The position numbers were made by a program, and so were the translations under genes. 64,000 nt of DNA. Origin: Candidatus Heimdallarchaeota archaeon (GTDB lineage: Archaea > Asgardarchaeota > Heimdallarchaeia > Heimdallarchaeales > Heimdallarchaeaceae). This document shows positions 1-64,000 of the stretch, piece after piece. The notes under the pieces were generated by a model that saw only the letters and a list, made by a program, of their open reading frames with translations, had not been told where the DNA came from and made no database searches. The stretch covers positions 192,001 through 256,000 of the forward strand of contig JAHLWR010000001.1 of NCBI GenBank assembly GCA_019057815.1, read 5' to 3'. Numbering within the stretch: position 1 is the stretch's first letter; every line of letters starts with the position of its first letter.

Positions 1-56
1 GGTGGAGTTGCAACTCTTCTAACTATATTTATTAAAAGAATCTGGAGGAAAAGAAA

Positions 57-3000
57 ATGAAGAAAAATCAAATAATTAATTTAATTACCAAAAAGAAAAG
101 ACCTATTATTCAGATTATAACGACTCTATTCATTATATCTTCTTTACTGATAATGGATATTTCACCTTATCTTATTTCTGCAGAGAATAATGACAACTAC
201 ACGTTTTTTTACGATGATTTCATGTTTACGACTGTAAATTCTACAGCTATTTGGGGAGGAACACGTGATATAGAAAATGGAAAACTAGTTGTCCAAGAAG
301 GGAGAAAAGCATATGCAATTTGTAGTTTAGACCTATGGAACGGGTATACCGATTTAATACTAAAAGTAGCAATTTCACTTGGACAAACATCTCCTTCTGC
401 AAGGATTGTTGTTCGTGATGCTAATACTTCTGAGATTCTTTTCAGTGATCATCCTTCAAATATTCATTCAGTAGAAATCAATCTTCTTCCTTTTGTTGAC
501 CTTACTTCTACTCATCTCAAATTAGAAATACATGGATATGTAAAATTTGATATTATTAAGATTTATACTCCTAATCTTTTCTTATATAATCTACTTTTGG
601 ATGATAATGTAGAAGATGTTCTGGTGAATGAAGTAAGTGAATCTTCTTATCTTGAAGATGGTCAACAAGCACTTTTCAGACCTTATAGCCGATATGTTTC
701 TTTCAATCCTGAAGCAGGGAGAGGAAGCTATCTAATGGAAACTGAAGATTATTTCATTCCTTATTTTAATGATATTTGTTTAGTTGGACAAATAGCTAGG
801 ATGAGTTTTGAAATAGAAGATGAATCAGCATTTGATTCAACGGTTAGGTTTGTTATAGAAGCTAAGTTTTACCATGGAAGAGCAGTAGAATACAAGATAC
901 TTGCAGACATTACTGAAAGATTAGATGGTTATTCAACGCCTATTTATATCCCTCTAGATTCTCTAAAAGGGCAAGATGTTTCATTCCTCATTCATATCTT
1001 TCCACAACTCTCACTTGATTCTCCTCTTCCTTACATGGCTATTTCTTACTTGGGGATAACAGCTCAGGCTTCTCCCAAGATAAATGGAAGGGAATTTGAC
1101 GCCATAGATTATTCTACAAAAGACGTTTATACACAAATCACTCCTGCAACGGTGAATGGGGAGGAAAATCTTGTTTTAGCTAGAGATAGAGAAGGTACTA
1201 TTGCCACTTATCGGACTTTCATAGGAACAAACTATTCTCACTTAAGCTGTGATGGTTTTGTCTTATCAGAGTATTTAGATGAATCAGTTAGTGGAGCTTG
1301 GTCCCCCGATGAATCTGGAGAATCTTTAACTTTTGATTTATTTGAAGCGAAAAAAGGAGTGATAACTGTACAATCTGACAAGTTCGTGTTTACTACAGGT
1401 ACTTTGGAAGCTTATTTCTCTGTTTTTGAATATGGTGTAGCAACTGGTTTTATTTACAAATATGAAGGTAGTAACGAGTTTTGGACTATTGCTGTTCAAA
1501 AGATAGAAGAATCAAGAGATTTGGCTTTGCTTATTCATAATCATGCAATAGTAGACACTATCCCTCTCATTGAAGATATTTCTAGTGATGTTTCAGTAAA
1601 GATTATCAAGAACTTATTCCTCGATTCTTATCATATTTATGTTAATGATCAATTAACTTTTGTTCGTTCTCATGGTACTGCTTCAGCAAAAGTTGGATTT
1701 TATTATCGGGTTATTGATAATACAGATTTCGGACAATACTATCCAGCTCAATTTCATAGTATTGATCTCTTCTCTGTTGGGAAATATGATATAACACGCA
1801 TGTATTTAACTGTCCAAAATCCCATGAAACAAGAAACAAGGATTAAAGTCAAGGAAAGTTATTCAGATGAATCTTTATACATAAGAGAAAGAGAAATTGC
1901 TGAATTCTTAATACCTCATACTGACGGTTTCGAAACTTTTGTTGTTCATTGTATAGTTCCTAGTATACATAATAGAATCACGTTAGAACTTGATACAGAT
2001 GTTTTAGTCTATGTATATCAACTAGGTTTCCTTAGTTATAGCTCCTTTGGAGAAACAAGAGATGCGTGTAAATATTACAAGATAGCACCTTCAATAATTG
2101 AAAATGATGAAGGAAGAAGAGTTTTTACAGAAAAAATAGTCATTAAAGACGAATTAGAGTGGGTTACCTACGATATGGAATTACAAGAAGGGTTCTTTTA
2201 CATCTATGCAGATACCACACCAGACGACAATCTAGAATTTGAGATTAGTATCCGTCCTATTAATGCAAGTGAGTATGACCTTTTTACTTCTATAGGTACA
2301 GTCTATTTCCTTGAAAAGGATAGCAAAACTTACGGTCATCATCTTTTCATTAATTCTTCAACACTGGAAAATGTTCCTGCAGAATTAGATATTTATGAAG
2401 TAAAAATCAACGTTACTTCTTCTGATTATCCTATTAGTGTCCAAAGTTTAGCTACACGTAGTGTTTCTGATAAGATGGCTGGAGATGATTATTCCAACCT
2501 ATTGAGTGATGTTGAAGGATGGAGAGAAGAATGGGATATAGATTCTTCATCGTATACCTACTTAGACCAAACTGAATGGTATACTGATGTAGCTTTTTCT
2601 GCTTTAAACGGAGGACCAGCTGAAAACTGGTTCAGCCCAACAATTGCTGATTATGCTACTAATACCTTCAATGATATTTTTGATTTTGAAGAAGAAGACA
2701 CAGAAAAATTCAATGGATTTTATCTTTCTGAAGGTTATACAGTTAATAATGGTCTTCTCGACGTACAATTAACAGATTGTACAGGCACTAGTTGTGTAAT
2801 GAGTATAGGTGCAAATAGTGATATATCGCTTAATACTACAAAATACTACCATTTTGAAATAACTGTAAGAACAAACTCAGATCAAAATATGCGTTTTTAT
2901 GGTATAAGAGCCAATACAGACACTGGAAAAACATATGGTGAAAGCAGTTATATTCTTCTTCATTCCGAGCTTTCGACACAAAGATGGTTCAATCAAAGTT

Positions 3001-6000
3001 GGGTAACAATTAAAGGAGATATTCCTGTAGAAGACAGAAATATTTACCAGTCTATTTGGCTTGTATTCACACCTGATGATTACGGATCAGAATCTTCAAT
3101 AAATACCACCGAACACATATATGTTGAGGAAGTACATTTTTACAGTGATGATAGTTTAGTTTCTGAAGAAAATGCTTTTTATACAACTCTTACATCCTCT
3201 GAAAATTATATAATTGAACGCTTTTTAGGTAATACGATAGATGTTTCAGTATATCCTTTCTTAGAAATGAAAATACGCAGTAATAATATTGAAACTACCA
3301 CAGATGTTACTATAGGAGTACATACAACCTCTGCAGGCAATGGTTATGCTAGTTTTGATCTCACAGAGAATTGGTTTTATTATCGTATCAATCTTTACCA
3401 ACTCTTTATTCAGACATATACGACAAGATATCCTGATAATGACCCCTCACTGATCACTTGTTTTGATATTGACAAATTATTATTGTCATTTGAAGGGGAA
3501 ATAGATCTTTCTTCTATTAAGATTTATTCAATAGCCGGTTGGGAATATGTTCCTGATGTAACAGATTCAATATATTCAACAGCTCATCTTGAATTAGAAC
3601 AAGAGACCGTTTTCAAGTTAGGAACTGATTCTAAGTTAGTTTATGCTGTTGAGGTTGATGAATGGAGTTATTATGACGGTAATTATAGTTACTATCTAGA
3701 ATTTATGATTACGGAAAATCAAGGGAAAACAGTTCTTCTTTCATTGAAAGATGATAACGATAACCAGTTCATAGATACAATCTTCGTCCAAGATGGTAAC
3801 CTTTACTATGAAGATTGGTTTGAAGATATTTACTCTTTGAATATAACTGTTAATACCTATAGATGGTATTCTTTCACTCTCTATTCGACAGAAATAAGTG
3901 ACCCATCTCAACATAGTTACTATATATCGTTGGATAATAATCAAACTGCTGAAATTAATTATGTCGATCCATCAATGAATGGTAACCGTATTGAGTTAAA
4001 TCTTACTACAACTGATTCTGATTTGTATCTCAGAAGATTAACTGTCTCTCCATTTAATATATCCCAAACTTTTAGTGATGGTTTTGAATATAAAGCACAA
4101 GAAACAATACTGAACATACAATGGGTATTGAATAACACTGTTACATCTTCAAATAGCTATTTGACAAAAATTAATCTAGCAGATGGAGGAACTATCGCTT
4201 CTTCTTCTAGTTATTTAGTGATTGATGAAAACATCCTACTAAAATATGACTTACCTGATTTAGAATTTTTATCGCCTGAAGATTTCTATTTCTGGGTAAC
4301 AGCCAATGTTTATGCAGATAATCTTCAAATTCATATCAACGACGATTTTATTCTTTCTAAAAATGAAAATATAGGGATAGAATATTTCAAAGATTATAGA
4401 ATTACAACTGAAGATATTGGAGAATATCTTTCTTCAATTTCAATTGTTCCTTTAAATGATTACGCATACATTCAATTCCTTACTCTCTGGGGTAACTGTA
4501 CTCTCTTTGATTATTATACTGATTTCTCTGATGGTAATTGTACCTTAGACGATTGGATTGGTTCAAGTTTACCATTTATTACTAATACTGGTGATTTAAG
4601 TGCTCAACGATCTCTTGGTTCATCAATTGATACCTTTATTCATCATTATAATATGCCTTTTACTGATTATGTTCTCACAGCCACAGTTAATAGTTCTAGT
4701 GGTATATGGAGTGGTGACTATTGTACTGTTACTACAGGGTTAGTTTTTCATTCCCAAAACAAAAACATTGAGAGATTAAACTATTTTACTGGTTATTACC
4801 TAAAATACATCTGGATATATGAGCACCCAGGAATATATGAATCCAAACAACTTCAACTCTGGAATTACGCTACTTCCATGGATGACATCTTAATTGAATC
4901 TTGGTCCATACCCTATAATGATATTAATTATAAAAAAGCTGAAAGTAGTTTTGGTATCTCAGTAACTTATGTTAATGAGAGCTTCTTCATCATTGAACCA
5001 TTTGTTGACGAAATTGTTGTTGGAAGAGAAATTATCGAGGATTCTTCACGCATTTATAGCTCTGGTTATACAGGTATTTGTTATGATATGCTTACAAGTG
5101 ATACTCATCTTCCTAAAGGTGTAATTAACAGTTTTAGCGTCTTTCACAAATATTATTATCCTACTTCTGAACGTTTGATTTTAGGAGTAAATGATAAGGA
5201 TAACGCTTTTATTGTTGGAAAATTATATATCGATGAAGGAATATTTCAAACCGAGACATTAGATCTTTCTCACCAACAAACTCTTACTCTTACTTTTAAA
5301 GCTAAACAATGGAATACTAGGATGTTTATTGGATTATACCAAGATTCTCAACAATATGGCTTCAAGTTCTACAATGGAGATGTTTACAAAATAACAAATG
5401 GTGGAAGTACTTTACTTGTTAATGATTGGTTCAAGAATAATACTTTCCGAACAATATATGTTACACTCGTCTTTGGTTTAGATAATGATTTTAATATTTT
5501 CAATATGCAATTATTTACTGACAAAAGTTTCCGACCAGATATAGGTGATCCACTTTACATTTCTTTCAATAATACACTTTCCGATTCAGTTTTTAGAATC
5601 TCTACTTTAGAATCTTTAGAATTTTCATACGCAGATATAATTGTTGATTCTATTGAATGTGGTGGGATTTATCCTGTCGATATTGAATTTGATGACGGTT
5701 CAACCACACATACTATTCGGGGTTCAGGAGAGATAGCAGAATATTATCTTCAAGCATCAGCTCAAGGAAGTTTAAAGATTGATTCTACTGCTGAAGAGGC
5801 TATAATGTTTAGAGATTTTTATGTAGTCGAGGAATACAATACAACACTCGCATTTAGATATCTTTCTCCCGGTCATCATGATGAGTTATATCAAATTATA
5901 ATTTATGATCAAGGAGAGGCATATTTACAAGTCGGTATTGTTTCTACAGTGGATAATAAAGAAGAAATAATGATATCTGTTAATAATGGACAATCTATGC

Positions 6001-9000
6001 ATATTTTGCTTTTATTCGAAGTACCTTATTATCAATGGATTGATGTTTCTATTACCATTTCTCCATTACTAACAGTAACAGCTGATATCTCATACCAAGG
6101 AGTTAGAGAGAGTGATTCTGCTGATATTACTTACTATCTAGAAGAAAATTGTTATCATAATGTTAAAATTATTAAACCTTCAAACATTACTGATTTACCT
6201 CTTTATCTCAAAAACCTTAGAATATATTCTGGTGCAGGATTCTCTAGTGACTTTGGAAATGGGGAAATAACTGGGTGGACATTAAATACTAACAGTTTGT
6301 TTGTTCATTCAACTGATGTTGAAGATAGACCAACAGAATTGTATGTTTTTGCTGAACCTCTTGGGGGATGGGTAGACCTTACAGTCTCTGTTGACGATGG
6401 ACAATATTCACTAACAACAAGATTACAAGTAGAAGATTTTGAGACTTTAAGACCCTATGTTGTTCCTTTACCTTGGGGTTTTGATACTACTACAGTTCAC
6501 AAATATACTATCATCGCTAACGGAATTTTAACGCTCTATAGCCTATCTTTCTTACAAACGCTTTTAATAAATGATTGGTTAGTAGTTCAACCCTTCGACA
6601 ATGTTACTAATGAAATTCAGGATGAATTTACTCAAATAGGCTATTTAATCGAAGATTTTGAAAGCGATACATTTGATTATATGGAAGTAGTTTCCGATCC
6701 TGAAGGTTTTGGAAATGTTGGAAAAGTTATAGGAAATGAACCATTCGTTCTCACAGCATATGACACAGAACGTATTTCTGATCTTTCCTTTTATTACAAA
6801 TGGGATTGGGACGGTGTAGGAGAACCAAAACCTGGTAATATAATGCTTGAATTTGAGGTAAAAAACAGAGACGGTGATACGAGAGAGGTTACACTAATAA
6901 TCACCCCTGTCATTTCTTCCCATCCTAGCGGAATTATATTTGATTATAATGTTGTAACACTTCATAGTGATTATGACAATATGCATGCATTCTTCAACTA
7001 CGTGCCAAACTCGTGGCAACATGTCTTCATCACTCCTAATGACTTTGTTCTCTATGCAGGAATAGATACAGCAAGTTCTCAAATAAAAACCAATAAATGG
7101 CAAACTTATAGTGTCGATTGTCTCACTATGAAAAAAACAATTCTTGAGGAAGAATATTATATTGACGATATTTCTATCTATTATGAAGATGAAAACATCC
7201 TTGCTCCTTTTGCTAAATCTTATATAAGAACCCAACGCTTAAATCAAGGTAACGAGGGGGTTTGGGTACCAAACCAAGTTAATAGTCTGGGTTTCCTTGA
7301 CTTTTCAAGGATATCTTCTGACACTTCAATGGCTGCTACTGAAGATGCGTCTTTTGTCCTTGAATGTGATAAAGCTGCTGGTGCTATTATTCAAATAACT
7401 ACAACTAATCCATTCTTACTTTTCCAAGGAGGAGAAAAAATAGGTCAAGGAGTGCTCACTTCACCTTCTGAACCTATGAACTATTATATTGATGTTTATT
7501 TATACGAAGGCATTAACAGATTTGTCATTAGATCTTTTCATAAAGGTTCTGGAACATTTCCTTGGCAAATTAGGACTAAGATAGCAACAACCACAAATGT
7601 GAGAATAGTAACCAGTACGTATCAAGCTCAAGATAAAGATATGTTATCGACAGATGGAAATTACCCAATTAGTGATTGGCTTGTCTCTGACCGCCCTGTA
7701 AACTTTGGTGGTCTTGATTATGTTGGCGTGGGGGATGATCCTTATGATAGATTGGAAAAAGACACTGGTCATTACTTCTCTACACGTGCTTTTCCCTATC
7801 CTGGAGAACAGATGAATTACACTACTATAGCTAATGGTAATGAAGTTACAGAATGGGTAGGTCTTAACGATTTTTACAATGAAACAGGTGTAATGAACTA
7901 TGTCGAGAGTATGATGAATAAAACTTCAATTGAAACCAGCGATAAAATTATTTACTACACAAACTTGCATTTTCTACAAGACATAGATGACAATATCTTG
8001 AAAATAAAAGTATACTATGACCCTACATCTCTTATTGAGGCTATATATTACGATGGTCAATATGTTTATGGTAGTTTAGGAGAGATAGGATATACAGAAG
8101 TAATAGAAGGTATAGAAAAATTCTATAGCGATATCACAATTACTGCTTTAGATGATGGTTCATGGATTCTCAATATTCCCTTATCACCTAATTGGAATAA
8201 GTTTTGTTATGATTTAGAAGAAGCTGCCCCCGTTCGTCATGGTTATGCATTAGAGATTGGAGAAATGAGTACTTGTGATATACCTGTAACAACAAATCCC
8301 ATAGCTAGGGGTATTCATCGTTTAGCTATAGTTTTACGTGCTCCAGGTGTTTTGGGAAGTATCCCTTCAAATATCTTTGATATTCAAGCAAATCTAACTA
8401 ATTTTGATGATACAATGAATGCTTTTACTGGTATCACCGAGTATATCTCCACTAAACAAGCTCTTCCCGAAAATGGCCTTATGATGCAACTTGATGGCAA
8501 ATACCGAACTATTCCTAGCCAAGGATTAATGAATGGTAAGAAACCTTATACAGGAAAGAAAGTTCTTGAGAGCCAATCCTTCTGGGATGGCATTAAATAT
8601 CATTCTTTACGTATAGTTCTTATTGGTGTAGACCAATATGGCGTTTATGAGGATCTAAATGAGGATGGAGTGGTTAATGCTACTGATGCTGTCGGTTTAG
8701 CTTCTTATATGGTTATTTTGGATGCTGGAACCAAACATGAAGAAACTTCTCTTGTTCAACACATGATTGGTCCGGAAGGAACTGGAGGAACTTCTTCTCA
8801 ACCTACTAAATTATGTCCTAGGTTCTCAATTATTAGCTCATCTTTAGGTACTAATATCTTCGAGAGTTCTAATATACGCTTATCTCATAACAGTCAAACT
8901 ACTGATCAAGAGCCGTTTGCAATTACTTTACAATTTTCTAAAGATCAATTCAACAGTTTAGAAATTTCCTCTAATCGTCTTAACACCGCTGTTCCTTCTG

Positions 9001-12000
9001 AACAAGAACTATTAGATTTTATTTCCAATACTACAGACATTATTAAAGTCCAATTTAGCCTTTCTACTCCCATTATCTTAAGCTCTGATGATTCGGTTCT
9101 TACTTTAGATTCGGATGAAATTGTTTTCAATATTGGAGAACATACATTCTCTTATGACAGACAGTTACAAAAACTACGTTTGTATTATACCGATAAAAGA
9201 GATGAAGAAGAGATTTCTATTCAACTCGCCACTCAAGTTATAAGTCATAGAGATGCATATTCAATACATAAAAGCTATCATAAAATTGGTCAAGTAGGTG
9301 GTTTTGCCATCTATGACATAAACAAAATCCAACAAATATCTGAAGGAACGATAGTAGCTCCCAGTCATGTCTCTCTTGGACTTTTTGACTATATCAGCAA
9401 TATATTAAAACCAGTTTTAGGAACTAAATTAACTACCGTTGAAGGAATAGAATCTTCAATTAAAGCTTGGAAGAACGGTCGTACACCACCAAAATATATT
9501 GTTGTCCCTGGACCAGATAGGGATATTGAATTACCTGAACCTGTTGATGGGAATGATCCTAATCATGAGAATCCTGAAGAGGACCTACCTCCTGGTACTA
9601 CAGAAGAATCCTTTGAAGGAAATACAAATGGTGTTGCCGCTGATGTTGAGATTGACCCTGAACAAGTATTAATCGATACTATAGTTACTAGTCTTAATGG
9701 TATAGCTTCTGAATTGCAAAAAGACCCTCTAGATATCTCTGCGGGAGTGATTAGTTGGGCTTTGGACCTCATGGATGCTGACCCTGATGAGATTCTTGAT
9801 AAATTAAATGACGCACAATTCAACTATCTCGCCAATGCTTGTGTGTGGTTTTCTAATCTCTGGAACACTATTATGAACTTCTTTGAAAATCTTGGTAAAG
9901 AAATCTGGGAATTTATGAAAATGTTAGCTCAGATATATATCAAGATTATTAGTATTCAAGCAGGCATTATAATGGATCTTTTCAGAGTTTTCCTTTTATT
10001 TATCTTTTCAATTATTTTTGGAACAAATGTGGGATTACATGATACTTCTGAATTGAGATATGTTTCTGGTGGAGATTATATTTTCGATGAGGTAACAGCT
10101 CAAAACTTCCCCCATGTCTACAAACTTGACCACGTTATAGATGTTGCAACTGGTAAAACAGACCTTGAAGGAGAATTAACAGACGAAGAAATAGAAGAAC
10201 GAGCTAAGATTGATGTCCAACAAGGACAAGGAAACGATGCTAATCCAAATTCTGTTAAAAATGTCTTTTTGGAAATAGGTATTGAGAACAGCGATGAGGT
10301 AACAGATTTATTTTTTGGCAAATCAAAATGGGTTCATTCTGTTGAAGATGGAGATGAATGGGATCATTATTTTGGTCTGCGTAAACATCTTAGTCTCTTT
10401 GGATTAGACCTTTTCAGTGAAAACACGTTTATATTAATTTGTGAGATAGTTATTGGTATACTACCTATTACCGCAATAATCCAAGACACTAAAGATTCTA
10501 TCCTTGAGCCTATGAAATTCTTCCGAATATTCGCAAGAATTATGATACCTTTAGATATTACAGAACTATTTGGTAACGTTCTTGCACAAGTTTTTGGAGG
10601 AATGAAGGATTGGTGTGCTGGAACAGGATTAGGTAAAGCTCTCGGAGGAATAAGAGATTTTATTAAGAATATTTTCAACAGAATTGGTAAGTTTCTTAAA
10701 GAAACACTTGGTCCAATTCTAAAGAAATTTGCTAAATATGGAATGATCCTATTCATAGCTTTACTCTGCTTAGTTACGGTAGTCTTGATACCCATGAGTG
10801 GGATAGTGTTACTAGGTTTAGGTACAGCTCTTCTTTTAGTCCTAGGTTTCGTGACTTTCTTAGTAGCAGCGTTTAAATTCTTGAAGACTAGAATTATGAA
10901 ACCTATTTTCGATCTAGCTATGGGGGCACTTAAACCTGTAATGGACGCTATTGGAAACCTTATTAAGAAACTCTTCAAAAGTGCGAAAAATGCTGCAGAT
11001 ATAGTTGGAGTCACGGCTGTTGCAAAAAAAACAAAAGTTGGATTCAAGGCACTTCTTACAAAAACTAAGGACCTAATTCTTGATATATTTGGATATATAT
11101 GGCAGAAAATCACCAGACTCTGGGAAATTGGCACTTGGAAACCTTGGAAAAATAAGCGTATGCCTTGGTGTATAGCTTGTTACTCTAATGCTGCTAAAAA
11201 AGTATTGAACACCCAGTTTGATGTTTTAAGAAAAGCTGATGTTAAATCTAGATATATGCAAATACTTTGGGAAAGGATAGGTGACTTAAACTGGGCTAAA
11301 TTTAATGATATGACTCCTGATGAAAAATATTTGGTTCAGGAATTTGCTAGAATTATTGAACCCGACATAATTTTGGATAATATAGATCATATAGATGGAG
11401 CTTTCAAGAAGGGAGGATTATTCTTTGATGATAATGGTGATGTAATAAGCAATCTAGACAATAATAGATGGACTAAATCTGTTGATGCATTCGCATCGAC
11501 TTGGTTTGACAGTACAGGTAATAGTATGTCTAAAGGTATTATTTTTGACTATCTTAAAAAATTACAAAAACAAATCGGAGAAAATCCTGATAAAACCGAT
11601 TTTATCGACGACTTTATTAAAAAAACTGACGATGTTGATAGTCTTAAAGCTTTATGTATGAAACCTAATCTTATAGATGATTTGCTAATGACTGGTAATG
11701 AGGTTAATGATGACTTCGTATCTATTATCAAAAAACATGCTGATGATCGTTTAGATGCACTTATAGATACAAATGGGAATTTCGCAAAAACAATTGGAGA
11801 AGAAATAACGACTAAAGAAGCTGAATCTTATGCAAGAGTTTTACTTTTCACAGCAGGTATAGATGAAGCTAGATCCATGGATAAAAGCGATTTTGAAAGA
11901 TTTCAAAAAGTTTGGATTGTATTACATGGAGAAACAGATGAATTCCGAAATCCAGTGAAATTAATAGACCCTGATAATGACTATGGTATAGGAGAGGTAG

Positions 12001-19500: not shown

Positions 19501-19911
19501 TTAGTAATCATAAACTGTCAATGATTCTATTGGAAAAAATATATTACCTAAATCTCCAAAATTCCCCATATGTTTTCCATCAATCCTTGCATCGTGAGCT
19601 TGAGCACAATCTTCTATAATTTTAAGGTTATAATCTTCAGCTATATCTTGTATTGCTTTCATATCACAAGGGTTACCAAAAATATGTACTGGCATTATAG
19701 CTTTTGTTTTGTTAGTAATTTTCTCTTCAAGTTTTTCAGGATCAATATTGTACGTTTCTGGATTAATGTCTGCAAAAATTGGTATTGCACCATTGAAGAA
19801 AATAACATTTGAGGACGCAATAAACGTAAAAGGAGTTGTTATTACCTCATCCTTAGGACCTATATCTAAAGCTGTAATAGCCATATGTAATGAACATGTT
19901 CCGTTTACAGC
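19501..19911 (-). pseudogene. DegT/DnrJ/EryC1/StrS aminotransferase, internal fragment
   Basis: TAVNGTCSLHMAITAL, DEVITTPFTFIAS, KAIMPVH, IIEDCAQAH; lacks the N-terminus and stops before the PLP lysine. Confidence 0.85.
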
Positions 19912-20100
19912 TGTTACAAGGATTTATCTAATTGGCATATGTCACGAGTTATCAATTATCCTGATTATAGTAAGGTTTCTTGTCCCAATTCTGAATACAC
20001 TGCCCGTAACCATTTTGAAATTCCAATGGTTTCTACTTTAACCGATGAAAAAATTCAATACATTGTTCAAACGCTTAAAGGATTTTTTAAAAATGCCTAG
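19912..20100 (+). pseudogene. DegT-family aminotransferase C-terminal fragment on the opposite strand
   Basis: Manual translation gives CYKDLSNWHMSRVINYPDYSKVSCPNSEYTARNHFEIPMVSTLTDEKIQYIVQTLKGFFKNA*, matching the DegT C-terminal CPxxE...lP...Lt.e.i..iv pattern. Confidence 0.7.
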
Positions 20101-20182
20101 AATAATTTCAAATATTTTTCTTTTTATTTTCTATCGCTTCTTTTCCGAAAACCTTTTTTGGTTATAGTTTAAGGAATGTATA

Positions 20183-21112
20183 ATGAATAGTTCAGACTCT
20201 GAGGAATTTACTTTGTATTTATCTTTGTTTGAAGTGAATGAAGCTGACCATGTTGAGTTTTCAGTTTCTTATGCAGGAGAAAGTAACGAAACTGATAGAT
20301 TGCTTCTCATAGGAACTAATAATAATCTAAAATCAGACATATCCCAAGCTAAGCTTTTTGAGGTTAAAGAGCAATCTGGCCAGTATTTGTACACTATAAC
20401 ATTTCCAATATGGGAAGAAGGTACTTTCCAAGCAGTTATCCAAAGAGAGGGAAAATACATTTATGAACCCGGTGAAGCTCATACTCTATCTTTTAGAGCA
20501 AAATCAATCTTTCTAGATTTAAGAAAAATCTACCACCTCTCTAAAAAACCAGTTCGAGCAATAATTGAAGAAATTGAACCTGAAATCGTAGAGGAATTAC
20601 TTGAAGCTCAAGCTGAGAGTGTTGAAGAAATAAAAGAAGAGATTGTTGAAGAAGAAAAGTTGCCTGTTGCATATGATGAAAAAAACATGTTAAGTCTTAA
20701 ACCAAAAGAATTTCATGACTTTACTCCCGAATTGAAGACAAGGATTCTGCAACTTCTAGACTACCTTACAAACCAGAAAAGTAAACAATTGATTCTGGAT
20801 CCAGTAATACTTCCAGATATTGCGAGATCATTAAAACAGTGCATCGCTGAAGAATTACGATTTTCTATATATGAAGCTTGTTTCCCTCTGGTTATACTTA
20901 TTGAGAAAGCACTAATGTTATTCGTGTTAATTCAAAAAGAAACACCTAGTGAAGAGAATATTAAGAAATACAAAACCGAAGTAGCAGAAAAAGCTGAAGA
21001 ATTCAAAGATAAGATAAAAAATATGGAATTCAAAAAGTCAATTGAATTAATTAAGAGAGAATACGATGATGATGTTCATACTCTTAAAATGCTGCTCATA
21101 AAAGAGTTCTAG
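20183..21112 (+). CDS. Hypothetical protein (beta-rich N-domain, Glu-rich linker, helical C-domain)
   Basis: 309-aa ORF with normal composition; no family recognised. Confidence 0.7.
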   Translation: MNSSDSEEFTLYLSLFEVNEADHVEFSVSYAGESNETDRLLLIGTNNNLKSDISQAKLFEVKEQSGQYLYTITFPIWEEGTFQAVIQREGKYIYEPGEAHTLSFRAKSIFLDLRKIYHLSKKPVRAIIEEIEPEIVEELLEAQAESVEEIKEEIVEEEKLPVAYDEKNMLSLKPKEFHDFTPELKTRILQLLDYLTNQKSKQLILDPVILPDIARSLKQCIAEELRFSIYEACFPLVILIEKALMLFVLIQKETPSEENIKKYKTEVAEKAEEFKDKIKNMEFKKSIELIKREYDDDVHTLKMLLIKEF

Positions 21113-21135
21113 AAAAGTTGACCAATAATTGTAAT

Positions 21136-22254
21136 TTAAACAGTTGTCAAGACTATTTTCTTTAGCTTATATTGATGAAATCCTACTATCACCTTTACAA
21201 AACCATTTTTGATGTCAGATATAGTCACTTGTTCATTTAAATCCAATTGCAAAGCATCAATGGTTTCTAGTTTTGTTTCTGTAGAAATAATGATGATTTG
21301 CAAGGACTTGATGTTTTTTAGAATGTGCGCACTTATTTGTTGATTACCTCTACCAAAAATAAAACCTGTTCCCCCTATTGGAGTCAATACGATTTTAACA
21401 TCTTGTCCTTCTATAATCTCAAAAAGTAGGTTCTCATCTACATCTTTGTGAGTCAACTTACCATCAGTTAATACATCGACTCCCAGTAGAGTTTTTTCTA
21501 TTTCCAACTCTTTCATTACATGGAAAATAGTACTTCCAGTGCCTAAAAGAACTATTCCTTCATTAATTTTATGCACTTCTTCTAGTTCTAAACTTATTGA
21601 AAAGAAGCTATCCATTGAATCACTCGATGAAGAAACTTTTCCTCCTTGTATTAAGCCAGGTTTCTGAGGAACTATGGATTGACCAAAAAGGGTTGCATGA
21701 ACTTTGTTTTCTCTAAACAGTTTCTCATCAACGTCCATTATATCTTCTGGAGCAAAGTCTACATCTTCTTTAACCATTGCTTCAATTATATCACCAAAGT
21801 CGGAGGGGCGATACAAGAAGCAACCACTGAACATTTTAACTCCTGAAGGGATTCCAAGGATGGGTATTTTGTCGCTAATAATTGATGCAACGTCTCTTGC
21901 GGTACCATCACCACCTACAAAAACGATTAAGTCGACTTTTTCTTGAATGAAAGCAGTACAAGCGTTTTTAGTATCTTGAGCGGTAGTAATAGACTTTGAT
22001 GGAGTATATTCAAGATGTTTTTCAAAAGGTAGAGAGGATAAAAGTTCTTCTCCCATTGGATCAGCACAGATGTAAAAAGCGAGAGGAAGAGAGGAAGATA
22101 AAGAAGATAAAGCTGTTTTCACTCTTTCAAAAGCATGGCTTTCACCTTTCTCAAAAAAATCCCATGCAGAATCAAAAGAATCTGTACCTTTCCATGCTCT
22201 TTTTCCACCTAATCCAGCAATTGGGTTCACAATAAAACCAATTTTAAGTGACAC
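21136..22254 (-). CDS. ATP-NAD kinase-like family protein (COG3199 type)
   Basis: GFIVNPIAGLGG, VGGDGTARD, GIPSGVKMFSG, GFIFGRGNQQ motifs. Confidence 0.9.
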   Translation of the reverse strand: MSLKIGFIVNPIAGLGGKRAWKGTDSFDSAWDFFEKGESHAFERVKTALSSLSSSLPLAFYICADPMGEELLSSLPFEKHLEYTPSKSITTAQDTKNACTAFIQEKVDLIVFVGGDGTARDVASIISDKIPILGIPSGVKMFSGCFLYRPSDFGDIIEAMVKEDVDFAPEDIMDVDEKLFRENKVHATLFGQSIVPQKPGLIQGGKVSSSSDSMDSFFSISLELEEVHKINEGIVLLGTGSTIFHVMKELEIEKTLLGVDVLTDGKLTHKDVDENLLFEIIEGQDVKIVLTPIGGTGFIFGRGNQQISAHILKNIKSLQIIIISTETKLETIDALQLDLNEQVTISDIKNGFVKVIVGFHQYKLKKIVLTTV

Positions 22255-22309
22255 GTTTAATAGACAAAAATTTGTGTTAAATTAAACTTTGGTTTAGACC
22301 ACGAAAAGA

Positions 22310-22681
22310 TTAATTTTTTTTGGAAAGAGGAAAATATAAATCTAATATTCTAGAAAAAGAAAGTTTTTTCCCTGCACGTTTTTCTACTACCTTTTTGTGG
22401 AGTAAATATGTTACAATGAACATTACAACGATTATCACATATCCTAATAGGCTTAGATACGGAGACAAAGCTAATTTTTCTGCTTGAGCATCAATGAAGA
22501 AAACAGGATAAGCGAACATGCTAATGAGCCATATTAAACCCCAGATGCTAAAATTTATCATTATATTTCTAAAACTCCAGTCTCCATGAATAGTTGTAAA
22601 CAATAGAGTTTCTAAAAGAGCTGTTATCATATAGGCTGTTCCATAAAAGAGAAGAATCTCTCGTTTTCTGAAGTTGGTCAC
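22310..22681 (-). CDS. Small membrane protein, hypothetical
   Basis: About three hydrophobic helices. Confidence 0.55.
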   Translation of the reverse strand: MTNFRKREILLFYGTAYMITALLETLLFTTIHGDWSFRNIMINFSIWGLIWLISMFAYPVFFIDAQAEKLALSPYLSLLGYVIIVVMFIVTYLLHKKVVEKRAGKKLSFSRILDLYFPLSKKN

Positions 22682-23012
22682 AAACTAGGGAAAGCTATAA
22701 GTGTTTTAAGTTTAACGTATAAGCAGAATTTTCTAATTTGGAGATTATTTTTTCATTCAAGAAACTAAACAAGAATAAAGGAAAAGGTATAAATATCTAA
22801 ATAACCATATATTAAGTACAAAACAAAAGTAGTTAGGCTTAAAAATAGTAGGAAAGGGGTTTTCTACTGTTTCTATGTTTAAAATACTGTGAAATAGCGT
22901 AAGCGAGTGCTATTGAATAAAGCAAAAATTTATAAAGACACAAGTAACGAACAGAACCGCAACCAGGAATCATCAGTAGATAACGCTTACAAAGAATAAT
23001 CTATTAACCTGA

Positions 23013-23300
23013 ATGACAAAGGTGAACAATATGAAAAGAAGAAAATTGCCAAGAGGCGGAGAAGATATAATCAAGGTCTTAGATAAGATAGGTGCTATGA
23101 CGCAAAAAGATATCCTGACCTCCGTCAAACAACCAGAAAGAACAATAAGATACGGAATAAGAAGGCTACTAGAGAAAGGTATCCTCAAAAAAATGTCTAA
23201 TCTTAGTGATATGCGTAGCGTTTATTATTATCTTGCTCCTGAATTACGAAATACTTTCGAATTCCTCAACAATAAAGAAAAAGCAACACAATCTGCATAA
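23013..23300 (+). CDS. Winged-helix transcriptional regulator
   Basis: MTQKDIL...PERTIRYGIRRLLEKGIL...DMRSVYY wHTH pattern; true start probably ATG 23031 after GGTGA. Confidence 0.85.
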   Translation: MTKVNNMKRRKLPRGGEDIIKVLDKIGAMTQKDILTSVKQPERTIRYGIRRLLEKGILKKMSNLSDMRSVYYYLAPELRNTFEFLNNKEKATQSA

Positions 23301-23544
23301 TTAAGTTTTAATTAGAGTTTTTTATTGGGACGGAGAAGGAAGTTTTTTTCCCCTTATTTTTCTTTTCTTTTTCTTTTTCTTTTTTTAGATTATCATTGTG
23401 AGGAAGAGGAATAATAAGTGCTAAGAGAATAAATGTAAATAGTTTACTATGAAGAATGTTAACCAAAATAAAGTCAAAATTGCACATTCTTACCTGAACA
23501 AAATGCAAAGATATATTAAGTTTTAAAATATTATTAAATTCATA

Positions 23545-23865
23545 ATGACACACATAAAACCCATGTCAAACATATTAAATTTACACAATGTTATCACCTG
23601 GATGAAAACAATATTCTTAGCTTTTGAATCAGGAAAAATTGATAAAAAAAGCGTTGCAAGTAAAACTAAAATAACTTTAGCTCTACTTCACAAATTTATT
23701 CCTGAAAAAAATGAGAGAGAGAATTATGACCTAATCCTTGATTTGTGTGTCTCACTTTCAACAATAAATCGATCTCAAGGGAATTTCGAGAAATTCTATT
23801 TACAAAGTCTGAAAGTAAATTTAGAGGAAATAGAAAAATCTTTGCTAGTTGAGAAAAATGAGTAG
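23545..23865 (+). CDS. Small helical hypothetical protein overlapping the GTPase start
   Basis: 106-aa ORF whose stop overlaps the ATG of the Rab-like gene. Confidence 0.65.
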   Translation: MTHIKPMSNILNLHNVITWMKTIFLAFESGKIDKKSVASKTKITLALLHKFIPEKNERENYDLILDLCVSLSTINRSQGNFEKFYLQSLKVNLEEIEKSLLVEKNE

Positions 23866-24382
23866 AATCCAACCTGATTATAATTTCAAAATTTTGCTAT
23901 TGGGTGATGCTGCAGTAGGTAAGACATCTTTAGTTCAAAAGTTTGTCCATGATAAATTCGCTGAGTCTTATTTGATGACCATTGGTATGGAGCCTAGTGA
24001 GCGATTCGTCACCTTAAAGAATGGGACAATAGTTGCTCTCTCAATTTGGGATCTTGCGGGTCAAGAGCGCTTTAGATTTATTAGACACACGTTTTATCGA
24101 GGGGCAAAAGCAGCTCTATTAGTATTCGATTTAACACGTGATTCTACTCTAAAAAATGCTAAAAAATGGTATCAAGAATTTATTGATAATTGTGGAAAAG
24201 AAACACATACTCTTTTGATTGGTAATAAAAACGATTTACAAAATAAGATTGCTGTTTCAGATGATGAATGTCAAAAAATGAATAGTTATATTAAAAGTTA
24301 TGATTTTATAAGAACTAGCGCTTTAACAGGGGAACATGTAGAAGATGCTTTTACGAAACTAGCAGGATTACTTGTTAAGTAA
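23858..24382 (+). CDS. Rab-like small GTPase (Ras superfamily)
   Basis: G1 GDAAVGKTS, switch I TIG, G3 WDLAGQERF, G4 NKND, G5 SAL; no C-terminal Cys prenylation motif. Confidence 0.95.
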   Translation: MSRIQPDYNFKILLLGDAAVGKTSLVQKFVHDKFAESYLMTIGMEPSERFVTLKNGTIVALSIWDLAGQERFRFIRHTFYRGAKAALLVFDLTRDSTLKNAKKWYQEFIDNCGKETHTLLIGNKNDLQNKIAVSDDECQKMNSYIKSYDFIRTSALTGEHVEDAFTKLAGLLVK

Positions 24383-24404
24383 AAATAAAAAGCTTTATTT
24401 GTCT

Positions 24405-25160
24405 TTATTTGTCTTTTTTATTTTTCTCTTCCTCACCTAAATCACTGTCATCAAAAAGTAGCACACTATCTAATACATCATCTAGTGCTGGTCGCTCTGG
24501 AGGTGCTAAGAGTTCTTTGTCAACTGTTTCATTTATTGCTAAATCTAAGGAAGCGAGATTAGCTCTTTTATCAGAATATTTTCCTCTAGTTCTTACGCCT
24601 GTTGTTTCTAATCTACCTACTATAGATTTTAGTGAGGTTATTTCATTTTTCAAGTCATTAATCGATACTAATCCATCTAATTTTTCTAGAACTTGGTCGA
24701 ATTTGGCATCTCTTACTCCCTCTTCTTCTGATAAAGATTCTTTTTTCTCTTTATCTTCTTCTACAACTGGAATAATTTTTGCTACTGTACTTTTCTCTTT
24801 TGTTTCTTCAATAAAACTCTTCAATTTATCTAATAACGCATCAAATTTAGCTAAATCCTTTTGTGTTCTTTGTTCAAACTTTTTACCATTTTCAGTAATT
24901 TTGGAAATCTTACCACTAGTTATCGGTGTACTAATTTGATGAGTTTTTCTCCTAAAAATCGGGGTACTGAAAGAAGGTTTAACGCTTATTTCCTCTAACG
25001 TGCCCCACTGTTCTCTGTGATGTGATTTTATAGCCTCCAAAATAGCTTCTTCAGGGTTACCATATTCAACAATGAGATCCTCTAGCATGTCCCAATATTC
25101 AAGCGGAATCGGCACTTCAATAATTCGAGCGAATTTTTGCTTTCTGGGTTCTTCATACAT
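24405..25160 (-). CDS. Hypothetical coiled-coil protein, possible N-terminal ribbon-helix-helix
   Basis: RIIEVPIPLEYWDMLEDLIVEYGNPEEAILEAI resembles an RHH; heptad-like central region; acidic tail. Confidence 0.65.
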   Translation of the reverse strand: MYEEPRKQKFARIIEVPIPLEYWDMLEDLIVEYGNPEEAILEAIKSHHREQWGTLEEISVKPSFSTPIFRRKTHQISTPITSGKISKITENGKKFEQRTQKDLAKFDALLDKLKSFIEETKEKSTVAKIIPVVEEDKEKKESLSEEEGVRDAKFDQVLEKLDGLVSINDLKNEITSLKSIVGRLETTGVRTRGKYSDKRANLASLDLAINETVDKELLAPPERPALDDVLDSVLLFDDSDLGEEEKNKKDK

Positions 25161-25409
25161 AAGTCATTCCTCACATTTGGCTATTTTTAACTATGATAAT
25201 CTTTTTGTACAAAACGTTATTAGGTTTTTGTTCTAGATAAAGAAAGAGGAATGAAGAGTCCTCAACAGCTTCATGAATAATCTATTCAACTAATTCAACC
25301 AGTTTTTCCTATTAAAACCTAATAAGAACAGACACATTAAAGTTTTACTAAGTTGTTGAAAGAAGCATAAAATTAAAAACTACTTGAAATACACAGAATT
25401 GATATAAAA

Positions 25410-26114
25410 ATGACTGATACTGAAAAAACTATTTTTGCGTGCTTTGCACATCCAGATGACGAACTTGGATGTATTGGAACATTAACAAAACATGCAGAAA
25501 AAGGTGATAGAGTCGTTCTTGGTTTTACAACTTCTGGTGAGATGGCTTCATTTTTTGAAACTATGAGCTTTTCTGAAATTAAAAAAACTAGAGAGGAACA
25601 AGGGAAAGTAGTAGGAGAAATAGTAGATTGTGAAATCAAATATCTAGGTTATGGTGATACTTCAGTTATTCCATCCCGAGAAAATGCTCTTAAAATGGCT
25701 AAAGTTATTGCGGATATAAAACCAGATGCTATCATTGCATGGGGACAAAACAATAGACATCCTGATCATCGTGGAACAACTCAACTTCTCTATGATGGGA
25801 TGACATTCGCACGAATTCCTCGTTTAACATCTCCTGTTTTACCCCACCGACCAACTTTCCATTTACCTATGTTCATGTATTACGAACCTAATTCTCCATT
25901 AAGAACTTGTTACATCAATGTATCAAATCAATATGAAAAAATAGAAAAAGCATTCAATCTCTATTCTGATTTTTATGGTTGGACAACATCTGATTGGCTT
26001 TATGTAAGAAGAAGAAATGATGGGATGTCTTGTGGAGTCAAATATGCTGAGAAATTCAATGTTCTAAGCCGTTTTTTCCCAGTTGATCAGTATTTACCTT
26101 TAAACAACAAATAG
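25410..26114 (+). CDS. PIG-L/LmbE family deacetylase
   Basis: AHPDDE, TSGE and HPDH motifs. Confidence 0.93.
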   Translation: MTDTEKTIFACFAHPDDELGCIGTLTKHAEKGDRVVLGFTTSGEMASFFETMSFSEIKKTREEQGKVVGEIVDCEIKYLGYGDTSVIPSRENALKMAKVIADIKPDAIIAWGQNNRHPDHRGTTQLLYDGMTFARIPRLTSPVLPHRPTFHLPMFMYYEPNSPLRTCYINVSNQYEKIEKAFNLYSDFYGWTTSDWLYVRRRNDGMSCGVKYAEKFNVLSRFFPVDQYLPLNNK

Positions 26115-26209
26115 CTGTTCTTTCTCATTATTAGTCTTTCATTCATCTCTAATTATTTTGATTTTTACATGTAATTGAAAAATATCCTTAAAAAGTGTAG
26201 AAAAAGAGA

Positions 26210-26626
26210 ATGGATGTAGGAAGTAACACAATGACAATGGATGATGAATTAAAAAGAATCAAAGAAAGAAAGGCAGAAGAGCTTAAGAGATTATCTCAGC
26301 TAAGACAAGAAAGAATGGAAAATCTGAAAAAAGCTGAAGAAGCTCCAAAAAGCGTAACAGAAGAGGATAAAATGAATGTTATGAACTACTTCCTAACCGC
26401 CGAAGCTTATGAATACTGGAAGGTTTTATACGATACTCAAAATAAAAAAGAAACAGCAGAAACAATTTTTATCAATGTTCTTTATCTTGTAAAGATTGGT
26501 TATATGGAAGGAAGGCAAATATCAAGGTTAGGTATCAAAAAATTGGAAAGAAAAATAGATAATATTCCTTCTACTTTAACAATCAAAAGAAAAGGAGAAA
26601 AAAAAAGAATTCAAAAGGAACTCTAA
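26210..26626 (+). CDS. Divergent PDCD5-like (archaeal dsDNA-binding family) protein
   Basis: DDELKRIKERKAEEL N-terminus, LTAEA, and C-terminal TIKRK, as in PDCD5/MTH1615. Confidence 0.7.
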   Translation: MDVGSNTMTMDDELKRIKERKAEELKRLSQLRQERMENLKKAEEAPKSVTEEDKMNVMNYFLTAEAYEYWKVLYDTQNKKETAETIFINVLYLVKIGYMEGRQISRLGIKKLERKIDNIPSTLTIKRKGEKKRIQKEL

Positions 26627-26720
26627 TTTCAACACTTTTGCATAATGAATGCTAGTTTATTTACCAACATTTAAATGCGATGATTGATATATTCAAGATG
26701 AACTAGAAGGTGAAGTTAGA

Positions 26721-26957
26721 ATGAAAATATCCGTAGTTACAGCCATTGGTGGAGGATCAATTGAAGTTGATATGGACTCACATGCTACTGTTGCTCAATT
26801 AAAACGCGAAGTAGCTCGAACGAAAAAAATTCCTGCTAATACAGTTCTTTTAGTGTTTCATGGGAAACAACTTGATGATGCAGAAACTCTCAAAGCTTGT
26901 GGTCTCATGGATGGAGACAAATGTTATATGATTGCTCGAACAAAAGGAGGATATTGA
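26721..26957 (+). CDS. Ubiquitin (eukaryote-like) with a one-residue C-terminal extension
   Basis: TVAQLK, LVFHGKQLDD (cf. LIFAGKQLED), ends RTKGG-Y; SD GGTGA. Confidence 0.93.
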   Translation: MKISVVTAIGGGSIEVDMDSHATVAQLKREVARTKKIPANTVLLVFHGKQLDDAETLKACGLMDGDKCYMIARTKGGY

Positions 26958-27121
26958 GTAGGGTTTAACTATTTTTGTTTTATATAGTTGTAGTCATATT
27001 TCCAATTATCTAAATTATTAATTTTCCAGAATAATAGTATTCTTTCAGGCTGTGCAAAAATCCTTCAATAACTGTCTTGATAACAGAAACTATTTTAACT
27101 TTCTTTCGTGTCTTTAAATCG

Positions 27122-28123
27122 ATGGAAGAGGACAGCCGCTACTCACGACAATCTTTGATACCTGGATGGGATCAATCAAAATTAGATAGTTGTTCTGTTG
27201 TTTTAGTTGGTATAGGTGCAATTGGTTCCTATGTAGGTACAATTTTAGCTTCTTCAGGTGTAAAAAATATCACAATTATAGATTTTGATTCAATAGAACT
27301 TTCAAACCTTAACCGTCAACTGCTCTTTCGGGATGAAGATATCGGAAAATCTAAATCGGAGGTTGCAGCTGAAAGACTGAAGGAATTGAATCCTGAAATA
27401 ACCATTAAACATTTTAACAAAAAAATGGAGAAAGTTCCCAGTTCAATTTATGAGAAAGCTAATGTGATAATTGCTTGTCTAGACACATTTCTAGGACGCC
27501 GCTGGATTAATTCTATGGCACTAAGAGTCAAAAAACCTCTAGTATTAGGAGGAATGTTTGCTTTCTTGGGAGATGCTCAGGTTATTTTTCCTTTCAAAAC
27601 AGCTTGTTTTGAGTGTCAACCACTAGTATCCCAAGAGGAACTAGCTCAAGCTTGTACTCCCTTTGGTGAAGAAAGGAAAGCAGAGAGAGAAGAGGAAGAA
27701 GAAGCTATACTTCCTGCTGTTGCAACATTATCATCTATAATTGGCGGGTTTATGTCTCAAGAAGCTATGAAAATAATTCTTGGGATTGGTCAACCTTTAC
27801 AAAATTATGTATTTTATGATGGGCTTAGTAATGTGTTTACCCAACTAGAACTAGCACAAAATCCAGAATGTCCAGCTTGTGGGGAACTTTATCGACTTGA
27901 ACAAGTAAAATTTATTGCAACACATGGAGAGAAAATAAGAGATCTTATTGTTCGATTAGCAATGACTTATGGGTTAGCTAAACCAGATCTATTATTTAAA
28001 GGGAAAATACTTGAATATGAAAAAACTATTGAAGAGACAGAACTGGAAAACAACGCTCGTGTCTTTATCATAGACAAAAGTCTAGCTAAACCAATTAAAA
28101 TATTACTTAAGCTTAAAGAGTAA
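27122..28123 (+). CDS. Ubiquitin-activating enzyme E1-like (ThiF/MoeB fold plus C-terminal ubiquitin-fold domain)
   Basis: RYSRQ, GIGAIG, DFDSIELSNLNRQLLF, CFEC/CPAC Zn sites, putative catalytic Cys in QACT, Ub-like tail LLFKGKILE. Confidence 0.93.
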   Translation: MEEDSRYSRQSLIPGWDQSKLDSCSVVLVGIGAIGSYVGTILASSGVKNITIIDFDSIELSNLNRQLLFRDEDIGKSKSEVAAERLKELNPEITIKHFNKKMEKVPSSIYEKANVIIACLDTFLGRRWINSMALRVKKPLVLGGMFAFLGDAQVIFPFKTACFECQPLVSQEELAQACTPFGEERKAEREEEEEAILPAVATLSSIIGGFMSQEAMKIILGIGQPLQNYVFYDGLSNVFTQLELAQNPECPACGELYRLEQVKFIATHGEKIRDLIVRLAMTYGLAKPDLLFKGKILEYEKTIEETELENNARVFIIDKSLAKPIKILLKLKE

Positions 28124-28140
28124 GTGTCTTCTCTTTCTGA

Positions 28141-29610
28141 ATGCAATGTTTTTTAAACTTTGATTGCAAAGGATACATAGAGATACAAAGAAAAGTGGTA
28201 AAAATTACAGAAGACTACCTCCTTGCAACTGAGATGCAATTAATTTATGATAATGAAAGTGGATTTGAGCCGGTTAATGGCAATTTAAGACATTGGAAGG
28301 GTGAAGTAGGTACTGTTATAGGTACTTCAATTCCAATTTTTGCAGAAATCAAAATTCCCTCAGATTTCCCTCATCAACAACCTCTTGTCTTAATCACACC
28401 TAGAGTTAATCATCCTAATATGGAAGATGATGACTCTTTAAGTTTGCGCGTTTTAGCTCAATGGAATCAGAGTATTCATATTTATCAAGTAATAAGAGAT
28501 ATTAAACAGTTATTTATTCGCGTTCCTGCAAGACCATACAAAACTAAAAAAAGAAAACAAAGAACAGAGGGACGAAAAACGAGTTTACCGATTGCTAGAA
28601 TACCCACAGCTCGAATAAAACAAGTTTCTTTGTCTCCTCAAATCGATACAAAAAAGCAGCATGATGTTGAGAAAACAGCTATAGAAGAAGATATCCTAGA
28701 ATATCAAAAACAAATTGAGAATGTTTCGAAAGAAATTGAAAAAGAAAGAACAAGATTACTTGAAAAGCAGGGTATAGCTATTCAAAGAGGTAAATTTGAG
28801 GTTGAAATATCACAAAAAGATGTTTTGAAATCAGAAGTGTATGCGGTTCAAGAAATTTTGGAAAACTTGGAAGAAAAATTTGAGGACGGAGATTTACCAG
28901 CTATCGACTTTCTTAAATTATCTAAGAAATATTCTAGAGAAAGTTATAAAGCTGAAAAGAAACTTAGTTTCATACAGACAAGCTCAAGTAGCAGGATGGA
29001 TGAAAAGATGAGTAATAAACTTGATTTAGAAGCAGAATTATATGCTTCGATTATCACACTTGATAATTTAGCTCTAAATTACGAAAATAACGAAATAGAA
29101 TCAATACCCTACAAGAAACAACTACGTTCCTTAATTAGAAATATTTTCAAAGCTCGAATTAAACTAGAAAAAATAGGATTCAAACTTGAACATTTTATTA
29201 AACAAGAAAAGTTAGATGAAAGATGTCCAAAAGGGATAGGTCATTTGAGGATGGCAGAAGGTTTAGAAACAAAAGAAGCTATTACTATTCCATTTGATTC
29301 TTTGAAAAAACTACCTTCAAAGACAGCAGATTTCGTTTCATCAGCAATAGAGCTTATAGATCTGACTAGATTAAAATCAATAGCAAGAGCAGAACTTCTT
29401 TTAGCTGATATCGAAGAAATGATACACATCCTTAATAATTTTCCATCTACACCTAAGGATTACTGGGCTCTTGAAGATATGAAAAACTGGAAAGATGTTA
29501 TTTCAAAGTACAAACCTAGTGAAGTAATTAGTGAAAAAGATTGTGAACAACTAGAATTTCAAACATCTAGATGGCTAAATGATTTTCGAAGATTATTAAA
29601 GGAATTGTAA
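28141..29610 (+). CDS. ESCRT-I fusion protein: UEV - coiled coil - Vps23 steadiness box - Vps28
   Basis: E2 fold PSDFPHQQP...HPNMEDDDSLSL with catalytic Cys replaced by Ser; SB hairpin LEEKFEDGDL...F; Vps28 motif AELYASIITLDNL and C-terminal four-helix bundle. True start probably near 28195-28204. Confidence 0.88.
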   Translation: MQCFLNFDCKGYIEIQRKVVKITEDYLLATEMQLIYDNESGFEPVNGNLRHWKGEVGTVIGTSIPIFAEIKIPSDFPHQQPLVLITPRVNHPNMEDDDSLSLRVLAQWNQSIHIYQVIRDIKQLFIRVPARPYKTKKRKQRTEGRKTSLPIARIPTARIKQVSLSPQIDTKKQHDVEKTAIEEDILEYQKQIENVSKEIEKERTRLLEKQGIAIQRGKFEVEISQKDVLKSEVYAVQEILENLEEKFEDGDLPAIDFLKLSKKYSRESYKAEKKLSFIQTSSSSRMDEKMSNKLDLEAELYASIITLDNLALNYENNEIESIPYKKQLRSLIRNIFKARIKLEKIGFKLEHFIKQEKLDERCPKGIGHLRMAEGLETKEAITIPFDSLKKLPSKTADFVSSAIELIDLTRLKSIARAELLLADIEEMIHILNNFPSTPKDYWALEDMKNWKDVISKYKPSEVISEKDCEQLEFQTSRWLNDFRRLLKEL

Positions 29611-29674
29611 GAAAAATGAGAAAGTTTCTCTTCTCATCACACCTCACATTACAGGTTAAATCGACAATATACAG

Positions 29675-29989
29675 GTGAATTCTGTGGCTCGACAGAAATC
29701 ATTAGATACGTTATTTGTGAATATTAGAAAAACGCTATTCGAACTAATAAACATGATTGAGATCAAAATAGATGTAGGATACATTTTAGAGGAAATTGAG
29801 GAAGTTAAGCATCAAATAGTAAAACTTGGTGGGGGGAGAAACGAGCTAATAAACGACATCGAAAAGACAAACATAGCATTATATAGGAAATATGAAAGCA
29901 AACTAGCTTCATTTATTCCAAAAAAGGAAGCATATAATTTAATCAACAAAATTGAAAATTGGCTAAAAGAATTACTGCAACTAGTGTGA
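29675..29989 (+). CDS. Stand-alone Vps28 C-terminal-domain-like four-helix protein (putative)
   Basis: By-eye alignment to the Vps28 CTD of the upstream gene: ELIN/ELID, IEEVKH/IEEMIH, I.KKE...L.....WLKE / I.EKD...L.....WLND. Confidence 0.6.
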   Translation: MNSVARQKSLDTLFVNIRKTLFELINMIEIKIDVGYILEEIEEVKHQIVKLGGGRNELINDIEKTNIALYRKYESKLASFIPKKEAYNLINKIENWLKELLQLV

Positions 29990-30094
29990 TATGTTGATTT
30001 TCTAGAGTGAAATAGTTATTAGAAGATACTTCTTTTGTTTCAAATTAGCTAACTATAAATAACTATACTATATATACACTATTTGGAGATTGAA

Positions 30095-30817
30095 GTGGGT
30101 CTACGCGATATTGAGAAAAAAATCAAAATCAAATCTGCTTTTCAAGTGAAAGAAGCCGAACTAGTAATAAAAGAATTAGCGCAGATGATTGAAAATGTTA
30201 AAGATGTAAAGAAACAACTGAAAAAGTTTGAGAAAAGATATGGTAATGAAATTCAAAAAGATAAGGAGTATTATGAGAAACTATCAGGTTTAAGAAATGA
30301 GTTAGGATTGCCTACAGAAATAGGGAGATTTGAATGGAAAGAAGCCCCAACTTTCAAAGATCGTTTAACAGGAGGAGGATTTTATGATGTTCTGGCAAAC
30401 GAGGTTCTTAATATGGGTCAAAAGTTGACTCAAGAAAATGGAGGAATTATGGCAATTAGCGAATTGTTTACAAAACTCAATAAATCTAGACCAGGAAAGT
30501 TAGTTTCGATTGATGATTTATTAAGGGCTCTTGACAAATTAATTAACACTAAGCTAATTTCACCATACAAAGTTTTAGAATCAGGAGTAAAAATAGTAGA
30601 ATTCACACCAGTTGAATTTAGTCCTGATCATGATTTAATCTTAAATTATGCTTCAAGAAATGGTTATGTAACAAAAGAAGAATTATTAATGAAAACAGGA
30701 TGGACAGAACAACGTATCACTCGTTGTTTGGAATTCTTTGATGAACGTAACATATCTCGTGTCGATGCAGATTATGCAGAAGGAACAAAGTATTGGTTCC
30801 CAGGATTAGGAAGTTGA
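30095..30817 (+). CDS. vps22: ESCRT-II Vps22/Vps36-like (EAP30) protein
   Basis: FYDVLANEVL..GQKLTQENGGIMAISEL..KLNKSR..VSIDDLLRAL and a terminal YWFPGL, typical of EAP30; GTG start after GGAG. Confidence 0.92.
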   Translation: MGLRDIEKKIKIKSAFQVKEAELVIKELAQMIENVKDVKKQLKKFEKRYGNEIQKDKEYYEKLSGLRNELGLPTEIGRFEWKEAPTFKDRLTGGGFYDVLANEVLNMGQKLTQENGGIMAISELFTKLNKSRPGKLVSIDDLLRALDKLINTKLISPYKVLESGVKIVEFTPVEFSPDHDLILNYASRNGYVTKEELLMKTGWTEQRITRCLEFFDERNISRVDADYAEGTKYWFPGLGS

Positions 30818-30846
30818 ATCAACCCCCCGTTTTCCCCTTATATCTC

Positions 30847-31653
30847 TTAAAAAACTTTTTCTGCCTCAAATTGTACAATAGTTCTCTCCTTATTCAACCA
30901 TTTTGCAGCTCCTCTTTCCACTAGTTGATTGCAAATATCTCGCAATTCATCTGCGGGAAGAGAGGACCAAGCTTGATTATAAGTTGTTAAATCATATAAA
31001 GAATGAATTTCAATAACACGACCCGTTTCAATCATGAAATTAAGAAGATCATCTGAAAATTCTTCATTTGTTCTCCAAATTATTTTTGCACGTAATTTTT
31101 TTGTTAAAGGTTTACCTAGAAAAAGAGCAAAAAGTTGAGCAAAGAATCCTTCTTTATCTTGAATCCAATAAGAAAAATCAGATTTTTCTAAAAAGTCAAT
31201 AATGTCTCGAACTTGAACTATAGAGAGAGTTTTGTTAATTTTTTGATTCTTGAAGGGATAGAAATTGCATAAATCATTAACGTTCACTATATGGATAACT
31301 AGAATCCTTGAATAATCAAGAATCACGGCAGACCAACTATTAAGCCACGATTCTAATTGAGGAGTGCTTTTTTTTGGAGTTACATACATCCAAGGTTTGT
31401 TAACCCACTCAGGAAGATTGTCTTCAAATTCCATTATTAGAACAGCACGTTGATCTTTAGATATTTCAAGCATAGCAACTTCTTTTTCTTTTGGAAGAGT
31501 AGCTTGTAATTCATTTTTAGATACTTTCAACCCTTTAATGCTTGCTTCTATTAGTTTTAGTTTCTCTTCAGAAATAGTTTTTTCTTGTTTTAATTTGTCC
31601 AAATCTATACTTGAGAAATCATCTTCTTTAGGTTTTTTTTCCAGAGTAGACAT
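30847..31653 (-). CDS. vps25: ESCRT-II Vps25-like protein
   Basis: PWMY..P...QLESWLNSWSAVILDY, PFKNQKINKTLS, IWRTNEEFS, tandem winged helices. Confidence 0.88.
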   Translation of the reverse strand: MSTLEKKPKEDDFSSIDLDKLKQEKTISEEKLKLIEASIKGLKVSKNELQATLPKEKEVAMLEISKDQRAVLIMEFEDNLPEWVNKPWMYVTPKKSTPQLESWLNSWSAVILDYSRILVIHIVNVNDLCNFYPFKNQKINKTLSIVQVRDIIDFLEKSDFSYWIQDKEGFFAQLFALFLGKPLTKKLRAKIIWRTNEEFSDDLLNFMIETGRVIEIHSLYDLTTYNQAWSSLPADELRDICNQLVERGAAKWLNKERTIVQFEAEKVF

Positions 31654-31669
31654 TATCTTTCACCTGAAT

Positions 31670-32812
31670 TTAAGCACTACCAAATTCTTCAAACCAGTCA
31701 TCATATTGTTTAATTTCATCATCACTCACTGATGGATTAATAGTCTCAAGTGATGAAAGAAAATCTTGCTGTGTTACAGCTCTAGCTTTAATTTCTGGGT
31801 CAGTAATTGCTCCAGAGAGATCTAACTCTCTAATAGGGGTCATGATAGCATCTCTACAAATCATAGCTATATCAGCTCCAGAGTATCCATCGGTTATTTC
31901 AGCTAAAATAGAAAAATTGACGTCATCTTCAATATCTACACCTTTAGAGTTCAAATTAAAGATTGCATTTCTAGCAATTTCATCTGGAAGTGGAATATAG
32001 ATCCTTCTTTCAAATCTTCTTCTAAATGCAGCATCAATGGATTCAGGGATATTTGTGGCACCAACAGTAACAATTCTATCAGTTTCAGCGCTTGACAAAC
32101 CGTCCATTGATGTTAAGAGTTCAGTTTTTACTCTTCTCATCGCGTCATGTTCTCCTCCACGAGCTCCTGCTAAAGCATCTACTTCATCAATGAATATAAT
32201 ACTGGGTTGCCTTTCTCTTGCTAATTTAAATAATGTTTGTACTAGCTTTTCTGATTCACCTAACCATTTTGAAATTATAGAAGCTGCACTAACATTGAAA
32301 AAAGTTGCTTCTACTTCAGCTGCTGTAGCTTTTGCTAAAAGAGTCTTACCACACCCAGGAGGACCAAAAAGTAAAATTCCTTTCCAAGGACGGCGTGCCC
32401 CTGAAAAGAGATCAGGTCTCATTAAAGGTAACACTATAGCTTCCCGTAGAGTTTGTTTAGCAGTTTCCAATCCTGCTATGTCATTCAAAGTCACAGAAGG
32501 CTTTTCAACTACAATAATATCCTGTAAAGCTCCTTCTATTTTATCAGTTTCATCGTCTGAAACTTTAGTTTTTCTTTCCTTTCGTTTCTTGATAAGTTCT
32601 TGCAGTTCCTGAGCACGGGCTATATACATCTCAGCTTTTTTCCTTAAAGTGCGAGCTACCTGGGGATTACGCTCGAATCTTATAGCTTTCATCAATGCTT
32701 CAGCTGCATCTAGATAGTGTGGAATTGCTTCACTATAATTCTTCTCTTTATCAAAATTATATGCCTTTACAGCAAATTCTCTCGCATGATCAATTAAGCC
32801 TTGAGCTGACAA
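31670..32812 (-). CDS. vps4: Vps4 AAA ATPase with N-terminal MIT domain
   Basis: MIT helices (AYNFDKEKNYSEAI..Y), GILLFGPPGCGKT, FIDEVD, RRFERRIYIPLP, ends FGSA. Confidence 0.96.
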   Translation of the reverse strand: MSAQGLIDHAREFAVKAYNFDKEKNYSEAIPHYLDAAEALMKAIRFERNPQVARTLRKKAEMYIARAQELQELIKKRKERKTKVSDDETDKIEGALQDIIVVEKPSVTLNDIAGLETAKQTLREAIVLPLMRPDLFSGARRPWKGILLFGPPGCGKTLLAKATAAEVEATFFNVSAASIISKWLGESEKLVQTLFKLARERQPSIIFIDEVDALAGARGGEHDAMRRVKTELLTSMDGLSSAETDRIVTVGATNIPESIDAAFRRRFERRIYIPLPDEIARNAIFNLNSKGVDIEDDVNFSILAEITDGYSGADIAMICRDAIMTPIRELDLSGAITDPEIKARAVTQQDFLSSLETINPSVSDDEIKQYDDWFEEFGSA

Positions 32813-32930
32813 TTGAAGTTACAACCACCGATTAGTAAGTTTCTATACTATTATTTCATTCATGGATTATAAATATAATACTTCTGTTGCTCTCATTTAA
32901 CAAAGTAAAAAGAAAAAGAGAGGGGAAAAG

Positions 32931-33593
32931 CTATTTTTTGTCAGAATTAGACACTTTTTTACGCAAACCCTCAAGTTCTGCTTCTAGCTCAGAAGTATCA
33001 TCTTCCTCCTTAGCAGCTCCTGAAGGAGTTGCAGGAAGACCAGAAAGATCAGGAAGGGATGTTGTAGTGCCTAGTTCCATTTCTGCTTCAAGTTGTGCTA
33101 ATTGATCATCAATTGCATTATCATCTTCAATGCCTAAAATTCCATCGGAAAGGGCAGAATCGGTCAACGTTTCAGTCATCATTTCAAGCTTATCGCGCTG
33201 AGTGATAACTTTGTCCATTACTTGCTCAGCCTTCTCTGGTGATATTTGTGTAAATTGTTGGTCAACAATTTTAGTACCTATATCCATAGCTTTAACAGTA
33301 TCAACAGTAGATTTGGCAGTTTGAATACTATCCATCTGAGCTTGAAGATTCATAAGCATATTATGAACGGTGTTTAAACGCTTGGTATAAACGGTCCTAC
33401 GTTTAAGAGCCTGTCTAGCACCGGACTTATTACCTGCTTGGAGCATTTTAGAAGCAAGAACTTTCTGTTCATCAGCTTGTCTTTCAAGATTGCGACCTTC
33501 ATGTTCATATTTATTTATTTGAGCTTTTAGAGTTGCAAGAGCTCCAGAATCTTCTTTTCTACTATCCCCAAATAACCAATTTTTCAGTCCCAC
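32931..33593 (-). CDS. ESCRT-III, Vps20/32/60 (Snf7) class
   Basis: N-terminal amphipathic GLKNWLFG, GNKSGARQALKRR, acidic C-terminus with LPDL and ELEAELEGL MIM-like motifs. Confidence 0.92.
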   Translation of the reverse strand: MGLKNWLFGDSRKEDSGALATLKAQINKYEHEGRNLERQADEQKVLASKMLQAGNKSGARQALKRRTVYTKRLNTVHNMLMNLQAQMDSIQTAKSTVDTVKAMDIGTKIVDQQFTQISPEKAEQVMDKVITQRDKLEMMTETLTDSALSDGILGIEDDNAIDDQLAQLEAEMELGTTTSLPDLSGLPATPSGAAKEEDDTSELEAELEGLRKKVSNSDKK

Positions 33594-33606
33594 GACATTT
33601 CACCTT

Positions 33607-34218
33607 TTATTCTTCTTTCTTTCTTAATTTTTGGATTTCAGCTTCTAAATCATCAGTCTCTACAACACCAACAGTTGGTAATCCTGCTTGAGTTGATACA
33701 CCCAGTTCTACAGCAGTTTGTTCTATTAATCTATCGACTTCTACAGGATCTGTGTCAGAAACCAATAAATCGTCTATTCCGTCTTCTAATGTTCCAGTAC
33801 TCTCTTCAATTCCATCAATTGACGCTTCCATATCTTGTATGACTCTGTCTAAATCGGGAATTTGTAATTGAGCATTTGCTGAACGCAAAGCATCTGCGAC
33901 ACCATGCATTTCTTCAGCCATACTAGCAGCTGAATCCGCGCGCTCTAATTTAAAAATCAAACCATTTATTCTTGAAACTAATTTTTGATATCCTAACTCC
34001 CATTTCCTACTACGAACGATGTCTGTTGCAAATAAACGTGCTCCTTCTATGTCTCCCCTCTGAATAGATTGTTTCATTTTTAGTTGCATTTTGGATTCAT
34101 CACGCTCAAGTTTTCTTTGCGCTCTTTCTAACCTTCTAACAGTTAAACGAAGGTTAACAATGTTGTCTCTACTTGATTTTGATGTACCTAGAAGCCAGCC
34201 CATAAAATTTCGGAACAA
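33607..34218 (-). CDS. ESCRT-III, Vps2/24/46 class
   Basis: KLERDESKMQLKMKQSIQRGDIEGARLFATDIVRSR; C-terminal MIM1-like DDLEAEIQKLRK. Confidence 0.92.
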   Translation of the reverse strand: MFRNFMGWLLGTSKSSRDNIVNLRLTVRRLERAQRKLERDESKMQLKMKQSIQRGDIEGARLFATDIVRSRKWELGYQKLVSRINGLIFKLERADSAASMAEEMHGVADALRSANAQLQIPDLDRVIQDMEASIDGIEESTGTLEDGIDDLLVSDTDPVEVDRLIEQTAVELGVSTQAGLPTVGVVETDDLEAEIQKLRKKEE

Positions 34219-34451
34219 TTTCGATTCACCGTGAATATTTGTTGATTTATTCTATTTAAGCTTTGGTGCTTAATATAATTATCTTTTCTTGATGTATCCA
34301 ATTTTTTAGTATGTTATCCCTTTCCTTTTATTGTTAATTTAATAATACTACTATTCCAAAATTAATTCAAACAAAAAATATCCAAAACGTATAAACGGAA
34401 AAACTATTATAATCTTGATTTTAAAATCATGTAAAACTAGGTGAAAAACGT

Positions 34452-34784
34452 ATGTTGTTGAATAAGAGAATGGTATTCAAAACTCTTTTAATTCTTGGTA
34501 TTATGGGTATTATAACCTTAACTGCTACTACTGTATTCGCACAAGAGGATAATGATACTGTTACAGTTACAGAAGATACTTCTGGACTAAAATATATAGG
34601 AGCTGCTATTGCAGTATCTTTTGCCGGTATTGGAGCTTCAATAGGAATGGCAATGGCAGGTAGTGCAGCTATAGGGGCCATCGTCGAGAAACCAGAGCTC
34701 TTTGGAAAAGTTTTCTTGTTTGTAGTGCTTATTGAAGCTGTAGCCATCTACGGTCTATTAGCAGCTATTCTTATGGTTCTCTAA
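34452..34784 (+). CDS. atpK: A/V-type ATPase proteolipid subunit K (c)
   Basis: GAAIAVSFAGIGASIG...EKPELFGK...LIEAVAIYGLL with conserved Glu; signal-like N-terminal extension. Confidence 0.93.
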   Translation: MLLNKRMVFKTLLILGIMGIITLTATTVFAQEDNDTVTVTEDTSGLKYIGAAIAVSFAGIGASIGMAMAGSAAIGAIVEKPELFGKVFLFVVLIEAVAIYGLLAAILMVL

Positions 34785-34818
34785 ATAAGTACCTTAAAAT
34801 CTCTTTCCTTTTGTTTAA

Positions 34819-35202
34819 GTGATTAAAATGAATAAAGAAGAGCGTCCAATGCAATCCCCCGCTTCAATGAAACTGAGATCCTTGATAGATTTGGTTAAAT
34901 TACTTATTTCTACTGCCCGACCCGGAGAAAGATCAGGTGGTTACCTGGGGTACTATGGTGATAGTGATAGATCAATTTACTTTCTAATAAATACAACTTT
35001 AGGTTATTACGAACTTAATGCTCTACCTTTTGTTGTCTGGGTAGAAGAATCTGAAAAACCTACTAATGCGTTTCTTAGGTATCAAACTTCGCCATCCGAA
35101 AAACTAGAGTTTTCTGATGATGCAACAGACCCTAAATGGTTTACACTTCCTATCATCAAATTTGAAGAAATGCCAAAGTACTTAAGAGTCTGGGAACAAT
35201 AA
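34819..35202 (+). CDS. Conserved archaeal hypothetical protein
   Basis: 127-aa ORF downstream of atpK; resembles small uncharacterised TACK/Asgard proteins (SLIDLVKL...FLRY). Confidence 0.65.
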   Translation: MIKMNKEERPMQSPASMKLRSLIDLVKLLISTARPGERSGGYLGYYGDSDRSIYFLINTTLGYYELNALPFVVWVEESEKPTNAFLRYQTSPSEKLEFSDDATDPKWFTLPIIKFEEMPKYLRVWEQ

Positions 35203-35246
35203 GAAACATAACTAGATCATTTTATATTTTTATTCATTCAATTTAC

Positions 35247-36665
35247 TTAATACCAATCATCTTCATAACGAGTATCGTATTTATCAGCTTTTGCTCTAAC
35301 TTCTTCAATGTTGGTCTTAATCTTACTATACTCTCGTTTTAATTTGTTCATCAACCCATCGTAACCTTTAGTACTTGGATACCCAGATTTTATTGAATCA
35401 CGAAATGTTTGCATTTTCCTTTCGACTGCGAAGAGCTTATCTAAAAGCTTATCCAGGGTGAAATCTAACCCTTCTCGCCAGTAGTATTCCCTTTTAATTT
35501 CACGTTTGTTCAAAACTTTTTTCTTGAGAATTATTATATGTTTTTGTATATTGTTTTTCAATTCATTGATAGTTAAAGATCTCTGTTGTATGTCTTCAAT
35601 TATAGAAGTTTTCTTAATAGCATACTCAATATATTCATCTATTATTTTGAAATAGAATTGAAATTGATATAAGCTTTCATTGCTACCAAATAGAAGATAA
35701 GAATCGTTGCTTGTTTTTATCCTTAAAGTCTTCCCAATCAATAGTTTATAGGAATATTTCTTGCTAACCAAGTATAAAAGACTTATAGTTTCTCTTAATT
35801 TCAATCTGACATCTATTAATCCTTTTTCTCTAATAAGATATATACTCTTACTTGTTAGAACCACTAAGTACTTTTTAGGAAGATTTCCATTTTTCCTTAT
35901 CCACAATCTAGGAATAATAGAGATCATCTGTTCTCCTTCAACTTCAGGTAAATAAGGTTGTATTTTCTCTAGTAAATTAAATTGATATTTAACATAAGCA
36001 ATTTTTTGATTCAAAGAACAGAAATCGTCCTCCATCTCATTTGAGTTAGTTTCAAGAATCTTTTCCAGTAAAAGGTATCTTCCTTCAAGCAATGATAGAA
36101 TTTCTTCTGCTCTTTCCAAGTTGTCTAAATCTGAGTGCCTTAAGAAACCAATTGTATGAAGTCTTTCATCAAGCATTGAAAAAGTATTATTTTCAAATTT
36201 TATAATATTATCAATGAATATTGATATTTTACCATCTAAGAGAACTAAATTATTTTCTATGTGAGGAAACAGCATTATCTTTGATTGTCTCACTGTAAAA
36301 GTGGTTTCTACTAAATCATGATAACGCTGAGTTAACCCCCAAACATGAGCCATTTTTTTATTAAGTTTATCAATAGCTGTGAATATTAAATGTGGCATTT
36401 CTTGGTGATATAGTAAGCCATCTACAACATCTGGAGATTTACACCAGTCACATCTATACACAGTTTCATTTTTTGAATAAGTAGTTTCACTTTTACAAGT
36501 TGGACAGGTAGATTCGAAAACATCCTCATCACATTCGTCACAATGATAAACTGTATTAGTGATAACTACGTGTTTAAGACACAACTTACGTTTACACGAT
36601 TTACAGTAATAATGAGCTGGACTTACACAAGAACTACAACTAGTCACTACCGGCAGAGTGCTCAC
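35247..36665 (-). CDS. Zn-finger (B-box-like plus CxxC ribbons) - coiled coil - PH-like - steadiness-box-like hairpin protein
   Basis: CSSC-x7-CKSC-x4-CLKH, then CDEC, CPTC, CDWC; helical stalk; KYLVVLTSKSIYLIREKG PH-like strands; C-terminal hairpin. Confidence 0.7.
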   Translation of the reverse strand: MSTLPVVTSCSSCVSPAHYYCKSCKRKLCLKHVVITNTVYHCDECDEDVFESTCPTCKSETTYSKNETVYRCDWCKSPDVVDGLLYHQEMPHLIFTAIDKLNKKMAHVWGLTQRYHDLVETTFTVRQSKIMLFPHIENNLVLLDGKISIFIDNIIKFENNTFSMLDERLHTIGFLRHSDLDNLERAEEILSLLEGRYLLLEKILETNSNEMEDDFCSLNQKIAYVKYQFNLLEKIQPYLPEVEGEQMISIIPRLWIRKNGNLPKKYLVVLTSKSIYLIREKGLIDVRLKLRETISLLYLVSKKYSYKLLIGKTLRIKTSNDSYLLFGSNESLYQFQFYFKIIDEYIEYAIKKTSIIEDIQQRSLTINELKNNIQKHIIILKKKVLNKREIKREYYWREGLDFTLDKLLDKLFAVERKMQTFRDSIKSGYPSTKGYDGLMNKLKREYSKIKTNIEEVRAKADKYDTRYEDDWY

Positions 36666-36826
36666 CTTTATTGTATCTGAAAAGCTAAGCTAATTTATGT
36701 ATTAATGTAATATCTACAGAATAATGATGATTTTATCGCAGAATCTGGAGAACTCAAATAATGTCATACCATTAGTTTTATTTTAGTGTGCTTTATGTTA
36801 ATATAAAAATCAAAGAGATTATTACT

Positions 36827-38035
36827 ATGAAAATTTCAAATCGTACAGCAAATTTCCAATATGCAATCAGAGATGTTCTTACAGTTGCAGCAGAAGTTGA
36901 AGCGCAAGGTCACAAGTTAATCAAGTTAAATATAGGTGATCCGATAAAATACCATTTTAAGACCCCAAAATTACTTACAGAACCGCTTAAATATGCTGAA
37001 GATGAAAATTATAATTTTTATGCTGATTCTCAAGGTATACTAGAATTTCGAGAAGCAATAGCATCTTATGAAAATCGCAAGCACAAAGTCGGAGTTACTG
37101 CCGATAAAGTAGTAGTGACAGCTGGAGTTTCTGAAGGAATACAAATGACCTTCATGTCTTTCACCAATCCCGGAGATCAAGTATTAATCCCAGGAATTCA
37201 TTACCCAAGCTATTCAGGAAACGCAACAATCTTTGACGTGGATCCTCAATATTACAAAACTGTTGTAAGTGACTGTTTCTATCCTGATTCCGACCATATA
37301 AGATCGTTAATGAATGAGAAAACAAAAATGGTCATTTTAAATACTCCAAACAACCCCACAGGTTCTGTTTATCCAGAAAAAGTAATCAAAGAGATAGTTG
37401 ATATTGTTGGTGAATATGATGCTTGTATAATATCTGATGAAACTTATGATGAATTGTTGTTAGATGAAGGACTGAAACACACTGCAACTGCCACTATTGC
37501 AAAAGATGTCCCTGTAATAACCTACAATGGTTTCAGTAAAGTTTTCTTGGCTCCAGGTTGGCGCCTTGGATATGCTTATCTTCAAGATCCCGACAACAAA
37601 ATCTCAGATCCATGGGATGGTTTGAACAAATTAACTCGATTGCGTTTGTGTGCTTCAACACCTTTACAAAAAGCTGGGACAGAGGCACTTAAAGCAGATC
37701 AAAGTACATATTTGCCGGAAACAATAAAAACTCTCAAAGAACGCAGAGATTTAATGTACAATCGACTGGAAAATATGGAAGGAATCTCCGTCTACAAACC
37801 AGAAGCTGCTTTCTACATATTCCCAGTTCTAGATTTAGAGCAATTTACATGGAAAAGTGATAAAGAATTTGTTTTCGATTTCTTAAGGAAAAAACATGTA
37901 TTAACTGTTTTTGGATCAGGATTTGGGCCTTTTGGAGAAAATGGATTTAGAATGGTGTACTTACCAACACTAGAAAAGATAGAAGAAGCTATGAACAAAC
38001 TTGAAGATTTATTGAATGAAAATAGAATGAAATAG
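36827..38035 (+). CDS. PLP-dependent class I/II aminotransferase (alanine aminotransferase AlaA-like)
   Basis: LNIGDP, NTPNNPTG, SDETYD, GFSKVFLAPGWRLG. Confidence 0.93.
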   Translation: MKISNRTANFQYAIRDVLTVAAEVEAQGHKLIKLNIGDPIKYHFKTPKLLTEPLKYAEDENYNFYADSQGILEFREAIASYENRKHKVGVTADKVVVTAGVSEGIQMTFMSFTNPGDQVLIPGIHYPSYSGNATIFDVDPQYYKTVVSDCFYPDSDHIRSLMNEKTKMVILNTPNNPTGSVYPEKVIKEIVDIVGEYDACIISDETYDELLLDEGLKHTATATIAKDVPVITYNGFSKVFLAPGWRLGYAYLQDPDNKISDPWDGLNKLTRLRLCASTPLQKAGTEALKADQSTYLPETIKTLKERRDLMYNRLENMEGISVYKPEAAFYIFPVLDLEQFTWKSDKEFVFDFLRKKHVLTVFGSGFGPFGENGFRMVYLPTLEKIEEAMNKLEDLLNENRMK

Positions 38036-38060
38036 AAATACTAACAATACCAGCTTCTAT

Positions 38061-39056
38061 TTACTTTTTATTGATAGTTACTTTCTTGTCTTCCAGTTTT
38101 ATTTTTTTAAAGAACAAAGTTGTTTGGGAAATAGACGTAATCGCAATTCCTAGTAAGATGACAAACATATAAAGAACAGTAATGGGTCGAGGAATCTCGC
38201 TTAAAATTACTATTCCTAAAATCGTTGCTCCTACAGGTTCCGCTACTATTACTGTACCAACAAAATAAGCTGGTAATCGTCTAAGAGAATAATTATAAGT
38301 TGCATGTCCGATTAAAGAAGGACCAATAGCCATTAACAGAATGAAAACAAAAGCAATAGCTGTATATTCGAATAAATCATAACCTCTTATTATATTGTAA
38401 AAAAGTAAACTTATCCCAGAAATTAAATTAACCAAACCAAAATATGGCCATAGAGGAGAATCTTGAAGGATTTTCTTACCGATTAGAAAATAGAAGGTTA
38501 CAGTTAACGCTCCAATAAGAGCAAAAAATATTCCCAATACCGGATTAACTTGTGATGTATCATCTGTTGTAGCAAAAGCCAATAATACACCTCCAACAAA
38601 TGCGAAGATAATCCCTATAATACCAAAACAATTAATTTTTTCTTTGAAGATAACAAAACCAAAGATTGCCATAAAAATAGGAACTGTATCTACTAGAGTT
38701 GTTGAAATGGCAACAGAAACATATTCTAATGATAAAAACCATGTCGCGAAATGTATTGCTAATAATATTCCTGAAATTATTATCCAATGTAATCTTTTAA
38801 CTGTGGTAGGTTTAACAATCCAATTTATTTCTCCCCTAGATAGTGCAAATATCAAGGCTATAACCCCAGCAAACAATGTTCTATACATTGCTATTACTTC
38901 AGAGGGCACATTATACCCAAATTCTGATGACTGAAGTACTGAAACAATAGGTGCAGCGAAAGAAACAGATATTATAGCTATGAATAACAAAAGATAAGGA
39001 AATAATCCTTTTTTATTTTCATTGATGCTTTTGTTTTCATTTTGCATAAATCGCAC
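38061..39056 (-). CDS. DMT/EamA family transporter
   Basis: About 10 TM helices; HFATWFLSLEYVSVA and EPVGAT motifs. Confidence 0.9.
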   Translation of the reverse strand: MRFMQNENKSINENKKGLFPYLLLFIAIISVSFAAPIVSVLQSSEFGYNVPSEVIAMYRTLFAGVIALIFALSRGEINWIVKPTTVKRLHWIIISGILLAIHFATWFLSLEYVSVAISTTLVDTVPIFMAIFGFVIFKEKINCFGIIGIIFAFVGGVLLAFATTDDTSQVNPVLGIFFALIGALTVTFYFLIGKKILQDSPLWPYFGLVNLISGISLLFYNIIRGYDLFEYTAIAFVFILLMAIGPSLIGHATYNYSLRRLPAYFVGTVIVAEPVGATILGIVILSEIPRPITVLYMFVILLGIAITSISQTTLFFKKIKLEDKKVTINKK

Positions 39057-39077
39057 CTATTTTGTTGAACACTATAT

Positions 39078-40304
39078 CTAAGCACCAAATTTTTCAACTA
39101 AGTGAAGTTCATTAAGTAGGATACCCATTAGGTTTTTTCCTAAAATTCTTCCCAATCCGCCTTTATAACAAGCTCTTTCACCAAAGCTTTGCACCTCATC
39201 TTTAAGACAATCAGGGGAAGTAATCATAACAGGCACGGGATCAGCAGAATGATCTTTAAAACTACAAGGAGTACTATGGTCACCACAAACTGCTATAACT
39301 AGTTTATCTTTATAATTTTCAGGTAGGAAACGGTATAACTCTTTGTCTACCTTTTCAATAAATTCAGCTTTTCCTTTTGCATCTCCATCATGACCTAAAT
39401 TATCTGTACCCTTTACATGTGTAAAAACAAAACTATAGTTTTTTAGCATCTCATAAGCGGTTTCAAACTTTATTTGAAGGTTAGTATCAACACCACCTGT
39501 TAGTTCAGGTTTTTCAATAATATCCATTCCTAACATTCGCGCAATGCCTTTGTATAATCCACCACCCGCAACACAAGCTGTCTTTAATCCATATTCTTTT
39601 TCAAAATTCGGCAACTTAGGAACCTTTCCTGCACCTCTAATTAATAAATAATTAGCAGGTAACAACCCTTTTTCTTCTCGCTCTTTGTTAATTTCAGATT
39701 GTTGCAAAATATCGTGTGCTTTATTTGAAAAAGCGTTTAAGACTCTAACTGTTTTTTGAGCTTCTGAGCTATTATCCAATGCCTTAAACTCATAAGGTTC
39801 CTTTCCTTCTATCTTAGGATCGTTCCCTTTAACTTTGTCTGATAATCCATCGCCTCTTAAAACCATTGCAGCCCTATGTTCAGTACCATCAGCTACGACA
39901 ACTTTGATGCCCTCAAACTCCATACCTTTTAGTGATTCAATAAGGTCATATGTACGTTCCTTTATCCTTCCAGCTCGTCGATCAATAATAATACCATTTT
40001 CTAGAGTAGCAAAATTAACTCTGAAAGCTACATCGCCTTCTTTAATTTGTAAACCAACACCTGCGGCTTCAAAAGGTCCTCTACCTGTATAGTATTTGAA
40101 AGGGTCCACACCAAAGAGAGCTAAATGAGCTGTATCACTCCCTGGTGTAACTCCAGGCGATATAACATCCATAATACCAGTTAGACCTTGTTTTGCTAGA
40201 ACGTCCAAATTAGGGGTATTAGCATATTCTAAGGGTGTTTTCCCATCAAGTTCTAACGAAGGGCGGTCACCTACACCATCTAGTATGATAAATAATAGTT
40301 TCAT
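39078..40304 (-). CDS. apgM: 2,3-bisphosphoglycerate-independent phosphoglycerate mutase
   Basis: LDGVGDRP, TPLEYANTPNLD, PGSDTAHL, HVKGTDNLGHDG, GDHSTP. Confidence 0.96.
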   Translation of the reverse strand: MKLLFIILDGVGDRPSLELDGKTPLEYANTPNLDVLAKQGLTGIMDVISPGVTPGSDTAHLALFGVDPFKYYTGRGPFEAAGVGLQIKEGDVAFRVNFATLENGIIIDRRAGRIKERTYDLIESLKGMEFEGIKVVVADGTEHRAAMVLRGDGLSDKVKGNDPKIEGKEPYEFKALDNSSEAQKTVRVLNAFSNKAHDILQQSEINKEREEKGLLPANYLLIRGAGKVPKLPNFEKEYGLKTACVAGGGLYKGIARMLGMDIIEKPELTGGVDTNLQIKFETAYEMLKNYSFVFTHVKGTDNLGHDGDAKGKAEFIEKVDKELYRFLPENYKDKLVIAVCGDHSTPCSFKDHSADPVPVMITSPDCLKDEVQSFGERACYKGGLGRILGKNLMGILLNELHLVEKFGA

Positions 40305-40589
40305 ACTTTGTTCTAACTAGATGAACAAATAAGTGTTATTCTCTAAATTACATTTTTTTGAACTGTTCAAAACTAGATTAGAAAACGCCTAGATAAACGC
40401 TTAAAATTTCAAAATCAAGAGTAACAAAGAATTTTTATATGCTTTCTAGGATGAAGATTTGAGGACAATGAAAGGTGACTATGTTCCGACAAATACTTGT
40501 AAGTAACTGTTCTTCACGTGAGAGAAGGAATATCTGCACCAGAAACTCAACACTTTTGATTAATATAATACAAAGAAAGGTGAAATTAG

Positions 40590-42026
40590 ATGTCAGTATT
40601 TTCTAAAAACAAAGAAGAGAATTTTATGGCTTGGTATCTAGATATTGTTCGTCGCGCACAAATCGTTGACACAAGAACAGAAGTTAAAGGTGCGAATGTT
40701 CTTATGGCGAATGGTTATGAGATATGGGATAGGATGAAAAACATCCTTGATGGGAAATTCCGCAAAACAGGACACAAAAACATGTACTTTCCTCTATTAA
40801 TTCCTGAAAAATTCTTAACACTTGAAAGTACGCACTTTGAGGGATTTGTTCCCGAAGTTGGTTGGGTAACAAAAGTTGGCGAAAGAGATTTAGAGGAAAT
40901 CTATGCTTTACGACCAACATCAGAAACAATCATGTATCATATGTACGCCCAATGGATTAGGGCATATACTGATATGCCTCTGAAAGTAAACCAATGGTGT
41001 AATATCATACGCATAGATACAAAAGATACTAAACCTTTACTCCGAGATAGAGAATTTCAATGGACAGAGGCGCATACATGTCATTCATCTGCAGAAGAAG
41101 CAGAAGAGCAAGTTAAGCAATCAATGTGGATATATGGTTCATTCTTCGATGAGTGTTGCTTGCCTTATATAATTGTCAAACGTCCTAAACATGACACTTT
41201 TCCTGGTGCTCTATATAGTGTTGCATATGATTGTCCTCTCCCAGATGGCAAAAGTTTGCAAATTGGTACTACTCACAATCTTGATCAAGGATTTAGTAAA
41301 ATCTTTGAAATTCGTTTCCAAAAAGCTGATGGTAGTCATGATTACGCATATCAAACCTGTTATGGTTTATCTACTAGAGTTATTGCAGCTGTAATAGGTG
41401 TACATGGTGATAGTAGAGGATTGATTATCCCTCCTTTTCTCGCACCAATACAAGTTGTAATTGTTCCTATTTTGTTCAAAGGAAAGGAAGAAAAAGTTGT
41501 AAACGAATGTAAAGAAGTTTTAGGAACTGTAGAAAAAGCAGGATATAGAGTTCTATACGATGATAAAGATAAAACCAGCGGTTGGAAATTCAACGAATAT
41601 GAGCTACTGGGTGTTCCCCTTCGCATTGAAATAGGTCCTAAAGATGTAGAAAAAGAATCAGTGGTCGTCGTTCGCAGAGATACAAAAGAGAAAATATCCG
41701 TAAAAAAAGACAACATAGTAAGAACAATTAATGAATTACTAGAAAAAATAACTGATGAACTAAAGACTAGAGCTAAGAAATTTTTGGAAAGTTCGATTAC
41801 AGATGTATTAACATATGAAGAACTTGAAGCGCAATTAACTCTAGATAAAGCAGGTTATATTCGAACTAACTGGTGTACAGATGTTTCTTGTTCTGACCAT
41901 ATAAAGGAAAAATTCAAGGCAAATATTCTAGGAACAAAATATGGTGAAGAGGAAAAGAGCTTTGGTAATTGTGCTATATGTGGAAATGAAGCTAAAGAAG
42001 TTGTATATATTTCTAAAACCTATTAA
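40590..42026 (+). CDS. proS: Proline--tRNA ligase (archaeal/eukaryotic type)
   Basis: LRPTSET, REFQWTEAHT, QIGTTHNL, anticodon domain and C-terminal Zn module ending KTY. Confidence 0.97.
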   Translation: MSVFSKNKEENFMAWYLDIVRRAQIVDTRTEVKGANVLMANGYEIWDRMKNILDGKFRKTGHKNMYFPLLIPEKFLTLESTHFEGFVPEVGWVTKVGERDLEEIYALRPTSETIMYHMYAQWIRAYTDMPLKVNQWCNIIRIDTKDTKPLLRDREFQWTEAHTCHSSAEEAEEQVKQSMWIYGSFFDECCLPYIIVKRPKHDTFPGALYSVAYDCPLPDGKSLQIGTTHNLDQGFSKIFEIRFQKADGSHDYAYQTCYGLSTRVIAAVIGVHGDSRGLIIPPFLAPIQVVIVPILFKGKEEKVVNECKEVLGTVEKAGYRVLYDDKDKTSGWKFNEYELLGVPLRIEIGPKDVEKESVVVVRRDTKEKISVKKDNIVRTINELLEKITDELKTRAKKFLESSITDVLTYEELEAQLTLDKAGYIRTNWCTDVSCSDHIKEKFKANILGTKYGEEEKSFGNCAICGNEAKEVVYISKTY

Positions 42027-42153
42027 CTTCTTTTTTCAAAAACCTAAAAAAACAAAAACGCCCTTCTTTCTTTTTTAAAAAATCCATTAGTCAAGTTTAT
42101 GCACAAACAAAGGATTTTAATAGAAAAACAATGGATATTATGAAGAAGGAAAA

Positions 42154-42540
42154 ATGTCGATTGATTTAAAACCAGAACAGAAACATCAACTAGTTCGAAT
42201 ACTCAAACAAATTTCTCTTGGTTGCGATTTAGAAGCTTTAGCTGTTGTTAATACGGAAGGATTAAAAATAGCATTTTTTTCCGAAAAAGGTAAGGTTGAC
42301 CCAGATTTAATGTCAGCATTAGCTTCAGCTATGAATAGCACAGGAAAGATGGTAGCTGAACAACTAAAACACGGAGGAATTGAACTAGTGCTAGTTAGAG
42401 GAGAAAAAGGTTTTACCATCCTATCAAATGCAGATAAATATATTCTTATTGGAGCCTCCGTTGATTTAACAAATACTGGTCTAGCATTACAAGTTATGAG
42501 GCGGTATGTACCAGAGGTTATAGAGATTCTTTCAGAATAA
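42154..42540 (+). CDS. Roadblock/LC7 (MglB/LAMTOR-like) domain protein
   Basis: LEALAVVNTEGLKIA...MSALASAM...LKHGGIELVLVRGEKGF...GLAL. Confidence 0.9.
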   Translation: MSIDLKPEQKHQLVRILKQISLGCDLEALAVVNTEGLKIAFFSEKGKVDPDLMSALASAMNSTGKMVAEQLKHGGIELVLVRGEKGFTILSNADKYILIGASVDLTNTGLALQVMRRYVPEVIEILSE

Positions 42541-42597
42541 CTCTATATTCCCTATTATTTTTGTTTTGACCTTAAATGAACAAAGAAAGTTTATTTT

Positions 42598-43596
42598 TTA
42601 CATTTGTAAACTATAAAAGAGTAAGCTTTCGCGAATTTCTTTTTCTGAAAATCCAGCGTTAATTCCAACAATAATACGTATTACATCCATCGTTTCAGCA
42701 AGTTTCAACTCAAAAAAAGCTATAACCACATCAATTTTTAATGTTATTCCATAACGGAATATCTTTTTCCATTTTTTAAGCTGATATCTTTCAACTGTAA
42801 ATTCTAAGTCGTGTAAAGGAACATTATCCCTACCTATATAAGGTGAAAAAATAGTTTTGTATATACCATAATTGTATTTTTCTAAAACTTCTGAAATAGT
42901 ATTACAACTAAGAGCCTTAGCAATGAATTTGTTTGGTAAGATATACCTGTATGCTGGAATACCCAAAGCAATGCAACGACTAAGAGCGAGTATGTTCTTC
43001 AGATTTACATAAGTAGAGTAAGATTTAGAGAGATTTGTTAGAGTATCATAAATATACTGATCAATAGCTGATTCGATCGGAGTAAATCGTCCTGTTGACT
43101 CATATTCCTTGTATCCATCTTTAAGAAGATTTTTAAGATTTGTCTCATTTTGTTCATCTATAATTTCACCGATGGTGAGAGGAAGTAGTTTTTCGTAGTA
43201 ATCTAAGGAATATTCAGCAACTGGAATAATCCTAGAGATTATTTCTTTATAAGACATTCCCATAAACTTTCCGTGTAAAATATAACGAAGGTTCTCAGCA
43301 TTATATCTTTCAAAGAATATACCTATTTTTTTCTTTGCAGATAACGAAGTTTGTCTGTAAAATAACATTATAAGATCTGAAAAAGTTTTCTTAAAGCGAC
43401 GATCTACTTCGGGCATTTGCGTTTCTAAGTTTAAATCTTTAATAACTTCATCATACATTGTTTGTGTGAAAGCTGCTCGAAGTTCTTTTAGGTTAGAAGA
43501 CGCTAATAGCAAACTCAATTGAGATTTTGTTAACACATTACCTATAATTCCGTGAGCCCTGCCTATTAAATAACTGATATCGCCTAAAGAAAACAT
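42598..43596 (-). CDS. atpC: A/V-type ATPase subunit C (V0 d-like)
   Basis: YLIGRAHG, YNAENLRYILHG, IESAIDQY, ETMDVIRIIVG; directly downstream of subunit I. Confidence 0.8.
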   Translation of the reverse strand: MFSLGDISYLIGRAHGIIGNVLTKSQLSLLLASSNLKELRAAFTQTMYDEVIKDLNLETQMPEVDRRFKKTFSDLIMLFYRQTSLSAKKKIGIFFERYNAENLRYILHGKFMGMSYKEIISRIIPVAEYSLDYYEKLLPLTIGEIIDEQNETNLKNLLKDGYKEYESTGRFTPIESAIDQYIYDTLTNLSKSYSTYVNLKNILALSRCIALGIPAYRYILPNKFIAKALSCNTISEVLEKYNYGIYKTIFSPYIGRDNVPLHDLEFTVERYQLKKWKKIFRYGITLKIDVVIAFFELKLAETMDVIRIIVGINAGFSEKEIRESLLFYSLQM

Positions 43597-43598
43597 TT

Positions 43599-46500
43599 CT
43601 ACAACCCTTTAGATGAAACGAAGTGAATAAAGTTCGTTTTTTCAGTGATAGGTTTATATTTTAAACCATCTCCAACGTAGAATTTGCTGAAGAATTCAAC
43701 CCATGTAAGTCTCAGAGCATTTAAGAAACTTAAGAGACCTTCAAGTGGTACAATAATCATCGACATCAATAAAACTGTTACCCACCATAAAACACTTAGT
43801 GGCTCTAATCCATCTATTAATCGTAAGGGTAGACCACTTAGAATTGCATGAACGAGTAATAAAGCCATTAATCGACTGAATGAAAGCGTGTTTGAAATTA
43901 ATGCGATTATGTGGTCTATACCATCGAGAATTCCATCTGTTTTTGCATGAAAATATTCAGATATGAACATAACAGGTAGCATGACAGCCATTATTATAAT
44001 AATAATGGTCATTACATTTGGGGGAATTTTGTGAACCCAAATACCTAGAGAATGAACTTCTAAACCTTCACCTACCATCATATTGTATAGTACACTGAAT
44101 ATACCAACATAGACTAAGGATAGGGAAGCGGGAGCAATTTTAGACGCGATACCATGACCAAATTTCATATTTTGAACAAATTTTAACAAAATTCCCAACT
44201 GAATTATTACAAAACCGACAACAATTGCGAATGTCAATAATAATTGAGTTTCGTGCATAGGGCTGATGAGAGGTATCCAATCCATCCCAATACCGTGGAA
44301 GAATTTTGGTATCAGCTCTTCATCACCAAAAAACGAACCAAAAAGCACACCCATGAAAGCTGAAGTTAAACCACAAATAATGAGCAATTCTGCTCCAGAA
44401 TAGAGATAGCCTAACATGGATTCATCAGGTTCGATTTTGTTTTTCTTTTTCTTATATAAGAGGAAACCACCGATTAAAGCTAGCATTAAACCATGACCCA
44501 AATCTGCGAACATCAATCCAAAGAGCAATGGAAAAGTATACTTGACTATTGAATAAGGGTCAACCTCGTTCAGATTTGGTTCTCCTATTCCTCCAACTAA
44601 ATCACGAATAACTCCCATAAACTTTCCTTGTTTTGTTATGGAAGGACTTATAAGAGGAACTTTTTCAGTGAAGGTAATCTTCATTTCAAATTTTGCCTCT
44701 TCATTAGCTTTTAAAATCTGGTCAATTTTATCTGCTGGAATCCATCCCCAGAGCGTAATTTCATCTTCCATAGTTTGGCAAGTTTCTTCTGTTCGGATTC
44801 TCTCAAGTTCTACCTCTATAATTTCGTTTACTGTAGCTAGTCTCTCGGATATAGAAGAGCATATTTCTTCAAGAGATTCATTAAGTTTTTCTTTTTCTGT
44901 GTTCAATTTTGCGATAGTTTCCTCAAGAGATTCATCAAGTTTCATTATTTCTGTATCAAATTCAATTTCCTGGAAAGAATACTCGCCCAACACCCTCAAA
45001 ACTGCAGGTTCATATTCCTTTAAAGATAAAACAAGAAGACGTTTCTCATTTCCTTTGGAATACTTTTGTTCTGAGAACCGAAACAAAATATTTCCATCAG
45101 TTACTTCCTTCAGGAAAAATTTTACTGCTTTGAACTGGCTTTTTGGTACTGTTCCTATTTTTGTTATTGTTTGAAAACCTTCTTCAAAAAGATCAATTTC
45201 TAAATCTTCTTTGTGAAATTGCGTTTCAAAAGTAAGAGAAAGATTCATTTGGTCTATTTTTTTCTGAATTTGGTTTCGTTCACTTGTAATAGATAAAATC
45301 TTTTCCTCGTTTTCCTGAAGGAAATTTTCAATGAAAGCTTTTGAGTGAATATATTGATCTACTAGTTTATATTTATTGGAAATTAGTGCTTCAGGAGTCT
45401 CAAATTGAGTTACATCTATAATTTTCTTTATCCTTGCTAGATATTGAGTAAGTTCCATCCTTTTCGAGTTGAGTTTTTCAATTCTCTCTTGATTTTGAGA
45501 ACCTATTTTAATTGGATGAACAGTATTTAATGATAAAAGAAGAGAAATGAACTGTCTTGAATATTCCTCAGAAGCTTCAAATTTCACAAATGAAGATTTT
45601 TTGGGGAACAATAATCCACCTTTTGCATGTAATCCTCTGTGAGATAAGGGAGTAATGCGTTTCACTCCAAGCTCAAGTTTTTTAGGAGTAATAATAGTTA
45701 ATTCGTCTCTTTCTTCACTTTTACTTTTTTTGTAATCAAAAGGAACCTCTGAGAGTTCATTCACATTAACTTCAAATGATAATAGTTTTAACTCCTCAAT
45801 AAAATCATTAAGCTGTTTCTTTCTTATCCATCCCCAGAGTGTAAGAGTTTTTTCGGAAGTTCTACCTTTTTCCTCCATTATTAAAAGATCATGAGCTACA
45901 TAAATAAGAGAAATTTTGTATAAGATTTTATCTTTTGATTTAGAGGTAATATTATCTAGTTCATTTTTTGCTTGCTCAAGATCTGTACCAACCCTACTAT
46001 AGAGCTTGTTGATACTCGCTGTTTTTGTAATTTTATCAATAGAATCAAAATCAGATAGATCTAATTTGGTAGTATCAAAATGATTCTCTTGAAGAACATC
46101 TTCTATCTGAGATTTGTAATCATTAAGAGAGACGCAAATAATAGCACGTCTTTCTGGATTATTTGTAGTTGTGCTCCAGAAAAAGAAATTATCTGCAGAT
46201 ATTTCTTTTATGTAGAAACGGATTAACTCTTCGTAAGAAGTGGGTATTTCACCAAGAAGTGTAAAAGTTCTAGAACCCGAAGATAACATATCAAGAGATA
46301 ACTCATTTTCTTCAACTTCTCCTTTAAATTTTGCTAATGCAGAAAGAATTCGTTCGTCCTTTAATAATTCTTGATATTTATCATATAATGAATTTATTTG
46401 ACTCTCCTTATTTTCTACAAGCGCTTTAATCTCAGAATCTAATTTGTTCAGATTGAAAAGAGTACTGTAATCTTCCTTTTCTAAAGTTGGAAGAGATGAA

Positions 46501-46745
46501 AAATCAAACCCCATTTTAAAACTCATTAGTCCTAATCGGTTATAACTCTCTTCGAGAGAGTCTTTTAATTGTTGTATCCTAGCCTGTTGTTTGGGAGATT
46601 GGGGGTCAACAATTTGTTGATTGAAAGATTCATTTCCATGAAGTTCTATTAATAGAGGAAGCGTATCATCTACTTTAGTCTGTACTTTAACAAGTATTTG
46701 AGGAGATGTAATAAGATTTTTAATCTTGTTCAAGCCTAGAACCAT
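43599..46745 (-). CDS. atpI: A/V-type ATPase subunit I (V0 a-like) with tandemly duplicated cytoplasmic domain
   Basis: EVDP...FPLLFGLMFADLGHG, ISNTLSFSRLMAL (essential Arg), LRLTWVEFFSKFY; TLWGWI occurs twice. Confidence 0.92.
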   Translation of the reverse strand: MVLGLNKIKNLITSPQILVKVQTKVDDTLPLLIELHGNESFNQQIVDPQSPKQQARIQQLKDSLEESYNRLGLMSFKMGFDFSSLPTLEKEDYSTLFNLNKLDSEIKALVENKESQINSLYDKYQELLKDERILSALAKFKGEVEENELSLDMLSSGSRTFTLLGEIPTSYEELIRFYIKEISADNFFFWSTTTNNPERRAIICVSLNDYKSQIEDVLQENHFDTTKLDLSDFDSIDKITKTASINKLYSRVGTDLEQAKNELDNITSKSKDKILYKISLIYVAHDLLIMEEKGRTSEKTLTLWGWIRKKQLNDFIEELKLLSFEVNVNELSEVPFDYKKSKSEERDELTIITPKKLELGVKRITPLSHRGLHAKGGLLFPKKSSFVKFEASEEYSRQFISLLLSLNTVHPIKIGSQNQERIEKLNSKRMELTQYLARIKKIIDVTQFETPEALISNKYKLVDQYIHSKAFIENFLQENEEKILSITSERNQIQKKIDQMNLSLTFETQFHKEDLEIDLFEEGFQTITKIGTVPKSQFKAVKFFLKEVTDGNILFRFSEQKYSKGNEKRLLVLSLKEYEPAVLRVLGEYSFQEIEFDTEIMKLDESLEETIAKLNTEKEKLNESLEEICSSISERLATVNEIIEVELERIRTEETCQTMEDEITLWGWIPADKIDQILKANEEAKFEMKITFTEKVPLISPSITKQGKFMGVIRDLVGGIGEPNLNEVDPYSIVKYTFPLLFGLMFADLGHGLMLALIGGFLLYKKKKNKIEPDESMLGYLYSGAELLIICGLTSAFMGVLFGSFFGDEELIPKFFHGIGMDWIPLISPMHETQLLLTFAIVVGFVIIQLGILLKFVQNMKFGHGIASKIAPASLSLVYVGIFSVLYNMMVGEGLEVHSLGIWVHKIPPNVMTIIIIIMAVMLPVMFISEYFHAKTDGILDGIDHIIALISNTLSFSRLMALLLVHAILSGLPLRLIDGLEPLSVLWWVTVLLMSMIIVPLEGLLSFLNALRLTWVEFFSKFYVGDGLKYKPITEKTNFIHFVSSKGL

Positions 46746-47292
46746 ATATGTTTCACCAGAGTGAAAATTATGTTAGATTACGAGAATTTAAGATTATTTT
46801 AAAGTCTTCCTCTCCGACAGAGATTAGGGTATAAAGTATCATAATAATGTTATTTCTCCAAGCATTTTTTCTTATTTTCTCAGGCATTTTTCCAATTGCA
46901 TTAACGTAAAGAAACTCTAGACATACTAGATTTATTTTTCAAAACATACTGATAGTGTCCTCTTTATACAAAATGCTAGTTTTCTTTAACAATAGGAAAA
47001 GATTCGACTAAATTGTTGAATCGTTTTAGAAGAGCAAAAAGAGTCGATGCCTTTTAATAGAATCTTGAAGGAATGAATAACATAATAACGATACCTAAAA
47101 CTAGGTCTAGAAATAACACAAAGTATAAAAACATCGAAGAGAGAGTGAATAAGCGCTCAAGTGAGCATAAGACTATAGGGAGATAGTAACAAAGACTATC
47201 AAAAACATTAAATACTAAATTAATAGTAACTGATTCATATAATCCTTATAGCTAAAGTTAAGCTCAAAATATAGCATAAAAGGTGAAATATA

Positions 47293-48429
47293 TTGGAAGA
47301 AGTAATAAGTAACAAACCACTCGTAATCGACAATGGTACTGGTTTCACTAAAAACGGTTTTGCTGGTGAAGACCAACCAAGAAGCGTTTTTCCAACTATT
47401 ATTGGTTATCCTAAATATCAGATAATCATGACAGATGTTGAACACTATGTCCGAGAGTACTACATTGGCGAAGAAGCTATCAATCTGCGTGGTGTGCTCA
47501 AACTTGTTTATCCTGTTGAGCATGGTCAAGTTCAAGATTGGGATGCTATGGAAAGAATTTGGCACTACACGTTTTATAATGATTTGCGTGTTAATCCTAA
47601 TGAACATCCTATTCTATTAACTGAACCTCCGCTGAACAAGAATCAGAACAAGGAGAAAATGGCTGAACTGATGTTTGATACATTTAATGTTCCTGCTATG
47701 TACATCTCCATGCAAGCTATTCTATCTCTCTATGCTTCTGGCCGTACAACTGGTATTGTCGTCGACTCTGGTGATGGTGTTACACACATCGTGCCAGTCT
47801 ATGAAGGTTTTGCTATCCATCACGCTATCCACAGATCAGATATCGGTGGTCGTGATGTTACTGACTACCTACGCAGACTCCTCAGACAACGAGGTTATTC
47901 ACTTTCCAGCAGTGCTGAACGTGAAATTGTCCGTGATATCAAAGAACGTCTTTGCTATGTTGCTCTTGACCCTGAAAAAGAATTAAGATTAGCTGAAAAA
48001 GTTTCAGGAATGGAGAAGACATACACTCTCCCTGATGGTGAGACACTTACCATTGGTGCAGAGAGATTCATGGCCCCTGAATTGTTCTACAACCCTGGCG
48101 CTATTGGATCAGAAGAAAATCCTCTAGACGATTTGATTTACCGATCAATTCAAAGCTGTGATATCGATCTCCGAAGAGATTTATATGCAAATATAGTTCT
48201 ATCTGGTGGTTCAACAATGTTCCCAGGTCTTAAAGAACGTCTACATAAAGAAATAACTGAACTCGTTCCTGAGACTATAGAAATAAAGATCATTGCCCCA
48301 CCCGAGAGAAGATATTCAGTCTGGATAGGTGGAAGTATTCTTAGCAGCCTTAAGACATTCACAAAGTTGTGGGTAACCAAGAAAGAGTACCAAGAAAGTG
48401 GACCAACTGCAGTTTATCGTTGCATTTAA
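47293..48429 (+). CDS. Asgard actin (eukaryote-like, conserved lokiactin type)
   Basis: [82 protein letters not shown]; TTG start after AGGTGA. Confidence 0.97.
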
Positions 48430-48439
48430 GGTGCATAAT

Positions 48440-48465
48440 TTCTTTCTTTTTTCTTTTATTTTTTA
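48440..48465 (+). terminator. Oligo-T archaeal terminator after actin
   Basis: Long T-rich tract just after the stop codon. Confidence 0.5.
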
Positions 48466-48718
48466 TTAATCTAAATGTTAAATTGTTTTTTTGTACATTG
48501 TTTTTCGAAAAACAGAATATACAAAGCCTTATGGGAGAATTTTTGCCTTTAAAGGTGTTTTCACTACTTTCTTTGTAATTATTAAAAAGGTTTTACGCAT
48601 TCTTCCATCCTGATTTGGTTTTATTAGAAATTACAAGTAATTAGTAAAGTGTAAAACACCAAAAGACTTATTTTATTTCTCCATTTGCATGTTTTAATAA
48701 TAAAAATGAGGTTTTCTA

Positions 48719-49063
48719 ATGTCCACACCACAACAACTTACTCCTGAACAGCAACAAGATGTTCAACGTTTTAATCAGTTAGTTCAACAACTAGAGATTC
48801 TAAAGATGCAGATTCAGCAACTAGAAGTTGAAAAACGCGACGTTGATATTGCTCTAAAAGAAACTGAAACTATGGCTTCCGATGCTGTTATTTATCGTTC
48901 AGTTGGCAGGCTTTTATTCAAAGACAGCCTAGAAAATGTAAAGAAAAACTTGGTTTCTCAACAGGAAAAGGGAGAAGTAAGGATTTCATCATTACGCAAT
49001 CGTGAACAAAAAATCACAAAATCTGTAAATGAACTCAAAGAGAAACTTATGACGAAGAGCTAG
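48719..49063 (+). CDS. pfdB: Prefoldin beta subunit
   Basis: Coiled coils flanking the IYRSVGRLLF beta hairpin. Confidence 0.93.
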   Translation: MSTPQQLTPEQQQDVQRFNQLVQQLEILKMQIQQLEVEKRDVDIALKETETMASDAVIYRSVGRLLFKDSLENVKKNLVSQQEKGEVRISSLRNREQKITKSVNELKEKLMTKS

Positions 49064-49115
49064 TTTTAAGAAGAAATTATATCTTTTTTTCTCATAGCTT
49101 TAGAGTTGATGTTTA

Positions 49116-49430
49116 ATGACGTCTGATATAATAGATATTGGGATAGGTCAATTAGATGATGAACGGTTAGAAGAACTTGCTATCAAAATAGAGACACAAC
49201 TCCATAAATATCTTAGAAAGCATCCTCAATGGGATCTATTATCAGATTTCTCAATTCTTATTAAACTCTCACAAGACGAAGATAATGTTCTCACACTTGA
49301 TTTGGAGTATAACACGACAGGAGCACTTACATCCTCTCAACATGAACAAATACATGAAAATCTTGCAATTCAAGCTGAAGAAATTTTGAAAGAGGCGCTT
49401 ATTTGTCTGAAGAATTCCAAAAAATCATAA
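49116..49430 (+). CDS. DUF3194-like archaeal protein
   Basis: IGIGQLDDERLEEL N-terminus; usual position between pfdB and a DHH gene. Confidence 0.6.
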   Translation: MTSDIIDIGIGQLDDERLEELAIKIETQLHKYLRKHPQWDLLSDFSILIKLSQDEDNVLTLDLEYNTTGALTSSQHEQIHENLAIQAEEILKEALICLKNSKKS

Positions 49431-50422
49431 ATTATGTACAAGAACATAAGTGTCAACACATAGGTATTTTTGCTCACCAAAATGCCGACCCCGATGCAAT
49501 AGCTAGCGCCATCGGGTTAAAATATTTGATTCTATCTTACTTTCCCTTGATTCATGTAACTCTTTATGCTTCTTCCCTTAGTTTGCTCTCCCAGAAAATC
49601 CTATCAAATTATGATGAGAAATTTGAAGATAATATTGTACAGAATAATCTAGATGCTATTTTTCTGTGTGATACAAATAATTTGATCCAATTGGGTGATA
49701 TATCAATAGACGAATATATTTCCAACAATGTTCCTGTTTTTATTATTGATCATCATTCTTATCATGAATTCACAAAACAAGCTATTGTATCAATTGTCAA
49801 ACCTATTACTTCAACAGCTGAAATTATTGCACAAATATATAAGGAAACAGCAATTCAATTACCTGAAAACGTTGGAACAATTTTACTTTCAGGAGTGCTT
49901 TTTGATACTAGGAGATTTATCCATACCTCACCTGCAACGTTTGAATTAACACAGTTTTTGATAGCGAATGGAGGAAACTATGACACAGCACTCTCTATCT
50001 TACAAAAACCATTTACAAAGTCTGAACGTATAGCTCATCTTAAAGGAGCAAAGCGAATGATTATTCATTATGAGGATAGGGGAATTGTTGTTGTTTCACA
50101 TGTTGGCTCTTACGAATCCTCTGTTGCTAGATCCCTTGTAAATTTAGGTTCAGATTTTGCTGTAGTTTTTGCTTTAACCTCCTCGGACGAATTGCGAATT
50201 AGTTTTCGTTGCTCTAATAATTATGCTTCTAAAACCGCTATAAATCTTGGAGAACTTGCTAATAAGATTGCCACAAAATTTGGTGGCACGGGAGGAGGAC
50301 ACAAAACTGCAGCAGGAGCGAATATTAAAGATATTAAAGAATTTCCCAAGAATAAAGATAAAATCGCTAAATTCTTGCTAAACATATTACTTGAAGAATT
50401 AGAGTTGCTGAAAGAAACTTAG
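49403..50422 (+). CDS. DHH family phosphoesterase (NrnA-like)
   Basis: HQNADPDA, IDHH, DT and GGGHKTAAG motifs. Confidence 0.93.
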   Translation: MSEEFQKIINYVQEHKCQHIGIFAHQNADPDAIASAIGLKYLILSYFPLIHVTLYASSLSLLSQKILSNYDEKFEDNIVQNNLDAIFLCDTNNLIQLGDISIDEYISNNVPVFIIDHHSYHEFTKQAIVSIVKPITSTAEIIAQIYKETAIQLPENVGTILLSGVLFDTRRFIHTSPATFELTQFLIANGGNYDTALSILQKPFTKSERIAHLKGAKRMIIHYEDRGIVVVSHVGSYESSVARSLVNLGSDFAVVFALTSSDELRISFRCSNNYASKTAINLGELANKIATKFGGTGGGHKTAAGANIKDIKEFPKNKDKIAKFLLNILLEELELLKET

Positions 50423-50432
50423 AGGTTTTTAA

Positions 50433-51929
50433 GTGATGAATGAGTTCATTTCTTTTCGAAATTTTAGTTTTCGTTATTACTTGAGGAAGGAATGGTCTTT
50501 AAAATCAGTGGACCTTAATATAAAAAAAGGGGAACTTATTATTCTTACAGGACCTAGTGGTTCTGGAAAAACCTCAGTATGCTATTCAATAAATGGTCTC
50601 ATTCCTCATTTTTATGCTGGGGAAGTTAAAGGAAATGTATTTGTAGCGGAAAAAAAGGTAAGTAAAAGACCAGTCTCAGAATTAAGTAAAAAAATTGGTT
50701 ATATTCCCCAAAGAGCTGAAAATTCTTTCGTCACGCCATATGTTTTCAGTGAATTAGCTTTTCCTCTTGAATATCGAAGTTTCTCTAAAGAGAGTATAAA
50801 AAACAAAATTCTTGAACTTGCAAATTATTTGGATCTTACAAAACTCTTGAAGAGAAACCCAAATGAATTATCTGAAGGTGAAAAACAGAAATTGGCAATT
50901 GGGTGCGCTTTAGTTACAGAACCCGAAATTATTGTAGCTGACGAGCCTTTAGCAAATCTGGATTATTCTAACCAACAAAAGATTATTACAATTTTCAAAT
51001 CACTTCAACAGAAAGGAAAAACGATTATCATAGCGACACACGAGTATTTCAAATATAGAGAGCTCAACCCAAGATTCATACAGATTGAAAAAGGACAAAT
51101 AACGGGGAATCTTATAGAAAATGGGGAAGGAAGTAAAAAGGAATTCGAAATCATCAAAAAGAAATTATGTCTCAACGATATCAAAAGTGAAAAAGAAAGC
51201 GAAGTTTCAAAAAGTGAGGTAGAAGTGAAAAATCTTAGCTTTAAATTTTCGAATGGTTTTTCTATTTCAGATATTAATTTCACAACAAATCGTGGCAAAG
51301 TAATAGGGTTGATTGGTGACAATGGTTCTGGAAAAACCACTCTTTTTAGACTACTTTGTGGATTTTTAAAACCTGATTCTGGTTCAATAAAACTGTCTGG
51401 AAAAGACCTGAAAGATTGGAATTGGTCGGAATTAGCAGCGTATTTAGGGGTTATTTTTCAGGATCCAGATAAACAGTTTTTTGAAGAAGAAATTGGGAAA
51501 GAGGCAGTTTTTATTTCAAAAAACTTAGACTTGAATCTTATAGACACTAATAAAATTGAGAACGAATTATCCAGTTGTCATTTAGAGAATTATGTGTTAT
51601 ATAATCCCCATTCTTTATCACATGGGGAGAAGAGACGATTAGCATTTGTTTCCTCAACGTTTCACAAACCAGAACTTATCTTAATTGATGAAGTAACTAA
51701 TGGACTCGATAGAGAAAATAAAGAATGGGTATCTAATCAAATATTAAAACTTAAACAAGAAAATAAAATGTTAATTATTGTATCTCATGATTGGCATTGG
51801 TTATCAAAATTTGTAGATGAGATTATTTACCTTAAGAACGGAAGAATTGAACAAGTATTAAATAAAGACCAATTTTACAGCATTCTTCAGAAAGCTACAA
51901 AGGGTGAAACTATTCTTTTGGAGAGATGA
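50433..51929 (+). CDS. ECF transporter ATPase, fused double ABC domain
   Basis: Two Walker A motifs (GPSGSGKT, GDNGSGKT), LSEGEKQ/LSHGEKRR, QDPDKQFF. Confidence 0.93.
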   Translation: MMNEFISFRNFSFRYYLRKEWSLKSVDLNIKKGELIILTGPSGSGKTSVCYSINGLIPHFYAGEVKGNVFVAEKKVSKRPVSELSKKIGYIPQRAENSFVTPYVFSELAFPLEYRSFSKESIKNKILELANYLDLTKLLKRNPNELSEGEKQKLAIGCALVTEPEIIVADEPLANLDYSNQQKIITIFKSLQQKGKTIIIATHEYFKYRELNPRFIQIEKGQITGNLIENGEGSKKEFEIIKKKLCLNDIKSEKESEVSKSEVEVKNLSFKFSNGFSISDINFTTNRGKVIGLIGDNGSGKTTLFRLLCGFLKPDSGSIKLSGKDLKDWNWSELAAYLGVIFQDPDKQFFEEEIGKEAVFISKNLDLNLIDTNKIENELSSCHLENYVLYNPHSLSHGEKRRLAFVSSTFHKPELILIDEVTNGLDRENKEWVSNQILKLKQENKMLIIVSHDWHWLSKFVDEIIYLKNGRIEQVLNKDQFYSILQKATKGETILLER

Positions 51930-51932
51930 ATA

Positions 51933-52670
51933 TTGAGTATAGAAAACTATTCCGACGATAAAACCTTCTTTCATTTGTCTAAGAAATACTCAATTGATTC
52001 CCGTACAAAACTAGTAATCTTATCCTTAATGCTTTTTTCCATTTTCTTTTTCAGAGATTGGATAGTCCTATTGTCTTTAACTGCTACTTCTGTGCTATTT
52101 GTAATTCTAGTGAAACCTAAAATTGTTTTCTTGATTAGATTTATAGTATTCTTACTTGTTTTTTCATGTTTAGCAACCTTTTTTGCGTATCGTTCTAATT
52201 CAACTATTGATCCGTTTGAAATTTTTGCTATTATCAGTAGTAGATTTTTGACCACGTTTTTTATCATTACATGGTTCTTTAGCTCAGTACAACCTTATGA
52301 ACTCGCGGTTGTTCTTGAAAAGATGTATGTACCCACCAGAATCACTTGGTTTCTTACAACTATTTATCAATTTATTCCAATTCTTACAAAAGAAGCTCAA
52401 ACCATAAACGAGATTAGAAAATTAAAAGGTTTAACAGCAAAAATGTGGCAATTCAAGAAACAAGTTATTATAATAAAAAGTACGTTGAAGCCGTTAATAA
52501 GCGGAACAATGAATAAAGCAATAGATTTAGCAGAAGCAATGACAATAAAGGGATTTCAACCAAATATTAGAAGAGAGCACATAGTTAACATGAATTTAAG
52601 AATATACGATTTAATTCTAATATTGGTTATGGGAACCTCTCTAATATGTCTAATTATATTTGTAAGATAA
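51933..52670 (+). CDS. ECF transporter transmembrane component T
   Basis: DSRTKL, FIPIL..EA, AEAMTIKGF motifs; follows the ECF ATPase. Confidence 0.9.
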   Translation: MSIENYSDDKTFFHLSKKYSIDSRTKLVILSLMLFSIFFFRDWIVLLSLTATSVLFVILVKPKIVFLIRFIVFLLVFSCLATFFAYRSNSTIDPFEIFAIISSRFLTTFFIITWFFSSVQPYELAVVLEKMYVPTRITWFLTTIYQFIPILTKEAQTINEIRKLKGLTAKMWQFKKQVIIIKSTLKPLISGTMNKAIDLAEAMTIKGFQPNIRREHIVNMNLRIYDLILILVMGTSLICLIIFVR

Positions 52671-52682
52671 CTATCAACACAA

Positions 52683-53309
52683 CTATTTTTTAATCCTTTC
52701 TAGAATAATTTTGAGAATGTCTCTATGTACATCTTCTTTTTCTCGTGAAACATTTATGAGAAAGAATAAGTCGGGAAATTCATTAACAAGTTCTAAGTAG
52801 ATATTTCTCACTCGTTGAAGACTTTCATGCTTTTCAAAAGTATTGGTTCCATGTGTTCTTTCTTTAGATATCCTTTCTACTGCCTCATCGACACTTAAAT
52901 CTAGTAAAATAACGATTTTTGGTTCAATTGCAATTTTCATATTTTCGTTGAGAATATATTTCCAATTTAACCCTCTAGAACCTTGGTAAGCTACAGATGA
53001 GAAATAATAACGATCTGTAACAATTATCTTACCTTGATGAAGTAATGGAATAACTTCCTCTTTTAAATGGAGTTTTCTATCCTCTAGAAACAGTTTAAAT
53101 TCCTCTTCAACCGATAAACGTGTCGGAGCAAAAAAGCTTTCACGTAGTTTTTTTCCTTGTTCTGACCACTTTGTAGGTTCAGTTGTATATTCTGCATCAT
53201 AACTCAACGAACAGAGACGTTCAACAAGTAACTTTGAATGAGTAGTTTTTCCAGAACCATCAATTCCTTCCAAACAGATAAGAAAACCAGCAGAGGTTGA
53301 ATCAGACAT
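52683..53309 (-). CDS. tmk: Thymidylate kinase
   Basis: LEGIDGSGKTT, TEPT, DRYYFSSVAYQG. Confidence 0.95.
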   Translation of the reverse strand: MSDSTSAGFLICLEGIDGSGKTTHSKLLVERLCSLSYDAEYTTEPTKWSEQGKKLRESFFAPTRLSVEEEFKLFLEDRKLHLKEEVIPLLHQGKIIVTDRYYFSSVAYQGSRGLNWKYILNENMKIAIEPKIVILLDLSVDEAVERISKERTHGTNTFEKHESLQRVRNIYLELVNEFPDLFFLINVSREKEDVHRDILKIILERIKK

Positions 53310-53456
53310 GGTGTCAAATGTATGCTCAATAAATAAAATACTTGTGGTCAACAACTTCTCAAAAACAATAAAATATAAAATCATCCCTTTTTAGGAAAGC
53401 TTTAAATTCCTACTTTTCCCGTTTGATTTAACCTAGAGGCCATATCTCTGGTTGAT

Positions 53457-54830
53457 GTGAGTGGTACTATGTTTTCACAAAACTTTGCAGAATTAATAGA
53501 TTATGCAATTAAAAAGTTTGAAATTAACTTTTTTGATTCTTTTGAAATTAGCTGTGTTGACAGATTGCACGCATTAACACGGTTTACAAAATCAACTATA
53601 CACCAAAATGTTTCAAATCATACAAACCACTTTTTATTTAGAGTTTCAAAGGGTAAACGAATATGTTCAACATCTCTTACTTCTCTAACTCCCAAATCCA
53701 TAGATGATACGATTTCAGAACTAAAAAACATGGTTTCACATTTGCCTGAAATACCTTTCTTTGAAGGTTTCATAGAACATCCAACAGCTACTGTTCCTTC
53801 TGTTCAGGTAACAGATTCATTGTTAGATGAATACCAGCGAGCTGATATAGTAGAAGAAGCAGTAAATGCTGCAGAAGAAGTAGATCCCAATGTAAGACTT
53901 GCTGGTTCAGTATTTATTACGGATTTGCGTTTTTGTATAATTAATTCAAATGATATTGATTTTTCCCATCATTTGACTTATAATGGTTTAATAGTCAACG
54001 CACTCACTGAACGTGAAAATAAGGGTTATGCTAAAGAAGAACAATACGTTAGAGATCCATTAGAACTCAATCCATCTGATATTGCAAGAAAAGCAACAGA
54101 ATTATCAGTTAATACTTGTTTTGCTAGAAGTTATGATCAAGGCGAGTATGAAGTAATTCTCTCTCCTTCTGCAGCAGGAACATTGTTACGATTTCTTTCA
54201 TTTGGTTTCAATGGTACGAGTTATCATGAATCGCAGAGTTTCATTTCTGATGAAATTGGAAGCCAATTATTTGATACTAAATTGACGTTGGTTGATGACC
54301 CTCTTAATGAAGAAACAATGCTATCCTCACCTATTGATGGTGAAGGAGCCCTAAAAAAGCAACTTTGCTTAATAGAAAATGGAATACCTAAAACAATCCT
54401 CTACGACAGTTTTTTAGCATCAAAATATCTTGGAGATAAATCTAAAACTACAGCCCATAAAGTAGTTCCCTATTCAGACTATATTTTTGGAGGAGCTTTA
54501 CCACTTAATCTTGTTCTTCAACCAGGCAACTCAAATCTAGAAGAAATGTTTGAAGAAACTAAAAAAGGATTTTTCATAAATCGGTTACATTATACAAATT
54601 TTGTTAACAGGCGCTTAGGAGCTATTACTGGTCTCACAAGGGATGGTTTGCAATATATTGAAAATGGAGAAATAGTTTCCGCAGCCAAGAATTTCAGATT
54701 CACAGATAGTCTTACAAGGATTCTAAAAAACGTTTCACTAATAGGAAAGAAACTTCATACAAGTGCGACAATAAAATGCCCTGCAATTAAACTCCCATCA
54801 TTCAAATTCACTGGAAAAAGTAAGCATTAG
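53457..54830 (+). CDS. TldD/PmbA family protein, non-catalytic TldE-like
   Basis: LTRF....IHQN, DGEG, TGLTRDG..YIENGEI; no HExxH. Confidence 0.9.
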   Translation: MSGTMFSQNFAELIDYAIKKFEINFFDSFEISCVDRLHALTRFTKSTIHQNVSNHTNHFLFRVSKGKRICSTSLTSLTPKSIDDTISELKNMVSHLPEIPFFEGFIEHPTATVPSVQVTDSLLDEYQRADIVEEAVNAAEEVDPNVRLAGSVFITDLRFCIINSNDIDFSHHLTYNGLIVNALTERENKGYAKEEQYVRDPLELNPSDIARKATELSVNTCFARSYDQGEYEVILSPSAAGTLLRFLSFGFNGTSYHESQSFISDEIGSQLFDTKLTLVDDPLNEETMLSSPIDGEGALKKQLCLIENGIPKTILYDSFLASKYLGDKSKTTAHKVVPYSDYIFGGALPLNLVLQPGNSNLEEMFEETKKGFFINRLHYTNFVNRRLGAITGLTRDGLQYIENGEIVSAAKNFRFTDSLTRILKNVSLIGKKLHTSATIKCPAIKLPSFKFTGKSKH

Positions 54831-54875
54831 CCAAATAAGTTGTTACTAACGTAGAATACTAACCTGGTTGTCAAG

Positions 54876-55835
54876 ATGTTTAAAGAAGTAGAATTAACTT
54901 ATCAAAGAATACAAAAAATTGCTAATCACACGCCTGTAATGACTTCAACTACATTAAATAAGAAAGTAAACGCAGAATGTTATATTAAATGCGAAAATTT
55001 TCAAAAAACAGGATCATTCAAATTTAGGGGAGCGTTAAATAGCTTATCACTTTTGTCTCCCGAAAACAAAAAAAGGGGTGTTATCACTCATTCTTCGGGA
55101 AATCATGCTCAAGCTCTAGCATTAGCTGCAAAACTAATTGGAGTGAAAGCTGTTATTGTTATGCCAAAAAATGCTCCAAAAGTGAAAGTTAAAGCAACAA
55201 AAGGGTATGGAGCAGAAATTATTTTTTGTGGAAATAAACCTGGAGATAGAGAAAAAGCTGTTGACCTATTAATAGAACAATATAGTTACAAATTAATTCA
55301 TCCTTCAAACGATTTAGAAATTATTTATGGGCAAGGTACTGCAGCTTATGAACTCATAAGAGAAGTAGGAGATCAGGATTTTGTTTTCGCTCCTTGTGGT
55401 GGTGGTGGTCTTTTATCAGGAACATCAATTGCATCAAAAGGATTGTGTCCCAATGTAAAAGTAATAGGTGTAGAACCAAAGAACGCTGATGATGCCTATC
55501 GATCTTTTAGAGATGGAAAAATATATCCTTCGCTTAACCCTAATACAATAGCTGATGGTTTAAGAACATCCCTCGGTACAAATACTTTCAAAATAATCAG
55601 AAAACAAGTTGATAAAATCATCACAGTAACAGAACAAGAAATAGTTAACGCAATGAAGTTTTACTGGACAAGAATGAAACTAATTGTAGAGCCTTCAGGT
55701 GCAGTTTCACTAGCTGGCGTATTGTCAAATAAAATTAATCTAACTTCTAAAAAAGTGGGCATAATCATTTCTGGTGGAAATGTTGATTTAACAGATTTTT
55801 TCAATAAAATTATAGAAGAACTAAATCACGAATAG
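54876..55835 (+). CDS. Serine/threonine dehydratase / serine racemase family PLP enzyme
   Basis: KCENFQKTGSFKFRGA, SSGNHAQ, GGGGLLSG, SGGNVD; no ACT domain. Confidence 0.93.
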   Translation: MFKEVELTYQRIQKIANHTPVMTSTTLNKKVNAECYIKCENFQKTGSFKFRGALNSLSLLSPENKKRGVITHSSGNHAQALALAAKLIGVKAVIVMPKNAPKVKVKATKGYGAEIIFCGNKPGDREKAVDLLIEQYSYKLIHPSNDLEIIYGQGTAAYELIREVGDQDFVFAPCGGGGLLSGTSIASKGLCPNVKVIGVEPKNADDAYRSFRDGKIYPSLNPNTIADGLRTSLGTNTFKIIRKQVDKIITVTEQEIVNAMKFYWTRMKLIVEPSGAVSLAGVLSNKINLTSKKVGIIISGGNVDLTDFFNKIIEELNHE

Positions 55836-55930
55836 AAGAAAATAAGTGGTGATTACCAGTCCGTATTTTAATCTATGTAACCTTTGAAATTCTAGCAGGT
55901 TTTGATGAAGTATTTCTACAAAACGTGATA

Positions 55931-57364
55931 TTAGGATGTAAGTGTTAAGGTTGTAGTTGGTTTAGAAGCAAAGCGATAGCACTTAGTAAGAATAGCAATA
56001 AGGATTGTTGTTACCAATAAAAATACTCCTGAGCCCACCATTGTAGCAATTATTCCGACATTGTCTGCTGTAAACCCTGATAATGAAAGACAAATTACAC
56101 TTAGTATCTGAATATACGAGTTGACAGCTCCATAAGCTCGCCCTCTAACTTCATTAGGAATAGATTCAGCAAAAATTGCGTTAATAGATAAACTAAACAT
56201 CCCATTAACTATTCCAAATATTGAATTGAAAACTACAAGTAGAACAAATGATGGTCCAAAAATAAAAATTATATAAAAAGCTGCCATTGCAAAGGAGCCC
56301 ATAAAAATTGCTCTTCCTCTACCTATTTTTTTTTCATATTTTCCAAAGGCTAAATTTCCCATTATTGCGCCTGCAGCTCCAAAAGCTCCAAGTATTCCAT
56401 ATTCTGTTTGAGCAGCTTTTTCAATCAAATTTAGATTGATGAGTGAATCATATCTATTGATTGTTTTTAGTAAAGTTATCATTTTCGCAGATAAGGCTTG
56501 ATAAGCTGGGGTTTGGCCATGTACAATCTCAAAAAGATATGGGAAGAGCAAGGGACCTGCAAAGGCTGTACCTAGAATTAAGAAACTAAATAAGATAATA
56601 AGAATTCGAACTGTCTTGTGCTTAAACAGGTATTTGTACCCCTCTTTCATATCGCTAAATACTGTTTTTACTGTAATCTTACCTGTTTTATCTCTTGAGG
56701 CAGAAGGAATTTTTGTAAAAGAAAGAATTACTGCGGAAATAAAGTAACAACTTGCAATTATCCAAAAAGTATTGGATCCTAATAAGGGATAGATTGGCGC
56801 AGCAATAAGGGGACCAAGAACTGCTAAAGTTTGAAAGACTAGCTGACTTAAACTAATCGCTTTCACATATAAACGTAATCCTGTGATTTCAGGAATTGCA
56901 GCAGAACGTGGAGCAACAAACGAAGCTGATGCTAACCCTATAAAAAAGGAAATGATGACGATGCCAGATATGCTGGTCATAAAAGGCAGCAATATAATAG
57001 AGACTCCACGAAGAATATCTGAGCTTATCATCATTGTCTTACGATTAACACGATCTGCAAAAACTCCCGCAATTGGAGCTATTATGACCCACGGAATTGT
57101 TTGCGCTGCTAAAACTAGAGTCATCTGTGTTTTTGATCCAGTTATAGAGTAAACATACATTATTATTGCAATTCGAAAAATAGCATCCCCAAAATTACTG
57201 AAGAATTGACCTGAAAGGAGTCTCATAAAATCTTTGTTTTTGAATACATCCCTGTAGCTTGGTTCACTTCCCTCAACAGATGCAGAATCAGATTGGTGCT
57301 CTTCATGACCATTTGATTCTAACTCGTTATTAGGATGATTCTCAGAATTTGTGGGGTCATTCAT
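55931..57364 (-). CDS. MFS transporter (DHA3/macrolide-efflux-like)
   Basis: GQFFSNFGD, GVFADRVNRK motif A, 12-TM pattern. Confidence 0.92.
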   Translation of the reverse strand: MNDPTNSENHPNNELESNGHEEHQSDSASVEGSEPSYRDVFKNKDFMRLLSGQFFSNFGDAIFRIAIIMYVYSITGSKTQMTLVLAAQTIPWVIIAPIAGVFADRVNRKTMMISSDILRGVSIILLPFMTSISGIVIISFFIGLASASFVAPRSAAIPEITGLRLYVKAISLSQLVFQTLAVLGPLIAAPIYPLLGSNTFWIIASCYFISAVILSFTKIPSASRDKTGKITVKTVFSDMKEGYKYLFKHKTVRILIILFSFLILGTAFAGPLLFPYLFEIVHGQTPAYQALSAKMITLLKTINRYDSLINLNLIEKAAQTEYGILGAFGAAGAIMGNLAFGKYEKKIGRGRAIFMGSFAMAAFYIIFIFGPSFVLLVVFNSIFGIVNGMFSLSINAIFAESIPNEVRGRAYGAVNSYIQILSVICLSLSGFTADNVGIIATMVGSGVFLLVTTILIAILTKCYRFASKPTTTLTLTS

Positions 57365-57456
57365 AAAATCTACTTTCACAATTTCTTTTTAACGAAGAAG
57401 ATTTTCGTGTAATAATAACTTTTTCTTTCCTATATTTCGTTATTAACTGCTTGTTA

Positions 57457-58917
57457 TCATTTCAAGAGTCCTGTTTTCTCATTGAATTCAACGATTAACT
57501 CATCTATATCTTTACTCAACAGTGGAATAGTTCTCCAGTAATCATCGTCATACCATTGATTGTTAAGCTCTTCCAGTTCTCGATTTTGTTGCTCAATCCA
57601 AGTAAAATACTTCAGATTATGAATTCTTTTTTTCTCCATGTAATCTAATTCTAGCATATTATCAATTTTTTGTCCTTGTAAATGAGCATAAAAGTCACGT
57701 ATAGAGTCTTCTCGAGTATATGGACCAATTTTTTGATTCAATTCTTGTAACCGTGATTGATACAATTCCATTGAATCTGTAAAAACAGTAACTATCACAT
57801 CATTTTTTGTTAATTCAAAGTATTTTGCGAATTTAATAGACATAAGCATATTTGCAATGCTAGAGATGCCTAGGAGTGGAAGTTTCTCTATTACTTCCTC
57901 AGTTATTCCCATTTCTTTAAGATATTTTTGACCTTCTTTTTCATTAAATAAACGCATTATTCTCACTGTATCAACATCATCAATTGCAATTACCATATCT
58001 GTATTTTTGATGTTGTGAATCCAGGGTATATGCTTGTCTCCTATTCCTTCAATTTTATGTGCGCCATATCCAGTTAATAACATGGTAGGACATTGTAAGG
58101 CTTCTCCTGCAACAATTTTCATACTAGGGTATATTTGTTTAAGATAATCACCACACCCAAGTGTTCCAGCTGATCCTGAGGTTAATGTTAGACCTCTAAA
58201 CTTGTTGTTACCTAACTCTTTATCTAGAACTTCTTCGATGGCAGGCCCAGAAACTTGATGATGCCACAAATAGTTACCAAATTCTTCGAATTGATTAAAA
58301 ATGAAGAGATTTTCACGAGTTCTTTTTAATTCCCAAACTTTGTCAAAAATCTCTTTCACATTGCTTTCGCTTCCAGGTGTTTTTATAATCTCTCCTGCAA
58401 CTGATTGCAACCACTTAAACCGCTCTGAAGACATTTCTTCAGGTAAGATAGCTATTGATTCACAAGCAAGTAAAGTTGAATCGTAAGCACCCCCTCGACA
58501 ATAGTTTCCGGTACTAGGCCAGACAGCTTTGTGAATAACAGGATTAAATTGTCCAGTAACTAAACGAGGAATAAGACAGCCAAAAGTGGCGCCGACCTTA
58601 TGAGAACCAGTAGGAAAATATTTGCCAACCAAACCAATAATACGTGCTTCCACTCCCGTTATCTCAGGAGGTAATTCAAGATAGTTAACATTATTGAAAC
58701 CACCGCCGTCAGGAACAGGATCATTCTTCCAGTTAATCCTAAAGAGATTTCGAGAGTGAATATCCCAAAGACCAATAGATTGTAATTCTTCTGTAATGGA
58801 AGGAGGAATTAATGTTGGATCTCTTTGCTGTGCAAAAGTGGGTATGATAATATTTCTCTCACGAGCGCGTTGGATAGCACTTTCCAATCCCTTATCATTT
58901 ATTGTTAAATCAATCAT
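57457..58917 (-). CDS. Fold-type II PLP-dependent enzyme (cysteine synthase/OrtB-related)
   Basis: FPTGSHKVGA (PLP Lys), PSTGNYCRGG, GSAGTLG, HKIEGIGD. Confidence 0.85.
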   Translation of the reverse strand: MIDLTINDKGLESAIQRARERNIIIPTFAQQRDPTLIPPSITEELQSIGLWDIHSRNLFRINWKNDPVPDGGGFNNVNYLELPPEITGVEARIIGLVGKYFPTGSHKVGATFGCLIPRLVTGQFNPVIHKAVWPSTGNYCRGGAYDSTLLACESIAILPEEMSSERFKWLQSVAGEIIKTPGSESNVKEIFDKVWELKRTRENLFIFNQFEEFGNYLWHHQVSGPAIEEVLDKELGNNKFRGLTLTSGSAGTLGCGDYLKQIYPSMKIVAGEALQCPTMLLTGYGAHKIEGIGDKHIPWIHNIKNTDMVIAIDDVDTVRIMRLFNEKEGQKYLKEMGITEEVIEKLPLLGISSIANMLMSIKFAKYFELTKNDVIVTVFTDSMELYQSRLQELNQKIGPYTREDSIRDFYAHLQGQKIDNMLELDYMEKKRIHNLKYFTWIEQQNRELEELNNQWYDDDYWRTIPLLSKDIDELIVEFNEKTGLLK

Positions 58918-59039
58918 TAGTAAACCTTCAATTACCAAGTTTCTTTAATTTTGTGTATTAATAGAGAATAAGCTTTGTGGATTTTATTTAAAAATAAACC
59001 AAGAATGCTAAAAATCAGATTTATAGAAGACGGGGAAAA

Positions 59040-60503
59040 TTAATTCAATATCCCAACACGAACATTCTCAAATCTAGTGGGAGCAATTCCATGACCTACA
59101 TAAGCTGCTTGTCCTGGTTCTCCCTTTCCACAATTGGGTGTACCAAATACTCTCCACTCTTTTTCTTTGCATATCCCACTCACACTTCCCCAAAATTCAG
59201 GTGTTATTCCCGTGTAAGTTGCATTTTTTACCATTTCTGTCATTTCACCATTTTTTATTCTGTAGCAAATCTCACTACCAAATTGGAAATTCATTCTTAT
59301 ATCATCTATACTCCAGCTTCTATTTGTGTCAAGGAAGTAGCCTTCCTTTGTATCAGCTATTAATTCATCAAAATCCCAATCCCCTGGTTTTAAATTCACA
59401 TTAGTCATTCTAATGATGGGTATTTTATCATATCCCATTGATCTTGCTGCGCCTGAACTTCTTTCTAGACCCGCTGTTTTAGCTGTTTCGCGTGATGATA
59501 AATATCCCACAAATATTCCTTTATCTACCAATAAGTTGCTTTGAGCTTTTACTCCTTCATGATCATAAAAGAATGTCCCCAAACCTCCAGGCACAGTTGC
59601 ATCAGCAACCATTGTTACTAATTCATTTCCATACTTGAAATTCTTATTTAAGAGATCAGGAGTTAGAAAACTTGTTCCTGCATATGCTGCCTCGTAACCT
59701 AAAGCCCTGTCAAGTTCTGTAGGGTGACCACAACTCTCATGAACTTGTAAAGCCAGTTGAGAATGTCCCAAGATAATAGTTGATTTTTCTTGAACCATCT
59801 TTTTAGCTGTTAGTAGTTCTATCGCTTCTTTTGCAGTCTTTTCAGCTGCTTCAAGTAGATTCAATTCTTCAAAGTGCTCATATCCTCTAGTCTGAAAATC
59901 ACCTCTGAAGCTAGCAGGTAAACTTCGTGTTTGTACTTCTCCACTTTCTATTGCAGTTGAAGCTACCCCCCCTCCACACCAAGTCGTTAGTTGATCTATT
60001 CTTGTTCCTTCTGTTGTATGAAGAACTAGATGATCTTTTCTCGCTATAAAATTACTCGTTGCCACCTTTATTGTTTCAGAATGTGATTTTGCCCGTTTCG
60101 TGCATTCTTGTAAAACACCTATTTTTTCATCGATTCCAACCTCGAAAGGATCCTTTTTGACCGGTGTTTTTACAGTATCTTCATAAATTGGTTCATCAGC
60201 TAATTCAATTTCAAACTTCCTTACTAGTGATGAAGCTTTCGCTATTTTTACAGCGCTTTCAGCAAGTTCTGTTATTTTATCTCTTGTTAATTCATTTGTT
60301 GATGCAAAACCCCATGAGCCATTTTTCAGAACTCTTATCCCCAATCCTCTCTTTTCTGTCCTATTCATAGACTCTAAAGATTCATTCTTGAAAGAGATTG
60401 ATTCTATATGGGTGTCCATAAATCTCGCATCAGCGTAATCTGCTCTCCTTAATTCACAACATTTTAATGCATAGGTTACTAAATCAGCTAGATTTCCGGA
60501 CAT
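59040..60503 (-). CDS. tldD: TldD family metalloprotease
   Basis: GLGIRVL, HESCGHPTELDR, RMTN, CGKGEP. Confidence 0.93.
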   Translation of the reverse strand: MSGNLADLVTYALKCCELRRADYADARFMDTHIESISFKNESLESMNRTEKRGLGIRVLKNGSWGFASTNELTRDKITELAESAVKIAKASSLVRKFEIELADEPIYEDTVKTPVKKDPFEVGIDEKIGVLQECTKRAKSHSETIKVATSNFIARKDHLVLHTTEGTRIDQLTTWCGGGVASTAIESGEVQTRSLPASFRGDFQTRGYEHFEELNLLEAAEKTAKEAIELLTAKKMVQEKSTIILGHSQLALQVHESCGHPTELDRALGYEAAYAGTSFLTPDLLNKNFKYGNELVTMVADATVPGGLGTFFYDHEGVKAQSNLLVDKGIFVGYLSSRETAKTAGLERSSGAARSMGYDKIPIIRMTNVNLKPGDWDFDELIADTKEGYFLDTNRSWSIDDIRMNFQFGSEICYRIKNGEMTEMVKNATYTGITPEFWGSVSGICKEKEWRVFGTPNCGKGEPGQAAYVGHGIAPTRFENVRVGILN

Positions 60504-60661
60504 ATTTCTCAGAGGAATCTAATCATTCTACTTTAAAACATTTTTCGAACTAATTAAATTCTACAAAAAGAACATTCATGTAATCATAATTCCAGATATA
60601 ATGTTTTAAATAATTGACTCTTTTAATATATTTCTAGATATTATTGGTGATGTGAGAAATA

Positions 60662-61465
60662 ATGAGAACGAAAACTGAGATTTTTGTGTTTTGGTGTATT
60701 ATTGGGTTATTAATAACATCCCTGAACGTATCTTCAATGCAAGAAATTCCTGAAATTGATTCTATCACTTTTCATGAATCCGTGGTGAAAGAAGCTGTCT
60801 TTGATTGGAAAGTAGAGAAACATAGATTTGAAGGAGGAGATATTATCGATACAATGTCTTACCACACTCTTCATTATCAAGAAGGTGACACTTTATCCAT
60901 CAAAATAGTAAAAGACCCATCTGAATCTTCTCCTGAAGAAGTAGGTTTTGGAATTTTTGAATATCAACTGAACGGAACACCGTTTTCATTTGAAGATTCA
61001 CTATTTATGATGAGCGATACTCTTCGAACATTTTATTATATATTACTGTATCCAATTCAATACAGTAATAACACTGGTACACATGACTTTTTCGAATTAT
61101 ACTATGAGTATTTATTATTGCGGAAAGAGTCGAAAGAATCAATGAGCGAAGATATAACAATAACTGTTGAATTTGGTAATAAATATCTGTCTTATGAACA
61201 AGATATTTTAACAGAAATAGAAGGTATGTCACTAGAAAGCCATGATAAAGCAATTTGGAACATAGAAACCGGATTTCTGGAAAAATCTGAAACTTATACT
61301 GAGGTTAATAATGATGGAAACATATCATCTTATGAGTCATTAATAGAGCTTCAAAATGGCAGTATCAGTATACCATTCAACTGGATTTATAGCTTGTATG
61401 GGCTAATTTTCATTAGTATATCTGTGTTAGTATTCAGAAAAAGAAAGAAAATTCTTGATAAATAG
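60662..61465 (+). CDS. Exported surface protein with C-terminal TM anchor and basic tail
   Basis: Signal-like N-terminus; WNIETGFLE; ends SIPFNWIYSLYGLIFISISVLVFRKRKK. Confidence 0.75.
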   Translation: MRTKTEIFVFWCIIGLLITSLNVSSMQEIPEIDSITFHESVVKEAVFDWKVEKHRFEGGDIIDTMSYHTLHYQEGDTLSIKIVKDPSESSPEEVGFGIFEYQLNGTPFSFEDSLFMMSDTLRTFYYILLYPIQYSNNTGTHDFFELYYEYLLLRKESKESMSEDITITVEFGNKYLSYEQDILTEIEGMSLESHDKAIWNIETGFLEKSETYTEVNNDGNISSYESLIELQNGSISIPFNWIYSLYGLIFISISVLVFRKRKKILDK

Positions 61466-61541
61466 TTCAAACTTTTTTTTTCTTTTTTCAGTTTAACATA
61501 GAATAACAGAGAGTTCTTGTCCTTTATGTGGTGGTAGTTCC

Positions 61542-62292
61542 TCAATCTGTTTCCCGAAATTCTTGAAGATAACAGTCAATTAACGCTTCAAGTAGGATAT
61601 TTGAATAAGATATAACTACCTTCTTCTCTATAAACTCATCTGTAACATGTAATTTATCCATTCTTCCAGGACCAAAAATCACGAAGGGTGTGTTTTTAGG
61701 AGGGATTAAAATCCCTGCGTCAGTTCCGTAAGCTAACCGATTTTTTCCCCCCCACCCATCTTATGTGCTTTTTCTTTCAAGGATGTAATGAAATCTGATT
61801 GTTCATTATACTCAATTGCAGGGATGGTGAAAATATATTCTAGTTCAGCTTTTGCTTTATTTTCGCGATTAAACTGTGAAATAGTTTCTTCAAACTTAGA
61901 TCTAATCTGATTATCATCAATACTAGATGGTAATCTATAAATGCTGCAACAGCACCTTTCATATCAGTTGAGCCTCGACCATAGATATTATCATCATATT
62001 CCTCTCCGCTAAGAGGAGGATAAGTCCATCGCTTTTTATCCCCTGAAATAACAGTATCAATATGGCCAGTTAGAATAATAGATTTTTCACCCTCACCATA
62101 TTCAGCTATTAGATTAGCATGGTCTTCTTTATATTCTTGGATTTCACATTTGATACCTCCTGATTTGAGAATGTTTGCAATAAATTTTACAGCCTCAATA
62201 GTTCTACCAGGAGGGTTTTCAGTGTTGAACTGTATTAATTTTCTAAGTAAAGGAATAACATCATTTTCAGTAATTGTTCCTTCGTACATCAT
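61542..62292 (-). pseudogene. Decayed tandem paralog of the M20 (ArgE/DapE) peptidase
   Basis: N-part (GHID, GRGSTDMKG) is joined out of frame to the C-part (YRLP...YGTDAG...FGPGRMDKLHVTDE); the catalytic DEE region is missing; second frameshift at the homopolymer ~61741-61753. Confidence 0.85.
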
Positions 62293-62372
62293 TTCTCAAA
62301 TTAATTTAAAAAAAAGAGAATTAAAGGTGTTTCGGGAAGAAATCTTTCTTCTAATATCCTCTTTTAATGCTT

Positions 62373-63506
62373 TCATTTGTAGTGTTTTAGAATTGTATCG
62401 AGTATGATATTTGAATATAATACCACTTCTTCTTTCAAAGTATATTCATCAGTAACGTGCAACTTGTCTAACCTTCCAGGTCCAAATATTGCAAAAGCTG
62501 TGTTATTCTCAGGAACGAGGATAGCTCCATCAGTCCCAAAAGTTACTCCAAAGATTGAACCGTAGTTATCTTTTTCAGCTCTTCTTTTGAGAAGGTCTAA
62601 GAATCTTGACTCTTGGGTCATATCAATTGAAGGTGTATCCTGCATAATTTCCATTTCTGTTTGAGATTTATTGTTTTTATTGAAATCACTTATAATGGTT
62701 TGAATTGATTCTTTAATGGTTTCACGGTCTATATTGGGTATAATGCGATAATCCAATGTGAATTCACAATACTCTGGTACAACATTTGGGGCCGTTCCCC
62801 CCTTTATTTGACCAATGTTCAATGTGGATTTACCAAGAAGATGATGATTGAGATTAGGAACTATTTCTTTCATTTTAGGTATAAGTTCAGTAGCAGCTTC
62901 AATTGAATTAACTCCTAAATGAGGTGTAGAACCATGAGCTGATTCTCCTGTAATTTTTATTTTAATCCATAGTACTCCTTTTTGAGCTTTGGCAATTTTT
63001 AACTCAGTTGGTTCGCCAATAAGAATGAAATGGCAGTTTTCCATCACACCCGCTTTCTGTGATACTTTAGCCCCTTCCATCCCTATTTCTTCATCAGAAG
63101 TAATCAAGAGTTTTATTTTACCATTCAATTTTACATTCTGTTGCTTGAGATATTTGATTACAGCCATGAAAGAGGCAACAGCACCTTTCATATCAGTAGA
63201 ACCACGTCCATAGATTTTTCCGTCATGTTCTTCGCCACTAAATGGAGGGTATGACCATTTAGATTCATCTCCAGCTGGAACTACATCAATATGTCCACAT
63301 AATATAACGCTCTCTTCTCCTTCTCCATATTCAGCTATTAAATTTGCATGGCCTTCTTTATATTCTTGGATTTTACATTTTATACCTAAGTTTTCAAACA
63401 TTTCTGCCAAATATTTTATAGCTTCAATTGTTTTGCCTGGAGGGTTAACTGTTCTAAATTTAATTAATTCTTTTAATATAGGAATTACATCATTTTCTAG
63501 AATCAT
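62373..63506 (-). CDS. M20 family metallopeptidase (ArgE/DapE-like)
   Basis: GHIDVVP, GRGSTDMKG, SDEEIG, GEPT, AHGS, GTDG, HVTDE. Confidence 0.95.
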   Translation of the reverse strand: MILENDVIPILKELIKFRTVNPPGKTIEAIKYLAEMFENLGIKCKIQEYKEGHANLIAEYGEGEESVILCGHIDVVPAGDESKWSYPPFSGEEHDGKIYGRGSTDMKGAVASFMAVIKYLKQQNVKLNGKIKLLITSDEEIGMEGAKVSQKAGVMENCHFILIGEPTELKIAKAQKGVLWIKIKITGESAHGSTPHLGVNSIEAATELIPKMKEIVPNLNHHLLGKSTLNIGQIKGGTAPNVVPEYCEFTLDYRIIPNIDRETIKESIQTIISDFNKNNKSQTEMEIMQDTPSIDMTQESRFLDLLKRRAEKDNYGSIFGVTFGTDGAILVPENNTAFAIFGPGRLDKLHVTDEYTLKEEVVLYSNIILDTILKHYK

Positions 63507-63551
63507 TTTATCACCAAAACTCTTTGATTGTAAGAAATTCTTTTATTGACA

Positions 63552-64000
63552 TTAAATCACTTCTTCTGAAATATGTTTTCTTAATTTAAATTGCTTATAA
63601 TTACTTGGTCGAAGGAAGAGATACGCAATAATACCTATAACAGCTATTAATGCAGCTATATAAAAAGTGATAATATATGCATATGCATCTAAACCAAAAT
63701 CAGTTACTGAAGCCATAACACTATTCGCATATGAAGATAGAGAAGAAAGATAGAGATTAGGATCAGATATTCTAGAAACAATTATAGCATTTGTAATTGG
63801 TTTTGTGAGAAAAGCTATTCCAGTACTCAATAGAATAATATATCCTATCAACCATGAGAGATTTAGATACTTCTTTTTTTTCACTGGAAGTACTTTTTTT
63901 GAAAGTAAATATATCAACAACCCAACAATTACAAGAACCATAATTGTGTAAATCATAATTATTACAGAATTAGAGGCAACAATGGCATCAGCTACTGGTC
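63552..64000 (-). CDS. Membrane protein, probably 5'-truncated by the window edge
   Basis: Several TM helices; the reading frame appears to continue past 63956 to the window end. Confidence 0.6.
   Translation of the reverse strand, partial: PVADAIVASNSVIIMIYTIMVLVIVGLLIYLLSKKVLPVKKKKYLNLSWLIGYIILLSTGIAFLTKPITNAIIVSRISDPNLYLSSLSSYANSVMASVTDFGLDAYAYIITFYIAALIAVIGIIAYLFLRPSNYKQFKLRKHISEEVI

Follow-up and report, generated by a model that had tools for sequence, protein, structure and literature searches.

The giant gene P0001 (an intact ORF of 4,628 amino acids, 57..13943, +) is the last gene of an aloposon-like cassette with a co-transcribed layout, and the core of its C-terminal tail, as modeled, looks like a PD-(D/E)xK nuclease fold with an intact catalytic-type signature. 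Relative to the stalk, recombination has exchanged the tail, whose avoidance of N-X-S/T sequons suggests that it is exported. The best hypothesis for this protein, which is unproven and to which we give slightly less than an even chance, is a polymorphic-toxin-like one, i.e. delivery by contact.

Organization of the giant gene and its operon

A frame of this length is too long for DNA of 32% GC, and a chance origin is therefore impossible. A chance ORF or a mis-assembly was excluded, as the gene is spanned by one 25-kb contig of the source sample and pieces of it occur in independent samples. Three independent sediment metagenome studies contained pieces of the gene at 90-100% identity, and three related genomes hold orthologous fragments. 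The features in the window (the whole 64-kb stretch of DNA that was analyzed) are as follows.

1..60, +, 3' end of the upstream gene for a 2,079-aa surface protein (G000:C38:185845-192060) with a signal peptide and a C-terminal anchor
57..185, +, Sec-type signal/anchor of the giant, with a Lys-rich n-region, a hydrophobic core at residues 17-35 and then ..LISA/EN, probably cleaved
186..9503, +, acidic ectodomain, residues ~44-3149, lacking known domains
9504..9731, +, acidic Pro-rich linker of residues 3150-3225, for which the G017 ortholog shows no conservation
9744..10916, +, hydrophobic/hinge module, residues 3230-3620, with amphipathic helices, TM-like segments 3295-3329 and 3455-3478, and a hairpin at 3557-3611
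10260..10694, +, hinge motif at residues ~3402-3546, better conserved than any other patch shared by all four giant paralogs
10890..11777, +, Lys-rich amphipathic segment spanning residues 3612-3907; it includes a conserved W/K patch (WKPWKNKRMPWC)
11778..13940, +, tail module "family A", residues 3908-4628, conserved up to the last residues (W..W...NW)
11811..12956, +, PD-(D/E)xK nuclease-like domain, residues ~3919-4300, assigned from the AF2 model and fold matches, with helical and beta add-ons
12063..12122, +, catalytic-type signature D4003...E4020-x-K4022 on adjacent strands, with E3947 upstream on a helix and K4081 and Q4112 downstream
13964..15421, -, 485-aa double zinc-ribbon and helical protein, convergent with the giant; a candidate partner only

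The operon is arranged in the order MinD/ParA ATPase (AAA_31, E 5e-26), 249-aa protein, 2,079-aa anchored surface protein and giant, and the junctions overlap. At the last of these, an ATGA overlap is formed by the TGA stop (58-60) of the 2,079-aa gene with the giant's ATG start (57-59), and GGAGG is located ahead of this ATG at 44-48. Surface proteins are frequent in the neighborhood (NosD/beta-helix, CarboxypepD_reg, the anchored 2,079-aa partner). The window also encodes a Ras GTPase, ESCRT-I Vps28/UEV and a ThiF E1, in agreement with the Asgard origin proposed in the first-pass annotation.

Aloposons were outlined in 2022 as transposons with a MinD/ParA gene, encoding the giant proteins Otus and Ephialtes of Candidatus Heimdallarchaeum (Wu 2022, PMC8813620). 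Their upstream part consists of four consecutive genes including the MinD/ParA-like ATPase, followed by tandem genes for proteins of 3,000-6,000 aa, with a tRNA site beyond the giants serving for integration (PMC8813620). The locus described here resembles them in its Heimdall-group host, in tandem giant genes that follow co-oriented genes including a MinD/ParA-like ATPase, in the presence of several copies per genome, and in giants without known domains. It differs in that only the second of its two large proteins (2,079 aa and 4,628 aa) falls within the aloposon size range, and in that two co-oriented genes (MinD/ParA and the 249-aa gene) rather than four directly precede the giants. ARAGORN found no tRNA in the window or in the whole 304-kb contig C38; the MAG has 25 tRNAs in total, and introns or gaps may hide further ones. 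No integrase was present among the scanned neighbors of the giant. Function, fold and tails of aloposon giants were not analyzed by Wu et al. 2022 (PMC8813620), and the operon and cassette context, the nuclease fold, the tail exchange, the tail families without detectable homology and the sequon avoidance reported here are new.

Four paralogous cassettes are present in the genome, namely C38 (the current one), C7, C39 and C16. The giant pairs measure 3,224 and 6,010 aa in C39 and 3,157 and 5,978 aa in C16, and the C7 cassette includes ParA and genes for 183, 904 and 1,551 aa. Upstream of the giant genes, C38 and C7 share 7.4 kb of 91% nucleotide identity, which ends abruptly ~245 bp before them. 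The two complete single-contig genomes of the family (G004 and G007) yielded no match for the giant's stalk or membrane module, and their best ParA matches were not followed by giants.

Layout of the protein

Analysis of the protein confirmed the order of stalk, hydrophobic module and enzyme-like tail that had been read from the sequence at first. The signal/anchor helix was recovered as a hydrophobic peak at residues 17-35 behind a Lys-rich N-terminus, and the long extracellular-type region as an acidic ectodomain of about 3,100 aa (residues ~40-3150; K+R 4-9%, D+E 11-18%, N/S/T 18-28%). Its aromatic content is 12-16% up to residue 2750, and 8% and then 6% in residues 2751-3250. The N-terminal ~190 aa of the ectodomain and blocks at ~2070-2500 and ~2760-2980 are common to the other giant paralogs. 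The acidic Pro-rich linker, expected at ~9500-9660, was located at nt 9504-9731, and the predicted amphipathic and TM helices correspond to hydrophobic helices at 3295-3329 and 3455-3478 and the hairpin at 3557-3611, flanked by cationic amphipathic helices. The hinge motif, with the consensus E..F...E....I.A..QD.(K/R)D....F(F/Y)R....IP.DI, lies directly upstream of the variable tails. The K-rich character of the C-terminal part was also borne out (tail 3620-4628, K+R 9-12% from residue 3751 and 16% in 3501-3750).

The whole giant had no match at E <= 1 in Pfam or NCBIfam except a sub-threshold dockerin-like stretch of 23 aa, and the sequence profiles of Pfam, NCBIfam, PADLOC and PDB returned 0 matches for the whole protein, its tail, the tail homologs and the tails of other giants. 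A word-index search for homologs among long proteins returned the query alone, and a scan for related loci with the giant as the single protein returned one Heimdallarchaeota contig. ESM-Atlas feature searches with residues 3905-4260 and 40-620 gave weak leads only, of which the N-terminal one was CBM-like. Membership in the CDI, Rhs or MARTX families was dropped, since none of the domains of those families occur in the giant.

Nuclease-fold domain of the tail

The AF2 model of residues 3905-4300 (pLDDT 80, pTM 0.86) has an alpha-beta-beta-beta-alpha core made up of H39-52, E79-85, E100-106, E109-119 and H131-144 in model numbering. In this model D4003 opens strand 2, E4020-N-K4022 lies on strand 3, and E3947 is on the preceding helix. 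The nuclease-like motif noticed earlier was identified as GFD(4001-4003)...E4020-x-K4022, and its E, D and ExK, together with the downstream K and Q, are near-invariant in 22 tail homologs. Retention of the E...D...ExK signature in nearly all of these family members argues for catalysis.

Comparison with solved structures placed HamA at the top (Z 6.5, 167 residues aligned), above PaqCI, BsmI, a CdiA-CT (Z 3.6), MspJI and Can2. Among shape matches in the ESM-Atlas, PD-(D/E)xK families accounted for seven of ten rows, with TM 0.58 at the HamA row. A Foldseek search of PDB with the same model found nothing significant, and the fold scores are modest; a model of the whole tail (749 aa, pLDDT 66) gave no usable match with Foldseek or VIA-align. 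The fold check proposed in the first-pass annotation pointed to a nuclease fold (HamA Z 6.5, pTM 0.86). The predicted core, with E...D...ExK on the expected elements, is shared with HamA (Hachiman), Shedu SduA_C, PDDEXK_1/4/13 and Mrr_cat. Unlike HamA-type nucleases, which the tail does not match at the sequence level (Pfam, NCBIfam, PADLOC and PDB profiles), this domain has no helicase partner, is fused to a protein predicted to be exported, and is followed by a conserved region of ~330 aa.

Exchange of the tail

An ortholog of the giant from another genus (G017) shared mostly 43-63% identity over the stalk and 61-65% over the membrane module, or 50-65% for the two together, and 20-35% (about 27%) over the tail. 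Across the membrane module the identity was 61-65% at residues 3291-3590, 30% before and 42% after, and the collapse starts at about residue 3600 (Lys-rich segment from 3612 on). Sisterhood of the giant and G017 tails was rejected by the AU test (p 0.002). In addition, three tail families without detectable homology to each other are carried on homologous scaffolds (the paralogs), and profile comparison of the giant's tail with the tails of other giants revealed no similarity. The identity drop, the AU rejection and the tails without detectable homology on homologous scaffolds establish that the tail was exchanged, which is the pattern of conserved stalks with swapped C-termini that the first-pass annotation had proposed to look for.

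Family A tails are found in two further settings, namely as soluble proteins of their own and on a second membrane scaffold that is shorter and bears tails of families A and B. The family A HMM matched three proteins in the whole genome. Collinearity of homologs to the C-terminus had been named as evidence against a toxin, and the outcome is divided: tails are swapped between scaffolds, whereas within family A the tail module stays collinear, with conservation reaching the last residues. Among close strains it is the stalk and not the tail that diverges most, which counts against the toxin reading (in run X3 the tail was 99-100% identical, versus ~91% at stalk positions 7261-8087).

Sequons, export and topology

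The ectodomain of the giant contains 31 N-X-S/T sequons (29 expected), whereas its tail has 0 (8.0 expected) and none occurs after residue 2991. When the tails of five giants were pooled, six sequons were counted against 42 reverse-motif controls (p 1e-7), compared with 159 against 172 in the ectodomains and a ratio of 0.97 in soluble ORFs genome-wide. The depletion of ~7-fold relative to the reverse-motif control extends over the three tail families without detectable homology. Sequon avoidance makes sense solely for a polypeptide that meets the oligosaccharyltransferase, and thus suggests export of the tail.

The numbers of strong hydrophobic segments in the four giant paralogs are 0, 2, 2 and 4, even each time; from this and the sequon avoidance we infer that the whole giant, including the tail, is exported. 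On either side of the 3557-3611 hairpin the sequence is strongly basic (residues 3501-3750 carry a net charge of +25); if a weak fifth segment (KD 1.36) crosses the membrane, the positive-inside rule favors a cytoplasmic tail. The predicted topology is ambiguous.

Neighboring genes and soluble homologs

No co-oriented gene follows the giant that could provide immunity, as the next gene (13964-15421, -) is convergent, and no immunity-like gene is shared downstream across the paralogs. Relatives of the zinc-ribbon protein adjoin genes for the C-part of tail A in two other genomes (an association only), and the predicted complex between the tail C-part (4130-4628) and the 485-aa protein scored 0.00, which gives no support and is uninformative. 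A soluble tail homolog of ~900 aa with an intact motif and no signal peptide is encoded between the fumarase beta and alpha genes, with conserved synteny, indicating that the domain is tolerated in the cytoplasm. The idea of a Sec-exported contact weapon is upheld in part: layout, tail swap, nuclease fold and sequon avoidance agree with it, whereas the missing immunity gene and the soluble homolog in a housekeeping position do not.

Comparison with known systems and alternative explanations

Polymorphic toxins such as CdiA of contact-dependent inhibition (Zhang et al. 2012, cited via PMC6393860) share with the giant a signal peptide, a very long stalk and a conserved junction motif, followed by an enzyme-like C-terminal domain that varies and is swapped through recombination. 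Toxin modules of such systems often belong to the PD-(D/E)xK type (PMC6393860), and a CdiA-CT was among the weak fold matches of the tail (Z 3.6). A secretion signal with a long presentation region is present here, judged by hydropathy and charge of residues 1-43 and by sequon density, which point to export. None of the FHA, RHS, VENN or DUF4157 stalk or pre-toxin domains was found in the giant (Pfam, NCBIfam); at the corresponding place it has a hinge motif specific to the lineage. Unlike polymorphic toxins, the giant has neither an adjacent immunity gene nor orphan tail-immunity modules, its hydrophobic helices lie inside the protein, and the archaeon that encodes it has only one membrane. 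Typical toxin domains measure 100-300 aa and the tail ~1,000 aa, a size that speaks against a toxin, as do the lack of an immunity gene, the soluble homologs between fumarase genes, the basic hairpin flanks and the modest fold scores.

An outside-in protein is unlikely, in which five helices would anchor the giant in its own membrane, the ectodomain would sense or bind an external target such as a cell, virus or surface, and the nuclease tail in the cytoplasm would be a defense or suicide effector or a signaling output, comparable to Hachiman HamA or Shedu nucleases coupled to a sensor. The basic residues on either side of the hairpin and the cytoplasm-like composition of the tail are consistent with this arrangement, as are the nearest folds, which are those of defense nucleases (HamA, Shedu SduA_C, Mrr, Can2), and the existence of soluble cytoplasmic homologs; an immunity gene would be unnecessary. 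However, a cytoplasmic domain would have no reason to lose sequons, yet the tails are ~7-fold depleted and soluble ORFs are not. Furthermore, the C7 paralog has no convincing membrane segment and those of C16 and C39 have two, which would place the tails on the ectodomain side, and PADLOC gave 0 matches.

It is improbable that the giant is a structural coat or adhesin whose tail is a diverged, inactive nuclease fold used for binding or assembly, its divergence resulting from relaxed or phage-driven selection. Giant bacterial and archaeal adhesins resemble it in size, signal peptide, acidic ectodomain and a partner with a C-terminal anchor; the surface-protein-rich neighborhood, the lack of known enzymatic domains in sequence searches and the strain-level divergence, highest in the stalk, also fit. 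Adhesins end in anchors or repeats, whereas the giant terminates in a nuclease-fold tail that follows a hydrophobic hinge, is rich in Lys, lacks sequons and recombines; retention of E...D...ExK in nearly all 22 family members is against an inactive fold, and neither sequon avoidance nor tail replacement would be expected. Similarly improbable is a role in mobile-element biology or DNA traffic, in which the cassette would be a mobile or recombining element, the giant would serve cell-cell adhesion or DNA uptake or transfer, the nuclease would process extracellular or incoming DNA at the surface, and ParA would partition or position the apparatus. The published aloposons are described as transposons with a MinD/ParA gene (PMC8813620), two cassettes share the 91% identical 7.4-kb front end with unrelated cargo, and the tail appears to be exported with a nuclease fold. 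Against this role, there is no tRNA on the 304-kb contig and no integrase among the scanned neighbors, the tail has no link to DNA uptake machinery, and replacement among tail families without detectable homology is left unexplained.

Under contact delivery, the stalk would hold the tail away from the cell surface, the hinge, hydrophobic hairpin and cationic amphipathic helices could form a device for membrane insertion or translocation, and the unglycosylated nuclease tail would pass into a neighboring cell. The giant may accordingly be a functional analogue of polymorphic toxins that stands outside the CDI, Rhs and MARTX families, a view we hold at nearly even probability. More tentatively, the aloposon-type Heimdall giants may represent an undescribed archaeal mode of contact-dependent effector delivery, in which a Sec-exported stalk would present interchangeable, glycan-free enzyme tails (here a PD-(D/E)xK nuclease) that recombination swaps behind the conserved hinge and hydrophobic hairpin and that would be translocated into neighbors.

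Significance

In the archaea that are closest to eukaryotes, the genes of the aloposon giants are among the largest, and the giants have so far been named without explanation. The present locus gives them a testable anatomy, i.e. a nuclease-fold tail with catalytic residues, a junction of tail exchange, and a sequon-avoidance signature of export. If the delivery reading fails, the alternative, a cytoplasmic nuclease tied to a giant sensor, would be a defense architecture of a new kind. If it is true, this would be, to our knowledge, the first contact-dependent system of antagonism or recognition in Asgard archaea, and the prokaryotes most closely related to eukaryotes would then engage in cell-to-cell warfare or kin discrimination. 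It would also reveal a route by which a protein can cross between archaeal cells, a point relevant to the interactions of these syntrophic, protrusion-forming cells.

Layout of the giant protein

The ORF at 57..13943 (+) is uninterrupted and encodes a product of 4,628 aa (the giant), in which Pfam and NCBIfam searches recognised no domain. Its ATG overlaps the TGA of the 2,079-aa gene upstream (ATGA), and GGAGG lies 9 nt before the start. An assembly artefact was ruled out, since a single 25-kb contig from the source sample spans the whole gene and pieces of it occur at 90–100% nt identity in three other sediment-metagenome studies. The first-pass annotation had described an exported stalk followed by a linker, membrane helices and a soluble C-terminal part, and this layout was recovered by hydropathy and composition of the protein:

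N-terminus: signal region, Lys-rich with a hydrophobic core at residues 17-35 (hydropathy/composition)
To ~3150: acidic ectodomain, aromatic- and N/S/T-rich for most of its length (composition)
3150-3225: acidic Pro-rich linker (composition)
3295-3329, 3455-3478 and hairpin 3557-3611: hydrophobic segments, set among cationic amphipathic helices (hydropathy)
3620-4628: tail, cytoplasm-like in composition

The net charge across residues 3501-3750 is +25.

Cassettes and relation to aloposons

The genes around the giant are as follows:

Upstream, co-oriented: MinD/ParA ATPase (AAA_31, E 5e-26)
Upstream, co-oriented: 249-aa protein
Just before the giant, co-oriented: 2,079-aa protein with signal peptide and C-terminal anchor
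13964-15421 (-): 485-aa double zinc-ribbon protein, convergent, next gene after the giant
15753-18461 (+): 902-aa signal-peptide protein with a HEFQH zincin-like motif and C-terminal anchor
18418-19449 (+): CPBP/Rce1-like intramembrane protease with a zinc ribbon, downstream of the giant

On G022:C101, a C-part gene of tail family A (the module at residues 3908-4628) is flanked by homologs of the 485-aa and 902-aa proteins, in rearranged order. Also encoded in the window are a GTPase of the Ras family, a ThiF E1-like protein and an ESCRT-I protein in which UEV, Vps23 and Vps28 are fused. The GTPase (23849-24382; Ras/Rab-like, Pfam Ras, E 6e-46) belongs to a paralogous set with over 30 members in this genome, and another such copy lies directly downstream of the giant on contig C39. 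At 27077-29610, the ThiF-type E1-like gene and, after it, the gene of a 489-aa protein that joins UEV/UBC-like, Vps23-core and Vps28 regions form a ubiquitin/ESCRT-I cluster of the Asgard kind.

Contigs C7, C39 and C16 of the genome each bear a further cassette of like design. In C7 and C39 the cassette starts with ParA (91% and 81% identical) and then the small protein (67-69%), neither of which was found at the C16 cassette. Common to all three are a protein of ~900 aa, anchored proteins of 1.5-3.2 kaa (one or two) and, at the end, a giant of 5,235-6,010 aa. Similarity among the four terminal giants is confined to patches of 22-35% identity, comprising the first ~190 aa, two blocks in the middle of the stalk and a hinge (3402-3546). 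Before the giants, 7.4 kb of DNA that take in ParA, genes of surface proteins and the greater part of the small gene are 91% nt-identical between C38, the contig containing the window, and C7 (G000:C38:178201-185600 vs G000:C7:49682-57066). This similarity breaks off abruptly ~245 bp ahead of the first giant gene, beyond which the loci are unrelated at the DNA level; the front end is therefore conserved and the cargo replaced. Upstream of the C38 cassette, L013:5091-10989 (G000:C38:177091-182989) encodes two proteins of the NosD/right-handed beta-helix kind and one with CarboxypepD_reg repeats, and has repeated DNA with 65-83% identity to the C7 and C39 loci.

The C38 cassette fits the outline of a known type of giant-gene cluster, the aloposons (Wu et al. 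2022, PMC8813620). It differs in having a first giant shorter than 3,000 aa, and no tRNA gene was found on the entire 304-kb contig. For these reasons it is termed aloposon-like by gene layout, and not a member.

Distribution and predicted fold of the tail

Searched exhaustively with HMMER against 1.84 billion representatives, residues 3700-4628 returned only 11 relatives. The tail module was present in 15 of the 41 related genomes searched, every one within a single family, and module 3908-4628 is collinear among relatives, with conservation reaching the last residues. It occurs in three architectures, namely the giant and its ortholog in G017, a genome of another genus; a shorter scaffold (signal peptide, ~600 aa, TM cluster) that gives proteins of 1.3-1.7 kaa; and soluble proteins (~640-975 aa). 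Two proteins of the second scaffold type (G000:C23:13389-18266 and G000:C16:23305-30795; signal peptide, ~600-1,000 aa, TM cluster) are 35% identical in their N-terminal parts and carry tail families A and B, respectively, the same tails as the C38 and C7 giants.

A soluble 945-aa homolog with an intact D...ExK lies between the genes of the fumarase beta and alpha subunits (G000:C22:20199-24861, L002), an arrangement kept in a metagenomic relative (L006). Between the two, the fumarase subunits are 83-86% identical and the inserted homolog only 50%; the insert changes much faster than the subunits flanking it.

The AF2 model of residues 3905-4300 (22-sequence alignment; pLDDT 80, pTM 0.86) has a core of a helix, three strands and a helix. 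D4003 (of GFD) starts strand 2, E4020-x-K4022 lies on strand 3 and E3947 on the helix before; these four residues, K4081 and Q4112 are near-invariant in the alignment. Among solved structures, HamA, the nuclease of Hachiman, matched best (Z 6.5 over 167 aligned residues, rmsd 5.0) and led the next row by 1.5 Z units; PaqCI, BsmI, a CdiA-CT, MspJI and Can2 came after it. Among ESM-Atlas shape matches, seven of ten were PD-(D/E)xK families (PDDEXK_1/4/13, SduA_C, HamA, Mrr_cat); Foldseek of the same model against the PDB gave no significant match. We conclude that the tail bears a predicted restriction-endonuclease-fold domain with an intact catalytic-type signature. In the last ~330 aa, no fold was recognised when the whole-tail model was compared with solved structures.

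Exchange of the tail

The giant and its G017 ortholog are 62% identical at the N-terminus, mostly 43-63% in the stalk and 61-65% in the membrane module (3291-3590), and from ~residue 3600 onward only 20-35%. In an ML tree of 21 family-A modules, a well-supported clade of eight members contains both giant tails, but the G017 tail is closer to stand-alone C-part proteins. Sisterhood of the two was rejected (AU test, delta lnL 20, p 0.002), with the caveats that branches are long and that the test, though planned in advance, was run after tree inspection. The tails of the C7, C39 and C16 giants showed no match to the family-A HMM or, in profile-profile comparison, to one another's families, and families A and B both recur on the second scaffold type. 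The identity drop, the AU test and the paralog tails thus bear out the pattern that had been named as support for a toxin, conserved stalks whose C-termini are swapped.

At the level of very close strains, divergence is mosaic along the gene and not tail-specific. In sediment run X3 the tail is 99-100% identical and stalk positions 7261-8087 ~91%; in X4 the values are ~92% for the tail and mostly 94-96% for the stalk, with ~90% at positions 6888-8100. Positions 6880-8100 (residues ~2275-2680), in the stalk, are more diverged than any other part in contigs from three independent sediment metagenomes (~90% nt identity; neighbours 94-99%), and diversification or recombination may be concentrated there.

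Location of the tail

N-X-S/T sequons are as frequent as expected in the ectodomain (31 vs 29), and none occurs beyond residue 2991 (tail, 0 vs 8.0 expected). Pooled over the giant, G017 and three paralogs, the tails hold 6 sequons where the reverse-motif control gives 42 (binomial p 1e-7), compared with 159 against 172 in the ectodomains and a ratio of 0.97 in 782 soluble-type ORFs of the genome. Clear depletion is seen neither in the soluble family-A copy (5 vs 9.2 expected) nor in the family-B tail that the short scaffold carries (10 vs 12). Such counter-selection makes sense only for a polypeptide that is exposed to oligosaccharyltransferase and must stay glycan-free. Strongly hydrophobic segments after the signal number 0 in C7, 2 in C16, 2 in C39 and 4 in the C38 giant; with an even number in every case, the tail comes to lie on the same side as the ectodomain. 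Against export, the hairpin 3557-3611 is strongly basic on both flanks; by the positive-inside rule the tail would be cytoplasmic if the weak segment at ~3495 (KD 1.36) spans the membrane. On balance, the tail is probably exported.

Proposed function

The main weaknesses of a toxin model are the tolerated cytoplasmic tail homologs, such as the soluble ones linked to fumarase, the large size of the tail and the absence of an immunity gene. None lies next to the giant, the following gene being convergent; the zinc-ribbon family of that 485-aa protein adjoins tail-A C-part genes in two other genomes, which is an association only. As rivals, the giant could be a sensor with a defence nuclease in the cytoplasm, the side suggested by the basic hairpin flanks and disfavoured by the sequon and segment counts; a structural coat protein whose nuclease fold is inactive, to be set against the intact signature; or a DNA-traffic or adhesion apparatus encoded by the element.

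Polymorphic toxins with PD-(D/E)xK domains have already been predicted in other archaea (PMC6393860). No function has been assigned in the literature found that mentions aloposons, and the tail fold, hinge, tail replacement and sequon avoidance are new with respect to it. In the best-supported model, the giant is comparable in function to polymorphic, contact-dependent toxins: the stalk would be exported via Sec, the conserved hinge, hydrophobic hairpin and cationic amphipathic helices would serve as an insertion or translocation device, and the glycan-free, exchangeable nuclease tail would be passed to another cell.

What the first reader, a model, noticed from the sequence alone, without database searches (positions are those of the whole stretch)
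35247..36665. Candidate missing ESCRT-I subunit/cargo adaptor: Zn fingers - coiled coil - PH-like - steadiness-box-like hairpin
Seen: B-box-like C2-C2-CxxH plus three more CxxC, a long helical stalk and a PH-like block (35821-35877). The C-terminal segment MQTFRDSIKSGYPSTKGYDGLMNKLKREYSKIKTNI (35414-35307) aligns without gaps to both ESCRT-I hairpins of 28141-29610 (LENLEEKFEDGDLPAIDFLKLSKKYSRESYKAEKKL), sharing the turn position, an aromatic, R and K. Established: Vps37 donates the third hairpin, and Vps36 GLUE (PH plus NZF fingers) binds lipid and ubiquitin; neither is otherwise present in this cluster. Inference: one protein ~1 kb from the cluster may combine Vps37-like assembly with GLUE/ESCRT-0-like membrane and Ub recognition. 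Caveat: similar short hairpins (SHOCT-like) are common.
Basis: partly seen in the sequence, partly recalled or inferred. Interest (0 to 1): 0.82.

Follow-up and report, generated by a model that had tools for sequence, protein, structure and literature searches.

The report
Known Asgard zinc-PH ESCRT adaptor protein
This gene is real and well conserved, but it is the Heimdall-group copy of an Asgard-only protein (zinc fingers, helical bundle, PH domain, C-terminal helical hairpin) that a 2024 paper had already catalogued and proposed as a membrane-binding partner of the ESCRT-I complex, so it is a good but not new candidate, and its binding is still untested.

Summary
The ORF at 35247-36665 (minus strand, 472 aa) exists as described. 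It has 12 conserved zinc ligands, a helical domain, a confidently modelled PH fold and a C-terminal helix-turn-helix hairpin.

A profile of the family matches 234 of 251 Asgard genomes. Outside the Heimdall class, 30 of 33 informative loci have an ESCRT-III gene convergent within 2.2 kb.

In Heimdallarchaeaceae, including this gene, that signature is degenerate: it is undetectable from the subfamily alone, and weak but above shuffles against the distant members' profile.

Makarova et al. 2024 (PMC10936438) already describe this architecture as Znr_CC_PH_SB (cog.011556), a "likely ESCRT-I component". [quoted passage not shown]

The scan noted the same family on other genomes (e1-5718914 and others).

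In passing: one lineage fuses the Zn-helix-PH module to an EAP30 (Vps22/36-type) domain, which gives a Vps36-like architecture.

The parts
35247..36665 (-). Whole ORF, 472 aa. It belongs to the Asgard Zn-ribbon / coiled-coil / PH / steadiness-box family (asCOG cog.006820 / cog.011556).
   Evidence: ORF and translation. Orthologues of 466-497 aa were found in 24 of 24 same-family genomes. The family profile matches 234 of 251 genomes of the phylum.
36420..36665 (-). Residues 1-82: triple zinc module. Ligand pattern CxxC-x7-CxxC-x4-C-x2-[HC]-x9-CxxC-x8-CxxC-x14-CxxC. The first eight ligands have B-box1/ZZ-like spacing and the last four form a zinc ribbon.
   Evidence: 11 invariant Cys across the phylum. 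The domain model has pLDDT 81. The best fold matches are B-box and ZZ domains at Z 3.2-3.4. Pfam zf-B_box is sub-threshold in 11 of 27 members.
35952..36419 (-). Residues 83-238: helical domain of four helices. It contains the phylum-wide invariant pair R126 and E137 (motif R-x7-[FY]-P-x-[IV]-E) at its only non-helical break.
   Evidence: DSSP of the model, with pLDDT about 90. Invariant columns.
35616..35951 (-). Residues 239-350: PH-fold domain of the GRAM / bacterial-PH / GLUE-like kind. The beta1-beta2 loop is rich in basic residues (R253, R256, K257, K264, K265).
   Evidence: Foldseek and VIA matches to PH domains. The family profile hits bacterial PH structures 3dcx and 3hsa at E 5e-4. 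Pfam bPH_3 matches 8, GRAM 6 and Vps36_ESCRT-II 4 of 27 members.
35508..35615 (-). Residues 351-386: connecting helices (345-351, 353-361, 367-384).
   Evidence: Model secondary structure, pLDDT 70-86.
35271..35507 (-). Residues 387-465: C-terminal helical hairpin (helix 387-426, turn 427-434, helix 435-465). It is a diverged steadiness-box-type element with the subfamily motif RG[IY]DGL.
   Evidence: Model. hhalign of the family C-terminus against the fusion's Vps23 box gives 96%, and against the Vps28 N-terminal hairpin 92%. The subfamily alone gives about 1% or less. Shuffle test. The family HMM hits window fusion residues 185-284 and 291-349.
28141..29610 (+). UEV-Vps23-Vps28 fusion (ESCRT-I). 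It carries the two steadiness-box hairpins to which the family's C-terminus is homologous, and is the presumed docking partner (inference).
   Evidence: Pfam VPS28, UQ_con, Vps23_core and UEV. It is the orthologue of HeimAB125_14070, which was studied by Hatano et al. 2022.
32931..34218 (-). Two ESCRT-III genes, 1.0 kb from the ORF. atpK (34452-34784) and a conserved 127-aa ORF (34819-35202) lie in between.
   Evidence: ORFs. The published AB_125 neighbourhood has the same order. The order is also conserved in G012 and G005.

Best explanation
The gene encodes the Heimdallarchaeaceae orthologue of the Asgard-specific Zn-ribbon / coiled-coil / PH / steadiness-box protein. This is Znr_CC_PH_SB, cog.011556. 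The Heimdall branch is catalogued separately as cog.006820.

Shown here: three zinc sites, a helical bundle, a PH fold and a C-terminal hairpin. The family is near-universal in the Asgard genomes sampled. Its C-terminal roughly 100 residues are homologous to the stalk-plus-steadiness-box part of Vps23 and to the Vps28 N-terminal hairpin. The gene is kept next to ESCRT genes in most lineages.

Inferred mechanism: the protein is an upstream ESCRT adaptor. The PH domain, with its basic beta1-beta2 loop, holds it on the membrane. The zinc module and helical domain recognise a still unknown partner or cargo. The C-terminal hairpin packs with the steadiness-box hairpins of other ESCRT subunits (here the UEV-Vps23-Vps28 fusion; in other lineages also a box-bearing Vps22). 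In this way it would play the assembly part that Vps37 plays in eukaryotes and the membrane part that Vps36-GLUE plays.

In this subfamily the box signature has drifted to a different conserved motif, so the docking step is the least certain one.
For: Architecture and conservation.

PH fold.

One family across the phylum: a Heimdall-order profile matches 234 of 251 genomes, with E 1e-30 to 1e-54 for Loki- and Thor-type ORFs of 500-730 aa covering Zn, helices and PH. The Loki-type members are from Promethearchaeia MAGs such as Loki_b31 and Loki_b32.

Steadiness-box homology:
- hhalign 96.2% (E 2.7e-9) to the fusion's Vps23 box and 91.6% to its Vps28 hairpin, with negative controls against the UEV domain and the Vps28 C-terminal domain.
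- Pfam Vps23_core in 8 of 27 members, above the curated cut-off in one (26.9 bits).
- PDB profile hits to yeast Vps23 (2p22, 2f66, 2caz) and TSG101 (6vme).
- The family HMM hits the window's own fusion at residues 185-284 and 291-349.
- Window-specific signal of 12.4 bits, reached by 0 of 2000 shuffles.

Linkage:
- The ORF is 1.0 kb from ESCRT-III in the window.
- The arrangement is the same in G012 and similar in G005, and in family f2 the gene is 1.25 kb from Vps23/Vps28 genes.
- Outside the Heimdall class, 30 of 33 informative loci have a convergent ESCRT-III gene within 2.2 kb, 24 of them within 200 bp.

Rosetta-stone fusion: the Zn-helix-PH module is fused to an EAP30 domain in one genus.

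Literature: the same role is proposed in PMC10936438. The AB_125 orthologue appears in identical synteny. Asgard archaea lack Vps37, and an undetermined factor may bridge ESCRT-I and ESCRT-II (PMC9192718).
Against: The Heimdallarchaeaceae C-terminus alone shows no profile similarity to the steadiness boxes of its own fusion protein (hhalign probability 0.3-1.4%). Its similarity to the other members' C-terminus is only weak (21%, E 0.001).

The conserved neighbour is ESCRT-III, not ESCRT-I.

Inside the Heimdall class the linkage is often lost. The gene is 30-34 kb away in the two complete g4 genomes, and on other contigs in family f3, including a 10-contig genome.

Hatano et al. found that the Heimdall fusion dimerises and that Odin Vps23 fills the third headpiece position as a homodimer, so a separate third-hairpin subunit may not be needed.

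Helical hairpins of this size match many unrelated structures.

No lipid, ubiquitin or protein binding has been measured.
Confidence: 0.6

Rival explanations
1. The protein is an ESCRT-III-proximal membrane recruiter and does not enter ESCRT-I. It would work like CdvA of TACK archaea, sitting on the membrane through its PH domain and recruiting or templating ESCRT-III/Vps4 directly, with the hairpin used for self-assembly.
For: The near-invariant neighbour is an ESCRT-III gene, tail to tail and often 1-5 bp away. ESCRT-I genes are usually further off. The hairpin superposes on the S. islandicus CdvA filament hairpin (9s9g, Z 8.9, rmsd 1.3 over 72 residues). A CdvA chain appears among weak sequence hits (9s9i, E 0.086). 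Makarova et al. note that the CdvA hairpin and the steadiness box are similar.
Against: Sequence similarity of the family hairpin is strongest to the Vps23 and Vps28 boxes. Convergent genes are not co-transcribed, so adjacency does not indicate which ESCRT layer the protein touches. The hairpin fold matches are generic: Z about 9 for many unrelated hairpins, below the level the tool calls meaningful for helical proteins.
Confidence: 0.2
2. In Heimdallarchaeaceae the protein has drifted away from ESCRT. The hairpin would no longer be a working steadiness box, and the Zn-helix-PH module would serve another membrane process, for example with small GTPases.
For: The box signature is degenerate and replaced by a different invariant motif (RG[IY]DGL). 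Linkage is loosened in this class: atpK and a 127-aa ORF are inserted here, the gene is 30-34 kb away in g4, and it is unlinked in f3 and f6. In f3 and f6 the gene lies 144-385 bp from Rab-like GTPase genes (L015, L060, L088). The helices followed by a PH domain resemble DH-PH tandems of Rho-GEFs in outline (Trio Z 11.7 over 163 residues but rmsd 5.9).
Against: The gene is still within 1-4 kb of the ESCRT cluster in three of four genera of this family with an informative locus, and next to ESCRT-I genes in f2. The hairpin is kept, is under purifying selection, and aligns in register with the family box. Small-GTPase genes are very numerous in Asgard genomes (general knowledge), so adjacency in 3 loci is weak evidence. 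The DH-PH matches rest mostly on the PH domain plus one helix, and Z is below the tool's caution level for helical proteins.
Confidence: 0.15
3. The protein is a TRIM-like B-box/coiled-coil ubiquitin E3 ligase, or a ubiquitin receptor, of the neighbouring ubiquitin system.
For: The first eight ligands have B-box1-like spacing. Pfam B-box matches are sub-threshold in about half of the members, and the best fold matches are B-box and ZZ domains. Ubiquitin and E1 genes lie in the same cluster.
Against: There is no RING or other known E2-binding domain. All B-box matches are below Pfam's cut-off and Z is 3.4 or less. The family is equally present in lineages that lack ubiquitin genes nearby; for Thorarchaeota, Hatano et al. 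report no true ubiquitin. Another follow-up in this scan (e1-5718914) also found no support for an E3 role.
Confidence: 0.05

Closest known systems
[quoted passage not shown]
   Same: The domain order is the same: three zinc modules, helical region, PH, C-terminal hairpin. It is Asgard-only. The gene sits in ESCRT neighbourhoods. Its synteny (aminotransferase / this gene / arCOG04275 ORF / AtpK / ESCRT-III) is identical to the published Heimdallarchaeota AB_125 entry. It is homologous by profile to the Loki-type members.
   Different: The published table places the Heimdall orthologue in a separate COG, with no steadiness box named and no ESCRT flag. Here the two COGs behave as one collinear family. 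The Heimdall hairpin aligns in register with the box, but its signature is degenerate.
Eukaryotic Vps37 (Pfam Mod_r), the third hairpin and stalk subunit of ESCRT-I
   Same: A helix followed by a steadiness-box-type hairpin at the C-terminus, related to Vps23 in sequence. Asgard archaea otherwise lack a Vps37.
   Different: There is no Mod_r match for this protein. Vps37 has no zinc module and no PH domain. Incorporation into a headpiece has not been shown.
Eukaryotic Vps36 GLUE domain (PH fold with inserted NZF fingers, followed by EAP30 winged helices)
   Same: A PH fold and zinc fingers occur in one ESCRT-linked protein. Pfam Vps36_ESCRT-II matches are weak in 4 of 27 members, and reach 22 bits (cut-off 24.1) in the EAP30-fused relative.
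   Different: The zinc module is N-terminal and separated from the PH domain by about 150 helical residues, not inserted in it. The knuckle spacing of 14 differs from the 10 I recall for NZF fingers (from memory, not tested). This protein has no EAP30 domain.
CdvA of TACK archaea (membrane-binding recruiter of ESCRT-III with a steadiness-box-like hairpin)
   Same: Membrane-binding module, then coiled coil, then hairpin. The gene lies next to ESCRT-III. The hairpin superposes on CdvA (Z 8.9, rmsd 1.3).
   Different: CdvA uses a PRC barrel, not a PH domain, has no zinc module, and binds the winged helix of CdvB through a C-terminal peptide. No Pfam CdvA match was seen for this family among the families listed.

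Membership tests
Znr_CC_PH_SB / cog.011556 + cog.006820 (Makarova 2024) | Three N-terminal zinc-binding modules | tested here: met
   Six ligand pairs. 11 Cys are invariant across 22-28 sequences of the phylum, and position 32 is H or C.
Znr_CC_PH_SB / cog.011556 + cog.006820 (Makarova 2024) | Helical / coiled-coil region and PH domain | tested here: met
   The model has pLDDT 86 with helices 83-238 and a beta sandwich at 247-343. PH matches: Foldseek E 9e-6, VIA Z 9-10. Profile hits to bacterial PH structures.
Znr_CC_PH_SB / cog.011556 + cog.006820 (Makarova 2024) | C-terminal steadiness box | tested here: inconclusive
   Clear at family level: hhalign 96% and 92%, Vps23_core in 8 of 27 members. 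For this subfamily alone, hhalign gives about 1% or less against the box and 21% against the other members' C-terminus, though in the same register. The window scores 12.4 bits, reached by 0 of 2000 shuffles.
Znr_CC_PH_SB / cog.011556 + cog.006820 (Makarova 2024) | Asgard-specific, in ESCRT neighbourhoods, homologous to named members | tested here: met
   Only 17 representative clusters were found among 1.84 billion proteins; the named ones bear Heimdall-group labels, with one 'Thorarchaeota' label. The profile matches 234 of 251 genomes of the phylum. ESCRT linkage is shown. Synteny is the same as the published AB_125 cog.006820 entry. The Lokiarchaeum GC14_75 protein itself was not available for a direct comparison.
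Vps37 (Pfam Mod_r, PF07200) | Match to the Mod_r model | tested here: not met
   At E up to 1, Pfam lists only four unrelated weak families for this protein. Mod_r is not among the 25 families most often matched by 27 members.
Vps37 (Pfam Mod_r, PF07200) | Forms the three-hairpin ESCRT-I headpiece with Vps23 and Vps28 | not testable with these tools
   This needs binding or structural experiments. See Tried and rejected for the complex job.
Vps36 GLUE domain | Split PH domain with zinc fingers inserted, followed by EAP30 winged helices | tested here: not met
   The PH domain is continuous (247-343) and the zinc module is N-terminal (10-75). There is no EAP30 match in this protein. A relative in one genus does carry EAP30.
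B-box zinc finger (PF00643) | Match to the B-box model / cross-brace two-zinc fold | tested here: inconclusive
   Sub-threshold hits in 13 of 22 and 11 of 27 members (best E 3.5e-4), and none for this protein. The top VIA matches are B-box and ZZ domains, but at Z 3.2-3.4. Foldseek finds only zinc ribbons and the PML B1-box, at E above 0.09.
   2 of 27 members match at E 0.071 or weaker, against 8 of 27 for Vps23_core. The G-x-I-x4-[YF] turn motif resembles both.

The most novel reading that the evidence does not exclude
The Zn-helix-PH module is a portable membrane/cargo 'head' of the Asgard ESCRT system. In most lineages it is attached to a steadiness-box hairpin. In one genus (G088 and G080; G096 partial) it is attached to an EAP30 winged-helix tandem instead, which gives PH + zinc fingers + EAP30. 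That is the domain content of eukaryotic Vps36, which Asgard archaea are said to lack. The most novel reading not excluded is that eukaryotic Vps36-GLUE descends from, or was assembled in the same way as, such a fusion. On that reading the present family would be the archaeal source of the GLUE PH domain.
Probability: 0.12. Interest if true: 0.75.

Novelty: already known. Interest (0 to 1): 0.27.

Why it matters
Asgard ESCRT-I lacks a Vps37, and what links ubiquitin and ESCRT-I to membranes and to ESCRT-II in these archaea is unresolved (PMC9192718). This family is the published candidate for that role (PMC10936438).

For this window, the useful results are as follows:
- The Heimdall branch (cog.006820) and the Loki/Thor branch (cog.011556) are one collinear family.
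- The family is near-universal in the Asgard genomes sampled and sits tightly next to ESCRT-III.
- The steadiness box is well preserved in most lineages but degenerate in Heimdallarchaeaceae, the group for which recombinant ESCRT-I reagents already exist. Anyone testing the idea should therefore also use a Loki- or Thor-type protein.

Tried and rejected
- Complex prediction: the fusion's residues 170-380 were folded with this protein's residues 345-472, both as alignments. The result was 'no answer' (score 0.00, mark 0.32). This is no evidence for or against binding.
Synteny was obtained from the genome search and the fetch from genomes instead.
A Loki-only alignment worked, but Lokiarchaeum GC14_75 itself was not among the named records, so the published example protein was not compared directly.
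- Single-sequence searches of this protein against Pfam and PDB gave only noise. The 'Ubiquitin_4' hit at residues 361-407 lies in helices and is rejected.
- ESCRT-I headpiece chains are not among the 50 best VIA rows for the whole model, where generic hairpins fill the list. No third structure job was available to fold the hairpin alone.
- The DH-PH (Rho-GEF) resemblance is rejected as homology. The aligned parts are mainly the PH domain plus one helix, the rmsd is high for the long alignments, and Z is below the tool's caution level for helical proteins.
- The 104-aa ORF at 29675-29989 showed no significant similarity to the steadiness boxes or to the Vps28 C-terminal domain with a 3-sequence profile. 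I had provisionally called it box-like, and that label is withdrawn.
Full report
**What is there.** The finding's coordinates are exactly one ORF on the minus strand, 35247-36665, 472 aa with a GTG start. It lies 1.0 kb from a complete ubiquitin-ESCRT cluster. That cluster holds ubiquitin, E1, a UEV-Vps23-Vps28 fusion, a 104-aa ORF, an EAP30/Vps22-like gene, Vps25, Vps4 and two ESCRT-III genes (Pfam; ORFs). Between the ORF and ESCRT-III lie atpK and a conserved 127-aa ORF. By itself the protein matches nothing significant in Pfam or in PDB sequences.

**Conservation.** Close homologues of 466-494 aa, 50-94% identical, come from Heimdallarchaeaceae MAGs. A search of 1.84 billion representatives found only 17 clusters. 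A profile of the close set found the gene in 24 of 24 genomes of the same family, with weaker matches in the same order. A broader profile (A2, 22 sequences of the order) then matched 234 of 251 genomes sampled across the phylum. These matches were typically one ORF of 500-730 aa at E 1e-30 to 1e-54, covering the zinc, helical and PH parts. The long forms of 660-730 aa belong to Promethearchaeia (Loki) MAGs. Across this whole set the invariant columns are 11 cysteines plus R126 and E137, and position 32 is H or C.

**Structure.** AlphaFold2 with the 22-row alignment gave mean pLDDT 86.3 and pTM 0.68. The model has these parts:
- small beta elements around the zinc ligands (residues 1-82);
- four helices (83-105, 107-127, 135-171, 182-238);
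- a seven-stranded sandwich capped by a helix (247-343);
- short helices (345-384);
- a hairpin of two long helices (387-426 and 435-465).

The sandwich is a PH fold. Foldseek gives Lam6 PH-like at E 9e-6. VIA gives P-Rex2 PH at Z 10.2, MTMR2 GRAM-PH at Z 9.6, and TAPP1 PH at Z 9.0 with rmsd 2.6 over 98 of 103 residues. The family's PH profile hits two bacterial PH-domain structures at E 5e-4 and 1e-3. Individual members hit Pfam bPH_3 (8 of 27), GRAM (6) and Vps36_ESCRT-II (4), all below threshold.

The zinc module was modelled alone (pLDDT 81). Its best matches are B-box and ZZ domains, but only at Z 3.2-3.4. Pfam zf-B_box is sub-threshold in about half of the members. 'B-box-like' is therefore a fair description and no more.

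**The hairpin.** Taken alone, this is 6 identities in 36. A profile of the Heimdallarchaeaceae C-terminus shows no similarity to the fusion's steadiness boxes (hhalign probability 0.3-1.4%).

The pan-Asgard C-terminal profile behaves differently. It aligns to the fusion's Vps23 box with 96.2% probability (E 2.7e-9) and to its Vps28 N-terminal hairpin with 91.6%. Controls against the UEV domain and the Vps28 C-terminal domain are negative. The same holds when all Heimdallarchaeaceae rows are removed (95.7% and 90.4%).

Further support:
- Pfam Vps23_core matches 8 of 27 members, above the curated cut-off in one of them.
- The C-terminal profile hits yeast Vps23 core structures (2p22, 2f66, 2caz) and TSG101 (6vme) among coiled-coil noise.
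- The family HMM hits the window's own fusion at 185-284 and 291-349.
- The window's last 88 residues score 12.4 bits against a profile built only from non-Heimdall members, and no shuffle of 2000 reaches this. Shuffling removes heptad periodicity, so the significance is somewhat overstated.

My reading is that the family ends in a genuine steadiness-box-type element. In Heimdallarchaeaceae it has kept the hairpin but replaced the G-x-I-x4-Y turn signature with an invariant RG[IY]DGL motif.

**Genomic linkage.**
- In the same family, the arrangement of this window recurs in G012, and with a 3.9 kb gap in G005. In the two complete genomes of genus g4, ESCRT-III is 30-34 kb away.
- In family f2 the gene is 1.25 kb from split Vps23 and Vps28 genes.
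- In families f3 and f6 it is unlinked, and three loci have Rab-like GTPase genes 144-385 bp away.
- Outside the Heimdall class the picture is uniform. In 30 of 33 informative loci, each from a different genome, an ESCRT-III gene lies convergent within 2.2 kb of the gene's 3' end. In 24 of these the gap is under 200 bp, often 1-5 bp, frequently followed by Vps4, Vps25 and an EAP30 gene.

**What is already known.** Makarova et al. (mBio 2024, PMC10936438) describe 'Znr_PH_CC_SB' (cog.011556). They describe it as three Zn ribbons, a PH domain, a coiled coil and a steadiness box, absent in eukaryotes, likely ancestral in Asgardarchaeota, 'a likely ESCRT-I component', with the PH domain expected to be membrane associated. 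Their example in Lokiarchaeum GC14_75 is 650 aa and lies one gene from Vps20.

[quoted passage not shown] This is gene for gene the arrangement in this window. The entry names no steadiness box and carries no ESCRT flag.

Hatano et al. (PMC9192718) report that Asgard archaea lack Vps37, that the Heimdall fusion dimerises, that Odin Vps23 dimer plus Vps28 forms the trimer, and that an undetermined factor may bridge ESCRT-I and ESCRT-II.

The increment here is twofold: the two COGs are one family, and the Heimdall hairpin is a degenerate box.

**Mechanism.** What is shown: the domain content, the homology of the C-terminus to ESCRT-I assembly elements, and conserved proximity to ESCRT genes. What is inferred: the PH domain binds membrane, the hairpin packs with box-bearing subunits, and the zinc/helical head recognises something upstream.

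The main rival is a CdvA-like role directly at ESCRT-III, suggested by the choice of neighbour gene. A second rival is functional drift in this class. An E3-ligase reading has little support.

A complex prediction of the hairpin with the fusion's box region returned no verdict and is not used as evidence.

**Side observation.** In one genus (G088 and G080 full length; G096 matched only over residues 1-481) the Zn-helix-PH part (family HMM positions 8-401) is followed not by the hairpin but by an EAP30 domain (Pfam E 1.8e-11). Its PH region scores 22 bits on Pfam Vps36_ESCRT-II (cut-off 24.1). This fusion ties the module to ESCRT-II-type assembly as well. It has the domain content of Vps36, which Asgard archaea are reported to lack. 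It may or may not be what the 2024 paper calls cog.002441.

**Verdict.** Interest is low to moderate.

Noticed in passing
L061:9501-11306 (+) = G088:C138:83400-85202; also G080:C95:9025-10839 and G096:C86:4159-5613: A 601-aa protein whose first ~400 residues are the same Zn-helix-PH module (family HMM positions 8-401). Its C-terminus is an EAP30/Vps22-36 winged-helix domain (Pfam E 1.8e-11) instead of the hairpin, and its PH region scores 22 bits on Pfam Vps36_ESCRT-II. This is a Vps36-like domain content. Among 251 genomes it was found full length only in this genus. A separate Vps22-like gene, Vps28, UEV-Vps23 and ESCRT-III lie in the same locus.
   Followed up: partly
window 36255-36290 (residues 126-137): Apart from the zinc ligands, the only phylum-wide invariant residues are R126 and E137. 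They lie in a motif R-x7-[FY]-P-x-[IV]-E at the single break of the helical domain. The function is unknown; it may be a conserved binding site or a salt bridge.
   Followed up: no
window 35250-35270 and the C-termini of 48 family members: Most members end with an aromatic residue within the last 1-5 positions: Thor-type ...R-W, Loki-type R[YF][FY][ST], Heimdall FDDMWE[IF], and here EDDWY. This may be a short C-terminal docking motif.
   Followed up: no
L015:11495-12091; L060:7223-8884 and 11160-11723; the Rab-like ORF 144 bp from the family gene L088:5702-7183: In Heimdall-class lineages where the gene is not linked to ESCRT (f3, f6), Rab-like small-GTPase genes lie 144-385 bp away. The window itself has a Rab-like gene at 23849-24382, beside the ESCRT cluster.
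   Followed up: no
window 29675-29989 (+): A 104-aa ORF inside the ESCRT cluster is conserved in G012 and G005. With a 3-sequence profile it shows no significant similarity to the steadiness boxes or to the Vps28 C-terminal domain, so its nature is open.
   Followed up: partly
window 34819-35202 (+): A 127-aa ORF with no Pfam match is conserved between this gene and atpK in Heimdallarchaeaceae (G012, G005). It is listed as cog.001682/arCOG04275 'uncharacterized' in the published AB_125 neighbourhood.
   Followed up: no
L051:5580-6317, L064:5532-6296, L066:13638-14429, L067:14113-14925, L068:13539-14297: In Thor-type compact clusters (EAP30 / Vps25 / Vps4 / ESCRT-III / this family), the EAP30 protein also gives weak hits to the window's Vps23-Vps28 fusion. 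This fits the published 'Vps22 fused to a steadiness box'. In those clusters the two box-bearing proteins are Vps22 and this family's member.
   Followed up: no
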